Source of the DNA: Candidatus Eiseniibacteriota bacterium | GTDB lineage: Bacteria > Eisenbacteria > RBG-16-71-46 > JABDJR01 | Assembly: GCA_963783375.1 (NCBI GenBank) | Contig: CAWANH010000028.1 | Span: 1,248,001 to 1,312,000 of the forward strand | DNA length: 64,000 nucleotides | Direction of reading: 5' to 3' | In this document: piece after piece, positions 1-64,000 of the stretch | Layout: the number at the start of each line of letters is the position of its first letter | Position numbering within the stretch: position 1 is the first letter of the stretch | The notes under the pieces: generated by a model | Seen by the model: the letters and a program-made list of their open reading frames with translations, nothing else | Told to the model about the DNA's origin: nothing | The model's database searches: none | Program-made: the position numbers and the translations under genes

Positions 1-1103
1 TGGCCCAGGCGCCTTCCGCGACGCAATACAATCAGGCGGACGCCGCGGGAGGCTCGACGGGTAACAACTCCGCCGAGCTTCCCAAGGCGCTTCAGGGGCT
101 CAAGATCAAGGGCACCGTGTTCATCGCCTACGCGGCGCAGAAGAGCGGCGGGAAGACCAGCAACCAGTTCGAGCTCAAGCGAGGCTACCTGGACGTCCAG
201 AAGACCCTCACCCCGTATCTCTCGGGACGCTACACCACCGACATCACCCAGCTCGGCTCCGGCGACTGGGAGACCCGGGTCAAGTACCTCTACGCCAAGT
301 TCACCTTCGAGGGGAACTCCTTCATCACCCAGCCCAACGTCGAGTTCGGCCAGGGACACGCTCCGTACCACGACTTCTGGGAGGCCATCAACGGCTACCG
401 GCTCCAGGGGACCATGTTCCTGGAGCGGAGCGGGGTCTTCACCAGCGCGGATCGCGGGGTGGTCTTCGGCTCGAACCTGGGTGGGGAGATGGACGCGACC
501 TACAAGAAGGAGGTGAACGGCCACTACGCCGGGCGCCGCGGGTCGCTTCAGATCGGGGTCTACAACGGCGGCGGCTACCACGCCAAGGAGATGAACGAGA
601 ACAAGGTCGTCCAGGGCCGGGTCACCGTGCGGCCGGTTCCCGACCAGGTCCCCGGGCTCCAGGTCTCGGTGGTGGGGATGGACGGGAAGTCCAACGTGGC
701 TCCGGGTGCCTCGGGCACGCTCCCGGACTGGCGGGGGGCCGACGTGATGCTCTCCTACCAGAGCCGCCGGGTCACCGCCACCGCCGAGGGCTACGCGGGG
801 ACGGGGAACCAGAGCGGCTCCGCGACATTCAACGGGCGCTCCCTGGATCAGAACGGATACTCGGTCTTCGCCTCGGTCCGGATCCCGGAGTACGAGGCAT
901 GGGGAGTCATGGGACGCTACGACCACTTCGACAACAACATCCACACCGGCACCAACGATGAGCCGGACCGGTTCATCGGCGGGGTGTCCTACGCCATGGC
1001 TTCCGGGAACATGTGGCTGGTGGATTTCGAGCACGTGAAGCACAGCGTGAGCGGGATGTCCGACGAGAACCGGGGCGAGCTGGCCCTGCAGCTCAGCTAT
1101 TGA
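1..1103 (+). CDS. Outer-membrane beta-barrel porin-like protein (5'-partial)
   Basis: Frame is open from the window start (AQAPSATQ...). Alternating amphipathic strands, RYDHFD-type strand and C-terminal aromatic residue (LQLSY). Confidence 0.7.
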   Translation, partial: AQAPSATQYNQADAAGGSTGNNSAELPKALQGLKIKGTVFIAYAAQKSGGKTSNQFELKRGYLDVQKTLTPYLSGRYTTDITQLGSGDWETRVKYLYAKFTFEGNSFITQPNVEFGQGHAPYHDFWEAINGYRLQGTMFLERSGVFTSADRGVVFGSNLGGEMDATYKKEVNGHYAGRRGSLQIGVYNGGGYHAKEMNENKVVQGRVTVRPVPDQVPGLQVSVVGMDGKSNVAPGASGTLPDWRGADVMLSYQSRRVTATAEGYAGTGNQSGSATFNGRSLDQNGYSVFASVRIPEYEAWGVMGRYDHFDNNIHTGTNDEPDRFIGGVSYAMASGNMWLVDFEHVKHSVSGMSDENRGELALQLSY

Positions 1104-1144
1104 TCATCATCGCCCCGGATCTCGCCATCATGGCGAGTGCGATG

Positions 1145-1177
1145 AGGCCCCTCCCGAAGGGAGGGGCCTTTTCCTTT
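1145..1177 (+). terminator. Intrinsic terminator
   Basis: AGGCCCCTCCC-GAA-GGGAGGGGCCT perfect stem followed by TTTCCTTT. Confidence 0.85.
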
Positions 1178-1224
1178 CCTTTGACACCGAGGGGAGCCGG
1201 CGGGACCGGGAACGACCGGAGGCC

Positions 1225-2136
1225 CTACCTCTCCTCGTCGCTCCACTCCGCATTCCCGGGATCCATGGCGTGGAACTCGCAGAGGATTTCCCATGCCTCG
1301 CGCGCGGTTTCGGCGTAGCGGATGAGCTTCAGGTCGTCGGGATTGATGGTGCCTTCCTCCACGAAGTACTCCCAGTGGACCGCGTTCTCCCAGAACTCCC
1401 GCCCGAACAGCACCACCGGCACCGGCTGGATGGTTCGGGTCTGGAGGAGAGTCAGGGTTTCGAAGAGCTCGTCCATGGTGCCGAAGCCGCCGGGGAAGGC
1501 CACCAGCCCCTTGGCCCGCATGAGGAAGTGCATCTTCCGAAGCGCGAAGTAGTGGAACTTGAAGCAGAGCTCGGGGGTGATGTAGGAGTTGGGGACCTGC
1601 TCGTGGGGAAGGGTGATGTTGAGGCCGATGCTCTTGGCCCCGGCCTCGAAGGCACCCCGGTTGGCCGCCTCCATGATCCCGGGACCGCCGCCGGTAACCA
1701 CCACGAACTCCCGCCGCCCCACCCGCTGCTGGGAGCCGGAGATGATCCGGGCCAGCTCCCGCGCCTCGTCGTAGTAGCGGGTCTTGGCCAGCACCCGCTC
1801 GGCGATCCGTAGGCGTTGTGCCGCCTCCGGGTCGTCGGGGTTCTCGCGGAGCGCGGCCCGGAATTCCTCCACCCGCGCCTCCGCCTTCGGCCGCTCCAGG
1901 ACCCGTGTCCCGCCGAAGATCACGATGGTGGAGTTGATGTGGTGCTCCCGAAAGGCGAGATCCGGTTTCAACAGTTCCAGCTCGAGCCGGGCCGGCCGTA
2001 GCTCGTCCCGCTTCAGGAGCGCCGGGTCCTCCTCGGCCAGGACGTAGCTCGGCGAGCGGAGGATGGCCTGGAGGTTCTCCTCCGGGGAGCGCGCCTTCTG
2101 GGCTTCCTGGGTTTCCCGGTCGTGATTCGCTTTCAT
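1225..2136 (-). CDS. LOG family (TIGR00730-type) nucleotide phosphoribohydrolase
   Basis: TGGGPGIMEAANRGA, FHYFALRKMHF and PGGFGTMDE motifs. Confidence 0.9.
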   Translation of the reverse strand: MKANHDRETQEAQKARSPEENLQAILRSPSYVLAEEDPALLKRDELRPARLELELLKPDLAFREHHINSTIVIFGGTRVLERPKAEARVEEFRAALRENPDDPEAAQRLRIAERVLAKTRYYDEARELARIISGSQQRVGRREFVVVTGGGPGIMEAANRGAFEAGAKSIGLNITLPHEQVPNSYITPELCFKFHYFALRKMHFLMRAKGLVAFPGGFGTMDELFETLTLLQTRTIQPVPVVLFGREFWENAVHWEYFVEEGTINPDDLKLIRYAETAREAWEILCEFHAMDPGNAEWSDEER

Positions 2137-2524
2137 GAGTCCCTCCGAGGCCTCGGTGGACGGGCGGGAGCGCCCGGTAACCCGCCGCCGGCGGAGACCG
2201 TCACGGCTTTCCCAGCATCGACCCCAGCGCCTCCCAGGTAAAGGGCGGACGGGGCCGGGGCGAGGGCCACCAAGCGGCCGTCGGGGGAATAGGCGGGGGC
2301 GTAGGTCCGGGGGCCCTCCGAGGCCAGCCGGATCCGGCGCCGTCGGGAAGGGGCATGGCGTAGAGCCGCCCCAGGGCGGCGAACACCAGCCGTTCTCCGC
2401 CGGGAGACTGGTTCGGCCGGGACAGCATCCGCACCCGGATCGAATCCGGGGCCGGGTTCTGGGGGAAGCGAAGCGCGCGGGTCACGCTCTCTTCGACCTC
2501 GGTGATGAAGGGAATGTCGCGCAC
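2133..2524 (-). pseudogene. Frameshifted fragment of a TolB/PD40 beta-propeller protein
   Basis: One frame reads ...PNQSPGGERLVFAALGRLYAMPLPDG, then after a shift near 2340 another reads RIRLASEGPRTYAPAYSPDGRLVA. Its stop overlaps the LOG start (ATGA). Confidence 0.55.
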
Positions 2525-2639
2525 CGCCCCCCAGGCCGGCCAGGAGGGCGGCGATACGGGTCCCGGGGGATTTGGTTAGGATGATGGACATGATGAGATC
2601 CTCTGCGCGAGACGAGCGTCCGGTGGCGGGACCGGGAGG

Positions 2640-3476
2640 GTGAGCACCGGCGGAGTCTACACGGCGAACACGGCCGAAACCAGGGTCGCGCGGGCGGGGG
2701 TTGGGGGGGCGCCGGAGGCCCTCCGGACGACGCCCACGCCGGGCATTTCCGTGATCGTTCCCGCCCTGGACGAGGAGGCGGCGATCGCCGCCGCGGTCGC
2801 GTCCGCCCGGGAGCAGGAGCCGGCCCCGCTCGAGGTCCTGGTGGTGGACGGCGGCTCCGTCGATCGCACCCGGGAACGCGCGCGGGCGGCGGGGGCGAAC
2901 GTCCTGGCCTCGCCCCGGGGGCGCGGGCGCCAGCTCCATGCCGGCGCGCTCGCCGCCCGAGGCTCCGTCCTCTTCTTCCTCCACGCCGACACCCGGCTCC
3001 CGGCGGGAGCGCTTGCCGCGGTGATGCGCGCCCTGAAGGCGGACGAGGTGGTGGGTGGCCGGCTCCGCCTCGCCTTCGATCGCCGCCACCCGGTGCTCGA
3101 TGCGATCGCCTATCTGTCGCGTCTCGGCTGGGGGGCGGCCGCCTACGGCGATGCCGGCTTCTTCGTCCGGGCCGGAATGTACCGGCGTATCGGGGGGTTC
3201 GAGCCGCTTCCGATCCTGGAGGACGTCCGGTTCTACCGGCGGCTCATGGGCGCAGGTCGAACGGTGGTGGCGCGCCCCGCCGCGGTGACCTCGGCGCGGC
3301 GCTTCCTCCGCCGCGGACCCTTCCGCCAGCTCGCGCTCGACTGCGCCATTCTCCTGGCCCATCGGGCGGGGGTGGACCCGGAACGGCTTGCCCGTATCTA
3401 CCGTCCGGACAACGGTCTGTCCGATCGGGGCGCCTCTGATTTGGCTTTAGTTGAAAATCCTCCCGATCATGTATGA
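2640..3476 (+). CDS. Glycosyltransferase family 2 (TIGR04283-like)
   Basis: ISVIVPALDEE, VVDGGS, FLHADT, ILEDV and TSARRF motifs. Confidence 0.85.
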   Translation: MSTGGVYTANTAETRVARAGVGGAPEALRTTPTPGISVIVPALDEEAAIAAAVASAREQEPAPLEVLVVDGGSVDRTRERARAAGANVLASPRGRGRQLHAGALAARGSVLFFLHADTRLPAGALAAVMRALKADEVVGGRLRLAFDRRHPVLDAIAYLSRLGWGAAAYGDAGFFVRAGMYRRIGGFEPLPILEDVRFYRRLMGAGRTVVARPAAVTSARRFLRRGPFRQLALDCAILLAHRAGVDPERLARIYRPDNGLSDRGASDLALVENPPDHV

Positions 3477-3606
3477 TTCAGGGGCTTGGTTCCGGGCACG
3501 AGGTGCGCGGCCGGGCAGGGTGGGCTCCGATTGCATCCCGGGATCGCCCAGGCGGCAACCGCGCCCGATTATTTGCGGCGCATGGGCCGCAGTGGAGTGG
3601 TTGAGC

Positions 3607-3894
3607 ATGGCCAAAAAGATCTATGTGGGGAACCTTCCCTTCAGCGCGACCGAGGAAGACATCCGCGAGCTGTTCGAGGCCCACGGCACCGTCCACTCGG
3701 TGAACATCATCACCGACCGGGACACCGGCCGCCCCCGCGGATTCGGTTTCATCGAGATGGACGATGCCGACGCCGCGTCCGCCATCGGCGCCCTCGACGG
3801 GGTGAGCATGGGCGGACGGAACCTCCAGGTGAACGAGGCAAAGCCCCGCACGGAATCCCCCGGAGGACGCGGCGGCCCCCGACGGCGTCACTGA
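3607..3894 (+). CDS. RRM RNA-binding protein
   Basis: RNP2 IYVGNL, RNP1 RGFGFIEM and a Gly/Arg tail. Confidence 0.95.
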   Translation: MAKKIYVGNLPFSATEEDIRELFEAHGTVHSVNIITDRDTGRPRGFGFIEMDDADAASAIGALDGVSMGGRNLQVNEAKPRTESPGGRGGPRRRH

Positions 3895-4129
3895 TCGCCC
3901 TTCCCCTTCCCGACGCGCCGGGATCCCCGGAACCGACCGGGCCCGGCGCGGCGGACCCGCCTCACCGCCTCGAGCCCCGCCGGCGCCACCCGGCACGCCG
4001 GCCCTCCGGGAGCGATTCCCGTCCGGCCCTTCCGGCTCCTGCGCCCGCCCACCCGATGTGTTAGCGTGATTCGGAAGCCCTGACCGCCCTCCCGGGGCGG
4101 AGCCAAACGAAAAGAAAGGACTGCGACCC

Positions 4130-4543
4130 ATGGCCGAACGCCTGATTGCCATTGAATACAGCCTCTTCCTCGACGACGGATCCCAGGTGGATACCAACGC
4201 CGGCGGGGATCCGCTGGTGTACCGCGAGGGGGCCGGCCAGATCCTTCCCGCCCTCGAGCACCAGATCGCCGATCTCGGTGCCGGCGAGACCAAACGGGTC
4301 GTGCTGGCCGCCGAGGACGCCTACGGTCCCATCCAGCCCGACGCCTTCCGCGAGGTCGAGGCGGAGGCCATTCCCGAGGAGGCGAGGGAGCCCGGGACCA
4401 TGCTGGTGGCGGAGGACGGCGAGGGGCACAAGCACCAGGTGCGGGTCCATGAGGTGAAGGATGACGCCGTCGTCCTCGATCTGAACCACCCCCTGGCCGG
4501 CCAGACCCTCACCTTCGACGTCAAGGTGGTGGACATCAAGTAG
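4130..4543 (+). CDS. slyD: FKBP-type peptidyl-prolyl isomerase (SlyD-like, no His tail)
   Basis: AYG motif, DLNHPLAGQTLTFDVKV; AGGA RBS. Confidence 0.85.
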   Translation: MAERLIAIEYSLFLDDGSQVDTNAGGDPLVYREGAGQILPALEHQIADLGAGETKRVVLAAEDAYGPIQPDAFREVEAEAIPEEAREPGTMLVAEDGEGHKHQVRVHEVKDDAVVLDLNHPLAGQTLTFDVKVVDIK

Positions 4544-4574
4544 GGCGGCGGTCCCGGTGCGGGGGAGGCCGGTC

Positions 4575-5198
4575 ATGGCACACGCGACGCGGTTGGCCGT
4601 CCTGGTTTGCGCCTGGGTCGGAGCCCTCACTCCCGCGGTCGCGGGGGCATGGGAGGCGGACGGACCCCCCGGCCCCTGGACCTTCCGGACGCGGGTGTTT
4701 CTCACCGGGCAATCCGACGAGTCCGATCCCCCCGGCTACGTGGTGTACAGCGCCCTGGGGCTGGAAGCCGGCCTCGATCGCGCTCTCGGCCGCCGTCTCG
4801 CGGTCGCGCTGACCGTTCGTACCGAATCCCGCGAGGTCGACGTGGCCACGGCCGCCGGTCCCGATACCCGCCTGGGATCCATCGAGTTCCTCCCCGTGAA
4901 CCTCTTCCTCCAGTATCGCCCGCGCCCGGACGGGAGCGTCCACCCCTACGTCGGGGCGGGGGTGAACCTCACCGTGGCCTGGGAGAAGAGCGGCGCACTG
5001 GACTCGAACGCCGTGAGCCCCGGGGTGGGTCCCGCGGTCCAGCTCGGCGCGGATTTCGACCTGGGCCCCGCGATGCTCTGGACGCTGGAAGCCCGGTGGA
5101 ACGCCCATCGGACCGAACTCCGTTCCGGCTCCACGAAGCCGGTCTCCCTGACCCTGGACACCGTGGTCCTGGGGACCGGGGTGGGATTCCGGTTCTGA
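4575..5198 (+). CDS. OmpW family outer-membrane protein
   Basis: Signal peptide, PVNLFLQY, HPYVGAG and C-terminal GVGFRF. Confidence 0.8.
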   Translation: MAHATRLAVLVCAWVGALTPAVAGAWEADGPPGPWTFRTRVFLTGQSDESDPPGYVVYSALGLEAGLDRALGRRLAVALTVRTESREVDVATAAGPDTRLGSIEFLPVNLFLQYRPRPDGSVHPYVGAGVNLTVAWEKSGALDSNAVSPGVGPAVQLGADFDLGPAMLWTLEARWNAHRTELRSGSTKPVSLTLDTVVLGTGVGFRF

Positions 5199-5365
5199 CC
5201 CCTCGGCCGGCGCATCGCGGGTCGGGATCCATCCCCGTCGATTCCCCCCGCCTTGAAAATCCGAACCTCGCTATCCACAATGACTTGGGGAGGCGATTTC
5301 CCGCCCCGCAGTGGACCGGTCCACTCCAGGGATGCGCTTCCGGCTATTAGTCAATTCCAGATTCC

Positions 5366-5393
5366 GTAACCCTTGAAAAGCTCTATCGTTACG
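5366..5393. promoter_or_regulatory. GTAAC-N17-GTTAC motif upstream of nifJ
   Basis: Inverted ends; 21/28 identical to 15445-15472. Confidence 0.5.
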
Positions 5394-5460
5394 CGGTCGG
5401 GAGTAGAATCGTCGGTCGGACCGTGATACCAACGGTCGAACGCTTGAAGGGAGATCAAGA

Positions 5461-8400
5461 ATGGCCCGACGCCAAGTGACCATGGACGGCAACGAAGCCG
5501 CCGCCTACGTGGCCCACCGAACCAACGAAGTGATCGCGATTTACCCCATCACCCCCTCCTCGGCCATGGGGGAGCTCTCCGATGAGTGGAGCGCCCGCGG
5601 CCAGAAGAACATCTGGGGGACGGTTCCCCAGGTGGTGGAGATGCAGTCCGAGGGCGGCGCCGCGGGGGCGGTGCACGGGGCGCTCCAGGCGGGGTCGCTC
5701 ACCACGACCTTCACCGCCAGCCAGGGGCTCCTCCTCATGATTCCCAACATGTACAAGATCGCCGGGGAGCTCACGAGCACGGTGTTCCACATCGCCGCCC
5801 GCTCGCTCTCCGCCCAGGCGCTCTCCATCTTCGGCGACCACTCCGACGTGATGGCCGCCCGCTCCACCGGTTTCGGGATGCTGTTCTCGAACTCGGTGCA
5901 GGAGGTGATGGACTTCGCGCTCATCTCCCAGGCGGTGACACTGGAAGCGCGGATCCCCTTCCTCCACATCTTCGACGGCTTCCGCACCTCCCACGAGGTC
6001 CTCAAGATCGAGGTTCTGGACGAGGAGGACATCCGGGCGCTGATCGACGACGAGCTGGTCCGGGCCCACCGCCTCCGGGGTCTCTCCCCCGACCGTCCCT
6101 TCGTCCGCGGCACCGCCCAGAACCCCGACGTCTACTTCCAGGCCCGCGAGACCGTGAACCCCTACTACCTGGCCCTTCCCGAGATCGTGGAACGGACCAT
6201 GGAGCGGTTCGAGAAGCAGGTCGGACGCCGGTACCGGCTCTTCGACTACGTGGGCGCGCCGGACGCCGAGCGGGTCATCGCGCTCATGGGTTCGGGGGCG
6301 GAGACCGCCGAGGAGACGGTGAACCACCTGACCGCGGAGGGGGAGAAGGTCGGGCTGATCAAGGTCCGCCTCTACCGGCCGTTCGCGGTGGAGCGGTTCC
6401 TGGCCGCCCTGCCCAGGACCGTCAAGACCATCGGGGTGCTCGACCGTACCAAGGAACCCGGCGCGAGCGGGGAGCCGCTCTACCAGGATGTGGTGACCGC
6501 GGTGAGCGAGGGCATGATGGCCGGGTCCGCGCCGTTTGCGACCTTCCCGCGGGTGGTCGGCGGCCGCTACGGGCTTTCGTCCAAGGAATTCACCCCGGCC
6601 ATGGTGAAGGGGCTCTTCCAGGAGCTCTCCAAGCCGGCGCCCAAGAACCACTTCACGGTGGGGATCGTGGACGACGTCACCCACACCAGCCTCTCCTGGG
6701 ACCCCGGCTTCAACATCGAGCCCAAGGAAGTCACCCGGGCGCTCTTCTGGGGACTCGGTTCCGACGGCACGGTGGGGGCCAACAAGAACTCCATCAAGAT
6801 CATCGGCGAGGAGACCCCGTTCTACGCCCAGGGCTACTTCGTCTACGATTCCAAGAAGGCCGGGGCGAGGACGGTGTCCCACCTCCGGTTCGGCCCCAAG
6901 CCGATCCACAGCACCTACCTGATCGGCAAGGCCAGCTTCGTGGCCGTCCACCAGTTCGGCTTCCTGGAGCGGTTCGACACCCTGGCCCAGGCCGAGGAGG
7001 GGGCGACCCTGCTCCTCAACAGCCCCTACGGCCCGGACGAGCTGTGGGAGAAGCTCCCGCGCACCGTCCAGGAGACGATCATCCGGAAGAAGCTGAAGCT
7101 CTACATGATCGACGCCTACGGGGTGGCCCGGGAGAACAACCTGGGGGTGCGGACCAACACCATCATGCAGACCTGCTTCTTCGCCCTGAGCGGGGTGCTT
7201 CCGCGGGACGAGGCCATCACCAAGATCAAGGAAGCGATCAAGAAGACCTACGGGAAGCGGGGCGAGGCGGTGGTCAAGATGAACTACGCCGCGGTGGACG
7301 CGGCCCTGGCCCACCTCCACGAGATCGCGGTCCCGGCCACCGCGGAGAGCGCGATCGAGCTGCCTCCGGTGGTGGCCGCCGAGGCCCCGAAGTTCGTCCG
7401 GGAGGTGACGGCGCGGATGATGGCCGGCGAGGGGGACCTCCTCCCGGTGAGCGCCCTCCCCGCCGACGGCACCTACCCGAGCGGCACCACCCAGTGGGAG
7501 AAGCGGAACATCGCGCTGGAGGTCCCGGTCTGGGAAGAGGATATCTGCATCCAGTGCGGGAAGTGCGTGATCGTCTGCCCGCACTCGGTGATCCGCTCCA
7601 AGGTCGTGGAGGAGTCGGCCCTGGCCGGGGCCCCGGCCGCCTTCAAGACCACCGAGGCCCGCTGGCGGGAGCTCAAGGGACAGAAGTACACCCTCCAGGT
7701 GGCGGTGGAGGACTGCACCGGGTGCAGCCTCTGCGTCGAGGTCTGCCCGGCCAAGGACAAGAGCCAGGTGGGGCGGAAGGCCATCAACATGAAGTCCCAG
7801 CTCCCGATCCGCGAGCAGGAGCGGGCGAACTGGGACTTCTTCCTCGGGCTACCCGAGGTGGATCGGACCGGCGAATCGTCCGGGCTCCGCTTCACCAAGC
7901 CCAAGGACGTGCAGCTCCTGGATCCCCTCTTCGAGTTCTCCAGCGCCTGCGCGGGTTGCGGCGAGACGCCCTACCTGAAGCTCCTGAGCCAGCTCTTCGG
8001 GGAGCGGAGCCTCGTGGCCAATGCTACCGGGTGCTCGAGCATCTACGGTGGGAACCTCCCCACCACCCCGTGGTCGGTGAATCGCCACGGCCGCGGGCCG
8101 GCCTGGAGCAACTCGCTCTTCGAGGACAACGCCGAGTTCGGGATGGGGATGCGGGTGGCGCTGGACAAGCAGGTCGAGTACGCCCGGGAACTCCTGGAGC
8201 GGTTGAAGGGGGACGTGGGGCCGGACCTGGCCGAGGCCGTCCTCGGCGCCGACCAGTCCGCCGAGTCCGGGATCGAGGCCCAGCGAAAGCGGGTGGGGCG
8301 GTTGAAGGAGGCCCTGGCCGGCCGGACCGACGGGCCTTCCCGGGATCTCATGAGCCTGGCTGACGTGCTGGTGAAGAAGTCGGTGTGGATCGTGGGCGGC

Positions 8401-9072
8401 GACGGCTGGGCCTACGACATCGGCTACGGCGGTCTGGATCACGTCCTGGCCACGGGGCGGAACACGAAGCTCCTGGTGCTCGACACCGAGGTCTACTCCA
8501 ATACCGGCGGCCAGGCCTCCAAGGCCACCGGCATGGGCGCGGTGGCCAAGTTCGCGGCCGGCGGGAAGGGAACCCCCAAGAAAGACCTCGGGCTTCTCGC
8601 CATGTCCTACGGCTACGTCTACGTGGCCCAGGTGGCGATGGGGGCCAACGACAGCCAGACCATCCGGGCGTTCCAGGAGGCCGAGGCCTACGACGGGCCC
8701 TCGATCATCATCGCCTACAGCCACTGCATCGCCCACGGGATCGACATGGCCAAGGGGATGAACCAGCAGAAGCTCGCCGTCGATTCCGGGCACTGGATCC
8801 TCTATCGGTACAACCCCCTGCTCCGGGCGGAGGGGAAGAACCCGCTGGAGCTGGACTCCAAGGCGCCGAGCATCCCGCTCAAGGACTACGCCTACAACGA
8901 GACGCGCTACCGGATGCTGGCCCAGTCCAACCCCGAAGCCGCCAAGCGGCTCCTGACCGCCGCCCAGGACGCGGTGAATTCGCACTGGAAGCTCTACGAG
9001 CGGATGGCCAGGGGGGAAGAGCCGACCGGCGAGGCGCCGGCCCCGGCCAAGGACACCGTCACGACTTCGTAG
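5461..9072 (+). CDS. nifJ: Pyruvate:ferredoxin/flavodoxin oxidoreductase
   Basis: [16 protein letters not shown], two CxxCxxCxxxCP motifs, CAGCGET and TPP-binding [10 protein letters not shown]. Confidence 0.97.
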
Positions 9073-9121
9073 CCGCCGGGCCCGGCGGTGTTACCGGCCG
9101 CCGGGCAGGAAAGGGAAAGCC

Positions 9122-10138
9122 ATGGACCTGACCACGACCTATCTGGGCCTCACCCTCAAGAACCCGATCGTTCCGTCGGCGTCGCCGCTCTCGGAGAACA
9201 TCGACAACATCCGGCGGATGGAGGATCTCGGGGCGGCCGCGGTGGTGATGTACTCGCTCTTCGAGGAGGAGATCAACCGCCAGAGCCGGACCCTCGATCA
9301 CTTCCTGAACTACGGGAGCGAGAGCTTCGCCGAGGCCACGACCTATCTTCCGGACCTCGAGAGCTACCGCATCGGGCCCGAGGAGTACGTGAACCACGTG
9401 CGCCGGGCCAAGGAGGCGGTGGACATCCCGGTGATCGGGAGCCTGAACGGGGTGTCCTCGGGCGGGTGGATCGAGTACGCGGGGAAGATCGAGGAGGCCG
9501 GCGCCGACGCCCTCGAGCTCAACATCTACTACATCCCCACCAGTCCCGAGCTCGGCGGCGCCGAGGTGGAGAAGATGTACCTGGACGTGGTCCGGGATGT
9601 GAAGCGGACGGTGGGGATCCCGGTGGCGGTCAAGATCGTTCCGTTCTTCAGCTCCATGGCCAACATGGCCGGTCATCTGAAGGAAGCGGGAGCCGACGCC
9701 CTGGTGCTCTTCAACCGGTTCTACCAGCCGGACTTCGACCTGGAACTCCTGGAGGTGGTGCCGCACCTCGTTCTGAGCAACTCGTTCGACATGCGGCTGG
9801 CCCTTCGCTGGGTGGCGATCCTCTACGGGCGGGTCGAGACCGACTTCGCCATCTCGCGCGGCGTTCACACCTACGAGGACGTGTTGAAGGGCGTGATGGC
9901 CGGGGCCAACGTCACCATGATGGCGTCCGAGCTGCTCCAGAACGGTCTGGGGCGGATTCCCGCCATCCTCGGCGATCTCGCCGACTGGATGGAGAAGCAC
10001 GAGTACGTGTCGATCCAGCAGATGCGCGGGAGCATGAGCCAGCAGCACGTGACCGAGCCCGCGGCCTTCGAGCGCGCGAACTACATGAAGGTGATCCACT
10101 CCTGGCGGCCGGACCCGACGGGAAAGTTGATGTACTGA
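9122..10138 (+). CDS. Dihydroorotate dehydrogenase-like flavoprotein (usual nifJ partner)
   Basis: [28 protein letters not shown] and FERANY; directly after nifJ. Confidence 0.9.
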
Positions 10139-10203
10139 GACCGGCGCGGCCGCCGCGAGGGCGCCCCTTCCCTCCGCGGCCCGGCCGTGGCAAGCTTCCC
10201 GGC

Positions 10204-11007
10204 ATGACGCGCTCTCTCTTCCCCGGGTGGGATGCCCAAAAACCGGTGATCGGCATGGTGCACCTTCTCCCCCTGGCCGGCTCGCCCGGCTACCGCGGGG
10301 ACCCCGGCGCCGTCCGCGAAGCCGCCCTCCGCGACGCCGACGCCCTGGCCGAGGGGGGCGTCGACGCCATCATGATGGAGAACTTCCGGGACGCGCCCTT
10401 CTTTCCCGGGAACGTGCCGGCCTCGGTGACCGCCCAGATGACCGCCCTCGCCGTCGAGATCCGCCGCCGCTTCGACCAGCCCCTGGGGGTGAACGTCCTT
10501 CGGAACGACGGGGTGGCGGCGCTCTCCGCCGCCCATGCCGCCGGGGCCGACTTCATCCGGGTGAACGTCCTCGTCGCGGCCCGGCTCACCGACCAGGGGA
10601 TCGTGCACGGGATCGCCCACACGCTCCTTCGCGAGCGGAAGCACCTGGGGGCGGAGCGGATCCGTATCCTGGCCGACGTCCGGGTCAAGCACTCGGCCCC
10701 TCTCGGCGACTACCCCCTGGAGGACGAGGTGGAAGACCTGCTTCACCGCGGGGGCGCCGATGCGGTCGTGGTCTCGGGAACCGGAACCGGGAAGGCCACC
10801 GATCCCGGAGAGGTGGCGCGGGTGAAGCGCGCGGCGGGCGACGCCCCGGTCCTGGTGGGAAGCGGGGTCAGCGCCGAGACCGTGGCGCGGCTGCGCGATC
10901 ACGCCGACGGGTTCATCGTGGGCACCGCGATCAAGCGCGGAGCCTCGGTGGGCGAGCCGGTGGACCCGGAGCGGGTCCGGGAGCTGCTCGCCGCCCTCCG
11001 CGGCTGA
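10204..11007 (+). CDS. BtpA/SgcQ family TIM-barrel protein
   Basis: IGMVHL, MENFRDAPF, GVNVLRND, DVRVKH and VSGTGTG. Confidence 0.9.
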   Translation: MTRSLFPGWDAQKPVIGMVHLLPLAGSPGYRGDPGAVREAALRDADALAEGGVDAIMMENFRDAPFFPGNVPASVTAQMTALAVEIRRRFDQPLGVNVLRNDGVAALSAAHAAGADFIRVNVLVAARLTDQGIVHGIAHTLLRERKHLGAERIRILADVRVKHSAPLGDYPLEDEVEDLLHRGGADAVVVSGTGTGKATDPGEVARVKRAAGDAPVLVGSGVSAETVARLRDHADGFIVGTAIKRGASVGEPVDPERVRELLAALRG

Positions 11008-11154
11008 CCTCGCGCGCGGCGCGGCACCCTCCGCGGTCGATGCCGCCGGCCAGGAACCGCATTCGCCGCGGGTTGATCTCCCCGGTTGCCGGATTCCCGG
11101 CGTCGTGGCTATGCTCGTTCGGCCGCTCATTGTCCAAGCAATCGGAGGTGTCCC

Positions 11155-12390
11155 GTGTCCTTCCGCGCCGTCTTCATCGCCGTTCTCCTGAGCACCGCCC
11201 TCATCGCCGCCGCCCTGATCGTGAACTCGCGCCGGCCGGCCACGGAAACCGCCCAGCCCACCGCTGCCCTGGTCAAGGCGAGCGGGAAGTGCGCCGAGTG
11301 CCACCGCCAGGAGACCGAAGCCATGGTGGTGGAGTACGAGCAGAGCAAGCACGCGGCCAAGGGGGTGAACTGCCTGGACTGTCACCGGCCGGTGAAGGAT
11401 CAGGAGGGGATGGAGCACCGCGGCTTCACCATCGCCAAGCATCTCACGGCCGAGAACTGCGCCCAGTGCCATCAGGCCCAGTACCAGCAGTTCCTGAGGA
11501 GCCGCCATGCCGCGCCCGCCTTCGCGGCCATCGTCGGGGACACCGCGTTCACCCCGGATCAGATCGCCTTCGCCGAGCGGTACCATCACGGCGCGGTGAA
11601 GCGCGCGGCCAACCCGCTGGTGGGCCTCGAAGGGGACGCCGCCGCGGTCAAGGGCTGCCTCTCCTGCCACTCCATCGGGAAGCCCAACCCCGACGGCTCC
11701 ATCGGCTCCTGCACCCAGTGCCACTCCCGGCACCTGGCCTCGGTGCGCCTGGCCCGCCTTCCCGAGACCTGCGGCCAGTGCCACATGGGGCCCGATCACA
11801 GCCAGATCGAGATCTACACCGAGTCCAAGCACGGGGTGATCTTCAACGACCTCAAGAATCGGATGAACCTGGACGCGTCCCCCGACCGGCTCACCCCCGC
11901 GGACATGCCGGTCCCCACCTGCGCCACCTGCCACATGAGCGGTCTGGGGGGCCAGAAGGTGACCCACGATACCTCGGAGCGGCTTTCCTACTGGCTCTTC
12001 GCCGCGATCTCGGACAAGCGGCCGAACTACATGGAAGCCCAGGCCAACATGAAGGACGTCTGCAACACCTGCCACGTGAAGTCCCACACCGACCGGTTCT
12101 ACGCCGAGGCCGAGTCGGTGGTGACCGCCACCAACACCAAGGTCGCTGCGGGGCTCGGGATCGTGGACGGGCTCCGCAAGGACAAGCTGCTCACTCCGGC
12201 CCCCTTCGACGAGCCGATCGAGTTCACCGCCTTCGATTTCTGGCACTACTACGGCCGGACGGCGAAGCACGGGGCGTTCATGGGCGGAGCGGACTTCGTT
12301 CAGTGGCACGGGAACTACGAGCTGCTCTCGCATCTGGTGGAGCTGAAGGCCCAGGCCGCCGAGCTCCGGAAGGACCATGAACGCCGTTGA
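11155..12390 (+). CDS. Octaheme c-type cytochrome, hydroxylamine oxidoreductase-like
   Basis: Eight CxxCH motifs, CGQCHMGPDH and C-terminal QWHG. N-terminal membrane anchor; GGAGG RBS before GTG 11155. Confidence 0.85.
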   Translation: MSFRAVFIAVLLSTALIAAALIVNSRRPATETAQPTAALVKASGKCAECHRQETEAMVVEYEQSKHAAKGVNCLDCHRPVKDQEGMEHRGFTIAKHLTAENCAQCHQAQYQQFLRSRHAAPAFAAIVGDTAFTPDQIAFAERYHHGAVKRAANPLVGLEGDAAAVKGCLSCHSIGKPNPDGSIGSCTQCHSRHLASVRLARLPETCGQCHMGPDHSQIEIYTESKHGVIFNDLKNRMNLDASPDRLTPADMPVPTCATCHMSGLGGQKVTHDTSERLSYWLFAAISDKRPNYMEAQANMKDVCNTCHVKSHTDRFYAEAESVVTATNTKVAAGLGIVDGLRKDKLLTPAPFDEPIEFTAFDFWHYYGRTAKHGAFMGGADFVQWHGNYELLSHLVELKAQAAELRKDHERR

Positions 12391-13231
12391 GCGGGCCGGG
12401 CGGTGGTCCCGCCCGGTCCTGGTAGAACTTTTCGCCGTCGCCAACCTGGCCTTCCTCACCCTGGACGTCTTCATAGCCCACTCGATAAACGCGTTCCACT
12501 ACCCGATCGAGCGGATCCCGGTGGGGTTCGGGATCGCCGGAGCTGCCGTGCTCTTCATCGGCCTGGCCGTCGACGCCTTCGACCTCCGCCGCGCCACCGT
12601 TCGCTGGGTGGGGTATCTCGTGGGCTGGTCGGCCATCCTGGTCGGGGTGATCGGGCTCTTCCTCCACCTCCGAAGCTCGTTCTTCGACCAGCAGACGCTG
12701 AAGAGCCTGGTCTACACCGCGCCCTTCGTGGCGCCGCTCAGCTTCGCCGGATTGGGTTTCCTGGTGCTGGTGAACCGGCAGGTGCCGCGCGACTCGCCGG
12801 CCTGGGCCCAGTGGGTGTTGTTCCTGGCCTGGGGCGGCTTCGTGGGGAACTTCGTTCTCTCGCTGGCCGACCACGCCCAGAACGGCTTCTTCGACGCGCG
12901 GGAGTGGATTCCGGTCTTCGCCGCCGCTTTCGCGGTGGGGTTCCTGCTTCTCGCCCTTCTTCGTCCCACCGACCGCCGGCTGCTCCGGGCCACGCTGTGG
13001 GTGCTCGGCGTGCAGGTCGTGGCGGGCGCCGCGGGCTTCCTCTTTCATCTCCGGGCCGACCTTCGCGTGCCCGGCCCGAGCTTCTTCCAGGACATCCTCT
13101 ACGGCGCGCCCCCGTTCGCGCCGCTCCTCTTCGCCGACCTGGCGCTCCTGGCCGGGCTGGCCATCTGGGACCTCCACGTGAAATCGGCGGCGGGGGAAGC
13201 CGCGGGCGCCCGGGACGCCGGAGCGGAGTGA
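12377..13231 (+). CDS. Polytopic membrane protein coupled to the octaheme cytochrome
   Basis: About 8 hydrophobic segments in two similar halves (LHL...APFVAPL / FHL...APPFAPL); overlaps the upstream stop. Confidence 0.75.
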   Translation: MNAVERAGRWSRPVLVELFAVANLAFLTLDVFIAHSINAFHYPIERIPVGFGIAGAAVLFIGLAVDAFDLRRATVRWVGYLVGWSAILVGVIGLFLHLRSSFFDQQTLKSLVYTAPFVAPLSFAGLGFLVLVNRQVPRDSPAWAQWVLFLAWGGFVGNFVLSLADHAQNGFFDAREWIPVFAAAFAVGFLLLALLRPTDRRLLRATLWVLGVQVVAGAAGFLFHLRADLRVPGPSFFQDILYGAPPFAPLLFADLALLAGLAIWDLHVKSAAGEAAGARDAGAE

Positions 13232-13436
13232 TCCCGCGGCCCCGATCCTCGCGGCGCGACCCACATCGCCGCGACATATTCCGCCACGCGGCGCGTATTC
13301 CGTTTCGCCCCGCCGTCTGATATGTTCGCTGCCCGCCCGACCGCCGTGGCCGCCCATGAGGCGCGGCCGCCCCGCGCGGGGCCATCCCGCGAGCCGGGCC
13401 CACGCGTCCCACACTCCCAAGGGGAGGTCAAAGATC

Positions 13437-15425
13437 ATGGCCGAAGGAACGAAGCCCGCGCCCTTCACCGTGGAGACCCTCTGGGCTCTCCGCCGGGTCG
13501 GCGCCCCCGCCGCCTCGGGCGATGGTTCGGTGATCGTGGTCCCGGTGACCACCTACGACATGGAGACCAACGACTCCAGGACGCGTCTCTATCGGGTGTT
13601 CGCCGACGGCGGGGATCCCCGCCCCCTCACCGGCGCCGACGCCTCGGCCGGGGATCCCGCGGTGAGCCCCGACCGCACCCGCCTCGCCTTCGTCCGAAAG
13701 GACGACAAGGGAAAGGGCCAGCTCGCGGTGATGCCGCTGGACGGGGGTGAGGCGGAGACCCTGACCGACATGCCGCTGGGGGTGATCGACCCCAAGTGGT
13801 TCCCGGACGGAAAGCGGATCGCGTTCCTGGGTTGGGTTCTGGGCGACGCTCCCACTCCCGAGGGCACCCGGAAGCTGGCCGAGGAGCGGGAGAAGGAACC
13901 GGTGAAGGCCCACGTCACCGAGGACCGGATCTTCCGTTTCTGGGACTCGTGGCTCACCGACGGGAAGGTACTCCACATCTTCGTGGTCGACCTGGCCACG
14001 GGCGCTCTCACCGATCTCACCCCGGACCTCCGACAGTGGTTCGATCCCATGGACCCCAAGGGGTCCTACGACATCTCCCCCGACGGCCGGGAGATCGCGT
14101 TCAGCGTGGACCGGAGCGAGCCGCCCCACGACCCCACCGATTGGGACGTGTTCACCGTCCCCACCGCCGGCGGCGAGATCCGGAATCTCACCCGGGAGAA
14201 TCCCGCCGACGACATGCGGCCCCGCTACAGCCCCGACGGGCGCTGGATCCTCTACGGAATGCAGAGGATGCTCGACTTCTACGCCGACCGGCAGCGCCTG
14301 GTGGCCTACGACCGGAAGACCGGCGAGCATCGGGTGCTGACCGAACACTGGGACTTCTCGGCCTCGGGATGGGAGTTCGCCCCCGACGGCCGTTCGGTGC
14401 TCCTGACCGCCGAGGAGAAGGGGCGGATCTCGGTGTATCGCGCCGCGATCGAGGTCGCCGACCCCGAGCGGATCCTCCGCGGGGGGACCTTCGGTTCGCT
14501 GATCCCGCTCACCGACGGATCGTTCCTGGCGAGCTTCAACGACCTCTCCCATCCGCCGGAGGTGGTCCGGGTTTCCGCCGACGGCGCCAAGACCTCGCGG
14601 GTCACGGCCATGAACGACGACCTCCTGGCCGGCACCGCCCTCGGCGAGGTGCGGGAGTTCCAGTACAAGGGGTCGGAGGGGCGCACGATCCAGTCCTACC
14701 TGGTCCTTCCCCCCGGCTTCAGTCCGGACCACCGGTACCCCCTGGTGGAGGTGCTCCACGGCGGCCCCCACGGCATCACCGGGGACACCTTCCACTTCCG
14801 ATGGAACCTGCACCTCATGGCCGCGCCGGGCTACGTGGTTCTGGCCCCGAACTTCCACGGCTCGACCGGGTGGGGACAGGATTTCGCCGCGTCGATCCAC
14901 GGGGGATGGGGGGACAAGCCCTACCGCGACGCCATGGCCGCGGTGGACGCAATCCTCGAGCAGGGCTACGTGGACGAGCGCCGCATGGCCGCGGTGGGAG
15001 GCTCCTACGGCGGCTACCTGGTGAGCTGGATCGCCGGGCAGACCGACCGCTTCGCCTGCATCGTGAACCACGCCGGGGTGTCGGACATCCTGGCCCAGTT
15101 CGCCTCGGACGTGACCTACGGCCGCGAGCGGTCCCTGGGCGGGAATCCCTGGGACGGTCTCGAGGCCATCGACCGGATGAACCCCATCCGTTTCGCCGAG
15201 GGCTTCAAGACCCCCATGCTGGTGGTCCACGGCGAACGCGACTTCCGGGTGCCGGTGACCCAGGGTCTGGCGATCTACAACGTCTACAAGGCCAAGCGGG
15301 TGCCGGCGCGGCTGGTGTACTTCCCCGACGAGAACCACTGGGTGCTGAAGCCGCGGAACGGGCGGCTCTGGTATCGGGAGTTCCACGGGTGGCTGGCCCG
15401 CTGGTTCGAGGCCGCCTCCTCCTGA
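13437..15425 (+). CDS. S9 family peptidase (dipeptidyl/acylaminoacyl peptidase)
   Basis: SPDG propeller repeats, HGGP, GGSYGG, DFRVP and ENHW. Confidence 0.93.
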   Translation: MAEGTKPAPFTVETLWALRRVGAPAASGDGSVIVVPVTTYDMETNDSRTRLYRVFADGGDPRPLTGADASAGDPAVSPDRTRLAFVRKDDKGKGQLAVMPLDGGEAETLTDMPLGVIDPKWFPDGKRIAFLGWVLGDAPTPEGTRKLAEEREKEPVKAHVTEDRIFRFWDSWLTDGKVLHIFVVDLATGALTDLTPDLRQWFDPMDPKGSYDISPDGREIAFSVDRSEPPHDPTDWDVFTVPTAGGEIRNLTRENPADDMRPRYSPDGRWILYGMQRMLDFYADRQRLVAYDRKTGEHRVLTEHWDFSASGWEFAPDGRSVLLTAEEKGRISVYRAAIEVADPERILRGGTFGSLIPLTDGSFLASFNDLSHPPEVVRVSADGAKTSRVTAMNDDLLAGTALGEVREFQYKGSEGRTIQSYLVLPPGFSPDHRYPLVEVLHGGPHGITGDTFHFRWNLHLMAAPGYVVLAPNFHGSTGWGQDFAASIHGGWGDKPYRDAMAAVDAILEQGYVDERRMAAVGGSYGGYLVSWIAGQTDRFACIVNHAGVSDILAQFASDVTYGRERSLGGNPWDGLEAIDRMNPIRFAEGFKTPMLVVHGERDFRVPVTQGLAIYNVYKAKRVPARLVYFPDENHWVLKPRNGRLWYREFHGWLARWFEAASS

Positions 15426-15444
15426 AGGGGCGGCCGCCGATCCT

Positions 15445-15472
15445 GTAACCCTTTGAAAGTTTGATGATTACG
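15445..15472. promoter_or_regulatory. GTAAC-N17-ATTAC motif upstream of the marR promoter
   Basis: Second copy of the 28-bp motif at 5366-5393. Confidence 0.5.
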
Positions 15473-15504
15473 TAGCACGGGCGCTTTGCGCCGAAAAACA
15501 TTCC

Positions 15505-15533
15505 TTGACAGAATCTTCCTTGGAAGATAAATT
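15505..15533 (+). promoter_or_regulatory. Sigma70 promoter containing a MarR-type operator
   Basis: TTGACA-17-TAAATT; palindrome ATCTTCC-TT-GGAAGAT (15513-15528) fills the spacer. Confidence 0.8.
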
Positions 15534-15540
15534 CCCATCC

Positions 15541-16023
15541 ATGAGCCCCACCGTACGCGACTCCATCCGTCAGAAGCGTCCCTTCCGGTCGGTCCACGAG
15601 GAGACCCTGGTCACCCTGGTGCGCACCACCGATCGCGTGAACGCGCGGTTGTGCGCCGCCCTGGCCGCGGAGGGGCTTTCGTTGCCGCAGTACAACGTGC
15701 TCCGCATCCTTCGCGGGTCGGAACCGGAGGGGCTTCAGACCTACCAGGTCGCCGAGCGCCTGCTGGCCCGTGCGCCCAACATCACGCGGCTGGTGGACAA
15801 GATGGAGGCGAAAGGTCTTCTCGGCCGGTCCCGGTCCTCGTCCGACCGGCGGGTGGTCCAGCTTCGGATCAGCGCCCGGGGTCTGGAGGTCCTGGCCCGC
15901 CTGGACGCGCCGACCGCCGAGGCGGTGCGCGCGGCCATGAGCGGCCTCCCCGAAGCCGGCCTCACCGAGCTCTGCCGTTTGCTGAATCAACTCCGCGAGC
16001 CCCTCGAAGGGGGAGCGGTCTGA
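15541..16023 (+). CDS. MarR family transcriptional regulator
   Basis: LSLPQYNVLRIL, ITRLVDKME and DRRVV wing motif. Confidence 0.93.
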   Translation: MSPTVRDSIRQKRPFRSVHEETLVTLVRTTDRVNARLCAALAAEGLSLPQYNVLRILRGSEPEGLQTYQVAERLLARAPNITRLVDKMEAKGLLGRSRSSSDRRVVQLRISARGLEVLARLDAPTAEAVRAAMSGLPEAGLTELCRLLNQLREPLEGGAV

Positions 16024-16098
16024 TCCCCGGGCAGCCCCGGCCCGTCTTTCCAAGAGGGGGAATCGCCCCCTGTTGATCATCAGGAAGGAAGAACCATC

Positions 16099-16704
16099 AT
16101 GAAACGCTTCATCGCATCGCTGGCCCTGGTCGCACTTGTCCTCGCCCCGGGGTTCGCCCGGGCGGAACCGGTGTCCTGGAAGATCGATCCGGTTCACTCG
16201 TCGGTCACCTTCAAGATCCGGCACCTGGTCTCCCGGGTGCAGGGGGAGTTCAAGGACCTGAACGGCACGATCGCGTTCGATCCCGCCGACGCGTCCGCCG
16301 GCTCGGTGGCGGTCACCATCGCCGCCGCCAGCATCGATACCAAGAACGACTATCGCGACAAGGATCTGCGGAGCGGCAACTTCTTCGACGTCGAGACGTA
16401 CCCGGAAATCACCTTCAAGAGCACCGGGGCGGAGACGACCCCGGACGGGAAACTCCAGGTGACCGGCGACCTCACCATGCACGGGGTCACCAGGCCGGTG
16501 GTATTGGACGCCGAGTTCCTGGGCTCCGGCCCGCATCCCCGGGGGGGCCGGGTGGCCGGCTTCGCCGCCACCACCACCCTGAACCGGAAGGACTTCGGGA
16601 TCACCTGGAACAAGGTTCTGGACGCCGGCGGCACGCTCCTGGGGGACGACGTCCAGGTGGAAATCAACCTCGAGGCCGTTCACGCGGAGGACGAGAGCGA
16701 ATAG
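16099..16704 (+). CDS. YceI family periplasmic protein
   Basis: Signal peptide, WKIDPVHS, RDKDLRS, GDLTMHGVT and RKDFGI. Confidence 0.93.
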   Translation: MKRFIASLALVALVLAPGFARAEPVSWKIDPVHSSVTFKIRHLVSRVQGEFKDLNGTIAFDPADASAGSVAVTIAAASIDTKNDYRDKDLRSGNFFDVETYPEITFKSTGAETTPDGKLQVTGDLTMHGVTRPVVLDAEFLGSGPHPRGGRVAGFAATTTLNRKDFGITWNKVLDAGGTLLGDDVQVEINLEAVHAEDESE

Positions 16705-16736
16705 CCGCGCACCGGTTTTGCACGAACAATTGCTGC

Positions 16737-16792
16737 GGTGGAAACAATTCCAGGCCGCGGCGGGCGACCGTCGCGGCCTCGTTGTTTCCGCC
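16737..16792 (+). other. Long two-tier RNA hairpin after yceI
   Basis: 11-bp and 12-bp stems around an internal loop, GCGA tetraloop; both G-U wobbles favour the + strand. Confidence 0.55.
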
Positions 16793-16830
16793 CTCCCGGG
16801 ACGGTTTTCCCGGCCGTTCCCGCCTTCTTC

Positions 16831-16858
16831 TCAAGCTTGAGTCCCAACCTGCCGATGA
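16831..16858 (+). promoter_or_regulatory. Sigma28-like promoter
   Basis: TCAAG-N15-GCCGATGA, 42 nt before the TAXI ORF. Confidence 0.45.
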
Positions 16859-16900
16859 GCTAGAATACAGGACATCCAGGGCAGGATTCAGGCCAGCCTA

Positions 16901-17950
16901 ATGAATCAATGGAACCTCGAGTTCTCGCCGAGTCGGCGCCCAGGTCCTCGTTGCCCCAGCTTCGCCGGACTCTTGGTCCGCGCGATCCTACCTCTTGTGA
17001 TCCTCGCCCTCACCGCCCTTCCCGCCCGGGCCGGGGACGCCCCCCGCGACACCCTGCGCCTGGCCACCGGTTCGGTGGGTGGCACCTTCCTTCCCGTCGG
17101 CCGTGAGCTGGCCGCCTGGTGGGCCCGGTCGGTTCCGGAACTCGTGGTGGTGGTGGACACCACCGCGGGCTCGGTCGAGAACCTGGACCGGTTGGTGAAC
17201 GGCGAGGCGGACCTGGCCATCGTGGGGGCCAGCCCCTTCCGGGAAGTGGTGGAGGGACGCCGGAGCATCGCCGACGAGGCCAAGCGCATCTGTACCATCG
17301 GGAGCCTCTACGACGACGCCGAGCAGTACGTGGTGCGGAAGTCGTTGGTGCGGGTGGGGAACCTGCTCGACCTGAGCGGTCTTCGCATGTACCCCGGTCC
17401 CCACAACAGCGGTGGGGAGATCGACACCCGGCTCATCCTGAGCGTGCTGGGGATCGAACCCCGTTACGCCTACGTCGAGGACCGGGACAAGGGGTACTCC
17501 GCCGCGGCCACCGCCCTGGTGCGCGGGGAATACGACGCCGCCACCTTCTCCGGCGGGGTGCCGATCCAGGCGGTGACCGATCTCTTCGACCTCTACCCCG
17601 ACGAGTACATGATCCTGCCCTTCTCCCGCCACATGCTGAACAAGCTGCAGTACGAGGAGAAGGATTTCACCCCGGTCACCATCCACGCCGGGGCCTATCC
17701 CGCACTCGGGACGAACATCCGGACGGTGGGGAGTTCGAACCTCCTGGTCGCGTGCCCCCGCCTCGATCCGTCCATCGTGGCCAGGCTGGACCGCGCCGTC
17801 CGGCAGGGGATCGCCGTGCCTGGCGAAGGGCTCCGCGCCAAGACCTCCCACCCGGTGCTCCAGGTGCTGGATCTCGATCGCTGGAACGAGATCCCCGCCG
17901 GAGAGCATTGCGCCGGCTCCGCCTCCGCGGGGATCGAAGCCAGCCCGTGA
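16901..17950 (+). CDS. TAXI family TRAP solute receptor
   Basis: LATGSVGGTF, TAGSVENL, SGG and I..GAYP motifs; signal-like segment. Confidence 0.85.
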   Translation: MNQWNLEFSPSRRPGPRCPSFAGLLVRAILPLVILALTALPARAGDAPRDTLRLATGSVGGTFLPVGRELAAWWARSVPELVVVVDTTAGSVENLDRLVNGEADLAIVGASPFREVVEGRRSIADEAKRICTIGSLYDDAEQYVVRKSLVRVGNLLDLSGLRMYPGPHNSGGEIDTRLILSVLGIEPRYAYVEDRDKGYSAAATALVRGEYDAATFSGGVPIQAVTDLFDLYPDEYMILPFSRHMLNKLQYEEKDFTPVTIHAGAYPALGTNIRTVGSSNLLVACPRLDPSIVARLDRAVRQGIAVPGEGLRAKTSHPVLQVLDLDRWNEIPAGEHCAGSASAGIEASP

Positions 17951-17981
17951 GCCGGAGCCTCTCCGCCCCCGTCGCCCGGCC

Positions 17982-18407
17982 GTGACCCCCGATACCCCCA
18001 AGGGCGACCGGGCCGCCGTGTTCATCGTCCGCGACCGCCGTTTGCTGGTGCTCCATCGCCGGAAATCAGGGGAGGTCTACGATGCGGTCCCCGGTGGAAC
18101 CCTGGAAGCGGGGGAGACCCCGGCCGAGGCCGCGGTGCGCGAGATCCGCGAGGAGACCGGGCTCGCGGTGAAGCTCGCCGGCCCGGTGCTGGAGCTCGTG
18201 AACCAGGGCCGGCGGGAAACCTACTTCGACGCGCTGGAGGCGGCGGGGGAGCCCCGGCTGGGCGGGCCCGAGGCGCGGCGGAATTCCCCGGAGAACGCCT
18301 ACACCCTGGATTGGGTGCGGCTCGACGATCTCGGGAACCGCCCCATCCAGCCCGAGGCGCTCCGGCGGTGGGTCGCCGTCCGGGACTGGGCGCACCTCAC
18401 CGGTTGA
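17982..18407 (+). CDS. NUDIX hydrolase
   Basis: Nudix box GGTLEAGETPAEAAVREIREETGL. Confidence 0.92.
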   Translation: MTPDTPKGDRAAVFIVRDRRLLVLHRRKSGEVYDAVPGGTLEAGETPAEAAVREIREETGLAVKLAGPVLELVNQGRRETYFDALEAAGEPRLGGPEARRNSPENAYTLDWVRLDDLGNRPIQPEALRRWVAVRDWAHLTG

Positions 18408-18489
18408 GCGGCGGACGGCGCCCGCGCGGCCTCACCGGGTCCGCAAGCCGCCGGCCGCGACCGGCTTCGACACCGCTCTCCGCTCCGGA

Positions 18490-19830
18490 TCAGTCCAGGC
18501 CGGCCAGGCTGGCCAGCAGTTCCTCGTTGGTGGCGTGGCGTTGCATGAGCTTCAGCACGCCCAGCATGGCCTGATCGGGCGGGTAGGAGGCGGCCAGCCG
18601 GCGGAGCTTGTGGAGCCGCCCCACCTCCTCGGCCGGGTACAGTTTCTCCTCTTTCCGCGTGCCGCTCTTTCCGATGTCCACCGAGGGGAAGATGCGCTTC
18701 TCGAAGAGGTCGCGGGAGAGGATCAGCTCGGTGTTCCCCGTTCCCTTGAACTCCTGGAAGATGACCTCGTCCATGCGGGAGCCGGTGTCCACCAGGGCGG
18801 TGCCCAGGATGGTGAGGCTTCCCCCGTCCTCGATTTTTCGCGCCGCCCCGAAGATCTGGCGCGGGGCCAGCATGGTGGTGGCGTCCAGCCCGCCGGACAG
18901 GGTGCGCCCGGAGTTTCCCTGCACCGTGTTGTAGGCGCGGGCCAGCCGGGTGATGGAGTCCAGGAGGAGCACCACGTCGCCCCCCTCCAGGACCGGTGGG
19001 ACGATGGTGTTCACGCAGTCCTCGGCGATCCCGATGTGGTCGTGGGCGGACATGTCGCTCGAGGCCGCGTACACCGTGGCGTGGCTGCTCCGCTTGAAGT
19101 GGGTCACTTCCTCCGGGCGCTCGTCGACCAGCAGCGCGTAGACCTGGACCTCGGGATGATTGGCGTGCAGGGCCTCGGCCACCTGGATGAGCAGCGTTGT
19201 CTTCCCCGCCTTGGGCGGAGAGACGATGAGCGCCCGCTGGCCGCGGCCGATGGGAGCGATCAGGTCCATCACCCGCATCGAGACCTGGTCGGGGGTGGTC
19301 TCGAGCTGATAGCGCTGGATGGGATCGATCGAGATCTGTTGCTGGAGGAGCTTCAGGATCTCCAGCCCCTTGGGGCGGTCCGATCCCTGGGAGCGTCCCT
19401 GGGACTGGGGCCGCCGGCGGGTGTTGGGGTGGCTCCGGCGATAGTTCTGGCCCTCGGCCGCGGCCATCCGCGAGGCGGTGGCGTCGCGGATCCCCTCCCG
19501 GCTGGGACGGGAATCCGGACGGCGGCGACGGCGCGGCGCCTCGGTTCCCCGCCCGTTGGAAGGGGTTCCTCGGGGCCGGTCCGGCCCCCCGTCCCCGGAC
19601 GCGGGGCGGCGGGGGCGATGGCGGAGCCGCTGCCCCTGCTCCCCTTCCCCGCGCGGTCCGCGGGCGGGGCGGTCATCCCGGTTCCGGGGCGCCCGGCGGG
19701 CGGCGTCCCCCCTCTGTTCGTCCTCGGGGGTCTTCACGTCCTCCCGGGTCGGGTCGCTGGGTTTGGATTCGGAACGGACACGGCGGCGGCGCACGCGGCG
19801 CGGGCGCGTCGAGCTTCTATCTTCGGGCAT
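18490..19830 (-). CDS. rho: Transcription termination factor Rho, atypical (disordered N-terminus, no OB-fold)
   Basis: PIGRGQR, PPKAGKT, DERPEE, DSITRLARAYN, GRTLSGG, EFKGTGN and SGTRKEE. Confidence 0.9.
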   Translation of the reverse strand: MPEDRSSTRPRRVRRRRVRSESKPSDPTREDVKTPEDEQRGDAARRAPRNRDDRPARGPRGEGEQGQRLRHRPRRPASGDGGPDRPRGTPSNGRGTEAPRRRRRPDSRPSREGIRDATASRMAAAEGQNYRRSHPNTRRRPQSQGRSQGSDRPKGLEILKLLQQQISIDPIQRYQLETTPDQVSMRVMDLIAPIGRGQRALIVSPPKAGKTTLLIQVAEALHANHPEVQVYALLVDERPEEVTHFKRSSHATVYAASSDMSAHDHIGIAEDCVNTIVPPVLEGGDVVLLLDSITRLARAYNTVQGNSGRTLSGGLDATTMLAPRQIFGAARKIEDGGSLTILGTALVDTGSRMDEVIFQEFKGTGNTELILSRDLFEKRIFPSVDIGKSGTRKEEKLYPAEEVGRLHKLRRLAASYPPDQAMLGVLKLMQRHATNEELLASLAGLD

Positions 19831-20358
19831 GGTCTCTTTCGTCCTTTGATGACGGACCGGTTCACGTGGAGCGGGTCAATCCTGCGCATGCGGACATCGC
19901 GGCCTCGCCACGCAACTCCCAACCTCTCCTGGTCCGCCGGTTTCGGATCGGGGCCCGGAACGGTCCGGGCGCTCGAACCGGGCGAACCGGTCCTTGGCGC
20001 ACAAATACGGTCCCTGTGCCTTCTCCCGCCGCCGCTCCACGAATCGGTCTCTGGCGCTCGGTAGCGGCGTCGCCGGGAAACGGCGGTCGTGCAAGTCTCG
20101 GCTCCGGACCCGGGATCGGGTCGCGGGCGCACATCGAAAACGTTCCGATTGATTGCTGATACCCCGGGTCGGGGTTTCCGGTCGAGCCCGATGCTCTAGC
20201 GGGCGGTCTCGAACCGGTCTTCATAATAAGGAGCCGATGACAATCGATGGAACACCGTCCGGGGCATCCCCGCCCCCGGTGCCGGCTCGACACGCCATCC
20301 TGGAGATGGGGGAGCCGGAACATGGGTTTGCGCCGCGGGCCGCGCTGCCTGGCCCTCG

Positions 20359-20386
20359 TTATCGGCAACTCCCACGGACACCCTTA
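20359..20386 (-). promoter_or_regulatory. Sigma28-like promoter in the rho upstream region
   Basis: Minus strand reads TAAGG-N15-GCCGATAA (perfect -10 box). Confidence 0.5.
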
Positions 20387-20734
20387 GGATGCCTCTTCCG
20401 GGGCGGTTTCGTCCAGCAATTCGTGAGCCCGCCGGATATGGGGAATCGTGATCGACCCCCCCACCACCAGCCCCACGTCGAACACCTCGGCCAGCTCCGC
20501 ACGGGTCGCCCCCGTCTGGAGCGCCCGCAAAACGTGATGGGAGATGCAGTCGTCGCACCGGAGGACCAGGGAGGCGGCCAGCCCCAGCAATTCCTTGGTC
20601 TTGGCGTCGAGGACCCCCGCCTCGTAGCACCTCGTGTCGAGGTTCATGAAGCGCTTGGTGACCAGGGTGCCCTGATCGAGGATTCGTTGGTTCATACGCT
20701 CGCGATGGGCCTGGAATTCCTCAACTTTGCTCAT
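20384..20734 (-). CDS. Carboxymuconolactone decarboxylase/AhpD family protein
   Basis: [20 protein letters not shown] and VGGSITIPH; ATGA overlap with typA. Confidence 0.9.
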
Positions 20735-22557
20735 GGTTCCTCCCGGCGCCGGACGGGCCGGTCGGAGGCCCGGAGGATCCGCTTCCGAAGCCGGAGCGAC
20801 TTGGGAGTCACCTCCAGCAGCTCGTCCTCGGCGATGAACTCCAGGCACTGCTCCAGGGACATCACCCGCGGGGGGACGAGCTTGGTGGTGATCTCCGAGG
20901 TGGAGGAGCGCATGTTGGTGAGCTTCTTCTCCTTCACCACGTTCACGTTCATGTCGTCGTCCCGGGAGTTCTCTCCCACGATCATCCCCTCGTAGACCGG
21001 GAGGGTGGGGGCGGCGAAGATCTCCCCCCGGGCCTGGAGGTGCTCCACCGCGTAGGCGGTCACCGCCCCCGAGCGGTCGGCCACCAGGGCGCCGGTGGTG
21101 CGGTGCGGGATCTCACCCGCCCACGGCCGGTAGCCGATGAAGAGATGGTTCATGATCCCGGTCCCCCGGGTGTCGGTCAAGAACTCGCTCCGGTAGCCGA
21201 TGAGGCCCCGCGAGGGAATCTCGAACTCCAGCCGCACCCGTCCCGTTCCGTGGTTCACCATCTTCATCATCCGGCCGCGGCGCATGTTCAGCTTCTGGGT
21301 CACCGCCCCGACGTAGCCCTCGGGAACGTCCACCACCACGTTCTCCTGGGGCTCCTCGATCCGGCCGTCCACCTGGTGGGTGATGACCTGGGGCTTGCCG
21401 ACCCCCATCTCGTACCCCTCGCGGCGCATGGTCTCGATGAGGATCGCGAGCTGCAGCTCCCCCCGCCCCGACACCTTGAACGCGTCGGGGGTCTCGCCCG
21501 GCTCCAGGCGCAGGGCCACGTTTCGCTCCACCTCGCGCTCCAGCCGGTCCTTCAGGTGCCGGGAGGTGAGGTAGGTCCCGTCCCGTCCCGAGAACGGCGA
21601 ATCGTTCACGTAGAACACCATGGAGATGGTCGGCTCGTCCACGGTGATGGGGGGGAGCGGCGAGGGGCGTTCGGGGTCGGAGATCGTCTCGCCGATGTCG
21701 ATGGCGTCCAGCCCGGCCACGGCCACCAGATCGCCCGGCGAACCCTCGGCGAGTTCCACCCGCTTGAGCCCCTGGAAGCCGAAGAGCTTGGTGATCTGGC
21801 CCCGGGTCACGCTCCCGTCCCGGTGGCAAACCGAGACCATCTGCCGGTTCCGGATCTTTCCCTGCACCACCCGGCCGAAGGCGATCCGGCCCACGTAGTC
21901 GTCGTAGTCGTAGCTGGCGATCAGGACCTGGAGCGGGCCCTCGTCGTCCCCGGTGGGGGCGGGGATCACGTCCACGATGGTCTTGAACAGGGGCTCCAGG
22001 TCCTCCTGCGGATCGGTCATGCTCAACGCGCAGGTGCCGGCCCGGGCCACGGCGTAGAGCACCGGGAACTCGATCTGGTGCTCGTCGGCTTCGAGATCGA
22101 TGTAGAGGTCGTAGATCTCGTTCAGGACCTCGGCCGGCCGGGCGTCCTTGCGGTCGATCTTGTTCACCACCACGATCGACGGCAGTCCCAGCTCCAGGGC
22201 CTTCAGGAGCACGAACCGGGTCTGGGGGAGCGGCCCTTCCGAGGCGTCGACCAGGAGGAGGACCCCGTCCACCAGCTTCAGGATCCGCTCCACCTCGCCG
22301 CCGAAGTCGGCGTGGCCGGGGGTGTCCAGGATGTTGATCCGCGTCCCGCCGTGCACCACCGCCGTGTTCTTGGCCATGATGGTGATGCCCTTTTCCCGTT
22401 CCAGATCGATGGAGTCCATGACCCGGTCCACGACCTCCTGGTTCTCGCGGAACACGCCGCTCTGCCAGAGCATGGCGTCCACCAGGGTGGTCTTGCCGTG
22501 GTCCACGTGGGCCACGATGGCGATGTTGCGCAGGTCGCGTCGGACCACTTGGGTCAT
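20731..22557 (-). CDS. typA: Translational GTPase TypA/BipA
   Basis: [30 protein letters not shown] and ELLEVTP. Confidence 0.97.
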
Positions 22558-22862
22558 GGGCGTACCGATGCCTCCGAACCGGCGATCCGGACCGGACCGG
22601 GAGGGTCCGGCGGGTCGTCGGGAAAAGACGGGATCCCCGGGGGGGCGCGCCGGTCCAGGGACCAGGTGCGCGTCCGGGGGGCGGCCCTCCCTCTACGGGA
22701 AATCGGGCCGAAAAAACCGGGGTAGGCTAAATCAAAGCCGATCAAAGGACGCCCAAGGCTAACAGGCGCCGGCCGGGAGCACAAGCCCGGAAGCGCCGGC
22801 CCCGGACGGCTCCGGGACCGGCGCCGGATGGGTCCGCCCGGCGGACGTGCCGGTCCGGGGGC

Positions 22863-23300
22863 TCAGAGATCGGCCAGGACCTCGGCGGGGTGGACCTGGA
22901 CGTCCACCTTGGCGTAGGCCTTGGCGATCGTCCCCTCGGGATCGATCAGGTAGGTGATACGATCCGCGTTGGCTTGGTCGGGATCGTGGGCGGCTTGGTA
23001 GGCCAGACCGATCTCGCGATCGGGGTCGGAGAGCAGGAGGAAGGGGAAATCGAACTTCTTCGCGAACGCCCGGTTCTCCTCCACGGTGTCGAAACTGATC
23101 CCGAGAATCACCGCGTTCTTGGACTCGAAGTCTCGGATTCCGTCCCGGAACCCGTTGCCTTCAATCGTTCACCCGGGAGTGTCGGCCTTGGGGTAGAACC
23201 AGAGAACCACGTGCTTGCCGGTGAAATCGGAGAGCGAAACCTCTTCGCCGGTGTGGGCCTTCGCGGTGAACCGCGGCGCCTTGTCGCCGACCTTGAGCAT
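22863..23300 (-). CDS. bcp: Peroxiredoxin Q/Bcp with selenocysteine (in-frame TGA at 23169-23171)
   Basis: [22 protein letters not shown] continues in frame to [18 protein letters not shown]; SECIS-like hairpin follows the TGA. Confidence 0.88.
23134..23154 (-). promoter_or_regulatory. Bacterial SECIS-like hairpin
   Basis: CGGGUUCC-GGGAC-GGAAUCCG starting 14 nt after the UGA; loop begins with G. Confidence 0.7.
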
Positions 23301-23429
23301 GAGCAACTCCTCTTGGATCGTCGCCGCGACCGGGCCGAAGCCGTGTGCTTCGCCCCCGCGCGGCGTTCCTGTCGCCGTAGCGCGGAAACCACGAGTTGCG
23401 CTTCCGCGCCGCGTTTCTTCCAGGATACC

Positions 23430-24389
23430 ATGGGGGCGGGCCGGCTCTCCAAACGCGGGGCGGCGCTTCTGGCCGCATGCCTGCTCCTCGCGTTCCCGTC
23501 TTCCGGAGCCGGGACTCCTCTTCGCGGCGCCTCGATCCCCTCCGAGGCCTCGGCGTCCGCGGAACAGGCCCCGGAGTTCAGCCGGGCCGCCGATCCCCCG
23601 TCGGCGACGTTGCTCACCCCCGCGATCTGGATCCCGGTGGCCCCGGGGATCGAGTTCGCCCGGGTCGAGGCGCTCCGGGTCCCCCACGCCGGGAGCGCGG
23701 GGATCGCCGTGGTGCGCCTGGATCCCGCCCGGGTGCGGATCGAGCCCTACCACGAGGCCGAGTACCCCGGCGCCGTGCCGGTCACCATCGACGGGTGGCA
23801 GAAGCGGCTGGAGGCCCCGGTGGTGGTGAACGCCGGTCTCTACGACGAGTCACGGCGGCACCTGGGGCGGCTCCGGCGGGCCGGAACCGATCTCGGCGGG
23901 ATCCCGCACAAGCGGTGGAACGGGGTCCTGGCCTCGGGGGCCCGGACCGACTCGCTCCCCCCCGCGGCCCTTCTGGATCTGTCCCAGCCCGGGGACTCCA
24001 CCCGGATGGCCGGCTACGCAAACCTCGTTCAGTCCATGATGCTCTTCGATGTGAGAGGAAAGACCCGGGTCCGGGAGAGCGATCGCACCGCGCCCCGCAC
24101 CCTGGTGGCGGCGGACGGCGACGGGGGGATCTACCTGGTGGTCACCGAGGGCGCCTACACCCTGACCGCATGCGTGGATCTGCTTCGTTCGGCGGGATGG
24201 GGGCTTCGCGCCGCCCTGGCCCTGGACGGCGGGAGCGAGGCCAACCTCGCCGTGGAGAGCCCGGCCATCCGCTACCGCTCCTACGCGGGAGTCGAGGGGC
24301 AGAATCCCGCGGAAGGGCTCTTCCGGGCGGGGGGGCGGCTCCCCGCGGTGGTGGCGGTGTGGCCGGTAGGAACGGACGACGGGTCGTAG
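23430..24389 (+). CDS. Phosphodiester glycosidase (NAGPA-like) family exported protein
   Basis: Signal peptide, VNAGLY, APRTLVA and ALALDGGS. Confidence 0.75.
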
Positions 24390-24693
24390 CCTTGCCTATC
24401 TGCGGGTTTCCGCCGCGGCCCGTGTTGACCCGCGTCGCCGCGGTTTGTTACAACTGGAAGTGGACGAAATCAATTGCCGCGCATCGCGGCCCTCGTGCAT
24501 TTTGCCTGGACGTCGCCGGGGGCGTCGACCCATCGGATAAACCCTTGGCCTCCCACCGTAGGCGGATCCACCGGCTGGCGGAGGACCACCGTTCACCGTC
24601 GAACTCCCGGGACCATTTTCCGCTCCCGATCCGGTACGGGTTCCCGCGGCGGGGCAAAGCGTGCCCTCGCGACGTCCGGAAAGGAAGGACCAC

Positions 24694-24911
24694 ATGATTA
24701 CCCACACCCGGTGCATACCCGCAACGAACACTACGACCTGGTGAGCGTCCTCTACCACTCGCTCCGGAGCGCCAGCTCCTGCGAGCGCTACGTCCGGGAC
24801 GCCAGGAAGTCCGACGATCGGGAGTTCGCCCAGTTCTTCGACGAACCGGGCGAGACCGACCGCCGTCGGGCAGACCGCGCAATGGAGATGCTCTCCACGC
24901 GCCGGAGCTGA
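24694..24911 (+). CDS. Small ferritin-like stress protein; possible 5' frameshift
   Basis: TRNEHYDLVSVLYHSL...YVRDA...DREFAQFF. The RBS-preceded ATG 24694 is out of frame; GTG 24711 is in frame. Confidence 0.55.
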
Positions 24912-25054
24912 CCGGCGGCCGGGATCGGGGGACGGCCGTCGCGGCGTCCCACCGTTTCCGGTCCGTGCGAATTTCCGGTATCCCGGGCGGGCTGGAGCGT
25001 CCGCGCGTCCGGGGCCGGCTGAGACCGAATATCAGAGACGAGGAGGAACTGATC

Positions 25055-25627
25055 ATGGCCGATAAACTCAAGGATCGACACATCGCGATGCTGGTGGACA
25101 ACGGGTTCGAGGAAGAGGAGCTGACTCGTCCGAAGCAGGCGCTGGAGGAGAACGGCGCCCGGGTGGACATCGTGTCCCCGGCGGACGATCGCGTCCGGGC
25201 CTGGAAGCACACCGACTGGGGGGACGAGTTCCCGGTGGACCGGCCGCTCTCCCGGGCGCGCCCCGACGACTACGACGCCCTGGTGCTTCCCGGCGGCGTC
25301 ATGAACGGCGACCACCTGCGCCGGAACGAGCGGGCGCTGACCTTCGTGCGGGGGTTCTTCGAGGAGCACAAGCCGGTCGCCGCCATCTGCCACGCCCCCT
25401 GGACCCTGATCGACGCCGGGGTGGTCAAGGGGCGGCGGATGACGTCCTACCACACCCTCCAGACCGATCTCAGGAACGCGGGGGCGGACTGGGTCGACGA
25501 GGAGGTGGTGACCGACCAGGGCCTGGTCACGAGCCGGAACCCCGGAGACATCCCGGCCTTCAACCGGAAGACGATCGAGGAGATCGCCGAGGGGAAGCAC
25601 GCGCGGCAGACCGTGCCGGACCGGTAA
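25055..25627 (+). CDS. PfpI/YhbO (DJ-1) type 1 glutamine amidotransferase domain protein
   Basis: GFEEEE, LVLPGG, AAICHAP and TSRNPGD; AGGAGG RBS. Confidence 0.93.
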   Translation: MADKLKDRHIAMLVDNGFEEEELTRPKQALEENGARVDIVSPADDRVRAWKHTDWGDEFPVDRPLSRARPDDYDALVLPGGVMNGDHLRRNERALTFVRGFFEEHKPVAAICHAPWTLIDAGVVKGRRMTSYHTLQTDLRNAGADWVDEEVVTDQGLVTSRNPGDIPAFNRKTIEEIAEGKHARQTVPDR

Positions 25628-25690
25628 TTCCGGTTGATCCGGCGCACCGAAGTCGGCCCGGAACGTGGGGCCGGCTCCGGTGCGGCTTGG

Positions 25691-27118
25691 TCATTTCGGC
25701 CCGAAGCGCTCCAGGATCCAGGACTGCATCTTGTCCAGGGGGGCGTCGTTGAAGGTTTCCTCGTTGGTGTAGTACTCGCTCACCGCCCCGGTCTCCGCGG
25801 TCTGGAAGAGGTGGTTGAGCTTGGGGTACACCCGCACGGTGACGTCGTGGTTGCCGGCCTGCTTCAGCGCCTCTTCGAGCTCGGACACACTCTGGTCCGG
25901 CGGCACCTGGAGGTCCTTTTCCCCGTAGAGGGCGAGGACCGGCACCGTGACCTTGGCCAGGGTGGGCCGGGGGTCGTAGGTGATGAAGAAGCGCATCCAG
26001 GGGCTCATGACGCTCCGGGTCTGGCCGTCGACCAGGGTGTCCAGGTTCTTCTCCAGGTTGTCCCGCTCCGCGGGAGGCAGGGACTTCATCTGCTCCCCGA
26101 CCACGGTCCGGACCATGTCCCGGACCTCGGCGGTGTCGGCCCCGGCGGCGACGAGGCCGGTGAGCTTCCGGTTCTCGGCCGCCCGCTCCTTCGCCTCCTC
26201 CTTGCTCGCGCCTCCCGCCCGGGCCAGGAGCTCGTTCTGGGCGGCCAGGACGTCGGCCCCGGGCACCGCCGGGCCGGCCAGAAGGATGATGAAGGCCACG
26301 TCGGGATCCTCGGCGGCGACCATCGGAGCGATGAGTCCGCCCTCGCTGTGACCGGCCAGGCCGATGGCGTCGCCCCGGATCTCCGGTCGACCCTCGAGGT
26401 ACGCCACCCCGGCCTCGACGTCCTTGGCGAAGTCGGCGCTGGTGGCCCCGGCCACGTCCCCCTTGGAGCCCCCCACCCCGCGGTCGTCCGCCCGGAGCAC
26501 CGCGATTCCGTGCCGGGAGAGGCGGTCGGCGATCACCCGGAACGGTTTGTGCTCGAACACGGTCTCGTCCCGGTCCTGGGGGCCGCTTCCGCTGATCAGC
26601 AACACGGCGGGAAAGGGGCCGTCGCCCTCGGGAAGGGTGAGGGTGCCGGCCAGGACCACGTCGCCGTTCGTATAGGTGACGTCTTCGGAGGCGTAGGGAA
26701 AGGGAGGCTTGGGGGTCTGGGGCCGCTTGGGCTCGGCCGAGGTCTCCCGCCCCAGATGGAAGGGGAACTCGGCTCCGTTCTGGGAGAACGTCCCCTCGAT
26801 CTGCCCGAACTGAAGCGCGCCGTCGAAGGTGGGCTTGCCGGGAACGCCCTTGAGGGAGAAGTGAACCTTTCCTCCCTCCACCGAGATCTCGTCGAGCGCG
26901 AGCCCCTTTGCACCTTGCAGGGGAATGTCGATGGTACCGGTCCACGTCCCGCCGTCGTTCGCGAGATCCACCTTCACCCCCAGGGGTCCGGTGGGGATCT
27001 GGATCGCCCCCTCCCAGTGGCCGCTCAGTTCCTCGTCCGCGCCCCGGGCGGCGCCCGCAAACCCCGCGGCCAGGAAACACGCCAGCACCACCGCGCCGCA
27101 CCACGCTCCCGTCTTCAT
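25691..27118 (-). CDS. Exported alpha/beta hydrolase
   Basis: Signal peptide, SGSGPQDRD, DDRGVG, GHSEGG, KDLQV and LNHLFQ. Confidence 0.9.
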   Translation of the reverse strand: MKTGAWCGAVVLACFLAAGFAGAARGADEELSGHWEGAIQIPTGPLGVKVDLANDGGTWTGTIDIPLQGAKGLALDEISVEGGKVHFSLKGVPGKPTFDGALQFGQIEGTFSQNGAEFPFHLGRETSAEPKRPQTPKPPFPYASEDVTYTNGDVVLAGTLTLPEGDGPFPAVLLISGSGPQDRDETVFEHKPFRVIADRLSRHGIAVLRADDRGVGGSKGDVAGATSADFAKDVEAGVAYLEGRPEIRGDAIGLAGHSEGGLIAPMVAAEDPDVAFIILLAGPAVPGADVLAAQNELLARAGGASKEEAKERAAENRKLTGLVAAGADTAEVRDMVRTVVGEQMKSLPPAERDNLEKNLDTLVDGQTRSVMSPWMRFFITYDPRPTLAKVTVPVLALYGEKDLQVPPDQSVSELEEALKQAGNHDVTVRVYPKLNHLFQTAETGAVSEYYTNEETFNDAPLDKMQSWILERFGPK

Positions 27119-27182
27119 CCTGTGCATCCTCCTCATCGTCGTCATCATCATCGCGACCCCAGGTCCAACCATCCTCCCGATG

Positions 27183-28385
27183 CTACCCCCAGAGCCCGAC
27201 GCTGGCATAGCTCACCGTGCCGGTGTCGTCGGTGGCCTGCTCGTACCGGAGCACCTTGCCCTTCGCGCCGGGAAGGGCGGACAGGAGACCGTAGACCGGG
27301 CTCAGCCCGCAGACTCGGCGGGGATCCCCGCCGGCCATGATCGAAGCGTAGAACCCCGCCGGATCTCCGGCGGCGGCCCGGGCCAGGGTCTCACGGTCCT
27401 CCTTCTCCAGGTAGCTCAGTCCCTCGGGGTTCAGCGGGCCGGGATCCCCGAAGCGCAGGCCGATGTGGGCGAGATCCGCGCCGGCCACCACCACCGCGCG
27501 CTCCTCCCGCTCGGCCAGATACGCACGGAGCGCGGCAAGGAACCCGGAGTCGCTCGGAGTCTCGGATGCCGGGTCCCGAAGCGATCCGCAGAGCACCGGG
27601 ACCATCCTGAGGTCGCGTCCCTGTTCCCGGAGCGCGGCCAGAAAGAGCGCCTGGAACTCCACCGAGTGCTCGCGGCGGTGGAAATAGAGGTCATCCGGGG
27701 AGACCGACTCCGTCGCGCCCAGCCGCCGGCAGGCTTCGGCGTCCACCGGCACCGGCCCGAGAGGGGTCTCGAAGGGCTTGTCGAGGACGATCCAGGCCGG
27801 TCGCGGACAGGCGTGGGAGGTGCCCAGCACCACCACCGTGTCCACCGCCGGAGCCTCGGCCAGGAGGCGGTAGGCGAGGGCGGTGCACGGCCCGCCCACC
27901 CGGAGATCGATGTGGGGGGCCACCACCCCACGCAGGGTTCCCGCCGGCCGCTCCCCCGGCTCCTCCATGGATGCCGCCTGCTCCTCGAACCGGCGCACCG
28001 CCTGGCGAGCCTCCCCGGGATCGGCCGGGTAGCTCGTTCCGGCGTGGGCGGCGGGACGGGTCGGCGCGGCCAGGAAGGTCTCGTGGCTCGACAGCCGGCG
28101 CGCCTCGAAGGCCTGGGTCTCCAGCATCCCCGCCCCCTCCAGACGGTCGAGGAGCATCTGCACCTCTTCCGGCTTGGGGGGCTTCCCGTAACGCTTCTCG
28201 AACGCCTGGTGAAGCTGGCCGCGGTCGTGGTCGCCGTCACAGTGGGCGGCGACGAACAACGCCGGCTCGGAGAGGATCAGCTCGTCGTCGGTATAGCCCT
28301 CGGGATCGCGGAGCACGTAGTTCGAACCCTCCTCCTCGGGGACGTGGAGCACTTCGAGGGCGCGAAGGCGGGGGAGCTTGGTCAT
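27183..28385 (-). CDS. AmmeMemoRadiSam protein B (MEMO1 family) with N-terminal extension
   Basis: RPAAHAGTSYP, APHID, EHSVEFQ, ADLAHIG, VCG and VSYAS. Confidence 0.9.
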   Translation of the reverse strand: MTKLPRLRALEVLHVPEEEGSNYVLRDPEGYTDDELILSEPALFVAAHCDGDHDRGQLHQAFEKRYGKPPKPEEVQMLLDRLEGAGMLETQAFEARRLSSHETFLAAPTRPAAHAGTSYPADPGEARQAVRRFEEQAASMEEPGERPAGTLRGVVAPHIDLRVGGPCTALAYRLLAEAPAVDTVVVLGTSHACPRPAWIVLDKPFETPLGPVPVDAEACRRLGATESVSPDDLYFHRREHSVEFQALFLAALREQGRDLRMVPVLCGSLRDPASETPSDSGFLAALRAYLAEREERAVVVAGADLAHIGLRFGDPGPLNPEGLSYLEKEDRETLARAAAGDPAGFYASIMAGGDPRRVCGLSPVYGLLSALPGAKGKVLRYEQATDDTGTVSYASVGLWG

Positions 28386-28590
28386 CGTGGCATCTCGGTT
28401 TCCGGGTACGGGTTGTCGTTTCCAGGGACCGCGGCGGCGGAACCTCCTTGGTCTTGGCAAAGCGCCCGCGAACAGCTTCAATGAGGTCTGCGGTTCCCGC
28501 TGCCGGCAGTTCACGAGCGCGTCGTGTCGGGAAAGCCGCAAAGACGCGAGTATAGTGCAGCCGCCTCGGCCGCACCATGGGGAGGTCGTC

Positions 28591-30309
28591 ATGGGGTCGT
28601 TTCTGAGATCGGTGCTGGCCACGCTGGTGGCGCTGGCGCTCCTGTTCCTGGTCTTTACCGGCTTCGTCTGGCTCAAGTGGGGTCGCGCCCCGGGCGTGGC
28701 GAGGGGATCGATCCTGGTCCAGAGCGTGGGCGGGGAGATGCCGGAGTACCCGATGGGTGGGGCGACCTCGGGGATCCTGGTCTCCGCCGCGCCCACGCTC
28801 CAGGGCATCCTCACCAACCTGGACAAGGCGGCGGTGGACGGGCGGATCCGGGGGGTGCTGATCACCCTCCAGAGCCCGGGGGCGGGGTACGGGAAGCTGG
28901 AGGAGGTCCGCGGGGGGATCGCCCGGGTGCGGGAGGCGGGGAAGCCGGTCTGGGCCTGGGCCGACATCCTGGACCTGAAATCGCTCTACGTGGCCTCGGC
29001 CTGCGATTCGCTGTTCCTCCTCCCCAACGCCTACGTGGAGATGGGCGGTATGTACTCCGGGCGCCTCTTCGTGAAGGATGCCCTGGGGAAGCTCGGGATC
29101 GACCCCCAGGTCCACCGCATCTCCCGCTTCAAGTCGGCGGCGGAGATGGTCACCCGGAACGACATGTCGGAGCCGGCCCGGGAGATGTCGCGATGGATCC
29201 TCGGGGACATCTACCCCCACGTGATCGGGGACATCGCCGGGGGCTTCTCGGTGGACACCCTGGCCGTGGACGCGGTGCTGGAGAAGACCCTCCTCCACAC
29301 CGACGAGCTGGTGGAGGCGGGGCTGGCCTCCGGGGCCCGGTGGTGGGACGAGATGAAGGCCGCCCTCCCCCGTCCCGGCGGGAAGGACGAGCCCGCCCTG
29401 GTCACCGGCGCGGACTACGCGCGGATCGATCCGGCCAAGGTGGGGCTCAAGGGAAAGAAGACGATCGCGGTGATCCATGCCGAGGGCTACATCGGCGGGG
29501 CGGAGAGCGGTTTCAACCCGGTTCTGGGCACGACCATGGGCCACCGGACGGTGAACCGGGACCTGAAGCGGGCCATGGACGACGACGACGTGGCGGCGAT
29601 CGTGTTCCGGATCGATTCCGGAGGGGGGTCGAGCCTGACCAGCGACCGGATCGGCCGGATGGTCGGGGTGGCGGCGGCCCGGAAGCCGGTGATCGTATCC
29701 ATGGCCGACGTGGCGGCCTCGGGGGGGTACTCCATCGCCTACCGGGCCACCACGTTGATCGCGGATGGGAACACCATCACCGGCTCCATCGGGAGCATCA
29801 CCGGGAAGTTCGTGATGAAGGGGCTCTACGACCGGCTCGGGGTGACCAAGGACGGGGTGGGGATCGGCCCCGACCCCGATTTCTACTCCGACGTCCGCCC
29901 CTGGACCCCGGAGGAAATGGAAAGGGTCGAGACCGCCCACTGGGGGGACTACGACCGCTGGATCGCGGACATCGCCGCCCACCGCGGGCTCACCCCGGCC
30001 GAGGTGGACTCGGTGGGCCGGGGACGGGTCTGGACCGGGCGGCAGGCGCTGGAGCGGAAGCTGGTGGACCGGCTCGGCGACCTCCACGCCGCGGTGGAGG
30101 CGGCCAAGGAAGCGGCCAAGATACCCGCCGACAAGAAGGTGACCGTGGTCCACTACCCCCAACCGTCGGGGCTGGCGGCGCAGATCTTCGGGGCCCCGCT
30201 CGGGACCGCGATGGAGCGGTGGGCGGCCGGCTGGGTGAGGGCGCAGGGGGAGGAGACGGAGCGGCTCACCCGCGGGGAGGTCGAGGTGATCGGGGTGCCG
30301 GTGCCCTGA
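28591..30309 (+). CDS. sppA: Signal peptide peptidase SppA (S49)
   Basis: Two S49 domains; FKSAAE, RIDSGGG, AASGGY, TGSIG and GRVWTG. Confidence 0.9.
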   Translation: MGSFLRSVLATLVALALLFLVFTGFVWLKWGRAPGVARGSILVQSVGGEMPEYPMGGATSGILVSAAPTLQGILTNLDKAAVDGRIRGVLITLQSPGAGYGKLEEVRGGIARVREAGKPVWAWADILDLKSLYVASACDSLFLLPNAYVEMGGMYSGRLFVKDALGKLGIDPQVHRISRFKSAAEMVTRNDMSEPAREMSRWILGDIYPHVIGDIAGGFSVDTLAVDAVLEKTLLHTDELVEAGLASGARWWDEMKAALPRPGGKDEPALVTGADYARIDPAKVGLKGKKTIAVIHAEGYIGGAESGFNPVLGTTMGHRTVNRDLKRAMDDDDVAAIVFRIDSGGGSSLTSDRIGRMVGVAAARKPVIVSMADVAASGGYSIAYRATTLIADGNTITGSIGSITGKFVMKGLYDRLGVTKDGVGIGPDPDFYSDVRPWTPEEMERVETAHWGDYDRWIADIAAHRGLTPAEVDSVGRGRVWTGRQALERKLVDRLGDLHAAVEAAKEAAKIPADKKVTVVHYPQPSGLAAQIFGAPLGTAMERWAAGWVRAQGEETERLTRGEVEVIGVPVP

Positions 30310-30344
30310 ACCGGGCGCTCAACCGAGGATCCCGCCGCCTCGGG

Positions 30345-31178
30345 TCAGAGCCCCTTCTTCCGGGCCTGGCGCACGTGGTCGATGAGCTTCACCGACTCCC
30401 AGGTGCGGGCGCGCTTGGTGGGGGCACCGAGCACCACGGTGATGAACTCGCCGCCGGAGTCGCTGACCGCCTCCACCATGCAGTACCCGGCCTCGTCGAT
30501 ATAGCCGGTCTTGGCGGCCAGGATTTCATGCCGCGCGCGCAGGAGCCGCGAGGAGTGGACGATGGTGCGGGGGCCGCGGCGGGTCTTCAGCTCGAACTGA
30601 CGGGTCCCCAGGTACTCGCGAAGAATCGGCTCCTGGAGCGCAGCGGTGAACAGGAGCGCCACCTCACGGGCAGTGGAGACGTTCCGCTCATCCAGTCCCG
30701 TCGGCTCCACGAAGACGGAATTCCGGCAGCCCAACCCGTGGGCGGTCTCCTGCATCAGGTAGCCGTAGGCCTCGTAGGTGAGGCCGAACGGATGGGACAA
30801 CGCCCGGGCCGCGCAGTTGTCCGAACACACCAGAGCCAGCTTCAGGAGGGTGCGGGCGGGGATCCGGTCCCCGATCCGTAGCCGGGTGCGCCCCACTCCG
30901 GTCCAGTCCTCCCGGGTAATGGTGATCGGGGCGTCGAGGTCCCCGTTCAGGCGGATGAAGGTCAGGGCGGCGGCGAGCTTGGTGAGGCTGGCCACCGGGA
31001 CCCGGGTGTCGATCGACTGGGAATAGAGCCATTCCCCCGAGGCGGGGTCGTAAGCTCCGGCATTGTGGGCCCGAACCGAAAACGCGGCCGCCTCGCGGGG
31101 AGCCTCGAGCGTTCCCCCGAACGCCGTCAGAGCGGCGAAGGCGACCACGATCCAGGTTCGCTGCGATGCCCTCCACAT
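30345..31178 (-). CDS. S11 D-alanyl-D-alanine peptidase (PBP7-like)
   Basis: SxxK (SLTK), SDN and KTG motifs; signal peptide. Confidence 0.9.
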   Translation of the reverse strand: MWRASQRTWIVVAFAALTAFGGTLEAPREAAAFSVRAHNAGAYDPASGEWLYSQSIDTRVPVASLTKLAAALTFIRLNGDLDAPITITREDWTGVGRTRLRIGDRIPARTLLKLALVCSDNCAARALSHPFGLTYEAYGYLMQETAHGLGCRNSVFVEPTGLDERNVSTAREVALLFTAALQEPILREYLGTRQFELKTRRGPRTIVHSSRLLRARHEILAAKTGYIDEAGYCMVEAVSDSGGEFITVVLGAPTKRARTWESVKLIDHVRQARKKGL

Positions 31179-31241
31179 ACGCGAGAACCTCGATGGTGGT
31201 GTGGGTCGAGTGTCGACGGACCGGGACCTGGTGTCCGAAAT

Positions 31242-31269
31242 AGATCGGCCCCGGCGCGGACGAACTGAA
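31242..31269 (-). promoter_or_regulatory. Sigma28-like promoter
   Basis: Minus strand reads TTCAG-N15-GCCGATCT upstream of the S11 peptidase. Confidence 0.35.
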
Positions 31270-31420
31270 GGTACGGGGTCGGAAGCCGCTGCGGCAATGG
31301 AAAATGCCGCCTGGGAGCCCCTCAGGCGATCAAGAGGGGGCGGCGGACCGTCCCGCCGCCCCCGAGAGGCCGGTCAGGGCGCGCTCCGCCCGGAGGCGAG
31401 GCGGCCGGCGGCCTGGAACG

Positions 31421-32092
31421 CTAGTGCCGGGGGCAGGAGCAGTCGGTGGAGTCGCCCTTGTCGAGGTAGAAGTCCAGGTGGTTGGCGGCCTCGCAGGCGG
31501 CCAGCGTCGCGGCGGCAATGGCAAAGCAGACCGCCGCGCCGAACATTCCGACGATGGGGCCGATGGAGATGAGGCAGTTCTGGAGCGCGGCGTTGGCGAT
31601 CGCCGCGCAGGCCATGTCTCCCGCACCGTGGGCGATCCCCTTGAGGATATCCTCGGCCCCGCCGCGGTCGATTTCATTCACGTCTCCCCGCCAGAGCACC
31701 TGCCCGGTGGCAGCGTTGGTCAGGGTGCCGGTTGCGGGGTCGACTCTCGCCCCGCCCAGGTAGCGGCCCCGATCGGTGACCAGGTTGACGGTAAGGGCGC
31801 CTCCCTCCTCCTCCCCGATCACCTTGAGCACGCGGCCCAGGCGGGAATGCCCGAAGACGCCGACCTGGATCGGACCGCTCCAGCGTCCGGGGACGGTCCG
31901 GTTCACCGCCCGGACCGCGCTCTGGGCCACGGTCGGGGTGAGTCCGGGGCCGGTGATGACGTCGGGCCCGGTGGCGTAGAGCGCCTTGATCCTCCCCCAG
32001 GTGGAGGGGACCGAGGCCTCGACCGGAACCACCGCGAATCCGATGCTGGTGACGAGGAGGAAGGAGGCGACGAGAGAACGATGGCGACGCAT
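31421..32092 (-). CDS. Secreted protein with a Cys/Ala/Gly-rich bacteriocin-like C-terminus
   Basis: AAGGA RBS, signal peptide, STWGRIKALY motif; six Cys in the last ~65 aa. Confidence 0.7.
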   Translation of the reverse strand: MRRHRSLVASFLLVTSIGFAVVPVEASVPSTWGRIKALYATGPDVITGPGLTPTVAQSAVRAVNRTVPGRWSGPIQVGVFGHSRLGRVLKVIGEEEGGALTVNLVTDRGRYLGGARVDPATGTLTNAATGQVLWRGDVNEIDRGGAEDILKGIAHGAGDMACAAIANAALQNCLISIGPIVGMFGAAVCFAIAAATLAACEAANHLDFYLDKGDSTDCSCPRH

Positions 32093-32305
32093 GATGAGGG
32101 TTTCCTTTCTTCGTGCGGACGGAAGAAAGGACGGGTCGACGGTTCCGCCATGCATGGAGGATGCCGGGCCGGTGCGACGCCCACAGGCGGGTGACCGGTC
32201 CGGCCGGAGGCGCGCGGGTGACGAGGCCTCGTCGCCGGGCGCACGGAATCCGGCGAAGGCGCCGGCGCCGCCGGTTCGGCGGACGTCGCCTCGTCGTGAG
32301 AACGG

Positions 32306-32400
32306 CGGGGGATCGAGCTTGCCGCCGGGGGACCGGATCGGCGCGGCCGCCGGCTCGTCCTGAATGGGCCGGGGGATTGAGCTTGCCGCCGGGGGACCGG
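32306..32400. repeat. Two 31-bp direct repeats separated by 33 bp
   Basis: CGGGGGAT(C/T)GAGCTTGCCGCCGGGGGACCGG at 32306-32336 and 32370-32400. Confidence 0.85.
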
Positions 32401-32417
32401 TGGTGTCTGATAGCGAC

Positions 32418-33467
32418 ATGATTCGACGTGTGGTCATCCCCGACTTCGGGGACGTGGACGTGCTCGAGGTGCGAAGCGGTCCGCCCCCGGCGCTCGAACC
32501 GGGAACGGTGCGGGTGCGGGTGGCCGCGGCCGGGGTGAACTTCGCCGACCTGGTGATGCGGATGGGGCTCTACCCCGAGGCGCCCCCGCGCCCCTTCGTC
32601 CCCGGCTACGAGGTGTCGGGGGTACTGACCGAGGTCTCCGAGGAGGCGGCGCGGGCCCGGCCGGAGTTGAAGCCCGGGCTCCGGGTGATCGCGGGGACCC
32701 GGTTCGGCGGCTACGCGGAGGAGATCGTGACCCCACCGGGGAAGGTGTTTCCGCTCCCCGCGGACTGGTCCTTCGAGGAGGGGGCGGCCTTCCCGGTGAC
32801 CTACATCACCGCGTGGTTCGCCCTGGTGGCCATGGCCCGGGTCCGGGCGGGGGACTACGTGCTGGTGCACGGGATCACCGGCGGGGTGGGCTCGGCCGCG
32901 CTCCAGATCGCCCGGGCGGCGGGGGCGCACGTGGCCGGCACCTGCGGCGGGCCGGAGAAGGCGCGGATCGCCGAGAGCTGGGGCGCGGAGCGCGGGATCG
33001 ACTACCGGAGCGAGCACGTGCCCGCGGTGGTTCGCGCCTGGGCCCCCGACGGCGTGGACATCGTGCTGGAGTCCCGCGGGGGGAAGGGGCTTCGCGAGAG
33101 CCTGGCGTTGCCCAAGCCGACCGGGCGGGTGGTCACCTACGGGGTGAGCGAGATGGCCTCGGGGCGGAAGCGGAACTGGTTCACCGCTGCCCGCGCCCTC
33201 TGGCCGTTCCTGTGGATGAACCCCCTCAAGCTCATCCAGCGGAACCACGGACTCTTCGGCCTGAACGTGCTCGCGATGTGGGGGGAGGACACGGTGATGG
33301 ACTCGGCGATCGCCGGCTTGCGGGCGGGGGCGGAGTCCGGCGCCTACCGCCCCGTGCTCGACCGCACGTTTGCGTTGGCCGAGGCCCCGGCGGCGCACCG
33401 ATATCTGCACGAGCGGCGGAACCTGGGGAAGGTCGTGCTCACGACCGGGGTGGAGATGCCGGGCTGA
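32418..33467 (+). CDS. Zinc-independent MDR oxidoreductase (VAT-1/quinone reductase-like)
   Basis: GVNFAD, PGYEVSG, TYITAW, GGVGSAA and RNLGKVVL. Confidence 0.9.
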   Translation: MIRRVVIPDFGDVDVLEVRSGPPPALEPGTVRVRVAAAGVNFADLVMRMGLYPEAPPRPFVPGYEVSGVLTEVSEEAARARPELKPGLRVIAGTRFGGYAEEIVTPPGKVFPLPADWSFEEGAAFPVTYITAWFALVAMARVRAGDYVLVHGITGGVGSAALQIARAAGAHVAGTCGGPEKARIAESWGAERGIDYRSEHVPAVVRAWAPDGVDIVLESRGGKGLRESLALPKPTGRVVTYGVSEMASGRKRNWFTAARALWPFLWMNPLKLIQRNHGLFGLNVLAMWGEDTVMDSAIAGLRAGAESGAYRPVLDRTFALAEAPAAHRYLHERRNLGKVVLTTGVEMPG

Positions 33468-33626
33468 GTCGGGTGTCGCAGTTCTTCGCCTCGCCGGAGC
33501 GCCGCGGCCGATCCACCGTGCATCCCCGGGATGCCTCGGCGCGGCGTTCACCCGGGGGAACGCTGGCCCCGGGCGGAGGAAGGTGAGTCCCGGGCCATTC
33601 CTCACGGTCCGCAACGAGGAGGATCC

Positions 33627-34559
33627 ATGCAGCACCCCGAACGCAACACTCCAGGCAGCCGCATGGCGGCGCAGGATCTCCCCGGCGACCGCGCGCCGGG
33701 GCACGAATCCCCCGGCGACACCCTCGCGGTGATCGGCGCCGGCACCATGGGCCACGGGATCGCCCACGTGGCCGCCCGAGCCGGCTACGCCGTCCGGCTA
33801 TACGACGTGGCCGGGGACGCCCTGGCCAAGGGCCTGAAGGCCATCGACGCCGACCTCCAGAAGGGGGTCGACAAGGGCAAGGTCTCTCCGGAGTCGCGGG
33901 CCGCCGCCCTGCACTGCATCCGGGGGGAACGGGATCTCGCCCGCGCGATCGACGGCGCGGACATCGTGATCGAGGCCGCCCCCGAGGATCTCGCCCTCAA
34001 GCGGCGCATCTTCGCCGACGTCGCCGCCCACGCCGCGCCCGGCGCGCTCCTGGCCACCAATACCTCCTCGCTCCCGGTGGGGGAGATCGCCGCCTCGGTT
34101 CCTCACCCTGAACGCGTGGCCGGGATGCACTTCTTCAACCCCGTCCATCTCATGCCGCTCCTTGAGATCGTCAGGGCCGAGGCGACCTCGGAAGCGACGA
34201 TCGCCCGCGCCGTCGACGCCGGCGCGCGAATGGAAAAGGAGTGCATTGTGGTCCGCGATGTCCCCGGCTTCGCCACCAGCCGGCTGGGCGTGGTGCTGGG
34301 CCTGGAAGCAATGCGGATGCTGGAGAGCGGCGTGGCCTCGGCCCCCGACATCGACAAGGCCATGACCCTGGGTTATCGCCATCCCCTGGGGCCGCTCCGG
34401 CTCACCGACCTGGTGGGTCTCGACGTGCGCCTGGCCATCGCGGAGCACCTTCACCGGGCGCTGGGCTCGGAGGCGTTCCGCCCCCCCGAGATCCTACGGA
34501 GCATGGTGGCCGAGGGACGGCTCGGGAAGAAGAGCGGCCGCGGGTTCTACGAGTGGTGA
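33627..34559 (+). CDS. 3-hydroxyacyl-CoA dehydrogenase
   Basis: GAGTMGHG, TNTSS, GMHFFNP, PGF and GKKSGRGFY. Confidence 0.93.
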   Translation: MQHPERNTPGSRMAAQDLPGDRAPGHESPGDTLAVIGAGTMGHGIAHVAARAGYAVRLYDVAGDALAKGLKAIDADLQKGVDKGKVSPESRAAALHCIRGERDLARAIDGADIVIEAAPEDLALKRRIFADVAAHAAPGALLATNTSSLPVGEIAASVPHPERVAGMHFFNPVHLMPLLEIVRAEATSEATIARAVDAGARMEKECIVVRDVPGFATSRLGVVLGLEAMRMLESGVASAPDIDKAMTLGYRHPLGPLRLTDLVGLDVRLAIAEHLHRALGSEAFRPPEILRSMVAEGRLGKKSGRGFYEW

Positions 34560-34731
34560 GCGGAAGGCGTCCCGCCTCGGCACGGGGTGGGTGAGGGGGG
34601 GAGAAACGGGCGCGGCGATCGCGGTGAAAACGGGTGGCGCCGGGCGGCGCAAAGCCCCGCGCAACCCGACTTCCCCGGTTCTCAGCCCCATCCTCCCGGC
34701 GTATCATCGGCCGGAGGAGAATCGTCACCGC

Positions 34732-36042
34732 ATGCTCAAGAACTACATCCTCGACACCAACGTGCTGCTCCACGACCCGGGATCCCTGGTCTCGTTCCAG
34801 GACAACACGGTCATCGTCCCGATCTACGTGATCGAGGAGGTCGATCACTTCAAGAAGGAGGCCTCGGAGCTGGGGCGGAACGCCCGCGAGGTCTCGCGCA
34901 TCCTCGACCGGTATCGCGCGGAGGGGAACCTCGCCCAGGGAGTGGATCTCCCCACCGGCGGCCGCCTTCGGGTGGTGATCGATCACGATTACCCGCTCGA
35001 GGCGATGAACGGAAGCCCATCCAAGGTGGACCACGCGCTTCTCTCCCTGGCGCTCAAGATCCGGGGGGAACGGGAGGGGGAGCTGCCGGTGATCCTGGTG
35101 ACCAAGGACACCAACCTCCGGATCAAGGCGGACGCTCTCGGCATCAAGGCCGAGGACTACGAGACCGGCCGGGTGGACCTGAACGAGCTTTATCGCGGTG
35201 CGGTGGACCTGACCCTGTCGCGCGAACAGGTGGAGGCGCTCCGCGCGGGGGAAACCCTGCCCGCGCCTCCCGGGGACTTCTACCCCAACGAGTACGCCTT
35301 GGCCCTCTCCGGCGGCGAGCCGGTGGTCTCGGCCCTGGCCCGCATCTCGGCCGACCTCGCCGGGCTCCAGCCGCTACACCTCCCCGACCGGCCGGTCCTG
35401 GGGCTGAAGCCCAAGAACAAGGAGCAGCACTTCGCTCTGGACGCGCTGCTGGACCCCGAGGTGAAGCTGGTGACCCTGATGGGAAAGGCGGGAACGGGGA
35501 AGACCATCCTGGCCATCGCCGCCGGACTCCAGCAGGTGGAGGAGCAGGGGACCTACGCGAGGCTCCTGGTATCGCGGCCGATCTTCCCCATGGGACGCGA
35601 CATCGGCTATCTCCCCGGCGAGGTCGAGGAGAAACTCAACCCCTGGATGCAACCGATCTACGACAACCTCGAGTTCATCCTCGAACGCCAGCGGGGGCGC
35701 AAGGGGTTCACGATCGGGAAGCTCCTGGCCGGCGGCACCATCGGCATCGAACCCATCACCTACATACGGGGAAGGAGCATTCCCGGGCAGTTCCTGATCG
35801 TGGACGAGGCGCAGAACCTCACCCCGCTCGAGGTGAAGACCATCATCACCCGCGTGGGCGAGGGGACGAAGATCGTGCTCACCGGCGATCCCTACCAGAT
35901 CGACAACCCTTACGTGGACGCCTCCTCCAACGGATTCAACTACCTGGTGCAGAAGTTCCGCCCCGAAGCCCTGGCCGCACACGTGGAGCTGGTCAAGGGG
36001 GAACGAAGCCTGCTCGCGGAACGCGCGTCGGACCTTCTCTGA
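34732..36042 (+). CDS. PhoH2-type PIN-PhoH ATPase
   Basis: PIN domain (LDTNVLLHDP, VTKDTNLRIKA); GKAGTGKT, RGRS, DEAQN and GDPYQID. Confidence 0.93.
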   Translation: MLKNYILDTNVLLHDPGSLVSFQDNTVIVPIYVIEEVDHFKKEASELGRNAREVSRILDRYRAEGNLAQGVDLPTGGRLRVVIDHDYPLEAMNGSPSKVDHALLSLALKIRGEREGELPVILVTKDTNLRIKADALGIKAEDYETGRVDLNELYRGAVDLTLSREQVEALRAGETLPAPPGDFYPNEYALALSGGEPVVSALARISADLAGLQPLHLPDRPVLGLKPKNKEQHFALDALLDPEVKLVTLMGKAGTGKTILAIAAGLQQVEEQGTYARLLVSRPIFPMGRDIGYLPGEVEEKLNPWMQPIYDNLEFILERQRGRKGFTIGKLLAGGTIGIEPITYIRGRSIPGQFLIVDEAQNLTPLEVKTIITRVGEGTKIVLTGDPYQIDNPYVDASSNGFNYLVQKFRPEALAAHVELVKGERSLLAERASDLL

Positions 36043-36273
36043 GTTTCCCCCGGCGATCCGTGACCACGCTGATCGCTCCACGGGATCTCGCCATCCGCTC
36101 CGGAATTTCCCCCGCGACCCGTGCCGATGGTGATCGCTCCGCAACGCTCCAACCCCCACGTTGAGACTCTCCCCCGCGTCCTGGATGCGAGGCGGGACAA
36201 GGACTTCCGGTGATCTTGCCGTCTCCCGGCGATTCGCGGGAGCGCCGGTCAGGCCGCCAACGGCCCGCCGGAC

Positions 36274-36427
36274 TTCTCAACAGACCCCCCGGCGGTTTCG
36301 CAAATTTTCCGCCGGCCTCCGAACCGACAAGCGCGCATGATGTTGGCTACCATGGGTAGGCGCGCGGCGAAAACCGGGAGGCGGGTTTCTCCACGACCCT
36401 TCCACACTTTCCACAGCCTTATGCACA
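36274..36427 (+). promoter_or_regulatory. Cluster of co-oriented DnaA-box-like 9-mers
   Basis: TTCTCAACA 36274, TTCTCCACG 36387, CCTTCCACA 36398, CTTTCCACA 36407, TTATGCACA 36419, against consensus TTWTNCACA. Confidence 0.6.
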
Positions 36428-36572
36428 CGGGCCGATGGGAGAAAACTCCAAGACACCATGCGGCTTGCGCCGGACGCTTCAATCGGGGCGCGAGATTCCG
36501 GTGCGTTCCGCCCGCAGGCGCCGATTGTTGAGCGCGTTCGGAAGCCATAATGCGCGCATGGAGCGAAACTTT

Positions 36573-36601
36573 TTGACCTGGCTCCGGACCCGCGTTACCT
36601 T
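36573..36601 (+). promoter_or_regulatory. Sigma70-like promoter for the putative ncRNA
   Basis: TTGACC-17-TACCTT; predicted start near 36608. Confidence 0.55.
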
Positions 36602-36607
36602 GGGTTC

Positions 36608-37536
36608 GAGGGTCGTGATCGACCTGTCCGGCACCGACACCCGGCTTTGCCGGGACAAGGTGCAAGAACCCCAGGAGGGGCGGCGATCTCTGCGGAGAAA
36701 GCCAAGGACCTCCGCGGTGAAGACTCCGAAGGGTGCGCCGAGGCAGGCGGCTTGTCCGCCGACCGGAGCGAAGCCCATGGGAGGAGGCGCTCGTGAAGAG
36801 CGAGGCCGCCGCGGGGGGAGATGAACCCCTGGAGGGGAAGAAGCCCAAGGGAGGCACGAGCCGTCACGGCGCTTCGGCGCCGGCACGGCCACGGACTTCC
36901 ACGGAGACCAAACCCCGGAAGGCGGGCGAGGACACTGCTGAATCGAGCGCAGCAGGTCCGCTTGAGCCAACGTCAGGCGGGGAGGACCGAACCGAGAGGT
37001 CCGGACCATGCCGTGGAAGGGGAACCCTTCGAAGGGCGGAATCCCAGGAGCGTACCGGTCTGAAACACGGTCGGAAGGTTGCGGGAGGAACAAGGCGTCA
37101 GGAGGGTGCGAAACCCTGGAGACGCAGCGTACCCGGGCGAGGTAAACCCGGGGAAGTCGCTTCCCGCCTCCGGAAACGCTGTAGGGAGACAAACCCTGGT
37201 GAGGCGTGTGTCGCCGAGAGGCGGTGCGCGGCCCGGTTCGGTCAAACTCCGAAGGAGAGCGGAAGTCCAGGAGAGGCTCGCGACAACTTTCTCACGATGA
37301 CCGTCGCGACGGCGGGCACCGGAAGGCCTTCGGCGGGGCGTTAAAGCGACCCAGGTCCGAAGGAAGCGCGGAACCGATGACCGCGCTACGGATGCCCGAG
37401 GCAACCTCTGAAGGATGCGTAACTCCACGGGAGGAGGCGTTGTCGGGGTGACCCGGCTTCGCAGTCGATCCGGCGAGAAGTCTCAGAAGGGGAAACGGAC
37501 AGGCGGCGGCCCTCGTTTTTCTTGTAGCCAGCCCTC
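36608..37536 (+). ncRNA. Putative large (~930 nt) modular structured ncRNA
   Basis: No credible ORF. End-to-end pairing, more than 15 helices, GNRA/UUCG/T-loop caps, G-U-rich stems favouring the + strand, and a repeated internal module. Confidence 0.7.
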
Positions 37537-37825
37537 CCAGGGGGTCCGAAACCTCGGATCTCCGGCGCGAGGAGCCGGAAGCCGCCGCCAAGGTGCGCCG
37601 CCGACTCTCCCACCGCGCGGCGGCGCCGAGCGCGTCGCTCTCCCGGGTGCCGATCCGTCCTCAGGCACCCGTCTATCCGGTCCCGCCCGGATTTGCCGTC
37701 CGCGCTCCTCGCCCAACCGGCTCGGGCAACCGCCTGCCTGCTCGGCAGGGTCCCGAAACGCCCGCCGAGTCGTCGGCCTTTCCCCTCGGATCACTCCGGT
37801 CACCCCCCCCGCGTCAACGATCCGT

Positions 37826-38374
37826 TCAGCCTTCCCACTCCGGCAGCTCGCCCTCGGGGATCGCCCGCAGAAGTGGGTTCCCCCGGTCGCGCCCCGAGAG
37901 GATCGGCGCGTCGATTCCCCAGGGAACGCCCAGGTCGGGATCGTTCCACGCCACCCCCAGCTCGTCGTCGCCGTCGTAGTAGTTGTCCACCACGTAGGCC
38001 AGGGTGCAGTCGGTGAGGGCCAGGAAACCGTGGGCCACCCCCACCGGCACGAACACCCCCATCGGCTCCTGCTCGTCGAGGTCGATCACCTCCCGGCCCC
38101 CGCGGGTGGGGGAGCCGCGCCGGATGTCCACCAGGGCGATCCGGATCCGGCCGGCCATCGGCACCCAGTAATCGATCTGCCGCCGATGGTAGTGCAGGCC
38201 GCGCAGCACGCCCTCCCGCGAGTCGGATCGGTTGCCCTGGACGGCCTCCCAGTTCCGCTCCGGAAACCACTCCCGGCGGAAGGTTTCCAGGAAACGCCCG
38301 CGCTCGTCGGAGAACGGTTTCAGGACCGCGAACTTGACCCCGCGTATGCGGCTCGACTCCCGGATCTCGATCAT
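37826..38374 (-). CDS. rfbC: dTDP-4-dehydrorhamnose 3,5-epimerase
   Basis: DERGRF, GVLRGLHY, DIRRGSPT, GVAHGF and WNDPDL. Confidence 0.92.
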   Translation of the reverse strand: MIEIRESSRIRGVKFAVLKPFSDERGRFLETFRREWFPERNWEAVQGNRSDSREGVLRGLHYHRRQIDYWVPMAGRIRIALVDIRRGSPTRGGREVIDLDEQEPMGVFVPVGVAHGFLALTDCTLAYVVDNYYDGDDELGVAWNDPDLGVPWGIDAPILSGRDRGNPLLRAIPEGELPEWEG

Positions 38375-38636
38375 GGTTTCCTCCGGCGCCTCGGCGCCGC
38401 CCCCCGCGGCCGCGCCAAGCCCCGACGCCCGGCCGCGGCCCCTGCGCCTCGACCGCGCCAATCTCTGCGGCCGGGGGCCGCGCCGGCCACCGCGGCTCGA
38501 TCGTGTCCGCCGATCCCTGGTACTCTTCAGGAAGGCCGTCACCCCCGCGCTCGCCCGGCGCCCGGCGCCGACGGCCTAACTTTCACTTGAGCAAGCCGTT
38601 ATCATAACAAAGACCGAAACCGCGAGGAGGCGTTCG

Positions 38637-38957
38637 ATGGCACGTTGGGTCGAGGTGGGCAAGGATGGGGATCTCGCCCCGGGAGAATTCAAGCTCGTGG
38701 AGGCGGGGGACCTGGAGCTGGCGCTCTTCAACGTGGAGGGAAAGCTCTGCTGCATCGAGGACCTCTGCACCCACGACGGGGGAAACCTGGTGGAGGGGGA
38801 CCTCGAGGGCCGGGTCGTGACCTGTCCCCGGCACGGGGCCACCTTCGACGTCTGCACCGGCGAGGCGCTGAGCCTCCCCGCGGTGGCCCCCACCCCGGTC
38901 CACGGGGTCCGGGTGCGGGACGGGGTGGTCGAGATCGAGGTCGAGGACGAGAATTGA
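38637..38957 (+). CDS. Rieske [2Fe-2S] ferredoxin
   Basis: CTH...CPRH motifs; AGGAGG RBS. Confidence 0.93.
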   Translation: MARWVEVGKDGDLAPGEFKLVEAGDLELALFNVEGKLCCIEDLCTHDGGNLVEGDLEGRVVTCPRHGATFDVCTGEALSLPAVAPTPVHGVRVRDGVVEIEVEDEN

Positions 38958-38986
38958 CCCGGGGCATTTGATTTCGAGGGAACGTC

Positions 38987-39892
38987 ATGGCAAGCCGCAA
39001 GCAACGACAGATCGCCCTCCTCAAGGTCCTGGCCGCGGCGGCCTGGGCGGACGGACGGCTGGACAACGAGGAAGTGAACCGCATCAAGGAGCTCATGCTG
39101 GCCTACGAGCTGGAGCCCGAGGAGATGCACGGGGTGCAGGCGCTCCTCGAGGCCCCGGTCTCCTACGCGCGGTGCGAGGAGCTGACCCGGGAACTCCTGG
39201 GCATGGTGAGCTCCAAGGGGGAGCGGGAGGTGGTGCTGGAGGAGGTGGAACGGATCTTCCGCGCCGACGGCCGGGTGGACGCCGACGAACGCGAGGTCCT
39301 GGAGGGGCTCAGGGGCGTCATGGACGCCATGAACTCGGTGGACCATTTCATGGGCCGCATCACCGGGGTCTTCCGCCGGGTGTTCGCGGGACGCGAAGCC
39401 GGGTCCTCGCCGGGCGAGCTGAGCGAGTACCTCAAGAACACCGTGCTCCTGCGTCTCGACGACCTCTCCCACGGAGCCTGGCGGGAGGGATTCGACGCCG
39501 AGAGCCTGAACCGGTACACCCTGTTCGGGGCGGTTCTGGGCCGGGTGGCCGACGTGGAGGACGGGGTCTCGGACGAGGAGCTGGCCAAGGTCCGCGCCAT
39601 CCTGGCCGAGCGCTTCGGGATCGAGCCGCCGCTCCTCGACTGGATCGCTCAGGCGGTGCGGGAGGCCGCGTCGGCCCGGATGGACCGCCAGGCGCTCCTG
39701 AGCGAGTACAACCGGATCGCCGACATGACCCAGCGGAAAGAGCTCCTGGACGCCGCCTTCGCGGTGGCCGCCGCCGACGGAACCGTCGGGAAGGCCGAGC
39801 TGGAGGAGCTCCGGCTCATCTCGAACTTCCTCTGGATCGATCGGCGCGACTTCGCCGACATCCGGCGGCCCTGGATGCGGTACGAGGGCTGA
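38987..39892 (+). CDS. Tandem TerB-like domain protein
   Basis: AWADGRLDNEE, ADGRVDADE, DGVSDEE and AADGTVGKAE. Confidence 0.8.
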   Translation: MASRKQRQIALLKVLAAAAWADGRLDNEEVNRIKELMLAYELEPEEMHGVQALLEAPVSYARCEELTRELLGMVSSKGEREVVLEEVERIFRADGRVDADEREVLEGLRGVMDAMNSVDHFMGRITGVFRRVFAGREAGSSPGELSEYLKNTVLLRLDDLSHGAWREGFDAESLNRYTLFGAVLGRVADVEDGVSDEELAKVRAILAERFGIEPPLLDWIAQAVREAASARMDRQALLSEYNRIADMTQRKELLDAAFAVAAADGTVGKAELEELRLISNFLWIDRRDFADIRRPWMRYEG

Positions 39893-39991
39893 TCGGGAAG
39901 GGGGGCGCCGCGGCCTCGGCGACCCCCATCGCGGTGCGGGCAGGCGCCGAGGCCCCGGTGACCGGCCCCGCGGAACGCGGGGCCCGGCCCC

Positions 39992-40540
39992 CTACATGAA
40001 GACCCAGATCTGGGCCGCGCGGTCGCGGGCCACCCGCTCGGGCTCGAATTCGCCGCCCTCGGCGTACTTCGCCCCCAGGCCCTGGGTGGAGATCCGCTCC
40101 GCCGGAATCCCATGGCTCACCAGGTATTTCTTGGCCGCATCGGCCCGGGCCCGGGCGAGGCTCGCCGCGTTCCCCGCCTCGCCGCGGTTGTCGGTGAGGC
40201 CCACCGCGAGGACGTGCCAGCGGGTGTTCACCTTGAGCTCCCGGACCGCCTCGATGAGCGCTCCCTGGGCCTCCTGGTTCAGTGACGAGGATCCCTGGGG
40301 GAAGGTGACGGTCTTCAGAAGCTTCTGCACCTCGAGCCCGGAGGGGACCGCCGGAGCCTCGGAGTAGGTCCAGGTGGTGACCGGGGGGGGGATATCGGGT
40401 TTCGTGGGCCGGCCCCCGTAGATTTCCTGTCCCTGGCTCGTCATGGGCCGCGGTTCGTTCTTGGACTTGTAGAGATTGGCGCAGCCGCCGACCGACAGCG
40501 CGGTGATCGCCAGCCCGAGGCCGACCCGGACCGCCACCAC
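39992..40540 (-). CDS. OmpA/Pal-like peptidoglycan-binding lipoprotein
   Basis: Lipobox VGGC, F..GSS.L, GLTD..G..N..LA..RA; start codon uncertain. Confidence 0.82.
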   Translation of the reverse strand: MVAVRVGLGLAITALSVGGCANLYKSKNEPRPMTSQGQEIYGGRPTKPDIPPPVTTWTYSEAPAVPSGLEVQKLLKTVTFPQGSSSLNQEAQGALIEAVRELKVNTRWHVLAVGLTDNRGEAGNAASLARARADAAKKYLVSHGIPAERISTQGLGAKYAEGGEFEPERVARDRAAQIWVFM

Positions 40541-40619
40541 CGACCGCCTCGCTTGTCGCGGTGAGGCCTCGGCCGTAGAATGGGGACTCTCTCCATCCCT
40601 CTTCCCGAATCGGACTCGC

Positions 40620-42053
40620 ATGATCGTTGATTCCAAGCGCATGGTTCCACTCCATTCCGGATCGATCCGTGGTGGACGCGACTTCGTACTCTATTGGATG
40701 CAAGTTCAACGCAGAGCCGAATCCAATGATGCCCTGAATTTCGCGGTCGAGCAAGCCGATGAGCTGGGGCTCCCGGTCCTGGTCTACGAGGGACTTCGCC
40801 ACGACTACCCCCATGCCTCCGACCGCATCCATAGCTTCGTGCTGGAGAATGCCCGCGGACTCCGTAAGCGCCTGCACGAAAAGGGGATGAGGCATGCGTT
40901 CTTCCTCGAGCGCAACCCCCGGGACCGGCGGAAGATCGTGAAAGGGCTTCTGGCCAGGGCCGCCCTGGTGGTGACCGACCACTACCCCGCCTTCATCGTC
41001 CCCGGGCAGAATCGCGCCCTGGCCCGTCTGGCCGAGGCGGCCGGGGTGCCCGCGGTGGCGGTGGATGCCTGCGGGGTGGTTCCCCTGGCCGAGTTTCCCA
41101 AGCGGGAGTACGCGGCCCGCACCCTCCGTCCCAAGCTCCAACGGCTCCTGCCGTTCTACCTGGTCCCGGTCGCCGATCCCCGGCCCCGCCGAAGCGGGCT
41201 CCGGATCGATCCGGGGTTCCGGGAGGAGGACTGGCGGGAATCGACCTCGGCGAAGGTGGCCTCGTGCGCGATCGACCATCGGGTCCCCCCGGTGAGCGCG
41301 CATGTTCCGGGTGGCCGCGCGGCCGCCCTCGCCCGCCTCGAAGCTTTCATCCACCGGGGACTCGACCGCTACGCCGACGCGTCCAACGACCCGGGCGTCG
41401 GCGCGACCTCGGGGCTCAGCCCCTACCTCCACTTCGGCATGATCTCGGCCCGGGAGGTGGCCCTCACCGTGCGGGCCGCCCGCCCCCGCGCCGACCGGAA
41501 CGTGGCCGCCTTCCTGGAGCAGCTCATCGTCCGCCGGGAGCTGGCGTTCAATTTCTGCGCCCGCGAGCCCCGCCACAACTCCCTCCGCGCGATTCCCGAC
41601 TGGGCGCGGCGCACCCTGGCCGAACACGACGGGGACGAGCGCGAGTTCCGCTACCGGCGGGCGGAGTTCGAGGCGGCGCGGACCCACGACGAGCTCTGGA
41701 ACGCCGGCCAGGACGAGATCCGGCTGACCGGGGTCATGCACAACTACGTGCGGATGCTCTGGGGGAAGAAGATCCTGGAGTGGTCGAAGAGCCACGCCGA
41801 GGCGCTCCGCATCATGACCCACCTCAACGACAAGTACGGCCTGGACGGGCGGGACCCCAACTCCTACACCGGTTTTCTCTGGTGCTTCGGGCTCCACGAC
41901 CGGGCCTGGGGGGAGAGGCCGGTCTACGGCAAGATCCGGAGCATGTCGTCGGCCTCCACCCGTCGGAAGGTGGACGCCGACGCCTACATTGCTAGAATCC
42001 GGTCGCTGGGGGCGAAACCGGCCCTCATGAACGCGAACCGGATCGAAGGATGA
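40620..42053 (+). CDS. phrB: Class II CPD DNA photolyase
   Basis: VLYWMQ, SGLSPYLHFG, MHNYVRMLWGKKILEW and DGRDPNSY. Confidence 0.93.
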   Translation: MIVDSKRMVPLHSGSIRGGRDFVLYWMQVQRRAESNDALNFAVEQADELGLPVLVYEGLRHDYPHASDRIHSFVLENARGLRKRLHEKGMRHAFFLERNPRDRRKIVKGLLARAALVVTDHYPAFIVPGQNRALARLAEAAGVPAVAVDACGVVPLAEFPKREYAARTLRPKLQRLLPFYLVPVADPRPRRSGLRIDPGFREEDWRESTSAKVASCAIDHRVPPVSAHVPGGRAAALARLEAFIHRGLDRYADASNDPGVGATSGLSPYLHFGMISAREVALTVRAARPRADRNVAAFLEQLIVRRELAFNFCAREPRHNSLRAIPDWARRTLAEHDGDEREFRYRRAEFEAARTHDELWNAGQDEIRLTGVMHNYVRMLWGKKILEWSKSHAEALRIMTHLNDKYGLDGRDPNSYTGFLWCFGLHDRAWGERPVYGKIRSMSSASTRRKVDADAYIARIRSLGAKPALMNANRIEG

Positions 42054-42057
42054 CGAC

Positions 42058-43044
42058 ATGGACAAGATAATCCTGGACTGGGACACCATCCGCGGCCTGC
42101 TCCTGACCCACGGCCTGCGGATTCTTCTCATCTTCATCGCCTCCTTCGTGGCCTACCGGGTGGTGAAGTTCATCGTGCGCCGGGTGGAGCGGTCGGTGGA
42201 GGACGACGACCCCGATACCAAGAGCGAGGTGGAGAAGCGCGCGGAAACCCTGGGGCGGATCGTGAACCAGGTGTCGATGGTGGTCATCGCGCTCACCGCC
42301 GGGATGCTGCTCATGAAGGAGCTGGGGTTCGAGATCGGCCCCATCATCGCGGGGGCGGGGATCGCCGGGCTGGCCATCGGCTTCGGGGCCCAGAACCTGG
42401 TCCGGGATCTCATCACCGGCTTCTTCATCCTCTTCGAGAACCAGTTCCGGGTGGGGGACGTGGTCGAGGTGGCGGGGAAGGGGGGGCTGGTGGAGGCGAT
42501 CAACCTCCGGACCACCGTGCTCCGGGACCTCGAGGGGAACGTGCACGTCATCCCCAACGGGGCGATCGAGACCGTCACCAACCGCACCCGGGAGTGGTCC
42601 CGGATCATGCTCGACGTGGGGGTGGCCTACAAGGAGAGCGTGGACCGGGTGATGGAGGTTCTGGCCGAGATCGGGAAGACCATGGAGGAGGATCCCGAGT
42701 TCGGCCCCAAGATCATGGAGCCCCTGAGCATCCTCGGGGTGAACGAGTTCGCGGACTCCGCGGTCAACGTCCGGGTCGTGTTCAAGACGCGGCCGCTCAT
42801 GCAGTGGGCGGTGGGCCGCGAGTTCCGGCGCCGCATCAAGAACCGGTTCGATGAGGAAGGGATCGAGATCCCCTTTCCCCATCGCACCATTTACATCGGG
42901 GAGGGGGTCCAGGGGACCCTTCCCCACCGGACCGAGGCCGCCCCGCCCGACCCCGAGCGAGGCGGACGGCCGGGCCGGGACCTCACCGACACCGGACCCC
43001 AGATGGGGCCGGGAGAGACCGTCGAGGAGGCGCACGACCGGTGA
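42058..43044 (+). CDS. Small-conductance mechanosensitive channel (MscS family)
   Basis: AGIAGLAIGFGAQNL, ENQFRVGD, IPNG and EIPFP. Confidence 0.93.
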   Translation: MDKIILDWDTIRGLLLTHGLRILLIFIASFVAYRVVKFIVRRVERSVEDDDPDTKSEVEKRAETLGRIVNQVSMVVIALTAGMLLMKELGFEIGPIIAGAGIAGLAIGFGAQNLVRDLITGFFILFENQFRVGDVVEVAGKGGLVEAINLRTTVLRDLEGNVHVIPNGAIETVTNRTREWSRIMLDVGVAYKESVDRVMEVLAEIGKTMEEDPEFGPKIMEPLSILGVNEFADSAVNVRVVFKTRPLMQWAVGREFRRRIKNRFDEEGIEIPFPHRTIYIGEGVQGTLPHRTEAAPPDPERGGRPGRDLTDTGPQMGPGETVEEAHDR

Positions 43045-45161
43045 AGATCTGCGAGGCCCCGGACCGGATCCGGGACGTGGTGCTGAACGGGCTGAGCCTG
43101 AGCCTGGAAGAGATCGTGGCGGTGGCGCGATACCGCGCCCGGGTCAGCCTGGACCCCGCCGCGGCGCGCCGGGTGGGGTTCTCCAGGGCGGTGGTGGAAC
43201 GGCTGGTGGCCGACCGGGCCAAGGTGTACGGGCTCACCACCGGATTCGGATCCAAGCGGGACATCCTGATCGATCCCGAGGAGTTGGGCCAGCTTCAGGA
43301 GAACCTGATCCGGAGCCACGCCTGCGGGGTGGGGGATCCGCTCCGCGAGGACGAGGCGCGGGCGGCCATGCTGCTTCGTGCCAACACCCTGGCCCGGGGA
43401 AATTCCGGGGTGCGCCCGGTGGTGATCGAGGCGCTGCTCGAGTTCCTGAACCGGGACGTCTTTCCCTGGATCCCCTCCAAGGGATCCCTGGGGGCGAGCG
43501 GCGACCTCGCCCCGCTGAGCCATCTCGCGCTGTCCTTGTGCAACGACCCCGAGGCCCGGTTCTACCGCCCCGATCCCGATGAGCCCGCCCCCGACGGTCC
43601 CCGGTCCGAGGGCGGCCGCGCGCCGGACTATGTGGCGAAGCCGACGGCCTGGCGCTTCGGGGCCGCCCCCGAAGGGCTCTTCGGCGGGCGGGACGGGCTC
43701 TCCCCCCTGGTGCTTCGGGCCAAGGAGGGGTTGGCGCTCAACAACGGAACCCAGGTGAGCGTGGCCATCGGAATCCTCACCCTGTTCGACGCCATCGTGC
43801 TGTTGGAGAGCGGGGAGCTGGCCTGCGCCCTGAGCCTCGAGGCCACCAAGGGGGTGCGCGACGCCTTCGACCCCCGTCTTCACGCCGCCCGTCCCCTCGA
43901 GGGCCAGCCCCAGACCGCAGCCAACATCCGCGCCTTCACCGAGGATAGCCAGATCCTCACCGTGCCTCTCAACACCGCCCGGCTCCACCGGGCCCGCTGG
44001 GCGCTGGCCGCGGCGGCGGAGATCCTGGAGGACCGGGAGGGAACGGGGCGAAAGGACCTCGTCGAGCGGGCGCGCGAGCTGGGGGACCGGCTGGTGGCGC
44101 TGGAGGACGACTCCCCCCATCTCCTGGAGCGGGAACGGGCCGCGCTCTCCGCCGCCGAGCGGGATCGCCTCCCCGAGCGTGCGGTGAACCAGCGCATCTA
44201 CCGTGAGGCCCTGGGGCCGATCCGAAGCGAGGTCCTGGCCCTCTATGCCTCGCTCCTGGAGGCGCCCCTGGCCGGGGAGTCGGTCAAGGGACGGGACTTC
44301 CTGGCCGACGCGGTCTCCCAGCTCCAGCTCGCCCTCCCCGAGATGCCCTCGGTCCAGGACGACTACTCATTCCGCTGCACCCCCCAGGTGATCGGGACCA
44401 CCCGCAAGGTGGTGGAGGACGTCCGTCGCACCCTGGTCATCGAAGCCAACAGCGCCACCGACAACCCCCTCATATTCCCTCCCCGGGGGGATGCCTTCGA
44501 GGGCACGGTGGAGGCCTACGCCGCCTCGCTCACCGTGAAGGAATGCCTGGAATCGGTGGTGAGCGGCGGGAACTTCCACGGCGAGCCGATCGCCGTCGCC
44601 CTCGACACCCTCGCGATCGCCCTGGCCGAGCTGGGAAGCATCTCCGAACGTCGCACCGCCCACCTGGTGGACGGGAATCTTTCGAACGGTCTTCCCTCGC
44701 TCCTGGTGGAGCGGAGCGGGCTCAACAACGGCCTCATGATTCCCCAGTACGTGGCCGCCGCCCTGGTGAGCGAGAACAAGGTGCTGGCCCACCCGGCCTC
44801 GGTGGATTCCATCCCCACCTGCGAGAACACCGAGGACCACGTGAGCATGAGTCCCCTGGCCGCGCTCAAGTGCCGTCAGATCCTGGAGAACGTGGAAATC
44901 GTGGTGGCCATCGAGCTCCTGACCGCCTGGCAGGGGGTGTATTTCCGCCGGCCCTTCCGTTGCGGGCGCGCCACCGAGCGGCTCTGGGAGGCGATGGAGG
45001 AGGCGGGGCTCCGGCCGGTGCGCACCGACCGGGTGCTGTACCGGGACATCGACTGGTCGCGGAGCTTCCTGAAGCGGGGCGGAGCGTGGCATCTGGCGCG
45101 CGCGTACGGCGCGGTGGGGGCCGTGGAGACGGGCGCGGATCGGCCTGCCGGGGGCGGATGA
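43041..45161 (+). CDS. hutH: Histidine ammonia-lyase (MIO-dependent) with large insertions
   Basis: YGLTTGFG, LIRSHA, GASGDL, KEGLALNNG, QDDYSFRC, GGNFHG and EDHVSM. Confidence 0.85.
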   Translation: MKICEAPDRIRDVVLNGLSLSLEEIVAVARYRARVSLDPAAARRVGFSRAVVERLVADRAKVYGLTTGFGSKRDILIDPEELGQLQENLIRSHACGVGDPLREDEARAAMLLRANTLARGNSGVRPVVIEALLEFLNRDVFPWIPSKGSLGASGDLAPLSHLALSLCNDPEARFYRPDPDEPAPDGPRSEGGRAPDYVAKPTAWRFGAAPEGLFGGRDGLSPLVLRAKEGLALNNGTQVSVAIGILTLFDAIVLLESGELACALSLEATKGVRDAFDPRLHAARPLEGQPQTAANIRAFTEDSQILTVPLNTARLHRARWALAAAAEILEDREGTGRKDLVERARELGDRLVALEDDSPHLLERERAALSAAERDRLPERAVNQRIYREALGPIRSEVLALYASLLEAPLAGESVKGRDFLADAVSQLQLALPEMPSVQDDYSFRCTPQVIGTTRKVVEDVRRTLVIEANSATDNPLIFPPRGDAFEGTVEAYAASLTVKECLESVVSGGNFHGEPIAVALDTLAIALAELGSISERRTAHLVDGNLSNGLPSLLVERSGLNNGLMIPQYVAAALVSENKVLAHPASVDSIPTCENTEDHVSMSPLAALKCRQILENVEIVVAIELLTAWQGVYFRRPFRCGRATERLWEAMEEAGLRPVRTDRVLYRDIDWSRSFLKRGGAWHLARAYGAVGAVETGADRPAGGG

Positions 45162-45264
45162 GCGAATCCGGGGCCCCGTGGTAGACTTGCCGGCCGACGC
45201 CCCTCGCGCCGGGAAATCCGCGGCCGGCGGGACCTCTCCCCACGGCCGGATCAGAGGAGTCAGC

Positions 45265-46590
45265 ATGTTCGCCGAACGCCGCCGACGATTCATGGATCGG
45301 ATGGGAAGCGGGGTGGCCCTGTTCTTCGCCGCTCCCGAAAAGACCCGCTCCAACGACACCAGCTACAAGTTTCGCCAGGACAGCTACTTTCACTACCTGA
45401 CCGGTTTCAACGAACCCGAAGCCGTCCTGGTCCTTCTTCCCGGGCATCCCGAGCACGAGACGGTCATGTTCGTCAGGCCCCGGGACAAGGAAAAGGAGAC
45501 CTGGAACGGCCGCCGGGCCGGACCCGAGGGGGCCAAGGAGCGCTTCGGCGTCGCCGAGGCTCACACCGTGGACCGGCTCCCCGAACTGCTCCCGGGGTAT
45601 CTCGGAAACGCCGGGTCCCTCTATCACGCCCTCGACCGGTATCCGGAGCGGGACCGCCAGGTCATGGTCGCCCTCGACGCGCTCCGGGGGAAGCTCCGGC
45701 AGGGGATCAAGGCTCCGGCCTCCATCATCGACCCCGCCTCGATCCTCAACGAGATGCGGCTCATGAAGACCCCCGAGGAACTCGAGCGGATGCGGCGGGC
45801 CGCGGTCATCTCGCGGGAAGCCCATCGCGAGGCCATGCGGAGCGCGCGGCCGGGGATGATGGAGTACGAGGTGGAGGCGATCGTCGAGTACGTGTTCCGC
45901 CGGCACGGGGCCGCCGCCCCCGGCTACGGCACCATCGTGGGCAGCGGGATGAACGCCACCATCCTCCACTACGTGGAGAACGAGGCGAAGATGAAGGACG
46001 GCGATCTCCTCCTGATCGACGCCGGAGCGGAGGTCGAGGGATACACCGCGGATATCACCCGCACCTTCCCGGTGAACGGCACGTTCTCCCCGGCCCAGCG
46101 CGAGATCTACGAGATCGTGCTCGACGCCCAGGTGAAGGGCATCGAAGCGACCCGGGTGGGGAACGATTTCGACACCGTCCATCAGGCCTCGCTGCGCGCC
46201 CTGGTGGAGGGGTTGATCCGGGTCGGGGTGGTCCAGGGCACCGCGGACGAGGTGATCGAGAAGGAAACCTACAAGCCCTACTACATGCACCGGACCAGCC
46301 ACTGGCTGGGTCTCGACGTGCACGACGTGGGGGACTACCGGAACGGCAAGGACTGGCGGACGCTGGAGCCGGGGATGGTGCTCACGGTGGAGCCGGGACT
46401 CTACTTCGGCGAGTTCCTGGAGACGGTGCCGGATCGCTATCGGGGGATCGGGGTGCGGATCGAGGACGACGTGCTGGTCACCGAGGGGGGGCCGGAGGTC
46501 CTGACCGCGGGAACGCCCAGAACGGTGGCGGAAGTGGAAGCGACCATGGCCGAGTCGCCGCGCGAGGTGGCCGAACGACCGGGGGTTTGA
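45265..46590 (+). CDS. pepP: Xaa-Pro aminopeptidase
   Basis: FRQDS, LHY, DAG...DITRT, HWLGLDVHD, EPG and RIEDD. Confidence 0.93.
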   Translation: MFAERRRRFMDRMGSGVALFFAAPEKTRSNDTSYKFRQDSYFHYLTGFNEPEAVLVLLPGHPEHETVMFVRPRDKEKETWNGRRAGPEGAKERFGVAEAHTVDRLPELLPGYLGNAGSLYHALDRYPERDRQVMVALDALRGKLRQGIKAPASIIDPASILNEMRLMKTPEELERMRRAAVISREAHREAMRSARPGMMEYEVEAIVEYVFRRHGAAAPGYGTIVGSGMNATILHYVENEAKMKDGDLLLIDAGAEVEGYTADITRTFPVNGTFSPAQREIYEIVLDAQVKGIEATRVGNDFDTVHQASLRALVEGLIRVGVVQGTADEVIEKETYKPYYMHRTSHWLGLDVHDVGDYRNGKDWRTLEPGMVLTVEPGLYFGEFLETVPDRYRGIGVRIEDDVLVTEGGPEVLTAGTPRTVAEVEATMAESPREVAERPGV

Positions 46591-46622
46591 CGCTCCGGGG
46601 AACAACCGGGAAAGGATCGAAC

Positions 46623-47069
46623 ATGCTGAGACCGTGGACGGCTTTGATGGTGGCGGGGACGGCCGCATTGCTGCTGGGGGGCTGCGGCCGGGGGCAGCAG
46701 GCCGCCGACGACGGCGATCGGGCCGCGGTGACCGACCAGGCCGCGGCGGGCGACGAGGCTTCGGCCGCCGCGGAGAACGCGACCCCCGACGCCGGGGGCC
46801 GGATGGTCAAAGTCCCGGAAGGGACGGAACTCGCCGCGACGACCCTGGAGGGGACGATCGGCTGCGGGCACTGCACCTATCACCTGACCCCCGAGTGCGC
46901 CCTGGCCATGAAGACCGCGGACGGCGTGGTCTACGTGATCGAGAACGATCCCGAGCACGAGGCCCACATGGGTGAGCGGTTTTCGGGAAAGCCGATCAGC
47001 GTGACCGGAAGGGTGGGCGAGAAGGACAGCATGAACGTCATCTACGCCGAAAAGGTCGACCTCCGCTGA
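46623..47069 (+). CDS. Lipoprotein with a CxxC...C...H putative metal site (DUF6370-like)
   Basis: Lipobox LGGC; GCGHCTYH...ECALA; C-terminal OB-like ISVTGRV. Confidence 0.7.
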   Translation: MLRPWTALMVAGTAALLLGGCGRGQQAADDGDRAAVTDQAAAGDEASAAAENATPDAGGRMVKVPEGTELAATTLEGTIGCGHCTYHLTPECALAMKTADGVVYVIENDPEHEAHMGERFSGKPISVTGRVGEKDSMNVIYAEKVDLR

Positions 47070-47088
47070 CACGCGGAGTATGGACCGC

Positions 47089-47131
47089 GCGACGCCCCCG
47101 CCCGGAACGATCCGCGGGGGCGTCGTCTTTT
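47089..47131 (+). terminator. Intrinsic terminator
   Basis: GCGACGCCCCCGC/GCGGGGGCGTCGT stem followed by CTTTT. Confidence 0.7.
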
Positions 47132-47153
47132 GGGGCACCAGGGGGAGAGAGCG

Positions 47154-48194
47154 ATGGCGGGCAAGACCTACAAGGTGATGGTGGTGGGGACCGGGTTCGG
47201 ACGGCGGGTGCAGATGCCGGTGTTCCGGGACCATCCCCGTTTCGAGGTCGCGGCGGTGGCGAGCGGCCACGCCGAGAGCGCCCGGGAAGCCGCCCGGGAG
47301 TTCGGGATCTCCCACCACGGGGACGATTGGCGGAAGCTCCTGGAGTCGACCCCGGTGGACGCGGTGAGCGTGACCAGCCCGGTGGTCTTCCACCGGGAGC
47401 AGGCGGTGGGAGCGCTCCGGGCGGGCAAGCACCTGCTCCTGGAGAAGCCGGTGGCCCGGGACGCCGCCGAGGCCGAGGCGATCCTCGGCGCCGGGATGGA
47501 GAGCGGGAGGGAGGCGGCGGTGAACCACGAGTTCCGATACCGCCCCGACGTCCTGACCCTGAAGCGCATGATCGCCGACGGCCGGTTGGGTGAGCTTCGG
47601 GGCATCGAGTTCCGGGACGTCTTTTCGGCATGGGCCGACCCCGCGCGCGCCACCCACGGTTGGTTGAGCCTGGCCGAGATGGGGGGCGGGATGCTGGGCG
47701 CCATCGGATCCCACAACGTGGACATGATGCGATTCCTCACCGGACGCAAGGTGACCGCGGTCTGCGGCTCGACGTGGACGGCGGTGAAGCGCCGGGCGGC
47801 CGCCGGGGGCGCCGTGCGCGAGGTGACCGCGGACGACGCCTCGATCGCGGTTCTCGACCTGGGGGACGGCGTGATCGCGCGCATGGACATCCGGGCCTCG
47901 GTGTGGTGGAACGAGCACAGCATCCGCGCATTCGGATCCCGCGCCACCGCCACCCTGGACGGGAGCTGGAGAATCCATTTCCGGCGCCCCGACGGCGCCG
48001 AGGAGACGGTCGATGCCGATCCGGACCTCGGATGGACTTCGGAGGACCAGGACATCCGGAGGCCGCTCTTCCGACGCCTCCTCGACCGCTTCGCCCGGCG
48101 ACTGGACGGGGAGGCGGTTGACGATCTCGCCACCCTCGAAGAAGGGACGGAGGTGATGCGGGTGCTGGACGCGGTGCGAAGGGGGGGGCGGTGA
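47154..48194 (+). CDS. Gfo/Idh/MocA oxidoreductase
   Basis: GTGFG, EKP, NHEFR and GGGMLGAIGSH. Confidence 0.92.
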   Translation: MAGKTYKVMVVGTGFGRRVQMPVFRDHPRFEVAAVASGHAESAREAAREFGISHHGDDWRKLLESTPVDAVSVTSPVVFHREQAVGALRAGKHLLLEKPVARDAAEAEAILGAGMESGREAAVNHEFRYRPDVLTLKRMIADGRLGELRGIEFRDVFSAWADPARATHGWLSLAEMGGGMLGAIGSHNVDMMRFLTGRKVTAVCGSTWTAVKRRAAAGGAVREVTADDASIAVLDLGDGVIARMDIRASVWWNEHSIRAFGSRATATLDGSWRIHFRRPDGAEETVDADPDLGWTSEDQDIRRPLFRRLLDRFARRLDGEAVDDLATLEEGTEVMRVLDAVRRGGR

Positions 48195-48829
48195 GACGCG
48201 GCGGGTGGGGGCCGGCGGGGTCGCGGGCGGCCTCCCACGGTTTCGCGATCGCCCTGGCGGTGGTCGTGGCCGCCATGACCGCGGTCCCCTCGGCCCGGGC
48301 TCAAAGCGTCCAGGACCTGGTCCGGCAGGCGGCCCCCGAGGACAGCATCTCCCCCGGTCCGCCCCCCTCCCCGTGGACGGTGGTGGCGGGTGAAGTGGGG
48401 TTGGGCTCGACCCTGGCCGCTGCGGCCGGCTACGGGGTGGGGCTCCTGTCCGAGATCTTCTGCAACACCTGCGATGCCTCCAGGCCGGGAGGGGACACCC
48501 CGGGCATCCTGGTGGGCCTCCCCGCGGGAGCGATCGCCGGGGTGTGGCTGATCGGCCGCACCGATCCTCCCCTGGGAAAAGCCGGTGACACCGTCCTGGC
48601 CGCCTTCGCGGGCGCGGCGGTCTTCGGCGGATTCACCAAGATCCTCGAGGAACAGAGCGACGGCGTGCGGTGGGCGGCGGTGGTCTTCCCCGGCGCGCTG
48701 GCCGCGATGGGGTGGAACCGAAGCCGCGCCCTGGTGGAGCCGTCGGTGACCCTGCGGCGCGACCCACCCTCCCGGTGGGGAACGGGCGAACTCCACGCGG
48801 AGCTTCAGGTAGTCCGTCTACGTTTCTAA
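48191..48829 (+). CDS. Hypothetical exported/membrane protein
   Basis: GTGA overlap, signal peptide, Gly-zipper-like hydrophobic helices, C-terminal Phe. Confidence 0.6.
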   Translation: MRRGGWGPAGSRAASHGFAIALAVVVAAMTAVPSARAQSVQDLVRQAAPEDSISPGPPPSPWTVVAGEVGLGSTLAAAAGYGVGLLSEIFCNTCDASRPGGDTPGILVGLPAGAIAGVWLIGRTDPPLGKAGDTVLAAFAGAAVFGGFTKILEEQSDGVRWAAVVFPGALAAMGWNRSRALVEPSVTLRRDPPSRWGTGELHAELQVVRLRF

Positions 48830-48857
48830 CCCGGGACACCGGGCCTACGGTCGCGGT

Positions 48858-49535
48858 CTACTTGATGGGCGTGAACCGTTTCTTGAGGTTCAGGAGGTTC
48901 TGGTCGGGGTCCCACGGATCGTAGCCTTCCCCCCCGCCGAAGTCGAGCCAGCCCAGGTTTTCGGGCTTGATGTCGTCGACCTTCTGGGCGGAGTTGATCG
49001 AGTTGATCCCGCAGGCGACGGTCCGGGCCAACCCGTCCACCGGCCGGGGGATGAGCTTCAGCCGGTCGGGGGAGTGGGCGTTGAGGGTGAAGTAGCCGAC
49101 GACGAGGGGAGTGACGTGCTGGCAGTAGTCCCACTGGCTCCAGGTGAGGAGGTTCCCGCTGTTGGCGCCCGGCCACTCGTCCATGGGCCACTCGAGGAGA
49201 ACGCAGTGCTGCCACGCGTCGATGTCCACCCCGGCGTCCAACGTGTCGTTGTAGGAGATGCCGAACTGCACCCCGGCCATCCCGATCGTGGTGTCGTAGT
49301 CCGCGAGGATGACGTAGGCGTAGTAATCCTGGTCGAGATCCCCTTTGGTGAGCACGTCCTTGAAGGTGGATACCTTGTGGCTCACGCAGGTGACGCGCTT
49401 CACGTTGTCGACGGGGACCAGGTGCATGATCAGCTTGACGTTCGGGTTATCGGAGGCGCGGCTGGGGACGGAAAGGACCGAGGCGGCGGCGAGGACGCTC
49501 AGGACGAGCAAGAAACCCCTTGTGAGTCTGGACAT
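48858..49535 (-). CDS. Hypothetical secreted protein
   Basis: GGAGG RBS, signal peptide ending SRA, four Cys, coding-like codon bias. Confidence 0.7.
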   Translation of the reverse strand: MSRLTRGFLLVLSVLAAASVLSVPSRASDNPNVKLIMHLVPVDNVKRVTCVSHKVSTFKDVLTKGDLDQDYYAYVILADYDTTIGMAGVQFGISYNDTLDAGVDIDAWQHCVLLEWPMDEWPGANSGNLLTWSQWDYCQHVTPLVVGYFTLNAHSPDRLKLIPRPVDGLARTVACGINSINSAQKVDDIKPENLGWLDFGGGEGYDPWDPDQNLLNLKKRFTPIK

Positions 49536-49674
49536 CCGAAAGACCTCCCGGGACGTGGCCCCAACCCCGTACATTTCCTTTGAGATAACAGGGGATAAGA
49601 GTATAGGGTTCCGTTGATTTTGGGTCAACAAAGCCCGGCCTCCGCCGGGAGGCACGAGAGGAGTTCCGGCCAGG

Positions 49675-51570
49675 ATGGACATACCCCGGCCCGCCCGTTT
49701 CGGGGGAATCTTCGCACTTGTACTCCTTGGCCTGGCCGCCTCCCAGGCGGCCGGCGCTCCCCACGCGGAGCTGCCGCGCGTGGTCCTTCACGGCGTTCCG
49801 TTCACCCTCAAGCTTTCCGATCCCGACCTCACCCCCGGCGACACTCTCAGGATTCGAGTGACGGCGGGAGAGACGGTCCGGAACGTCCTCGTTCCGGCGG
49901 GGGAGACGCTGGAACTCGATGACCTGGCCCTGGGCCGGGGGGAGAACCTGGCGCTGCGCTGGGACGGGGGGGAGTCGAGTCCCCCCGTGCATTCTCTACC
50001 CGGCTGGACCAGCCTGCTTCCCCCCTTGGTGGCGATTTTATTGGCCGTGCTCTTCCGCCAGGTGGTGCTGGCCCTTCTGGCCGGCGTCTGGTTGGGGGCC
50101 GTCCTGGTCTTCCAGGTGGATCCGTTTACCGGCCTCCTCCGCACCATGGATACCTACGTTTCGGGGTCGCTCCAGGATTCGGGACACGTGAGCATTCTCC
50201 TCTTCTCCTTCCTCCTGGGGGGCATGCTGGGGGTGATCCAGCGCGCGGGGGGAACCAAGGGGATCGTGAACACCGTCGCCCCTCTGGCGCGTACCCCGAG
50301 GAGCGGCCAGATCACGGCCTGGGTCCTGGGCATCCTCGTCTTCTTCGACGACTACGCGAACACCCTCCTGGTCGGTCCCACCATGCGTCCGATCACCGAC
50401 CGGCTCAAGATCTCCCGGGAAAAGCTGGCCTATATCGTGGATTCCACCGCGGCCCCGGTGGCCAGCATCGCGGTGGTCTCCACCTGGATCGGAGTGGAGG
50501 TGGGGCTCATCCACGACGCGTTCGTCCACTCCGGGATCGAGCGCGACGCCTTCGGCGCCTTCGTGGCCTCGTTGCCCTATCGGTTCTACCCCATCTTCGC
50601 CCTGTTCTTCGGGTTCCTGGTGGCGGCCACCGGCCGCGATTTCGGCCCCATGCTCCGGGCCGAGCGTCGGGCGCGGCGAACGGGGCGGGTCCTGCGCGAG
50701 GGGGCCATGCCCCTGGCCGATTTCGGCGGAGACGCCCTGGAGCCCCCCGCGGACAAGCCTCACCGGTGGTTGAACGCAGCGCTGCCCATCCTGGTGGTGG
50801 TGGTGAGCGTGCTCGTCTTCATCTACGTGGGGGGGCGGAAGGCGGCGATCGCGGATGGAAAAGTCCTGGATCTGAAGACGATCGTGGGAAGCGCGGACTC
50901 CTATTCGGCGCTCTTATGGGCCGCGTTTCTGGGGTCGTTCTCGGCCGTGGCGCTCGCGGTGGGCCAGCGCATCCTGAACGTACATGCCGCGATGGAGGCA
51001 TGGCTCCAGGGTGCGAAGTCGTTGTTTCTGGCCGCGGTGATCCTCACCCTGGCCTGGTCCATCGGCATGATCACCGCGGAAATGGGGACCGCCGGGTACC
51101 TGGTTCACGTTCTGAGCGACAGCCTGAAACCCCACTGGGTGCCGGTCCTGGTGTTCATCTTCTCCGGGATCACCTCCTTCGCCACCGGTTCCTCCTGGAG
51201 CACGATGGCCATTCTTATTCCGCTGGTCATTCCCCTGGCCCACCGACTGGCCCCGGGGAACGATCTCATCCTGGCCGGGACCATCTCCAGCGTCCTGGCC
51301 GGCTCGGTGTGGGGGGATCACTGTTCACCCATTTCCGACACCACCGTGCTCTCCAGTATGGCCTCGTCCTCGGACCACATGGATCACGTCACCACCCAGC
51401 TACCCTATGCGGTCGTGGTGGCGCTGGTGGGTATGGCGGTGGGGGACATACCGACCGCGTTCGGCCTGCCCTTCTGGGTATCGTGGATTCTGGGAGCGGC
51501 GGCCCTGGGGGGCATCCTCTACGTCTTCGGAAGGAAGGACCAAAACGCGGGGGTGGAGGTGTCCGAGTGA
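49675..51570 (+). CDS. NhaC family Na+/H+ antiporter
   Basis: FFDDYAN, SREKLAYIVDSTAAP, FATGSSW and GDHCSPISDTT. Confidence 0.92.
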   Translation: MDIPRPARFGGIFALVLLGLAASQAAGAPHAELPRVVLHGVPFTLKLSDPDLTPGDTLRIRVTAGETVRNVLVPAGETLELDDLALGRGENLALRWDGGESSPPVHSLPGWTSLLPPLVAILLAVLFRQVVLALLAGVWLGAVLVFQVDPFTGLLRTMDTYVSGSLQDSGHVSILLFSFLLGGMLGVIQRAGGTKGIVNTVAPLARTPRSGQITAWVLGILVFFDDYANTLLVGPTMRPITDRLKISREKLAYIVDSTAAPVASIAVVSTWIGVEVGLIHDAFVHSGIERDAFGAFVASLPYRFYPIFALFFGFLVAATGRDFGPMLRAERRARRTGRVLREGAMPLADFGGDALEPPADKPHRWLNAALPILVVVVSVLVFIYVGGRKAAIADGKVLDLKTIVGSADSYSALLWAAFLGSFSAVALAVGQRILNVHAAMEAWLQGAKSLFLAAVILTLAWSIGMITAEMGTAGYLVHVLSDSLKPHWVPVLVFIFSGITSFATGSSWSTMAILIPLVIPLAHRLAPGNDLILAGTISSVLAGSVWGDHCSPISDTTVLSSMASSSDHMDHVTTQLPYAVVVALVGMAVGDIPTAFGLPFWVSWILGAAALGGILYVFGRKDQNAGVEVSE

Positions 51571-51731
51571 ACCGGCGGAAGGGAATCGCGATGAGGAACG
51601 GGAAGGCGCCCACGACGCACGCGCGCTTCCGCCCCCAAGGCGAAAGCGCCCGGCGGCCCCCGTCGGGGGGGCCGCGCCATGGCCGCGTTCGTGTCCGCCG
51701 GCGTGGGGCCGGCTTCGAGGACGCTACGGAG

Positions 51732-52184
51732 CTACGGACTGATCGGGGAACCCTTCTGGAGGCTGCCGTTGGCGCCCGCCTTGATCTTGTCGGCGGAGTC
51801 CGCCATCGGCGCCCCCGACACGGAGGCACCCGAGGTCTGGTTCTTCACTTCGCAGCGCAGGAGGACCCCATCCGGATCGAAGTAGAGGTTGGTGATCGTT
51901 CCCCCGACGAAGTAGTTTCCGTAGATCCAGTGCTTGGCGGCTTCTTCCTCGTTCACTTCCTCCACCCGGACCGGCTTTCCCCACGCGACCTGGACCATGT
52001 CCTCGGACATACCGACCATGATCTGGCCGTTCAGGATGGCCTCGGCCATCTGTTCGCTGAGCATGGGGTGCTGGTCGACGTAGAGGCTACGCTCCATGGC
52101 GGCGCGGTTGGTGCTGGCACATCCTGCCAGCAGGATGCCCCCGGCAACGCCGGCGACGAGGATGAATCCGAGGTATCGACGCAT
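51732..52184 (-). CDS. Lipoprotein with a SmpA/BamE-like fold
   Basis: Lipobox LAGC; GMSEDMVQVAWGKP...WIY...LYF. Confidence 0.7.
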   Translation of the reverse strand: MRRYLGFILVAGVAGGILLAGCASTNRAAMERSLYVDQHPMLSEQMAEAILNGQIMVGMSEDMVQVAWGKPVRVEEVNEEEAAKHWIYGNYFVGGTITNLYFDPDGVLLRCEVKNQTSGASVSGAPMADSADKIKAGANGSLQKGSPISP

Positions 52185-52449
52185 CGTCAACCCTCCCGGG
52201 GGTCGCGCCACCGGCGAGGCAGCTGTGACACGACTCCGGTTGTTCCCCCCTGGGTACAGGGGCTGGACCTCGCCAGATCGGACCTCGAACGCACCGGGAC
52301 GGTGAGGCGCCTTGGCCCGTCACCCGAGAGTGTATGCACATCCCGGACCGTTCCACGGCCCGACGATTTCAAGCTACTCCTGGAGCGGAGGGGAGACAAC
52401 GAAAATAACGACATAGCCACCCTCGTCCCCTATATCGCAGGTTTGCGAA

Positions 52450-54189
52450 ATGCTTACAAACGCGCGTAACCGGGTGAATTCCCCCATCTTGTGGGGGATA
52501 TGCCTCGCCCTGCTGCTGGCCCTGTTGGGCTGGTCGCTCCTTGTGGATCCCGGCGCCGACCCGCCCTCCGGCGCCTCCGCCCTGGAGGGCCAGCTTCTCA
52601 TCGGGGCTCGCGCCATGCTTCCGGGTCAGGACATCCCTCTGGGAGACTGGGCGCCGGAGGTCCTCATACCGATCCAGCTTCGGACCGATGCGCTGGCGTT
52701 TCGGCTGTTCGGGGTGAGCCTGATCGCCGCCCGCGTGGTCAACGCGGTAGCGGCGCTGTTGGCCGTGCTCCTGTTCTTCTTCCTCGTGCGGATGAGCTCC
52801 GGCCCGGGTATCGCGCTACTGGCCGCTCTCTTCCTGGCCGTGAACCCGATGTTCTTCGAGGTATCGCGAACGGCGCTCCCCGCGGTCTTCGACATCCTGC
52901 TCATGCTCGTTGCCATCCGGGTCTGGATCGCCGGCCGGAGGAGCGGCCTCGCCGCGTTCCTGTCCGGGGCCCTGGTGGTGACGGCGGGCCTCCTGGAGGA
53001 CGGGCCCTCCACCGCATTCTTCCTGCTTACGGGGCTCATCATGGCGCTCTTCCTGACCTTGCACGCCTGGAAGATGCCCTGGAGGGAAAGAACGCACTAT
53101 CGCCTGCGGTTCTTCTGGATGGGAGTGGGGTTCATGCTGATCATCTTCGTGCTGCGGGTGGTCACCCACTGGGCCCAGGTGGGAGCGATCTGGAGACACA
53201 TGAACCCGGCATCCATCCAGATTCTCGCGGCCAACGTGGTCCTGACCCCCGTCCACGCCGCATCCATGGTCCGGCACATGCCGCTCCTGTCGGCGGTGGC
53301 CGTGGGATACTTTCTGTTCTTCGCCAAGAGCGGCGTGCGGCCCCTGGCCCGGCACCGCCGGCTCGATGAAGTGAGACTCTGGTTCCTGGCCTGGATCCTC
53401 GCCGCGGTTCCCTTCATGCTCTTCGGTGGACGCTTGGACCTGTACCGGCTGGCCCTGTTGGTGCCGCCGACCTGCCTGCTCGGGGCCGAGGGGATCGCGC
53501 GGCTCTTCGCCCTACGCCGGATCGAGCGCCCCCGGATCGACGTGATGATCGTCATGGTGATGATCGCCCTCTTCACGTGGTTTCTCTCCGCCTGGCTCGT
53601 CCACCTCCTCCTTCCCCGGGTCGAGCTCACCGGCTACTGGAACCGGCATCAGATCCGAACCTCGGTGATCACGATGTTGGCGGGCTGGCTCGTCCTCACC
53701 TATTTCCTCGGCTGGGCGTATCTCAAATGGAAGCGTTTCACCCTCCCCCTCCGCCCCCTCCCGATCACCGGGCTCGCCGCTCTGCTCCTGGGCGGGATCA
53801 TCCTGCTCGGGGTTTCGGCATCGGTGTCCACGTGGAGCCGCCGAACCCACGAGGTGGAGAAGGCCTCCTCCCTGGTTGCGGGGCTCGGCCCGCGGAGCCT
53901 CGTGGTTGGATCCTGGGCCCCGCTCCTCACCCTCGGCCACCCGGCTCGGGCCGCGATCATCTGGGACGGGGTAAACGACGAACCCGCCTCCTGGCACCGG
54001 GAGGTCGACTACCTGCTCCTCCAGGACAACCGGGAACGCGATCCCGGCGAGGCCCCGATGCGGCTCTTCCTAACGGGGGAGGGACGGCCCCGGGTGAAAC
54101 CGGCCGGAGGGAGCGCGGTCATCGGGGGGGGCACGATCCAGCTGTTCCGCGTCGAGAGAAACCAGCCCGGGCCGGCTCAGGGCCGGTAG
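52450..54189 (+). CDS. GT-C (ArnT/PMT-like) membrane glycosyltransferase-like protein
   Basis: FRLFGVSLIAAR and ALLAALFLAVNP; many transmembrane segments. Confidence 0.65.
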   Translation: MLTNARNRVNSPILWGICLALLLALLGWSLLVDPGADPPSGASALEGQLLIGARAMLPGQDIPLGDWAPEVLIPIQLRTDALAFRLFGVSLIAARVVNAVAALLAVLLFFFLVRMSSGPGIALLAALFLAVNPMFFEVSRTALPAVFDILLMLVAIRVWIAGRRSGLAAFLSGALVVTAGLLEDGPSTAFFLLTGLIMALFLTLHAWKMPWRERTHYRLRFFWMGVGFMLIIFVLRVVTHWAQVGAIWRHMNPASIQILAANVVLTPVHAASMVRHMPLLSAVAVGYFLFFAKSGVRPLARHRRLDEVRLWFLAWILAAVPFMLFGGRLDLYRLALLVPPTCLLGAEGIARLFALRRIERPRIDVMIVMVMIALFTWFLSAWLVHLLLPRVELTGYWNRHQIRTSVITMLAGWLVLTYFLGWAYLKWKRFTLPLRPLPITGLAALLLGGIILLGVSASVSTWSRRTHEVEKASSLVAGLGPRSLVVGSWAPLLTLGHPARAAIIWDGVNDEPASWHREVDYLLLQDNRERDPGEAPMRLFLTGEGRPRVKPAGGSAVIGGGTIQLFRVERNQPGPAQGR

Positions 54190-54256
54190 CCACCCGGGCC
54201 ACGGGGAAGATTCCGACCGGGCCCGAATTTCCGGCGGGCTGCTATACTCGCCGGTC

Positions 54257-54688
54257 ATGTTGGGAAGGCGTTTGACCACCGATGCCGAGCTTCGGGACCT
54301 TCTATCCCGGGTGCGGACGGTGGCGGTGGTCGGGCTCTCACCAAAGCCCCACCGGGACAGCTATCGGATCGCCGAGTACCTCCAACGAGCCGGGTACCGG
54401 GTCGTCCCCGTGCATCCCGCGGGGGGAACGATCCTGGGGGAAACCGTCTACCCCTCGCTGGAGGCGGTTCCGGCCGAGCGGGAGGTGGATCTGATCGACG
54501 TGTTTAGGCGACCGGAGGCCCTTCCCGGGCTGGTGGTCGAGGTGAAAGCATGCCGGGCGGGGACGCCGATATGGCTCCAGCTGGGCGTGGTGAACGCGTC
54601 CGCCGAGGCGGGGGCGCTGGCCGCCGGCTCCGACGTGGTGGCCGACCGCTGCATCCTGGTGGAACACCGCCGGCTCATCCCGGGGTGA
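54257..54688 (+). CDS. CoA-binding protein (YccU-like)
   Basis: AVVGLS...RDS, DVFR, WLQLG and DRC. Confidence 0.92.
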   Translation: MLGRRLTTDAELRDLLSRVRTVAVVGLSPKPHRDSYRIAEYLQRAGYRVVPVHPAGGTILGETVYPSLEAVPAEREVDLIDVFRRPEALPGLVVEVKACRAGTPIWLQLGVVNASAEAGALAAGSDVVADRCILVEHRRLIPG

Positions 54689-54737
54689 GTGGGCCGGCCC
54701 GGCGGGAGGGAGCGGACGCGGCGCGGGTCGGGAGGGA

Positions 54738-54761
54738 GAGGAAGAGGAAGAGGAAGAGGAA
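54738..54761 (+). repeat. (GAGGAA)4 tandem repeat
   Basis: Four perfect hexamers directly before ATG 54763. Confidence 0.85.
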
Positions 54762-54762
54762 G

Positions 54763-56262
54763 ATGGGGTTGATGAAACGATCGGGACGGGACGACAAGGA
54801 ACGGGCACGAGACGCCGGGGCCTCGAACGGGAGACGGGGGGAGAGGCGCTTCCCGGGCGGATTCCGATGGATCGCCGGCCTCTGCGCGTCGGGGATCGGT
54901 CTCCTGGCGTGGGCGGGGCCGGTCCTGGCTTCCGAGGCCGGGGGCGAGGGCCCCATCCACGTTCCCCCGATCTGGATGATGGGGTTCTTCGGGGCCATGC
55001 TCCTGGCCATCGCGGTTCTTCCTCTCACCCCGCTCAATCACTGGTGGGAGAAGAACCGGAACCGGCTCCTCGTCTCGGTGGTTCTGGGAGCCTACCCGGC
55101 CATCTACTACGTGCAGCACGATTTCCCGGAGCTGAGCCACGTGATGCTCCACGAGTACGTGCCGTTCATCGTGCTCTTGGGAAGCCTGTTCATGATTGCG
55201 GGAGGAATACGGCTCACCGGAGATCTGCAGGCGTCTCCCGGGGTCAACACCAGCTTCATCGCCATCGGCACCCTGTTGGCCTCGTGCATCGGGACCACCG
55301 GGGCCAGCATGCTCCTCATCCGGCCGCTCCTCCAGACCAACCGGGAGCGGACCTACCGGGTCCACACCGTCATCTTCTTCATCTTCCTGGTTTCGAACAT
55401 CGGGGGGTCGCTCCTTCCCATCGGGGACCCGCCGCTCTTCCTGGGCTACCTGGCCGGCGTCCCGTTCTTCTGGACCCTGAACCTCTGGACGGTATGGCTT
55501 CCGACCTCCCTGGTGGTTCTCCTTCTCTACTACCTCCTTGACCGGGTGTACTACGCGAAGGAGCTGCCCGCGGTGCGGGAGTGGGACCGTCAGGCCATCG
55601 AGCCCCTGCGGCTCCGCGGCGGACTCAACTTCCTGTGGCTTCTGGGGATCGTGGCCGCGGTGATCACCATGCACGCCCACTCGCCGGTCGCCCTCCTCCG
55701 GATCCCGTACGCCCGGGAGGCCACCATGGTGCTCATGGTGGTTCTGGCCTTCGCCACCTCGCCCCGGCAGAACTGGAAGGACAACTACTTCACCATGGGG
55801 CCGATCGTCGAGGTCGCGGTGCTCTTCCTGGGGATCTTCATCACCATGACGCCCACCCTGGCCATCCTGAAGGCCAACGGGGCACAGCTGGGGGTCGATT
55901 CCCCGGCCAAGTTCTTCTGGAGCACCGGTGCGCTTTCGAGCTTCCTCGACAACACGCCCACCTACATGGTGTTCTTCAAGGCCGCCTCGGGGGCGGTGGC
56001 CGAGGGGGCCATTCACGCCGGGACCCTGATCGGACACGGGATCGACAAGGTACCTCACCGCATGCTCATGGCCATCTCCGCGGGAGCGGTGTTCATGGGG
56101 GCCAACACCTACATCGGGAACGGTCCCAACTTCATGGTGAAAGCCATCGCCGAGGAATCCGGAATCAAGATGCCGTCGTTCTTCGGCTATATGCGCTGGT
56201 CGCTGGCCATCCTGATGCCCATCTTCATCTTGGTGAGCCTGATCTTCTTCCGGGGAGCGTGA
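54763..56262 (+). CDS. Sodium:proton antiporter (IT superfamily)
   Basis: GTTGASM, SNIGG...GDPPLFLG, SSFLDNTPTY and YIGNGPNFM; start codon uncertain. Confidence 0.9.
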   Translation: MGLMKRSGRDDKERARDAGASNGRRGERRFPGGFRWIAGLCASGIGLLAWAGPVLASEAGGEGPIHVPPIWMMGFFGAMLLAIAVLPLTPLNHWWEKNRNRLLVSVVLGAYPAIYYVQHDFPELSHVMLHEYVPFIVLLGSLFMIAGGIRLTGDLQASPGVNTSFIAIGTLLASCIGTTGASMLLIRPLLQTNRERTYRVHTVIFFIFLVSNIGGSLLPIGDPPLFLGYLAGVPFFWTLNLWTVWLPTSLVVLLLYYLLDRVYYAKELPAVREWDRQAIEPLRLRGGLNFLWLLGIVAAVITMHAHSPVALLRIPYAREATMVLMVVLAFATSPRQNWKDNYFTMGPIVEVAVLFLGIFITMTPTLAILKANGAQLGVDSPAKFFWSTGALSSFLDNTPTYMVFFKAASGAVAEGAIHAGTLIGHGIDKVPHRMLMAISAGAVFMGANTYIGNGPNFMVKAIAEESGIKMPSFFGYMRWSLAILMPIFILVSLIFFRGA

Positions 56263-56533
56263 TTTCACCCAACGCCGGCTGCTCTAGCCGGACCTTCGCG
56301 AACCGGGGGCTCCGTGGGGACCGCCGGGCACCCTCCCCCAGGTTCCGTCCGGCCGGGCGAATGTGATATTATTAGCCGTCACTTTCACATCGAAACCCAA
56401 GCGCAGACACCGGGCCGCACGAGCCGTGGGAGCTTCCACGTAACCACCGCTTCTTTCCGGCGTCTATCACCCCACGGACCCTCGTCGGCCGAATCGTGAC
56501 CGCACCGACGCCCTCACCGATAGGAGCAGCTTC

Positions 56534-59398
56534 ATGCGCAGGCGCTTATTCCCCCTCGTCCTCGTGATGACCTTCACCGCGATCACGGCGGTCTCCGCGT
56601 TCGCGGGACCCGAGAAGGTCGGGCCCCTCCTCCGGAAATACGTCGATACGAACCTCCAGGTGGCGGTCGACCCCATCCGGCACCAGACCGCGGAGGGGGT
56701 GATGAGCGCCGCCGACGCGGGCCTCGGCGTGCGTTGCCTCATCCAGGGAGACGTGACCCGGCAGGAACTCGAGGCCCTGGGGGTCACCGTGACCTCCCAG
56801 GCCGGTCCGGTGTTCAGCACCTACGTCCCGACCTCGGCCATCCTTCCCGTCTCGGACTTGCCGGGGATGGTGCGGATCCAGGCGGCGCGGATGCTCAAGC
56901 CCAACCTGAACGCCGCCACCTCGGAGACCAACATCGTCCCCGAGGTCCACGGCCAGTCCGGACCCGCCTACGGCGGAAACACCGGGAGCAACGTCATCGT
57001 CGGCATCGTGGATTCCGGGTTCGACTACAAGCACGAGGACTTCAAGCTGAGCGGGGGCACCAGCCGCTTCGACCGCATCTGGGACCAGACCAACTCCTCC
57101 GGCCCCGCCCCCGGCGGTTCGTTCACCTACGGCACCCAGTATCTCCAGGCGGCGCTCACCGCCGGGACCCCGGTCATCACCAATCCCGGCGGCCACGGGA
57201 CCCACGTGACCGGGATCGCCGCGGGGAACGGCCGGGGCACCGGAAACGGCCAGGCCGCCTACCGCTACACCGGGGTGGCCCCCGACGCCACCCTGATCGG
57301 GGTGAAGACCGATTTCTCCGACGCGGGGATCGTCGACGGCGTGAACTACGTCTTTCAACGGGCCGCGGCCCTGGGCAAGAACGCGGTGGTGAACCTGAGC
57401 CTGGGCGGTCAGTTCGGGCCTCACGACGGCACCGATCCCCTCGACGTGGGCATCTCCGCGCTGACCGGCGCGGGCAAGATCGTGGTCGCCTCGGCCGGGA
57501 ACGAACGGGGCGCGGCCATCCACGCCCGCGGCCAGCTTCCGGCCGGCGGATCCCCCAGCGTTCTCAACATGACCTACTCGGTGGGGAGCTACTCCGCCAA
57601 CCCCGGCACCCAGAATGACATCGTGCTCTTCGACGGCTACTACGAGAGCACCGACAACTACACGGTCACCGTGATCAGCCCCAACGGAATCGTCACCGGC
57701 CCGATCACCCGCGGGAACAACACCGGGGTGGACACCAACGACGGCGCGGTCCAGATCGAGAACGGTCTCTACACCAACACCACCGGGGACTACGAAGTCT
57801 TCGTGGCCCTGTTCGACTACACGGTGGCCCACAAGCCCGCCGCCGGCACCTGGACCATCCGCTACACCCGGACCACGTCCACCAACTCCAACATCGATCT
57901 CTGGAACTACGTGAACTCCAGCAACATCCCGGGCAACTTCACGTCCAACGTCACGGACGACGTGACGATCGGGAGCCCGGGCAGCGGCCTGGACGTGATC
58001 ACCGTGGCCGCCTACGCCACCAAGACCGGCTGGACCTCGATCGACGGGAACAACTACACCTACGTCTCGCCGCCGGCGTACGGCGACCTCGCCGGCTTCT
58101 CCAGCCGGGGGCCGCTCCGGGACGGAACCCAGAAGCCGGACATCTCCGGGCCCGGGTTCGGCGTCATGTCTACCCTGGCCACCGACGCGAACACCGCGGG
58201 GAACCAGCCCTATATCGATCCCGACGGTAAGCACTGGATCCAGGCCGGTACCAGCATGTCCTCGCCGATGGTGACGGGACTCTGCGCCCTCATCCTGAAC
58301 AAGGACGGCGCGCTCACCCCGGCTCAGATGAAGACCAAGCTCTACAACAGCGCCCGGACGGACGCCTACACCGGAGCGGTGCCGAACGCCGATTGGGGGT
58401 ACGGGAAGATGAACGGCCTTCCCGCCGACATGACCAATCCGACCGTCACCGTCACCGCCCCCAACGGGGGAGAGACCCTGGCCGCGGGCTCGAGCGCCAA
58501 CATCACCTGGAGCGCCAGCGACAACTTCGGGGTGGACCACGTCGATCTCTACTACTCGACCGACGGAGGATCCACCTTCCCGAACATGATCGCTTCGGGC
58601 GAAGCCAACGACGGGACCTACTCCTGGAGCGTGCCCTCGGTTTCCACCTCCACCGCGCGGGTGAAGGTGGTGGCCTCGGATGCGGGGTCGAACACCGGCG
58701 AGGATCAGAGCAACGCCAACTTCACCATCCAGGTGCCAGACACCACCCCGCCCAGCGTGGCGGTGACCGCGCCCAACGGCTCGGAGTCCCTGGTCGAGGG
58801 TTCGTCCGCCAACATCACCTGGAGCGCCAGCGACACCGGTTCCAAACCCTCCGGGGTGACCGGGGTGGCGGCCATCGCCGGAGTGGACTCCGTCACCATC
58901 TCCTACTCGAACAACAACGGGGGGAGCTGGATTCCGGTCGCCTCGGGCGAGCCCAACGACGGGACCTACTCCTGGACCGTCCCCAACGACCCGACCACTC
59001 AGGCTCTGGTCCGGGTCCAGGCCTACGATCCCAGTCTGAACGTGGGGAGCGACGTGAGCGACGCGGTGTTCACGATCTCCACCTCCACCGCGGTGCCGGG
59101 AGGTGCGATCCCGACCGTGCTCAACCTGGCTCAGAACCGCCCGAACCCGATCACCGGCGCCACCACCACCCGGATCTCCTTCGGGCTCACCAAGGAGGGT
59201 CCGGCGACCCTGCGCGTCTTCGACGCTTCGGGACGCGAAGTGGCGGTCCTGGCCCACGGGACCTATTCCGCCGGAACCCACGCGGTGGACTGGAACGGTC
59301 TCACCCGGGACGGGGGCCGGGCCTCGTCCGGCCTGTACTTCTACCGCCTGGAGACCCGGGAGGGCACCATCACCCGGAAGCTCATGGTGCTCAAGTAG
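56534..59398 (+). CDS. Secreted S8 subtilase with two Ig-like repeats and a C-terminal FlgD-Ig domain
   Basis: Catalytic triad IVDSG, GHGTHV, GTSMS; two TAPNG.E.L repeats; QNRPNP...WNG...SGLYFYRL. Confidence 0.92.
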   Translation: MRRRLFPLVLVMTFTAITAVSAFAGPEKVGPLLRKYVDTNLQVAVDPIRHQTAEGVMSAADAGLGVRCLIQGDVTRQELEALGVTVTSQAGPVFSTYVPTSAILPVSDLPGMVRIQAARMLKPNLNAATSETNIVPEVHGQSGPAYGGNTGSNVIVGIVDSGFDYKHEDFKLSGGTSRFDRIWDQTNSSGPAPGGSFTYGTQYLQAALTAGTPVITNPGGHGTHVTGIAAGNGRGTGNGQAAYRYTGVAPDATLIGVKTDFSDAGIVDGVNYVFQRAAALGKNAVVNLSLGGQFGPHDGTDPLDVGISALTGAGKIVVASAGNERGAAIHARGQLPAGGSPSVLNMTYSVGSYSANPGTQNDIVLFDGYYESTDNYTVTVISPNGIVTGPITRGNNTGVDTNDGAVQIENGLYTNTTGDYEVFVALFDYTVAHKPAAGTWTIRYTRTTSTNSNIDLWNYVNSSNIPGNFTSNVTDDVTIGSPGSGLDVITVAAYATKTGWTSIDGNNYTYVSPPAYGDLAGFSSRGPLRDGTQKPDISGPGFGVMSTLATDANTAGNQPYIDPDGKHWIQAGTSMSSPMVTGLCALILNKDGALTPAQMKTKLYNSARTDAYTGAVPNADWGYGKMNGLPADMTNPTVTVTAPNGGETLAAGSSANITWSASDNFGVDHVDLYYSTDGGSTFPNMIASGEANDGTYSWSVPSVSTSTARVKVVASDAGSNTGEDQSNANFTIQVPDTTPPSVAVTAPNGSESLVEGSSANITWSASDTGSKPSGVTGVAAIAGVDSVTISYSNNNGGSWIPVASGEPNDGTYSWTVPNDPTTQALVRVQAYDPSLNVGSDVSDAVFTISTSTAVPGGAIPTVLNLAQNRPNPITGATTTRISFGLTKEGPATLRVFDASGREVAVLAHGTYSAGTHAVDWNGLTRDGGRASSGLYFYRLETREGTITRKLMVLK

Positions 59399-59420
59399 AG
59401 GACAATTTTCGTCGAGGAAC

Positions 59421-59459
59421 GACGGCCGGGGCGGGTCTACCGCTCCGGCCGTTTCTTTT
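59421..59459 (+). terminator. Intrinsic terminator
   Basis: GACGGCCGGGGCGG/CCGCTCCGGCCGTT stem followed by TCTTTT. Confidence 0.8.
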
Positions 59460-59660
59460 GCCTTGAGCCCCTCCCTCGGGGTTGCCATGATCGAGGCACC
59501 CGCGCGCGGCCGGGAGGCCGAAGCGCGCCTCGGCTCCTTTCGGCCGCGATCCCACGCGGCCCGGTCGGCTTCGCCCGAACATGGGTTCCGGGCCGGGACG
59601 AAGCCGCACCTCCGCCTTCGACGGCGGGGATCCACGGCCCGGAGACGGAGGGGACGACGG

Positions 59661-60839
59661 ATGACGCAGTACCTCTACAGCGCCGAATCGGTGGCCGAAG
59701 GGCATCCCGACAAGCTGTGCGACCGGATCTCGGACACCGTGCTGGATGCGGTCCTGGAGAAGGACCGTTTCGCCCGGGCCATCGTGGAGACGGTGGTCAC
59801 CCGGGGGATGGTTCTCCTCACCGGCGAACTCACCACCAACACCTACGTGGACCTCGACCGCATCGTTCGCGACACGCTCCGCCGGGTGGGCTATGCGGAT
59901 CAGGAGGCCGGGTTCGACCACCGGGCCTGCGCGGTGGTGAGCCTCCTCCGGGAGCAGTCCGACCAGATCGGCGCGGTGGTGGACAGCCGGAAGGCCGGGG
60001 ACCAGGGGATGATGGTGGGGTTCGCCACCGACGAGGCGGCCGAACTGGGCACCGACACCGCGCTCATGCCAATGCCCATCGCCGTCGCCCACGCCCTCAT
60101 GCGCCGGCTCCGCGACGTCCGCCGCGACGGCGCCCTGTCCTGGCTCCGCCCCGACGGCAAGTGCCAGGTCAGCTTCGTGTACGAGAACCGTATTCCCCGC
60201 GCCCTGGCCTCGATCTCCCTGTCCGCCCAGCATGCCCCCGGGGTGGAGGTGGCCCGCGTCCGCAAGGAAGTGGAGGAGGCGGTGATCATGACCACCCTTG
60301 CCGATCTTCGCCTCACCCGGGGCAACGAGGCCCGGATCGAGGTGAACCCCGCCGGATCGTTCATCGAGGGAGGTCCGGCCTCCGACGCCGGTCTCACCGG
60401 CCGGAAGATCGTGGTCGACGCCTACGGGCCCATGGCCCACCACGGTGGGGCCGCGCTTTCGGGGAAGGATCCGACCAAGCTGGACCGCTCCGCCACCTAC
60501 GCCGCCCGCTGGGTGGCCCGCTCGGTGGTGCAGGCGGGGCTGGCCCGCCGGTGCGAGGTGGACCTGGCCTATACCCTGGCCCACGAGCATCCCGAGAGCG
60601 TCCGGGTGGAGACCTTCGGAACCGGGGTGATGGCGGACGAGGATCTGGCCGGGGCGGTGACCCGGACCTTCGATCTCACCCTACCCGGGATCCTCACCGC
60701 GCTCGATCTCCTGCGACCCATCTACGCGGAGACCTCGGCCTTCGGACACTTCGGCCGGACCGACGTGACGTTCCCCTGGGAACGAAGCGACGAGGCGGCC
60801 GCCCTGTCCGCCCGCTTCGAGGGGAGGGAGCGGCCATGA
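59661..60839 (+). CDS. metK: Methionine adenosyltransferase (divergent)
   Basis: ESVAEGHPDK, AGDQG, RPDGK, GLTGRK, SGKDPTK and GHFGR. Confidence 0.88.
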   Translation: MTQYLYSAESVAEGHPDKLCDRISDTVLDAVLEKDRFARAIVETVVTRGMVLLTGELTTNTYVDLDRIVRDTLRRVGYADQEAGFDHRACAVVSLLREQSDQIGAVVDSRKAGDQGMMVGFATDEAAELGTDTALMPMPIAVAHALMRRLRDVRRDGALSWLRPDGKCQVSFVYENRIPRALASISLSAQHAPGVEVARVRKEVEEAVIMTTLADLRLTRGNEARIEVNPAGSFIEGGPASDAGLTGRKIVVDAYGPMAHHGGAALSGKDPTKLDRSATYAARWVARSVVQAGLARRCEVDLAYTLAHEHPESVRVETFGTGVMADEDLAGAVTRTFDLTLPGILTALDLLRPIYAETSAFGHFGRTDVTFPWERSDEAAALSARFEGRERP

Positions 60840-62047
60840 GCGGAACGCGGAAACGGGGCTTTTCGACCCTGGCCATCCACGGCTCCAAGCACGTGGACAA
60901 GCACGACGTGTCGGGTCCCCCCCGGGCGGTTTCGCCGCCCATCTTCATGAGCTCCACCTTCGCCTTCGAGAACGCGGACCAGGGGGCCCGGATCTTCGCG
61001 GGGGAGGAGGAGGGCTTCGTCTACACCCGCCTCGGGAACCCCACCACCGCCGCCCTGGAGCGGGAGATGGCGTTTCTGGAGGAGGGGGAGGCGGCGCTGG
61101 CCTCCGCGTCGGGCATGGCCGCCACCACCCTGGGGGTTCTCACCGTGACCCGTAGCGGGGAGAAGGTGGTGGCTTCCAACACCCTCTACGGCGGCACCCA
61201 TCAGCTCTTCTCCCAGACCCTCCCCCGGCTGGGGATCGACGTGGCGGAGGTGGACGCGGTGGACCCGGCCAACATCGCGGAGGCCATCGACGACCGCACC
61301 CGGCTGGTCTACGTCGAAACCCCGGCCAACCCGACCCTCACCGTGGTGGACATCGCCGAGACCGCCCGGATCTGCCGGAAGCGGGGGGTGCCGCTCATGG
61401 TGGACAACACCTTCGCCACCCCGTACCTCCAGCAGCCGCTCACCCTGGGGGCGGACGCGGTGATCCACTCCGCCACCAAGTACATCGGCGGCCACGGGGA
61501 CACGGTGGCCGGGATCCTGGTGGGGAAGAAGGCGTTCATCGACGAGGCCCGCTCGGAGATCCTCCGGGACCTGGGTCCGGCGATCAGCCCCTTCAACTCC
61601 TGGCTCCTGCTCCGCGGGCTCAAGACCCTGCCCGTCCGCATGGACAAGCACTGCGAGAACGCCATGGAGATCGCCCGCTACCTGGAGTTCCACCCCGCGG
61701 TGGAGCGGGTGCTCTACCCCGGGCTCCGGGTCCATCCCCAGCACGCCCTGGCCAAGACCCAGATGCGGGGGTTCGGGGGGATGGTGAGCTTCATCGTGAA
61801 GGGCGGGCGCGAGGCCGGCCGGAAGCTCATGGACCGGGTCGAGCTCTGGACCCTGGCGGTGAGCCTGGGGGACGTGGACAGCCTGATCGAGCACCCGGCC
61901 AGCATGACCCACTCCACCTACAACGAGGCCGCGCTCCGGGAGGCGGGGATCGAGCCGGGGCTGGTGCGGCTCTCGGTGGGGCTCGAGAACGTCGAGGACC
62001 TGGTGGAGGATCTGAAGCAGGCCATGGCCCCGCTGCTCGGTGGGTAG
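60836..62047 (+). CDS. PLP-dependent Cys/Met metabolism enzyme (methionine gamma-lyase-like)
   Basis: YTRLGNPT, DNTF, SATKYIGGH and AVSLGD..SLIEHPASMTH; ATGA overlap with metK. Confidence 0.9.
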   Translation: MSGTRKRGFSTLAIHGSKHVDKHDVSGPPRAVSPPIFMSSTFAFENADQGARIFAGEEEGFVYTRLGNPTTAALEREMAFLEEGEAALASASGMAATTLGVLTVTRSGEKVVASNTLYGGTHQLFSQTLPRLGIDVAEVDAVDPANIAEAIDDRTRLVYVETPANPTLTVVDIAETARICRKRGVPLMVDNTFATPYLQQPLTLGADAVIHSATKYIGGHGDTVAGILVGKKAFIDEARSEILRDLGPAISPFNSWLLLRGLKTLPVRMDKHCENAMEIARYLEFHPAVERVLYPGLRVHPQHALAKTQMRGFGGMVSFIVKGGREAGRKLMDRVELWTLAVSLGDVDSLIEHPASMTHSTYNEAALREAGIEPGLVRLSVGLENVEDLVEDLKQAMAPLLGG

Positions 62048-62340
62048 GCCGTTCATCGGGGCCGGGGCGCCCCCGCCAATCCCGGGTCGCCGGGGCGGTT
62101 CCGGGGCGCTCCGCCCGCCCCTCCGAGGCCTCGGAGTTCGCCCCGAAAAGCGACGGTTTTGGTCGCTTCCTTTGGACCGGTCCAAAGCGAGGCGCGCCGA
62201 TCCGTTCCCGTCCCACCGGGTATAATCACCGGGAAGAACCTGCCGATTTCCGGGGTAGCTTCAGTACCCGCATCGAACCGGACCAGGCACGATTCCGGAC
62301 GGGACGCCGGCCGCATGAGGCGCCCGCTCCCGGGAGACCC

Positions 62341-63621
62341 ATGAGGCTTCCGACACCAGAGCCCGACTACGCCGCCCACGCGATGCTGGACCCCCATTAC
62401 CTGGAGCGCGACCACATCGGGGCGCGGGCTCTGGCCCGGGCCTACCTGGAGATGTCCCGGAGCGACGAGATCCACAACCGGTACCTGAACCGGCTCCTGA
62501 ACCCGATCGAGCGGCCCCGCCCGCTGGCCGAGAACCTGGAAGCGGCCCGCCGGTACCTCGTGGACGTGAACGCCTACGTGCGGGAAGTGCTGAGCCTGCT
62601 TCCCGCCGCCCTCCGCAAGCCCCTCGCCCCCGACCCCGAGGTGGCGGCCCGGAATGAGATCCTGGGCCTCTTCGACCTCGCGTTCCGCGGCGACAACCCG
62701 CGGATGCGCTTCGAGGCGCAGCGGAAGCTCTACCTGGCCAAGCTCCTCTTCGACGTCGACCACGACCCCGGGGTGCAGATGGGGGGCGTCCACAAGGAGT
62801 ACTTCGAGCGCATCCTCGACGACGAGCTCTGGGGGGGAGCGCGCCGGATGAAGACGGTGGACGTCTACTACGACATCGCCGCCGACGGGATCCGGATGGA
62901 TATCGGCACCCGGAAGACCGGAAGCCGCCAGGAGCGCTGGCGGTTCCACCTCATGCGGGTGCGGCGGCCGGGGAAGCGGGCCATGCACGTGTACCACTAC
63001 GCCTGCCGGTTCAAGCAGGAGGTGGCCCCGTTCCGTTACCAGGAAGGGGAGCCGGAGTACGAGGTCCAGGAGAAGCCGATCTGGGAGACCCTGCACGAGC
63101 GGCGGAGCGGGTCCATCCTCTCCAAGATGATCCGCAAGGGCGAGGTCCACCCCCGGAAGATCCAGGACATCATCGGCTCCATGTTCATCGTGAAGGACCT
63201 GCGGGAGGTGAACGATCTCCAGGAGGTGCTCTTCGACATCTTCGGGGGGCCGCTCCGCTGGAAGGATCGCGTCAACACCATCACCCATCCCGACGACCGC
63301 TCCCGGCTGAACGCCTACTCCGGCCGTGGGTACGAGGTTCTGAAGAGCGACGTGGACGTGATCTACGCGCCCCCCAAGAACGGGCGAAAGCCCTACATCT
63401 TCTCGGTCGAGGTGCAGATCTACACCGTCGAGGGGTTCCTGCGGACCGTGCACAGCGGGCACTACGCGAGCCATCAGCGGCTCAAGGTCCGCCAGTTCCT
63501 CGTGGGGCTCCTCCCCTACCTCTTCCCCACCCGGATGTACGAGCCCGAGGTCATCCAGCGTTGCCTGGCGAGTTTCGAGGAGGATCCCGCGGATCTGGGA
63601 GCGCGGCTCCCGGCAAAATGA
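62341..63621 (+). CDS. Uncharacterised protein with RelA/SpoT-like nucleotidyltransferase signatures
   Basis: SILSKMIRK, IQDIIG, GY, VEVQIYT and ASH; strong coding bias. Confidence 0.6.
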   Translation: MRLPTPEPDYAAHAMLDPHYLERDHIGARALARAYLEMSRSDEIHNRYLNRLLNPIERPRPLAENLEAARRYLVDVNAYVREVLSLLPAALRKPLAPDPEVAARNEILGLFDLAFRGDNPRMRFEAQRKLYLAKLLFDVDHDPGVQMGGVHKEYFERILDDELWGGARRMKTVDVYYDIAADGIRMDIGTRKTGSRQERWRFHLMRVRRPGKRAMHVYHYACRFKQEVAPFRYQEGEPEYEVQEKPIWETLHERRSGSILSKMIRKGEVHPRKIQDIIGSMFIVKDLREVNDLQEVLFDIFGGPLRWKDRVNTITHPDDRSRLNAYSGRGYEVLKSDVDVIYAPPKNGRKPYIFSVEVQIYTVEGFLRTVHSGHYASHQRLKVRQFLVGLLPYLFPTRMYEPEVIQRCLASFEEDPADLGARLPAK

Positions 63622-63634
63622 ATCCCGTCCAGGA

Positions 63635-64000
63635 TCACACCGGGGCGAGCTGAGCGATCGACGAGGCGAGCTTGAGGGTGTGCACCGCCCGGAGCGTGAC
63701 CCACGGACTGGTCACGTTGGGCTTCCCCACCCGGATGGGCATGCGATCGTTGTAGTCGAACTCCAGCTTCCACCGACCGTTCTTCATCTGGCGGGAGAGG
63801 ATGAGTCCGAGGGCGGGCTGCATGGCCTCGTGGGCCCCGTAACCCAATCGCGCCAGGATCCAGGCCACCTCGAGGATGTCGGTGTTCCAGAAGCGGGGGA
63901 ATCCGAACTCCGTCCACTCCGGCTTGGGCGCGGGTTCGCCCACCGGCGAACGCTTGTACATGTGAAGGTGGTAGGTGAGAAGGGCATGGGCGGTGCGCTC
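63635..64000 (-). CDS. Prenyltransferase/squalene-oxidase-repeat-like protein (5'-partial)
   Basis: Frame is open to the window end; FGFPRFWNTDILE, Q..NGRW and SPWVTLRA. Confidence 0.6.
   Translation of the reverse strand, partial: ERTAHALLTYHLHMYKRSPVGEPAPKPEWTEFGFPRFWNTDILEVAWILARLGYGAHEAMQPALGLILSRQMKNGRWKLEFDYNDRMPIRVGKPNVTSPWVTLRAVHTLKLASSIAQLAPV

Follow-up and report, generated by a model that had tools for sequence, protein, structure and literature searches.

The window analysed here is a 64,000-nt stretch of DNA from Candidatus Eiseniibacteriota bacterium, and coordinates given without a contig label refer to it. The stop codons of phoH2 (36042) and of rmlC (37826, on the opposite strand) enclose a gap of 1,783 nt, the 1.8-kb gap in which an initial annotation had proposed a large structured noncoding RNA. 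The strings quoted in that annotation were all found in place by a sequence check. The gap holds a free-standing gene for a large folded RNA of the + strand with its own promoter, and the following features were assigned:

34732..36042, + strand: phoH2, encoding a PIN_4 RNase and PhoH helicase (Pfam PF13638 and PF02562), candidate partner of the RNA in this lineage
36407..36427, + strand: two DnaA-type boxes, CTTTCCACA at 36407-15 and TTATGCACA at 36419-27, lying 166 and 154 nt before the -35 element
36573..36601, + strand: sigma-70-type promoter TTGACC-17-TACCTT (-35 at 36573-78, -10 at 36596-601), with a similar site in relatives
36607..37520, + strand: noncoding RNA of ~910 nt ending in a U5 run at 37516-20, placed by fold, alignment, and contig cover
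36607..36630, + strand: 5' strand of the closing helix (partner 37496-37515)
37496..37520, + strand: 3' strand of the closing helix and U-run, from the alignment of relatives

The promoter had been predicted at this site, with a start near 36608, and the prediction was borne out. The RNA runs from 36607, and a TTGACC-17/18-TANNNT promoter was seen at the corresponding position of 11 out of 14 genome loci, with the site of L049 lying further upstream. Because the window promoter scores only 8/12 against the consensus, it was missing from the consensus-scan list. The closing helix consists of 36607-16 paired with 37506-15 and of 36623-30 paired with 37496-503, which places the end of the RNA near 37515-20 and not at 37536. 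Of the 11 loci tested, 10 form this duplex of the 5' and 3' strands, with energies between -35 and -53 kcal/mol; the sequence of G008 there is quite different. The 3' end at 37536 (~930 nt) given by the initial annotation was thus misplaced. The three end pairings proposed with it were not conserved, and two of them involve bases that lie within the U-run or beyond it. Among the four closest relatives, the pairing through 37519-29 reached 5/10, 5/10, 6/10, and 4/10, and that through 37531-36 reached 4/6, 3/6, 5/6, and 4/6. In the remaining one, GAGGG at 36675-79 had been paired with CCCUC at 37510-14; the GAGGG near 36676-80 pairs with 36826-30 (5/5 in 8/10) and is part of the first loop module described below.

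Compared with shuffled sequences, folding of 36600-37560 gave z-scores of -6.17 on the + strand and -2.92 on the - strand. No Pfam match was obtained for the five overlapping ORFs of the element, and frame-keeping indels (multiples of three) amounted to 56 of 370 against 10 homologues. These results ruled out a protein-coding reading. The RNA element is single-copy in this genome.

Past the U-run, at 37531-37620, hairpins are kept in close relatives (94% in G002), and transcription of the opposing rmlC gene may terminate in this stretch. A 338-aa ORF without a Pfam match lies at 31421-32437 on the - strand. No tRNA was found in the window; the genome carries a selenocysteine tRNA.

Fold, domains, and the repeated loop module

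RNAalifold on sets of 9 and 10 sequences gave 194 pairs, 85 of which showed two-sided change. In a non-redundant set of 126 sequences (mean identity 55%), to which sequences found with the covariance model R1 described below had been added, 98 mutual-best covarying pairs were canonical, by z-scores uncorrected for relatedness between sequences. All 98 were nested apart from one local register clash, and no pseudoknot was seen among them. The initial annotation had named homologues and covariation among the checks on its reading, and both were found. The internal helices that it listed held across 10 aligned genomes, with 36867-82 and 37205-30 turning out to be variable hairpins. Helix 36896-904/37011-19 pairs 9/9 in 7 of the 10 genomes, 37055-59/37070-74 pairs 5/5 in all 10, and 37442-47/37452-57 pairs at least 5/6 in 9.

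A hub joins the closing helix, one hairpin, and four domains, and every domain has a module first, then a connecting helix, then a second module:

36669..36837, + strand: domain 1, with module 1 (AGG 36673-75/GGA 36831-33) and module 2 (GAA 36728-30/AUG 36777-79); absent in G008
36844..37036, + strand: domain 2, with module 3 (AAG 36847-49/GAA 37031-33), connecting helix 36896-904/37011-19, and module 4 (GAA 36918-20/AGG 36975-77)
37042..37187, + strand: domain 3, the basis of model R1, with module 5 (AGG 37046-48/GUA 37181-83), a UGAAAC hairpin at 37055-74, and module 6 (AGG 37100-02/GGA 37118-20)
37194..37492, + strand: domain 4, with module 7 (GGU 37198-200/AGA 37485-87, degenerate here), module 8 (GAA 37251-53/ACG 37427-29), and module 9 (AGG 37269-71/GAA 37410-12)
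near 37333-61, + strand: tenth module of the family, in domain 4, which appears in the 126-sequence set and is degenerate in the window
37205..37230, + strand: expansion-site hairpin, holding inserts of 0.5-2.2 kb in some Myxococcota-labelled copies

The module consists of a short helix, a symmetric 3x3 loop of the form 5'-C A N G R-3'/5'-Y G N A G-3', and another short helix, and a conserved AA precedes each module strand by a few bases on its 5' side. Counted over 810 cells (9 modules in 90 sequences), the closing pairs were C-G in 713 cells on one side and A-U in 583 or G-C in 139 on the other, the first purine pair was A·A in 664 and G·G in 76, and the second was G·G in 729; the invariance of module 6 in these first 90 sequences is partly circular, since they were found with that pattern. 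The middle bases of the loop vary freely. In the 126-sequence set, exchange of A·A for G·G was the mutual-best signal at 8 first pairs and 4 second pairs, for example at 37269 (AA 74, GG 40) and at 36675 (GG 86, AA 19). This exchange suggests that the shape of the loop is kept and not its sequence, as at a recognition surface. A strict module descriptor found 6 copies on the + strand and none on the - strand, compared with 0.29 (maximum 4) in 300 shuffles, and no other tile of the genome exceeded 4. In 51 homologous loci it found a mean of 5.7 sense and 0.04 antisense copies.

Profiles of the domains cross-matched on the sense strand only, the domain 4 model matching domain 1 in 25 of 89 cases, which points to growth by internal duplication. 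Adenosines conserved in at least 95% of sequences (36841, 36911, 36970, 37024, 37040-41, 37092-93, 37193, 37264, and 37422) stand at a fixed distance 5' of module strands. The best-conserved positions in the 126 sequences are spread over the repeated modules and not gathered in one core. The family therefore has a nested fold, duplicated domains, and a repeated 3x3 loop in which both purine pairs switch between A·A and G·G. The UGAAAC loop at 37055-37074, which we take to be T-loop-like, is swapped for a short loop in planctomycete-type copies.

The length of homologues ranged from 0.75 to ~3 kb. The RNA of G008, without domain 1, measures 752 nt, and the body of a copy in G250 (L391, about 5600-7450) looks doubled, with 15 modules. 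In five Myxococcota-labelled copies examined, the inserts of 0.5-2.2 kb at hairpin 37205-30 were hairpin-rich and noncoding. These inserts (L388 6240-8450, L373 4780-6070, L212, L222, and L216) are rich in CUUCGG-type hairpins and gave no Rfam match. Up to five copies of the RNA gene per genome were found in the Myxococcota-labelled phylum, and copy number that is elastic in these ways, through loss or doubling of domains and through extra gene copies, fits a dosage of sites better than one active site. In L187 (G004:C1), at about 1740-1840, the RNA body is absent, and the promoter with the first ~55 nt runs directly into the 3' closing strand; the order is phoH2, one inserted gene, and this body-less remnant, which is a natural deletion or an assembly error.

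Distribution, neighbouring genes, and expression

BLAST and profile searches revealed long homologues in 9 other genomes of the same phylum. A 27-base pattern was found in 14 GTDB genomes, all confirmed by the profile, with Eisenbacteria, Myxococcales/Deltaproteobacteria, Acidobacteriota, and Planctomycetota among their labels. Covariance model R1 was built on domain 3, with 94.5% of cells paired and two-sided change in 24 of 37 pairs, and 0 of 500 shuffles came as high. The model matched 8/151 genomes of the window's own phylum, 29/151 of the Myxococcota-labelled phylum, 46/107 in the class of one Myxococcota-labelled genome, 19/151 Planctomycetota, 16/17 in one planctomycete class, 1/151 Acidobacteriota, and 1/14 in the phylum of G210. 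Among the weak R1 matches, 12 of the 13 fetched had a profile match. Metagenome homologues were present on at least 120 contigs, and the 80 fetched whole all matched the profile; 45 weak BLAST matches (E above 1e-4) were left out, and the 21 fetched as loci gave no profile match. The RNA family is thus present in at least four named phyla, its carriers being uncultured bacteria of soil and sediment, and it is nearly universal in one planctomycete class. Three metagenome copies (L057, L064, and L123) are more distant and have in common a conserved upstream sequence of ~0.6-1 kb. Searches of phage, plasmid, and IMG/VR sequences returned no homologue of the RNA, a match in IMG/VR (L399) being due to chance, and a phage or plasmid element was rejected on this ground.

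No neighbour gene was common across phyla in 51 loci. This result removes a universal neighbour gene from consideration and suggests that the RNA acts in trans. No transposase or integrase was common among the recurring flanking families. A lineage feature of the planctomycete loci L268-L283 is the presence, downstream of the RNA and on its strand, of genes for a PTS EIIA-domain protein and a MoxR AAA protein.

In 10 of 14 genome loci, including those of the acidobacterium and of G210, phoH2 lies upstream on the same strand. Within the window's own phylum, PhoH2 was present in 14 of 206 genomes, 9 of which carry the whole RNA adjacent to it. G002 has an assembly gap at the place of the RNA beside phoH2, the 5' end of the RNA in G005 lies at a contig end, and the contig of G009 ends there. 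In G004 the RNA body is gone while phoH2, the promoter, and the closing helix remain, and G068 has a distant PhoH2 with no RNA nearby. The history of PhoH2 was examined in an unrooted tree (no outgroup) of 55 proteins, taking every second Myxococcota locus and 16 of 29 acidobacterial loci. Fifteen PhoH2 proteins of three phyla (13 of the own phylum plus G209 and G210) formed one clade (96/94), as seen without a clade test and with G068 and G210 on long branches. This clade was sister to proteins of the Myxococcota-labelled class (97/95 jointly) and stood apart from other acidobacterial PhoH2.

Presence of the protein and of the RNA did not coincide elsewhere. PhoH2 was found in 102/107 genomes of the Myxococcota-labelled class and the RNA in 46/107, and no RNA lay within 1.5 kb of the 31 phoH2 genes checked in that class. 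In Acidobacteriota the figures were 32/151 for PhoH2 and 1/151 for the RNA. Among planctomycete carriers, full-length PhoH2 was detected in 1 of 11 tested. An obligate partnership is contradicted by the planctomycete carriers without PhoH2 and by the PhoH2 genomes without the RNA. The tie of the RNA to PhoH2 is lineage-limited: PhoH2 ranks first among candidate partners here, and it cannot be the sole partner.

DnaA-type boxes were counted with a nine-base consensus that we take to be that of the DnaA box. They accumulated upstream of the RNA in three phyla, with a peak of 1.0 per 250 nt versus ~0.07 elsewhere (53 loci). In 51 upstream regions there were 94 loose matches compared with 18.7 in shuffles, and 41 strict matches compared with 0.63. 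At least one loose match was found in 13/19 planctomycete, 12/18 myxococcotal, and 12/14 other loci, and 13 of 53 anchored loci rows had no box (15 of 53 when a wider interval was taken). The strict motif occurs 28 times genome-wide, with a cluster at C28:778018-778203 directly ahead of dnaA (778573), indicating that it is the DnaA box of this organism. Strict box pairs also lie away from dnaA, at C28:766016-766036 and C28:1349524-1349557. Since the gene upstream is not the same from phylum to phylum, the boxes move with the RNA. As judged from sequence, transcription of the RNA is likely to be under DnaA control. An origin of replication was rejected at this site, which has two boxes only and lies 0.5 Mb from dnaA.

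Of the 80 metagenome contigs fetched, 69 were 1,400 nt or shorter, the core motif being preceded by a median of 698 nt and followed by a median of 442 nt; the contigs therefore span approximately the RNA itself. We infer that these short contigs are assemblies of RNA libraries. Twenty-four metatranscriptome runs from salt marsh and sediment, picked for holding the RNA and bearing 23 study codes that probably represent few campaigns, held 29-38% of the sampled words. In 4 of the 24 runs, the contig depth of relatives summed was 60 to 125,000 in bins of 36614-37519, did not exceed 12.8 over phoH2, and was 0 both in 36010-36613 and in 37520-39000; because these runs had been selected for the presence of the RNA, the zero cover of the flanks counts as no more than a hint. 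One RNA-library contig spans 36674-37506. Because the depth sums relatives in picked runs, and contigs give neither strand, ends, nor level, high abundance of the RNA as one transcript is likely only. The RNA appears to be strongly transcribed in sediments. Covariation, homologues in at least four named phyla, contigs confined to the element, and the lack of an Rfam match upheld the initial annotation in its reading of a large, unassigned RNA of the + strand with its own promoter; its 3' end and end pairings did not hold, and neither the repeated module nor the link to phoH2 nor the DnaA-type boxes had been noticed in it.

Proposed function of the RNA and comparison with known systems

We infer the function of the RNA as a whole from its structure, distribution, and surroundings. 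One loop whose shape is kept, occurring about ten times in elastic number in a trans-acting and probably abundant RNA, is most readily understood as a surface for multivalent docking. At a probability of roughly 45%, we favour a trans-acting RNA that offers multivalent docking to a protein, as a scaffold or a sponge. The ~910-nt RNA folds as a wheel of four domains in which a single purine-pair internal loop recurs nine to ten times, and each of these loops is predicted to be occupied by a single protein molecule, as the Rev element suggests by analogy. DnaA likely controls its transcription, and PhoH2 is the candidate docked partner in this lineage; production of the docked protein may be tied to DNA replication. 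Against this reading, PhoH2 is neither required nor sufficient for the presence of the RNA, and the conserved AA 5' of the module strands could equally dock into the loops within the RNA.

Such internal docking is the core of the main rival, a close but less likely reading: an RNA-only architectural particle like GOLLD and ROOL. The loops would be receptors for junction adenosines (A-minor type), each domain would pack two modules side by side, the RNA would fold or oligomerise without protein, and the inserts would project from its core. The at least 95% conserved adenosines at fixed distance 5' of module strands fit this particle, as do the same module-junction-helix-junction-module order in the domains and their sense-strand cross-matches. 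One hairpin tolerates inserts of up to 2.2 kb, like the linkers of GOLLD and ROOL in the portion of PMC12286853 that deals with them. The same portion describes kissing loops of the GOLLD and ROOL cages, seen as covariation, and A-minor contacts. However, the kissing loops have no counterpart here, where 98 covarying pairs include no pseudoknot; the RNA is also absent from the phages and plasmids searched, and loss or doubling of a whole domain is tolerated.

A dedicated RNA partner of PhoH2 is distinctly unlikely. Serving as antitoxin, decoy, or loading platform, the RNA would hold back or direct the ring of this PIN RNase-helicase, a part that a small antitoxin protein plays in mycobacteria. 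The consulted section of PMC7390352 describes PhoH2 as a hexamer with RNA helicase and RNase activity that has an antitoxin protein in mycobacteria, other PhoH2 lineages have adjoining structured RNAs in the preprint text of 10.64898/2026.10.21.760802, and here the two genes have adjacency and a shared history in three phyla. But genes may move as neighbours with no joint function, full-length PhoH2 is missing from 10 of the 11 planctomycete carriers tested, most PhoH2 genomes have no detectable RNA, and G004 kept phoH2 and lost the RNA body. Catalysis by the RNA, as a ribozyme or in the manner of an intron around a six-armed hub, seems very improbable. The size, the central multi-way junction, and the UGAAAC hairpin are reminiscent of catalytic RNAs, yet there is no Rfam match, group II models included, the RNA sits between genes with its own promoter and U-run, its conserved positions are spread over modules, and planctomycete-type copies replace the UGAAAC loop. 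We give still less credence to a DNA-level or mobile element, or a DnaA-titrating locus in which the RNA is secondary. The upstream DnaA-type boxes, the patchy spread, and the several copies in some Myxococcota would suit it. The element is, however, single-copy in this genome and 0.5 Mb from dnaA, its G-U and purine-purine covariation is on one strand, contigs of RNA libraries cover the element only, and the flanks have no common transposase or integrase.

The docking reading has a bolder form, which we put forward tentatively and think unlikely to hold in every part: a new RNA class, switched by DnaA, whose ~10 double homo-purine loops would gather a protein machine, here the PhoH2 ring, into a large RNP. 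If this were true, an abundant RNA hub would link replication state to RNA turnover, and this hub would grow to as much as 3 kb by rRNA-like expansion. The loop is a new recurring 3D motif with unusually clear covariation. The family also provides a natural series of 750-nt, 910-nt, doubled, 3-kb, and deleted forms, with DnaA as a testable regulator and PhoH2, a conserved RNase-helicase, as a testable partner.

Several known kinds of RNA were considered and rejected. A kink-turn has a 3-nt bulge followed by invariant tandem sheared G·A and A·G pairs. In the module, the would-be invariant A forms a Watson-Crick pair that covaries (A-U 583, G-C 139) and the loop is a symmetric 3x3, which rejects a kink-turn or box C/D array. 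Type III toxin-antitoxin RNAs are short tandem repeats upstream of a toxin gene in one operon, each repeat forming a pseudoknot; the window RNA lies downstream of phoH2, has its own promoter, and is nested without a pseudoknot. A divergent housekeeping RNA was excluded by the RNase P, SRP, and tmRNA genes elsewhere in the genome. No 6S RNA was found genome-wide with RF00013, and a divergent 6S is unlikely, as the branched fold is unlike the 187-position 6S model.

To our knowledge, bacterial RNAs of ~0.9 kb are few, and the studied ones are ribozymes, scaffolds, or cages. A search of the window against Rfam 15 up to E 10 gave no match at the gathering score and four short chance matches (E 1.1-3.9); 8 homologous loci gave none at E<=1, and 8 further loci gave none at gathering. 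As the initial annotation had supposed, no named family could be assigned, including GOLLD, ROOL, OLE, MISL (in Rfam according to a legend in 10.1101/2024.02.24.581671), group II intron domains, RNase P, and 6S. A literature search, with the supplement of PMC5737381 and the figures and supplements of the COMPASS preprint (bioRxiv 10.64898/2026.10.21.760802) outside its scope, found no description of the RNA family. The family is therefore new by Rfam and apparently undescribed.

The COMPASS text nominates structured RNAs beside PhoH2 genes, in 14 clusters 5' and 13 clusters 3' of phoH2 (27 in all), with a 357-nt Bacteroidota motif as the lead, and part of the present family may be among them. 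Like those RNAs, the window RNA is a long unannotated structured RNA beside a PIN_4-PhoH gene, on its 3' side. Compared by text alone, COMPASS names none of Eisenbacteria, Myxococcota, Acidobacteriota, and Planctomycetota, nor internal loops. Unlike the COMPASS RNAs, the present family is not restricted to phoH2 neighbourhoods, as its Myxococcota and planctomycete copies show.

GOLLD, ROOL, and OLE are likewise large, stand-alone, and covarying, and the linkers of GOLLD and ROOL likewise offer a variable insert site (PMC12286853, same portion). The window RNA differs from these three in having no Rfam match, no pseudoknot or kissing-loop covariation, one repeated loop as its building unit, and DnaA-type boxes at its promoter. 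GOLLD and ROOL are often found in phages or prophages and near tRNAs, whereas the window RNA had no match in phage, plasmid, or IMG/VR searches and no tRNA in the window. CsrB and RsmZ also repeat one motif many times in a stand-alone RNA and provide a model for its possible working. Their repeat is a single-stranded GGA, in contrast to the paired 3x3 internal loop found here, and CsrA was present in 0 of 5 carrier genomes, which ruled out a CsrB-type sponge.

The HIV Rev response element is unrelated in sequence and organism and serves as a structural analogy only. According to the passages of PMC4488727 used here, the G-A and G-G pairs that flank a bulged base in this element make its major groove wide enough for a protein helix to enter, and many copies of Rev are assembled on several loops rich in purines. 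Purine-purine pairs around a free base and several internal loops are common to both RNAs, the pairs being G-A and G-G in the Rev element and homo-purine A·A or G·G in the RNA described here.

Follow-up and report, generated by a model that had tools for sequence, protein, structure and literature searches.

The window analysed here, the whole stretch of 64,000 nucleotides from the genome of a Candidatus Eiseniibacteriota bacterium, carries on its forward strand a large noncoding RNA gene of about 915 nt (36607..37522), the ends of which were inferred from a promoter, a closing helix and a U-tract. Its neighbours are a PIN-PhoH gene upstream (phoH2, 34738..36042, forward strand, start codon inferred; Pfam PF13638 and PF02562) and a sugar epimerase gene in the opposite orientation; the window holds no tRNA genes. 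A sigma-70-like promoter, TTGACC-17 nt-TACCTT (36573..36601, forward strand), was recognized from its sequence, and its -35 element TTGAC is found in 9 of 10 Eisenbacteria homologs; a scan for strict consensus promoters and terminators found nothing and missed it. Homolog alignments have revealed that 36607-37522 is a conserved block, in which conservation begins right after the promoter and stops at the U-tract past 37515. The 5' and 3' ends of the RNA pair with each other in a closing helix, P1, with its 5' strand at 36607..36630 (forward strand) and its partner at 37496-37515, followed by the U-tract, and the fold of the region is more stable than that of shuffled sequences (z = -4.1). The gene is stand-alone, has its own promoter and is present as a single copy in the source genome. 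Open reading frames overlap the RNA, but a coding role was rejected on the basis of frame-breaking indels in the four closest homologs (6/6, 15/16, 15/15 and 28/30). Rfam yielded no match at the gathering score in the window or in 12 homolog loci, and the four matches obtained at E values up to 10 were unrelated chance hits.

The RNA is built from one repeated unit consisting of AA, a 4-bp helix, a 3x3 internal loop (5'-GRA/5'-ANG) and a 4-5-bp helix, with the consensus 5'-AA-NNNC-[A N G]-RGRG paired with 5'-CYCY-[G R A]-GNNN. The sequence-only reading of this region had quoted six repeat strings, each of which is present where that reading placed it, and the repeats far exceed what dinucleotide shuffles produce: weight matrices trained solely on 19 Planctomycetota homologs match 19 half-sites in 36607-37522, whereas 500 shuffles average 1.4 matches and never exceed 6, and the other 137 tiles of the window contain at most 3 on both strands. 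The copy number is ten rather than six, with two copies degenerate in the source genome. At each of the two outer positions of the loop, 93% of the cells (of 870 and 872, respectively) hold an A.A or G.G pair, and the two pairs swap together, the middle position being free; G.G reaches 17% in the loop pairs as compared with an expected 4%. In eight of the ten copies, most sequences place the AA precisely 4 nt ahead of the loop, and such fixed spacing between the AA and a purine-rich loop is expected of a docking or binding unit. A fixed distortion of the helix would follow from the two like-with-like purine pairs. One study reports that A.A and G.G pairs of the tWH family are not isosteric (PMC2673412). 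A literature search of titles and abstract openings returned nothing naming the 3x3 loop.

Two known motifs were compared with the unit at the level of sequence and pairing, and it fits neither. It shares with the kink-turn and the box C/D motif a purine-rich internal loop between short helices and CUGA-like and AUGA-like strings. The loop is symmetric (3x3), however, and the position of the would-be tandem G.A is a covarying pair, U-A in 549 and C-G in 165 of 770 copies; tandem GA/GA is possible in just 294 of the 770. A sponge of the CsrB/Rsm type, with CsrA-type GGA sites, is disfavoured, as GAA is more frequent than GGA (338 against 189 of 784 loop strands) and GGA lies in internal loops rather than hairpin loops.

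The halves of the units pair at long range, forming four arms round one central junction. Covariation was analysed in 79 sequences below 90% identity (mean identity 55% among 88 aligned); of the 30 column pairs that covary most strongly, 27 are canonical, the background rate being 4.7%. When each of nine GRA strands was set against each of nine ANG strands, the partners came out one to one: eight of the true pairings have 14-51 compensatory double changes each, counted on single tree branches, whereas none of the remaining 72 combinations exceeds 6. The ninth partner (copy 6) is nearly invariant in the 79-sequence set, a circular result in that it served as the search pattern. In 19 held-out RNAs, the nine partners are 0.83-1.00 paired as compared with 0.61-0.81 for the local hairpins, and the tenth, weaker copy is 0.79 paired. 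Helix sequences drift freely between homologs with pairing retained. In energy, the fold derived from covariation improves on the local hairpins by 25 kcal/mol and lies 7.4 kcal/mol above the unconstrained minimum.

These results alter how the repeats are to be understood. The strings at 36824-54, 37023-52, 37244-76 and 37403-34 had been read as local hairpins; their halves are not partners: paired locally they have 0, 0, 5 and 1 compensatory double changes, whereas pairing at long range gives 14-51. What was taken for a hairpin is the corner between adjacent helices, made of the 3' strand of one, a linker ending in A and the 5' strand of the next, and the 'loop ending AAN' is this junction linker. 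For 37244-76 and 37403-34 in particular, 24 sequences give 68.7% paired cells as local hairpins (485 of 500 shuffles as high) and 97.9% when pairing is crossed over the arm 37244-37436 (0 of 500 as high). The nested unit with an insert at 36722-84 was correctly recognized, and 37092-125 is a true hairpin, although its loop strands come in the reverse order. The broader proposal of a large RNA made from a repeated structural unit stands, but not as a string of sponge-like local hairpins, since the unit is not local.

The layout consists of the closing helix, a variable 5' domain and the four arms, each opened by a unit in the same polarity, with six further copies within the arms; all features given here lie on the forward strand. 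Arm I (36669..36837) is opened by copy 1 (ANG 36673/GRA 36831), with 14 compensatory changes and 146 of 150 held-out cells paired, and copy 2 (36724..36783; GRA 36728/ANG 36777), with a variable insert inside, shows 39 such changes. Arm II (36844..37036) is opened by copy 3 (ANG 36847/GRA 37031; 14 changes), and copy 4 (36914..36981; GRA 36918/ANG 36975; 26 changes) had no counterpart in the earlier reading. Arm III (37042..37187), opened by copy 5 (ANG 37046/GRA 37181; 14 changes), is recovered unaided by RNAalifold; it contains a hairpin with a UGAAA loop (37055-74), a helix (37078-87/37161-70), a second hairpin (37132-51) and copy 6, a local hairpin with a GNGAA cap (37095..37125; ANG 37100, GRA 37118) in which 151 of 152 held-out cells are paired. 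Arm IV (37194..37492) is opened by copy 7, whose strand at 37197 is a degenerate UGG here and pairs with GRA 37486 (23 changes). Copies 8 and 9 stand face to face at 37247..37433, with 32 compensatory changes for GRA 37251/ANG 37427 and 51 for ANG 37269/GRA 37410. Copy 10 (37328..37363) is degenerate in the source genome, and the family columns show its G.G and A.A/G.G loop pairs. The unit As and the loop purines make up most of the conserved unpaired bases, and there is no long conserved single strand. Homolog conservation also marks a single-copy hairpin (37365..37389) with the conserved loop AACCRAUR followed by UAC; this element (37371-37389) sits in a three-way junction, no pairing partner was found for it, and it is the best candidate for a functional site. 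Covariation detected no tertiary contacts; in particular, the conserved loops 37138-45 and 37372-79, examined as a possible kissing pair, do not covary.

Sequences from RNA runs cover the locus. About 0.3 of the sampled words are present in 24 RNA runs. In four metatranscriptomes, contigs near-identical to the locus (about 97%) span roughly 36657-37506 at depths of 20-3679, as against depths of 0-8 for the flanking genes and 0 for the flanking spacers; these four runs had been selected because they contain this stretch, they are RNA runs alone, and contig depth is a poor measure that cannot rank genes. Independent transcription is observed for close relatives, from contigs only, and the RNA appears to be very abundant. 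Among the matches listed, 65 of 79 metagenome loci are whole contigs of 1.0-1.3 kb made of the RNA alone, and in 64 of these 65 the end lies no further than 80 nt from the last unit. Transcript assemblies would yield such whole-RNA contigs stopping near the last unit.

Two contigs contain head-to-tail repeats of the RNA (L090:400-430 and 1236-1266; L129:800-835) with periods of 836 and 830. At their junctions, nothing but ACCA or ACCC separates the 3' strand of the closing helix from its 5' strand. The last junction base differs between the two junctions of one contig. Circular RNA, a ligation artefact or non-templated CCA addition would each account for these junctions. A tRNA-like CCA end after P1 occurs in some homologs and was rejected here, being absent from the window and from the other genomic Eisenbacteria copies.

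Upstream of the promoter lies a cluster of DnaA-box-like 9-mers (36274..36427, forward strand; boxes at 36274, 36387, 36407 and 36419 and an extra core at 36399), matched to the DnaA-box consensus. Such 9-mers are enriched upstream of 31 genomic copies of the RNA from several phyla, with 83 found as compared with 12.3 in shuffles, counting up to two mismatches, with RNA starts judged by eye and with related copies not independent; 25 of the 31 carry two or more. The cluster in the window ties as the densest of 41 in the genome, and the region upstream of mraZ has a similar one. The 9-mers could alternatively be MraZ-type repeats.

Relatives of the RNA occur in at least five bacterial phyla, the close ones in Candidatus Eisenbacteria. 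Pattern scans gave 14 true loci of 24 matches in genomes and at least 118 supported of at least 120 loci in metagenomes, the 10 and 2 rows without profile support being dropped together with two weak blastn matches in coding DNA (G039 and G048) and a chimeric contig (L111); 626-nt fragments (L130-L170) were left out of the alignment. A covariance model built from arm III and run on phylum samples of often incomplete genomes was positive in 8 of 151 Eisenbacteria, 19 of 151 Planctomycetota (the phylum of L037), 29 of 151 Myxococcota (the phylum of L022; up to 6 matches per genome, a few of them weak) and 1 of 151 Acidobacteriota genomes (the phylum of L036), and in 1 of 14 genomes from the phylum of L040. 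The exact pattern badly undercounts the family, with 1 true match in 201 Myxococcota genomes against 29 of 151 by the model. Viral contigs gave no exact-pattern match, and phages and plasmids no blastn match, in searches that reach close relatives only; the RNA is chromosomal and not phage-borne. Its length ranges from about 0.8 to 1.9 kb across homologs through insertions, and no neighbour gene common to its loci across phyla was found. A mobile element was rejected, as paralogs are mostly divergent, no transposase or reverse transcriptase is a regular neighbour and one IS66 match was found in 89 ORFs. In one genome (G004; L010:1500-1580), the promoter and both ends of the RNA are retained but about 830 nt between the ends are gone; unless this deletion is an assembly error, the RNA can probably be dispensed with. 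The family is apparently unlisted: it is absent from Rfam, and no description was found in a literature search outside of which most subscription papers fall.

Several known RNA classes were considered. A stand-in for RNase P RNA, SRP RNA or tmRNA was rejected because the source genome encodes all three elsewhere, and a resemblance to SRP helix 8 at 37352-71 belongs to the degenerate copy 10 in a genome with its own SRP RNA. Replacement of 6S RNA was rejected because the fold is not a rod; no 6S RNA was found in the genome, although the same model found it in only 5 of 14 control genomes. A riboswitch resembling the glycine aptamer was rejected because downstream genes and their orientation vary and Rfam gave no match.

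By being long, covarying, non-coding and independently transcribed (in close relatives, from contigs only), the RNA falls within the loose kind of large ornate bacterial noncoding RNAs. Large structured bacterial RNAs are few, and the solved ones are ribozymes, core machines or cages. GOLLD and ROOL have been described as bacterial RNAs of unknown function that stand alone, covary strongly and measure from 650 to over 800 nt, ROOL being abundant and dispensable (PMC12286853). The present RNA is likewise large, covarying, stand-alone and bacterial. In contrast to it, GOLLD and ROOL have covarying kissing loops and occur in phages and prophages, often near tRNA islands; the present RNA is chromosomal, belongs to other phyla, is built from one motif in ten copies and has no Rfam match. 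OLE and raiA motif RNAs resemble it in being abundant, independently transcribed, patchily distributed and rich in conserved unpaired bases, but it differs from them in size, phyla and layout, in having no Rfam match and in having no conserved protein partner gene.

Conservation falls on As, loop purines and the lengths of helices and not on any guide or neighbouring gene, which makes a structural role the simplest reading. The explanation that we favour, and to which we give about an even chance, is that the ten units pack the arms through RNA-RNA contacts into a compact, stable scaffold particle, by analogy with the ornate GOLLD and ROOL. The ten units, pairing at long range, would set four arms round one junction, and the AA four pairs from each loop would dock into the groove of a neighbouring arm, in the manner of the A-minor contacts reported to build the GOLLD and ROOL cages without protein (PMC12286853). 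The gene may have grown by tandem duplication of the corner 'GRA strand - linker - AA - ANG strand', and its transcription could be tied to the replication cycle through DnaA. The one-to-one partners, the held-out support, the loop-pair rule, the AA spacing, the conserved As and loop purines, the variation of length by insertions, the lack of a neighbour gene shared across phyla, the coverage in RNA runs and the contigs that stop near the last unit argue for packing; against it stand the absence of any covarying tertiary contact, the chromosomal rather than phage-borne setting of the RNA, the limits of contig depth in the four selected runs, the reported non-isostericity of A.A and G.G in the tWH family and the fact that ten copies of one surface would fit protein binding equally well. 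The fullest version, a widespread, very abundant, pseudo-symmetric RNA machine made of one undescribed brick used ten times, forming a protein-free particle and transcribed under DnaA control as part of the cell cycle in several uncultured phyla, is doubtful. The architecture of the family is testable, as there is one motif in ten copies and the partner of each is known; a new recurring 3D motif would serve RNA structure prediction and design, and an RNA built from repeats, if true, would be comparable to repeat proteins.

Protein binding is the main alternative, possible but less likely: each unit would bind the same protein, and the RNA would act as a ten-valent scaffold or sink in which purine pairs open the major groove. 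Purine pairs open the major groove in this way in the Rev response element of HIV, where A.A and G.G are interchangeable at the Rev site. The same joint interchange in the unit, the ten copies of one composite site with a fixed AA spacing and the apparent high abundance of the RNA all suit this reading, but no gene is co-located with the RNA across phyla, helix sequences vary freely as long as pairing is kept, and most units lie at arm bases within junctions, where access may be limited.

It is unlikely that the RNA is a partner of PhoH2, a PIN nuclease and ring helicase, as an RNA antitoxin, substrate or guide. The gene lies just upstream of the RNA in the window, in eight other Eisenbacteria and at three further loci (L036, L040 and L100), and within Eisenbacteria both are found in the same four families. 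PhoH2 proteins encoded beside the RNA group into a single clade, with members from two other phyla (SH-aLRT 90, in a quick tree with long branches and all 57 rows kept). Mycobacterial PhoH2 has been reported to bind and unwind RNA (PMC7390352), and a preprint has described other RNAs beside phoH2 (bioRxiv 10.64898/2026.10.21.760802). However, a single origin of the adjacency accounts for the link. Planctomycetota genomes with the RNA yielded phoH2 in 6 of 19 cases and those without it in 6 of 20, always on a different contig, and the gene is found in none of 48 stretches round Myxococcota or Planctomycetota copies. Among phoH2 loci, 16 of 17 in Acidobacteriota and all 12 from the Bacteroidota group have no copy of the RNA within 1.5 kb; one genome (G005) has phoH2 without the RNA, and G004 has kept phoH2 with the middle of the RNA deleted. 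The gene is linked to the RNA in one clade only, a caution that an association with phoH2, as has lately been suggested for RNAs of this sort, can be an accident of a single clade. As a separate observation, the PhoH2 proteins of six RNA-positive Planctomycetota genomes (L242, L245-L247, L249 and L251), unlinked to the RNA, form one branch (SH-aLRT 94), which may simply reflect kinship.

The RNAs of that preprint resemble the present one as unannotated, highly transcribed multistem RNAs beside a PIN-PhoH gene, and a PIN_4 plus PhoH neighbour is true of this locus and its clade, not of the family at large. Compared by text, the lead motif of the preprint differs in being 357 nt long and in belonging to a Bacteroidota-enriched subtree, and the available text mentions no repeated loop (bioRxiv 10.64898/2026.10.21.760802). 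Twelve Bacteroidota-group phoH2 loci showed no similarity to the RNA or its units, and these loci may not carry the RNA of the preprint. The preprint lists 13 clusters 3' of phoH2 plus cluster 1,412,455, and the present RNA may be among the 13 (Fig. S14C of the preprint).

Strand swapping, in which interchangeable half-units would exchange strands so that arms form between molecules and give rings or lattices, is decidedly unlikely. The half-units are near-equivalent, with non-partner combinations up to 0.90 paired, and covariation is blind to pairing in cis or in trans; yet each half has one specific partner across the family, and the all-cis fold lies just 7.4 kcal/mol above the unconstrained minimum. 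A ribozyme, such as a group II relative with AACCRAUR/UAC as its active site, is very improbable: size, a wheel-like layout, a conserved single-copy core, the two contigs in which the 3' end is joined to the 5' end and the report that most solved large bacterial RNAs are ribozymes (PMC10861870) would favour it, but Rfam gave no group II match, a loose domain V pattern was found in just 3 of 98 RNAs, and no reverse transcriptase or transposase is a regular neighbour.

Further observations concern single members of the family. Myxococcota paralogs of about 1.35 and 1.85 kb (G417, L293, and G308, L301) have a sigma-54-like promoter; G417 also carries two near-identical copies of the RNA 3.6 kb apart, and another genome (G277; L288-L292 and L302) has six divergent matches on six contigs beside unrelated genes. 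A PTS EIIA gene follows the RNA in one Planctomycetota-type clade (L037, L067, L218, L219 and L221), and an amidase lies upstream of it in L067 and L114. Just 3' of the RNA, four loci (L228, L230, L231 and L232; in L231 the start only) share a second short conserved element starting CAGCCCTCACTGTCCGAC, for which Rfam gave no match in L231. In one genome (G014; L012:2185-2260), the RNA is directly followed by a terminator region of T-box-like appearance and tyrS.
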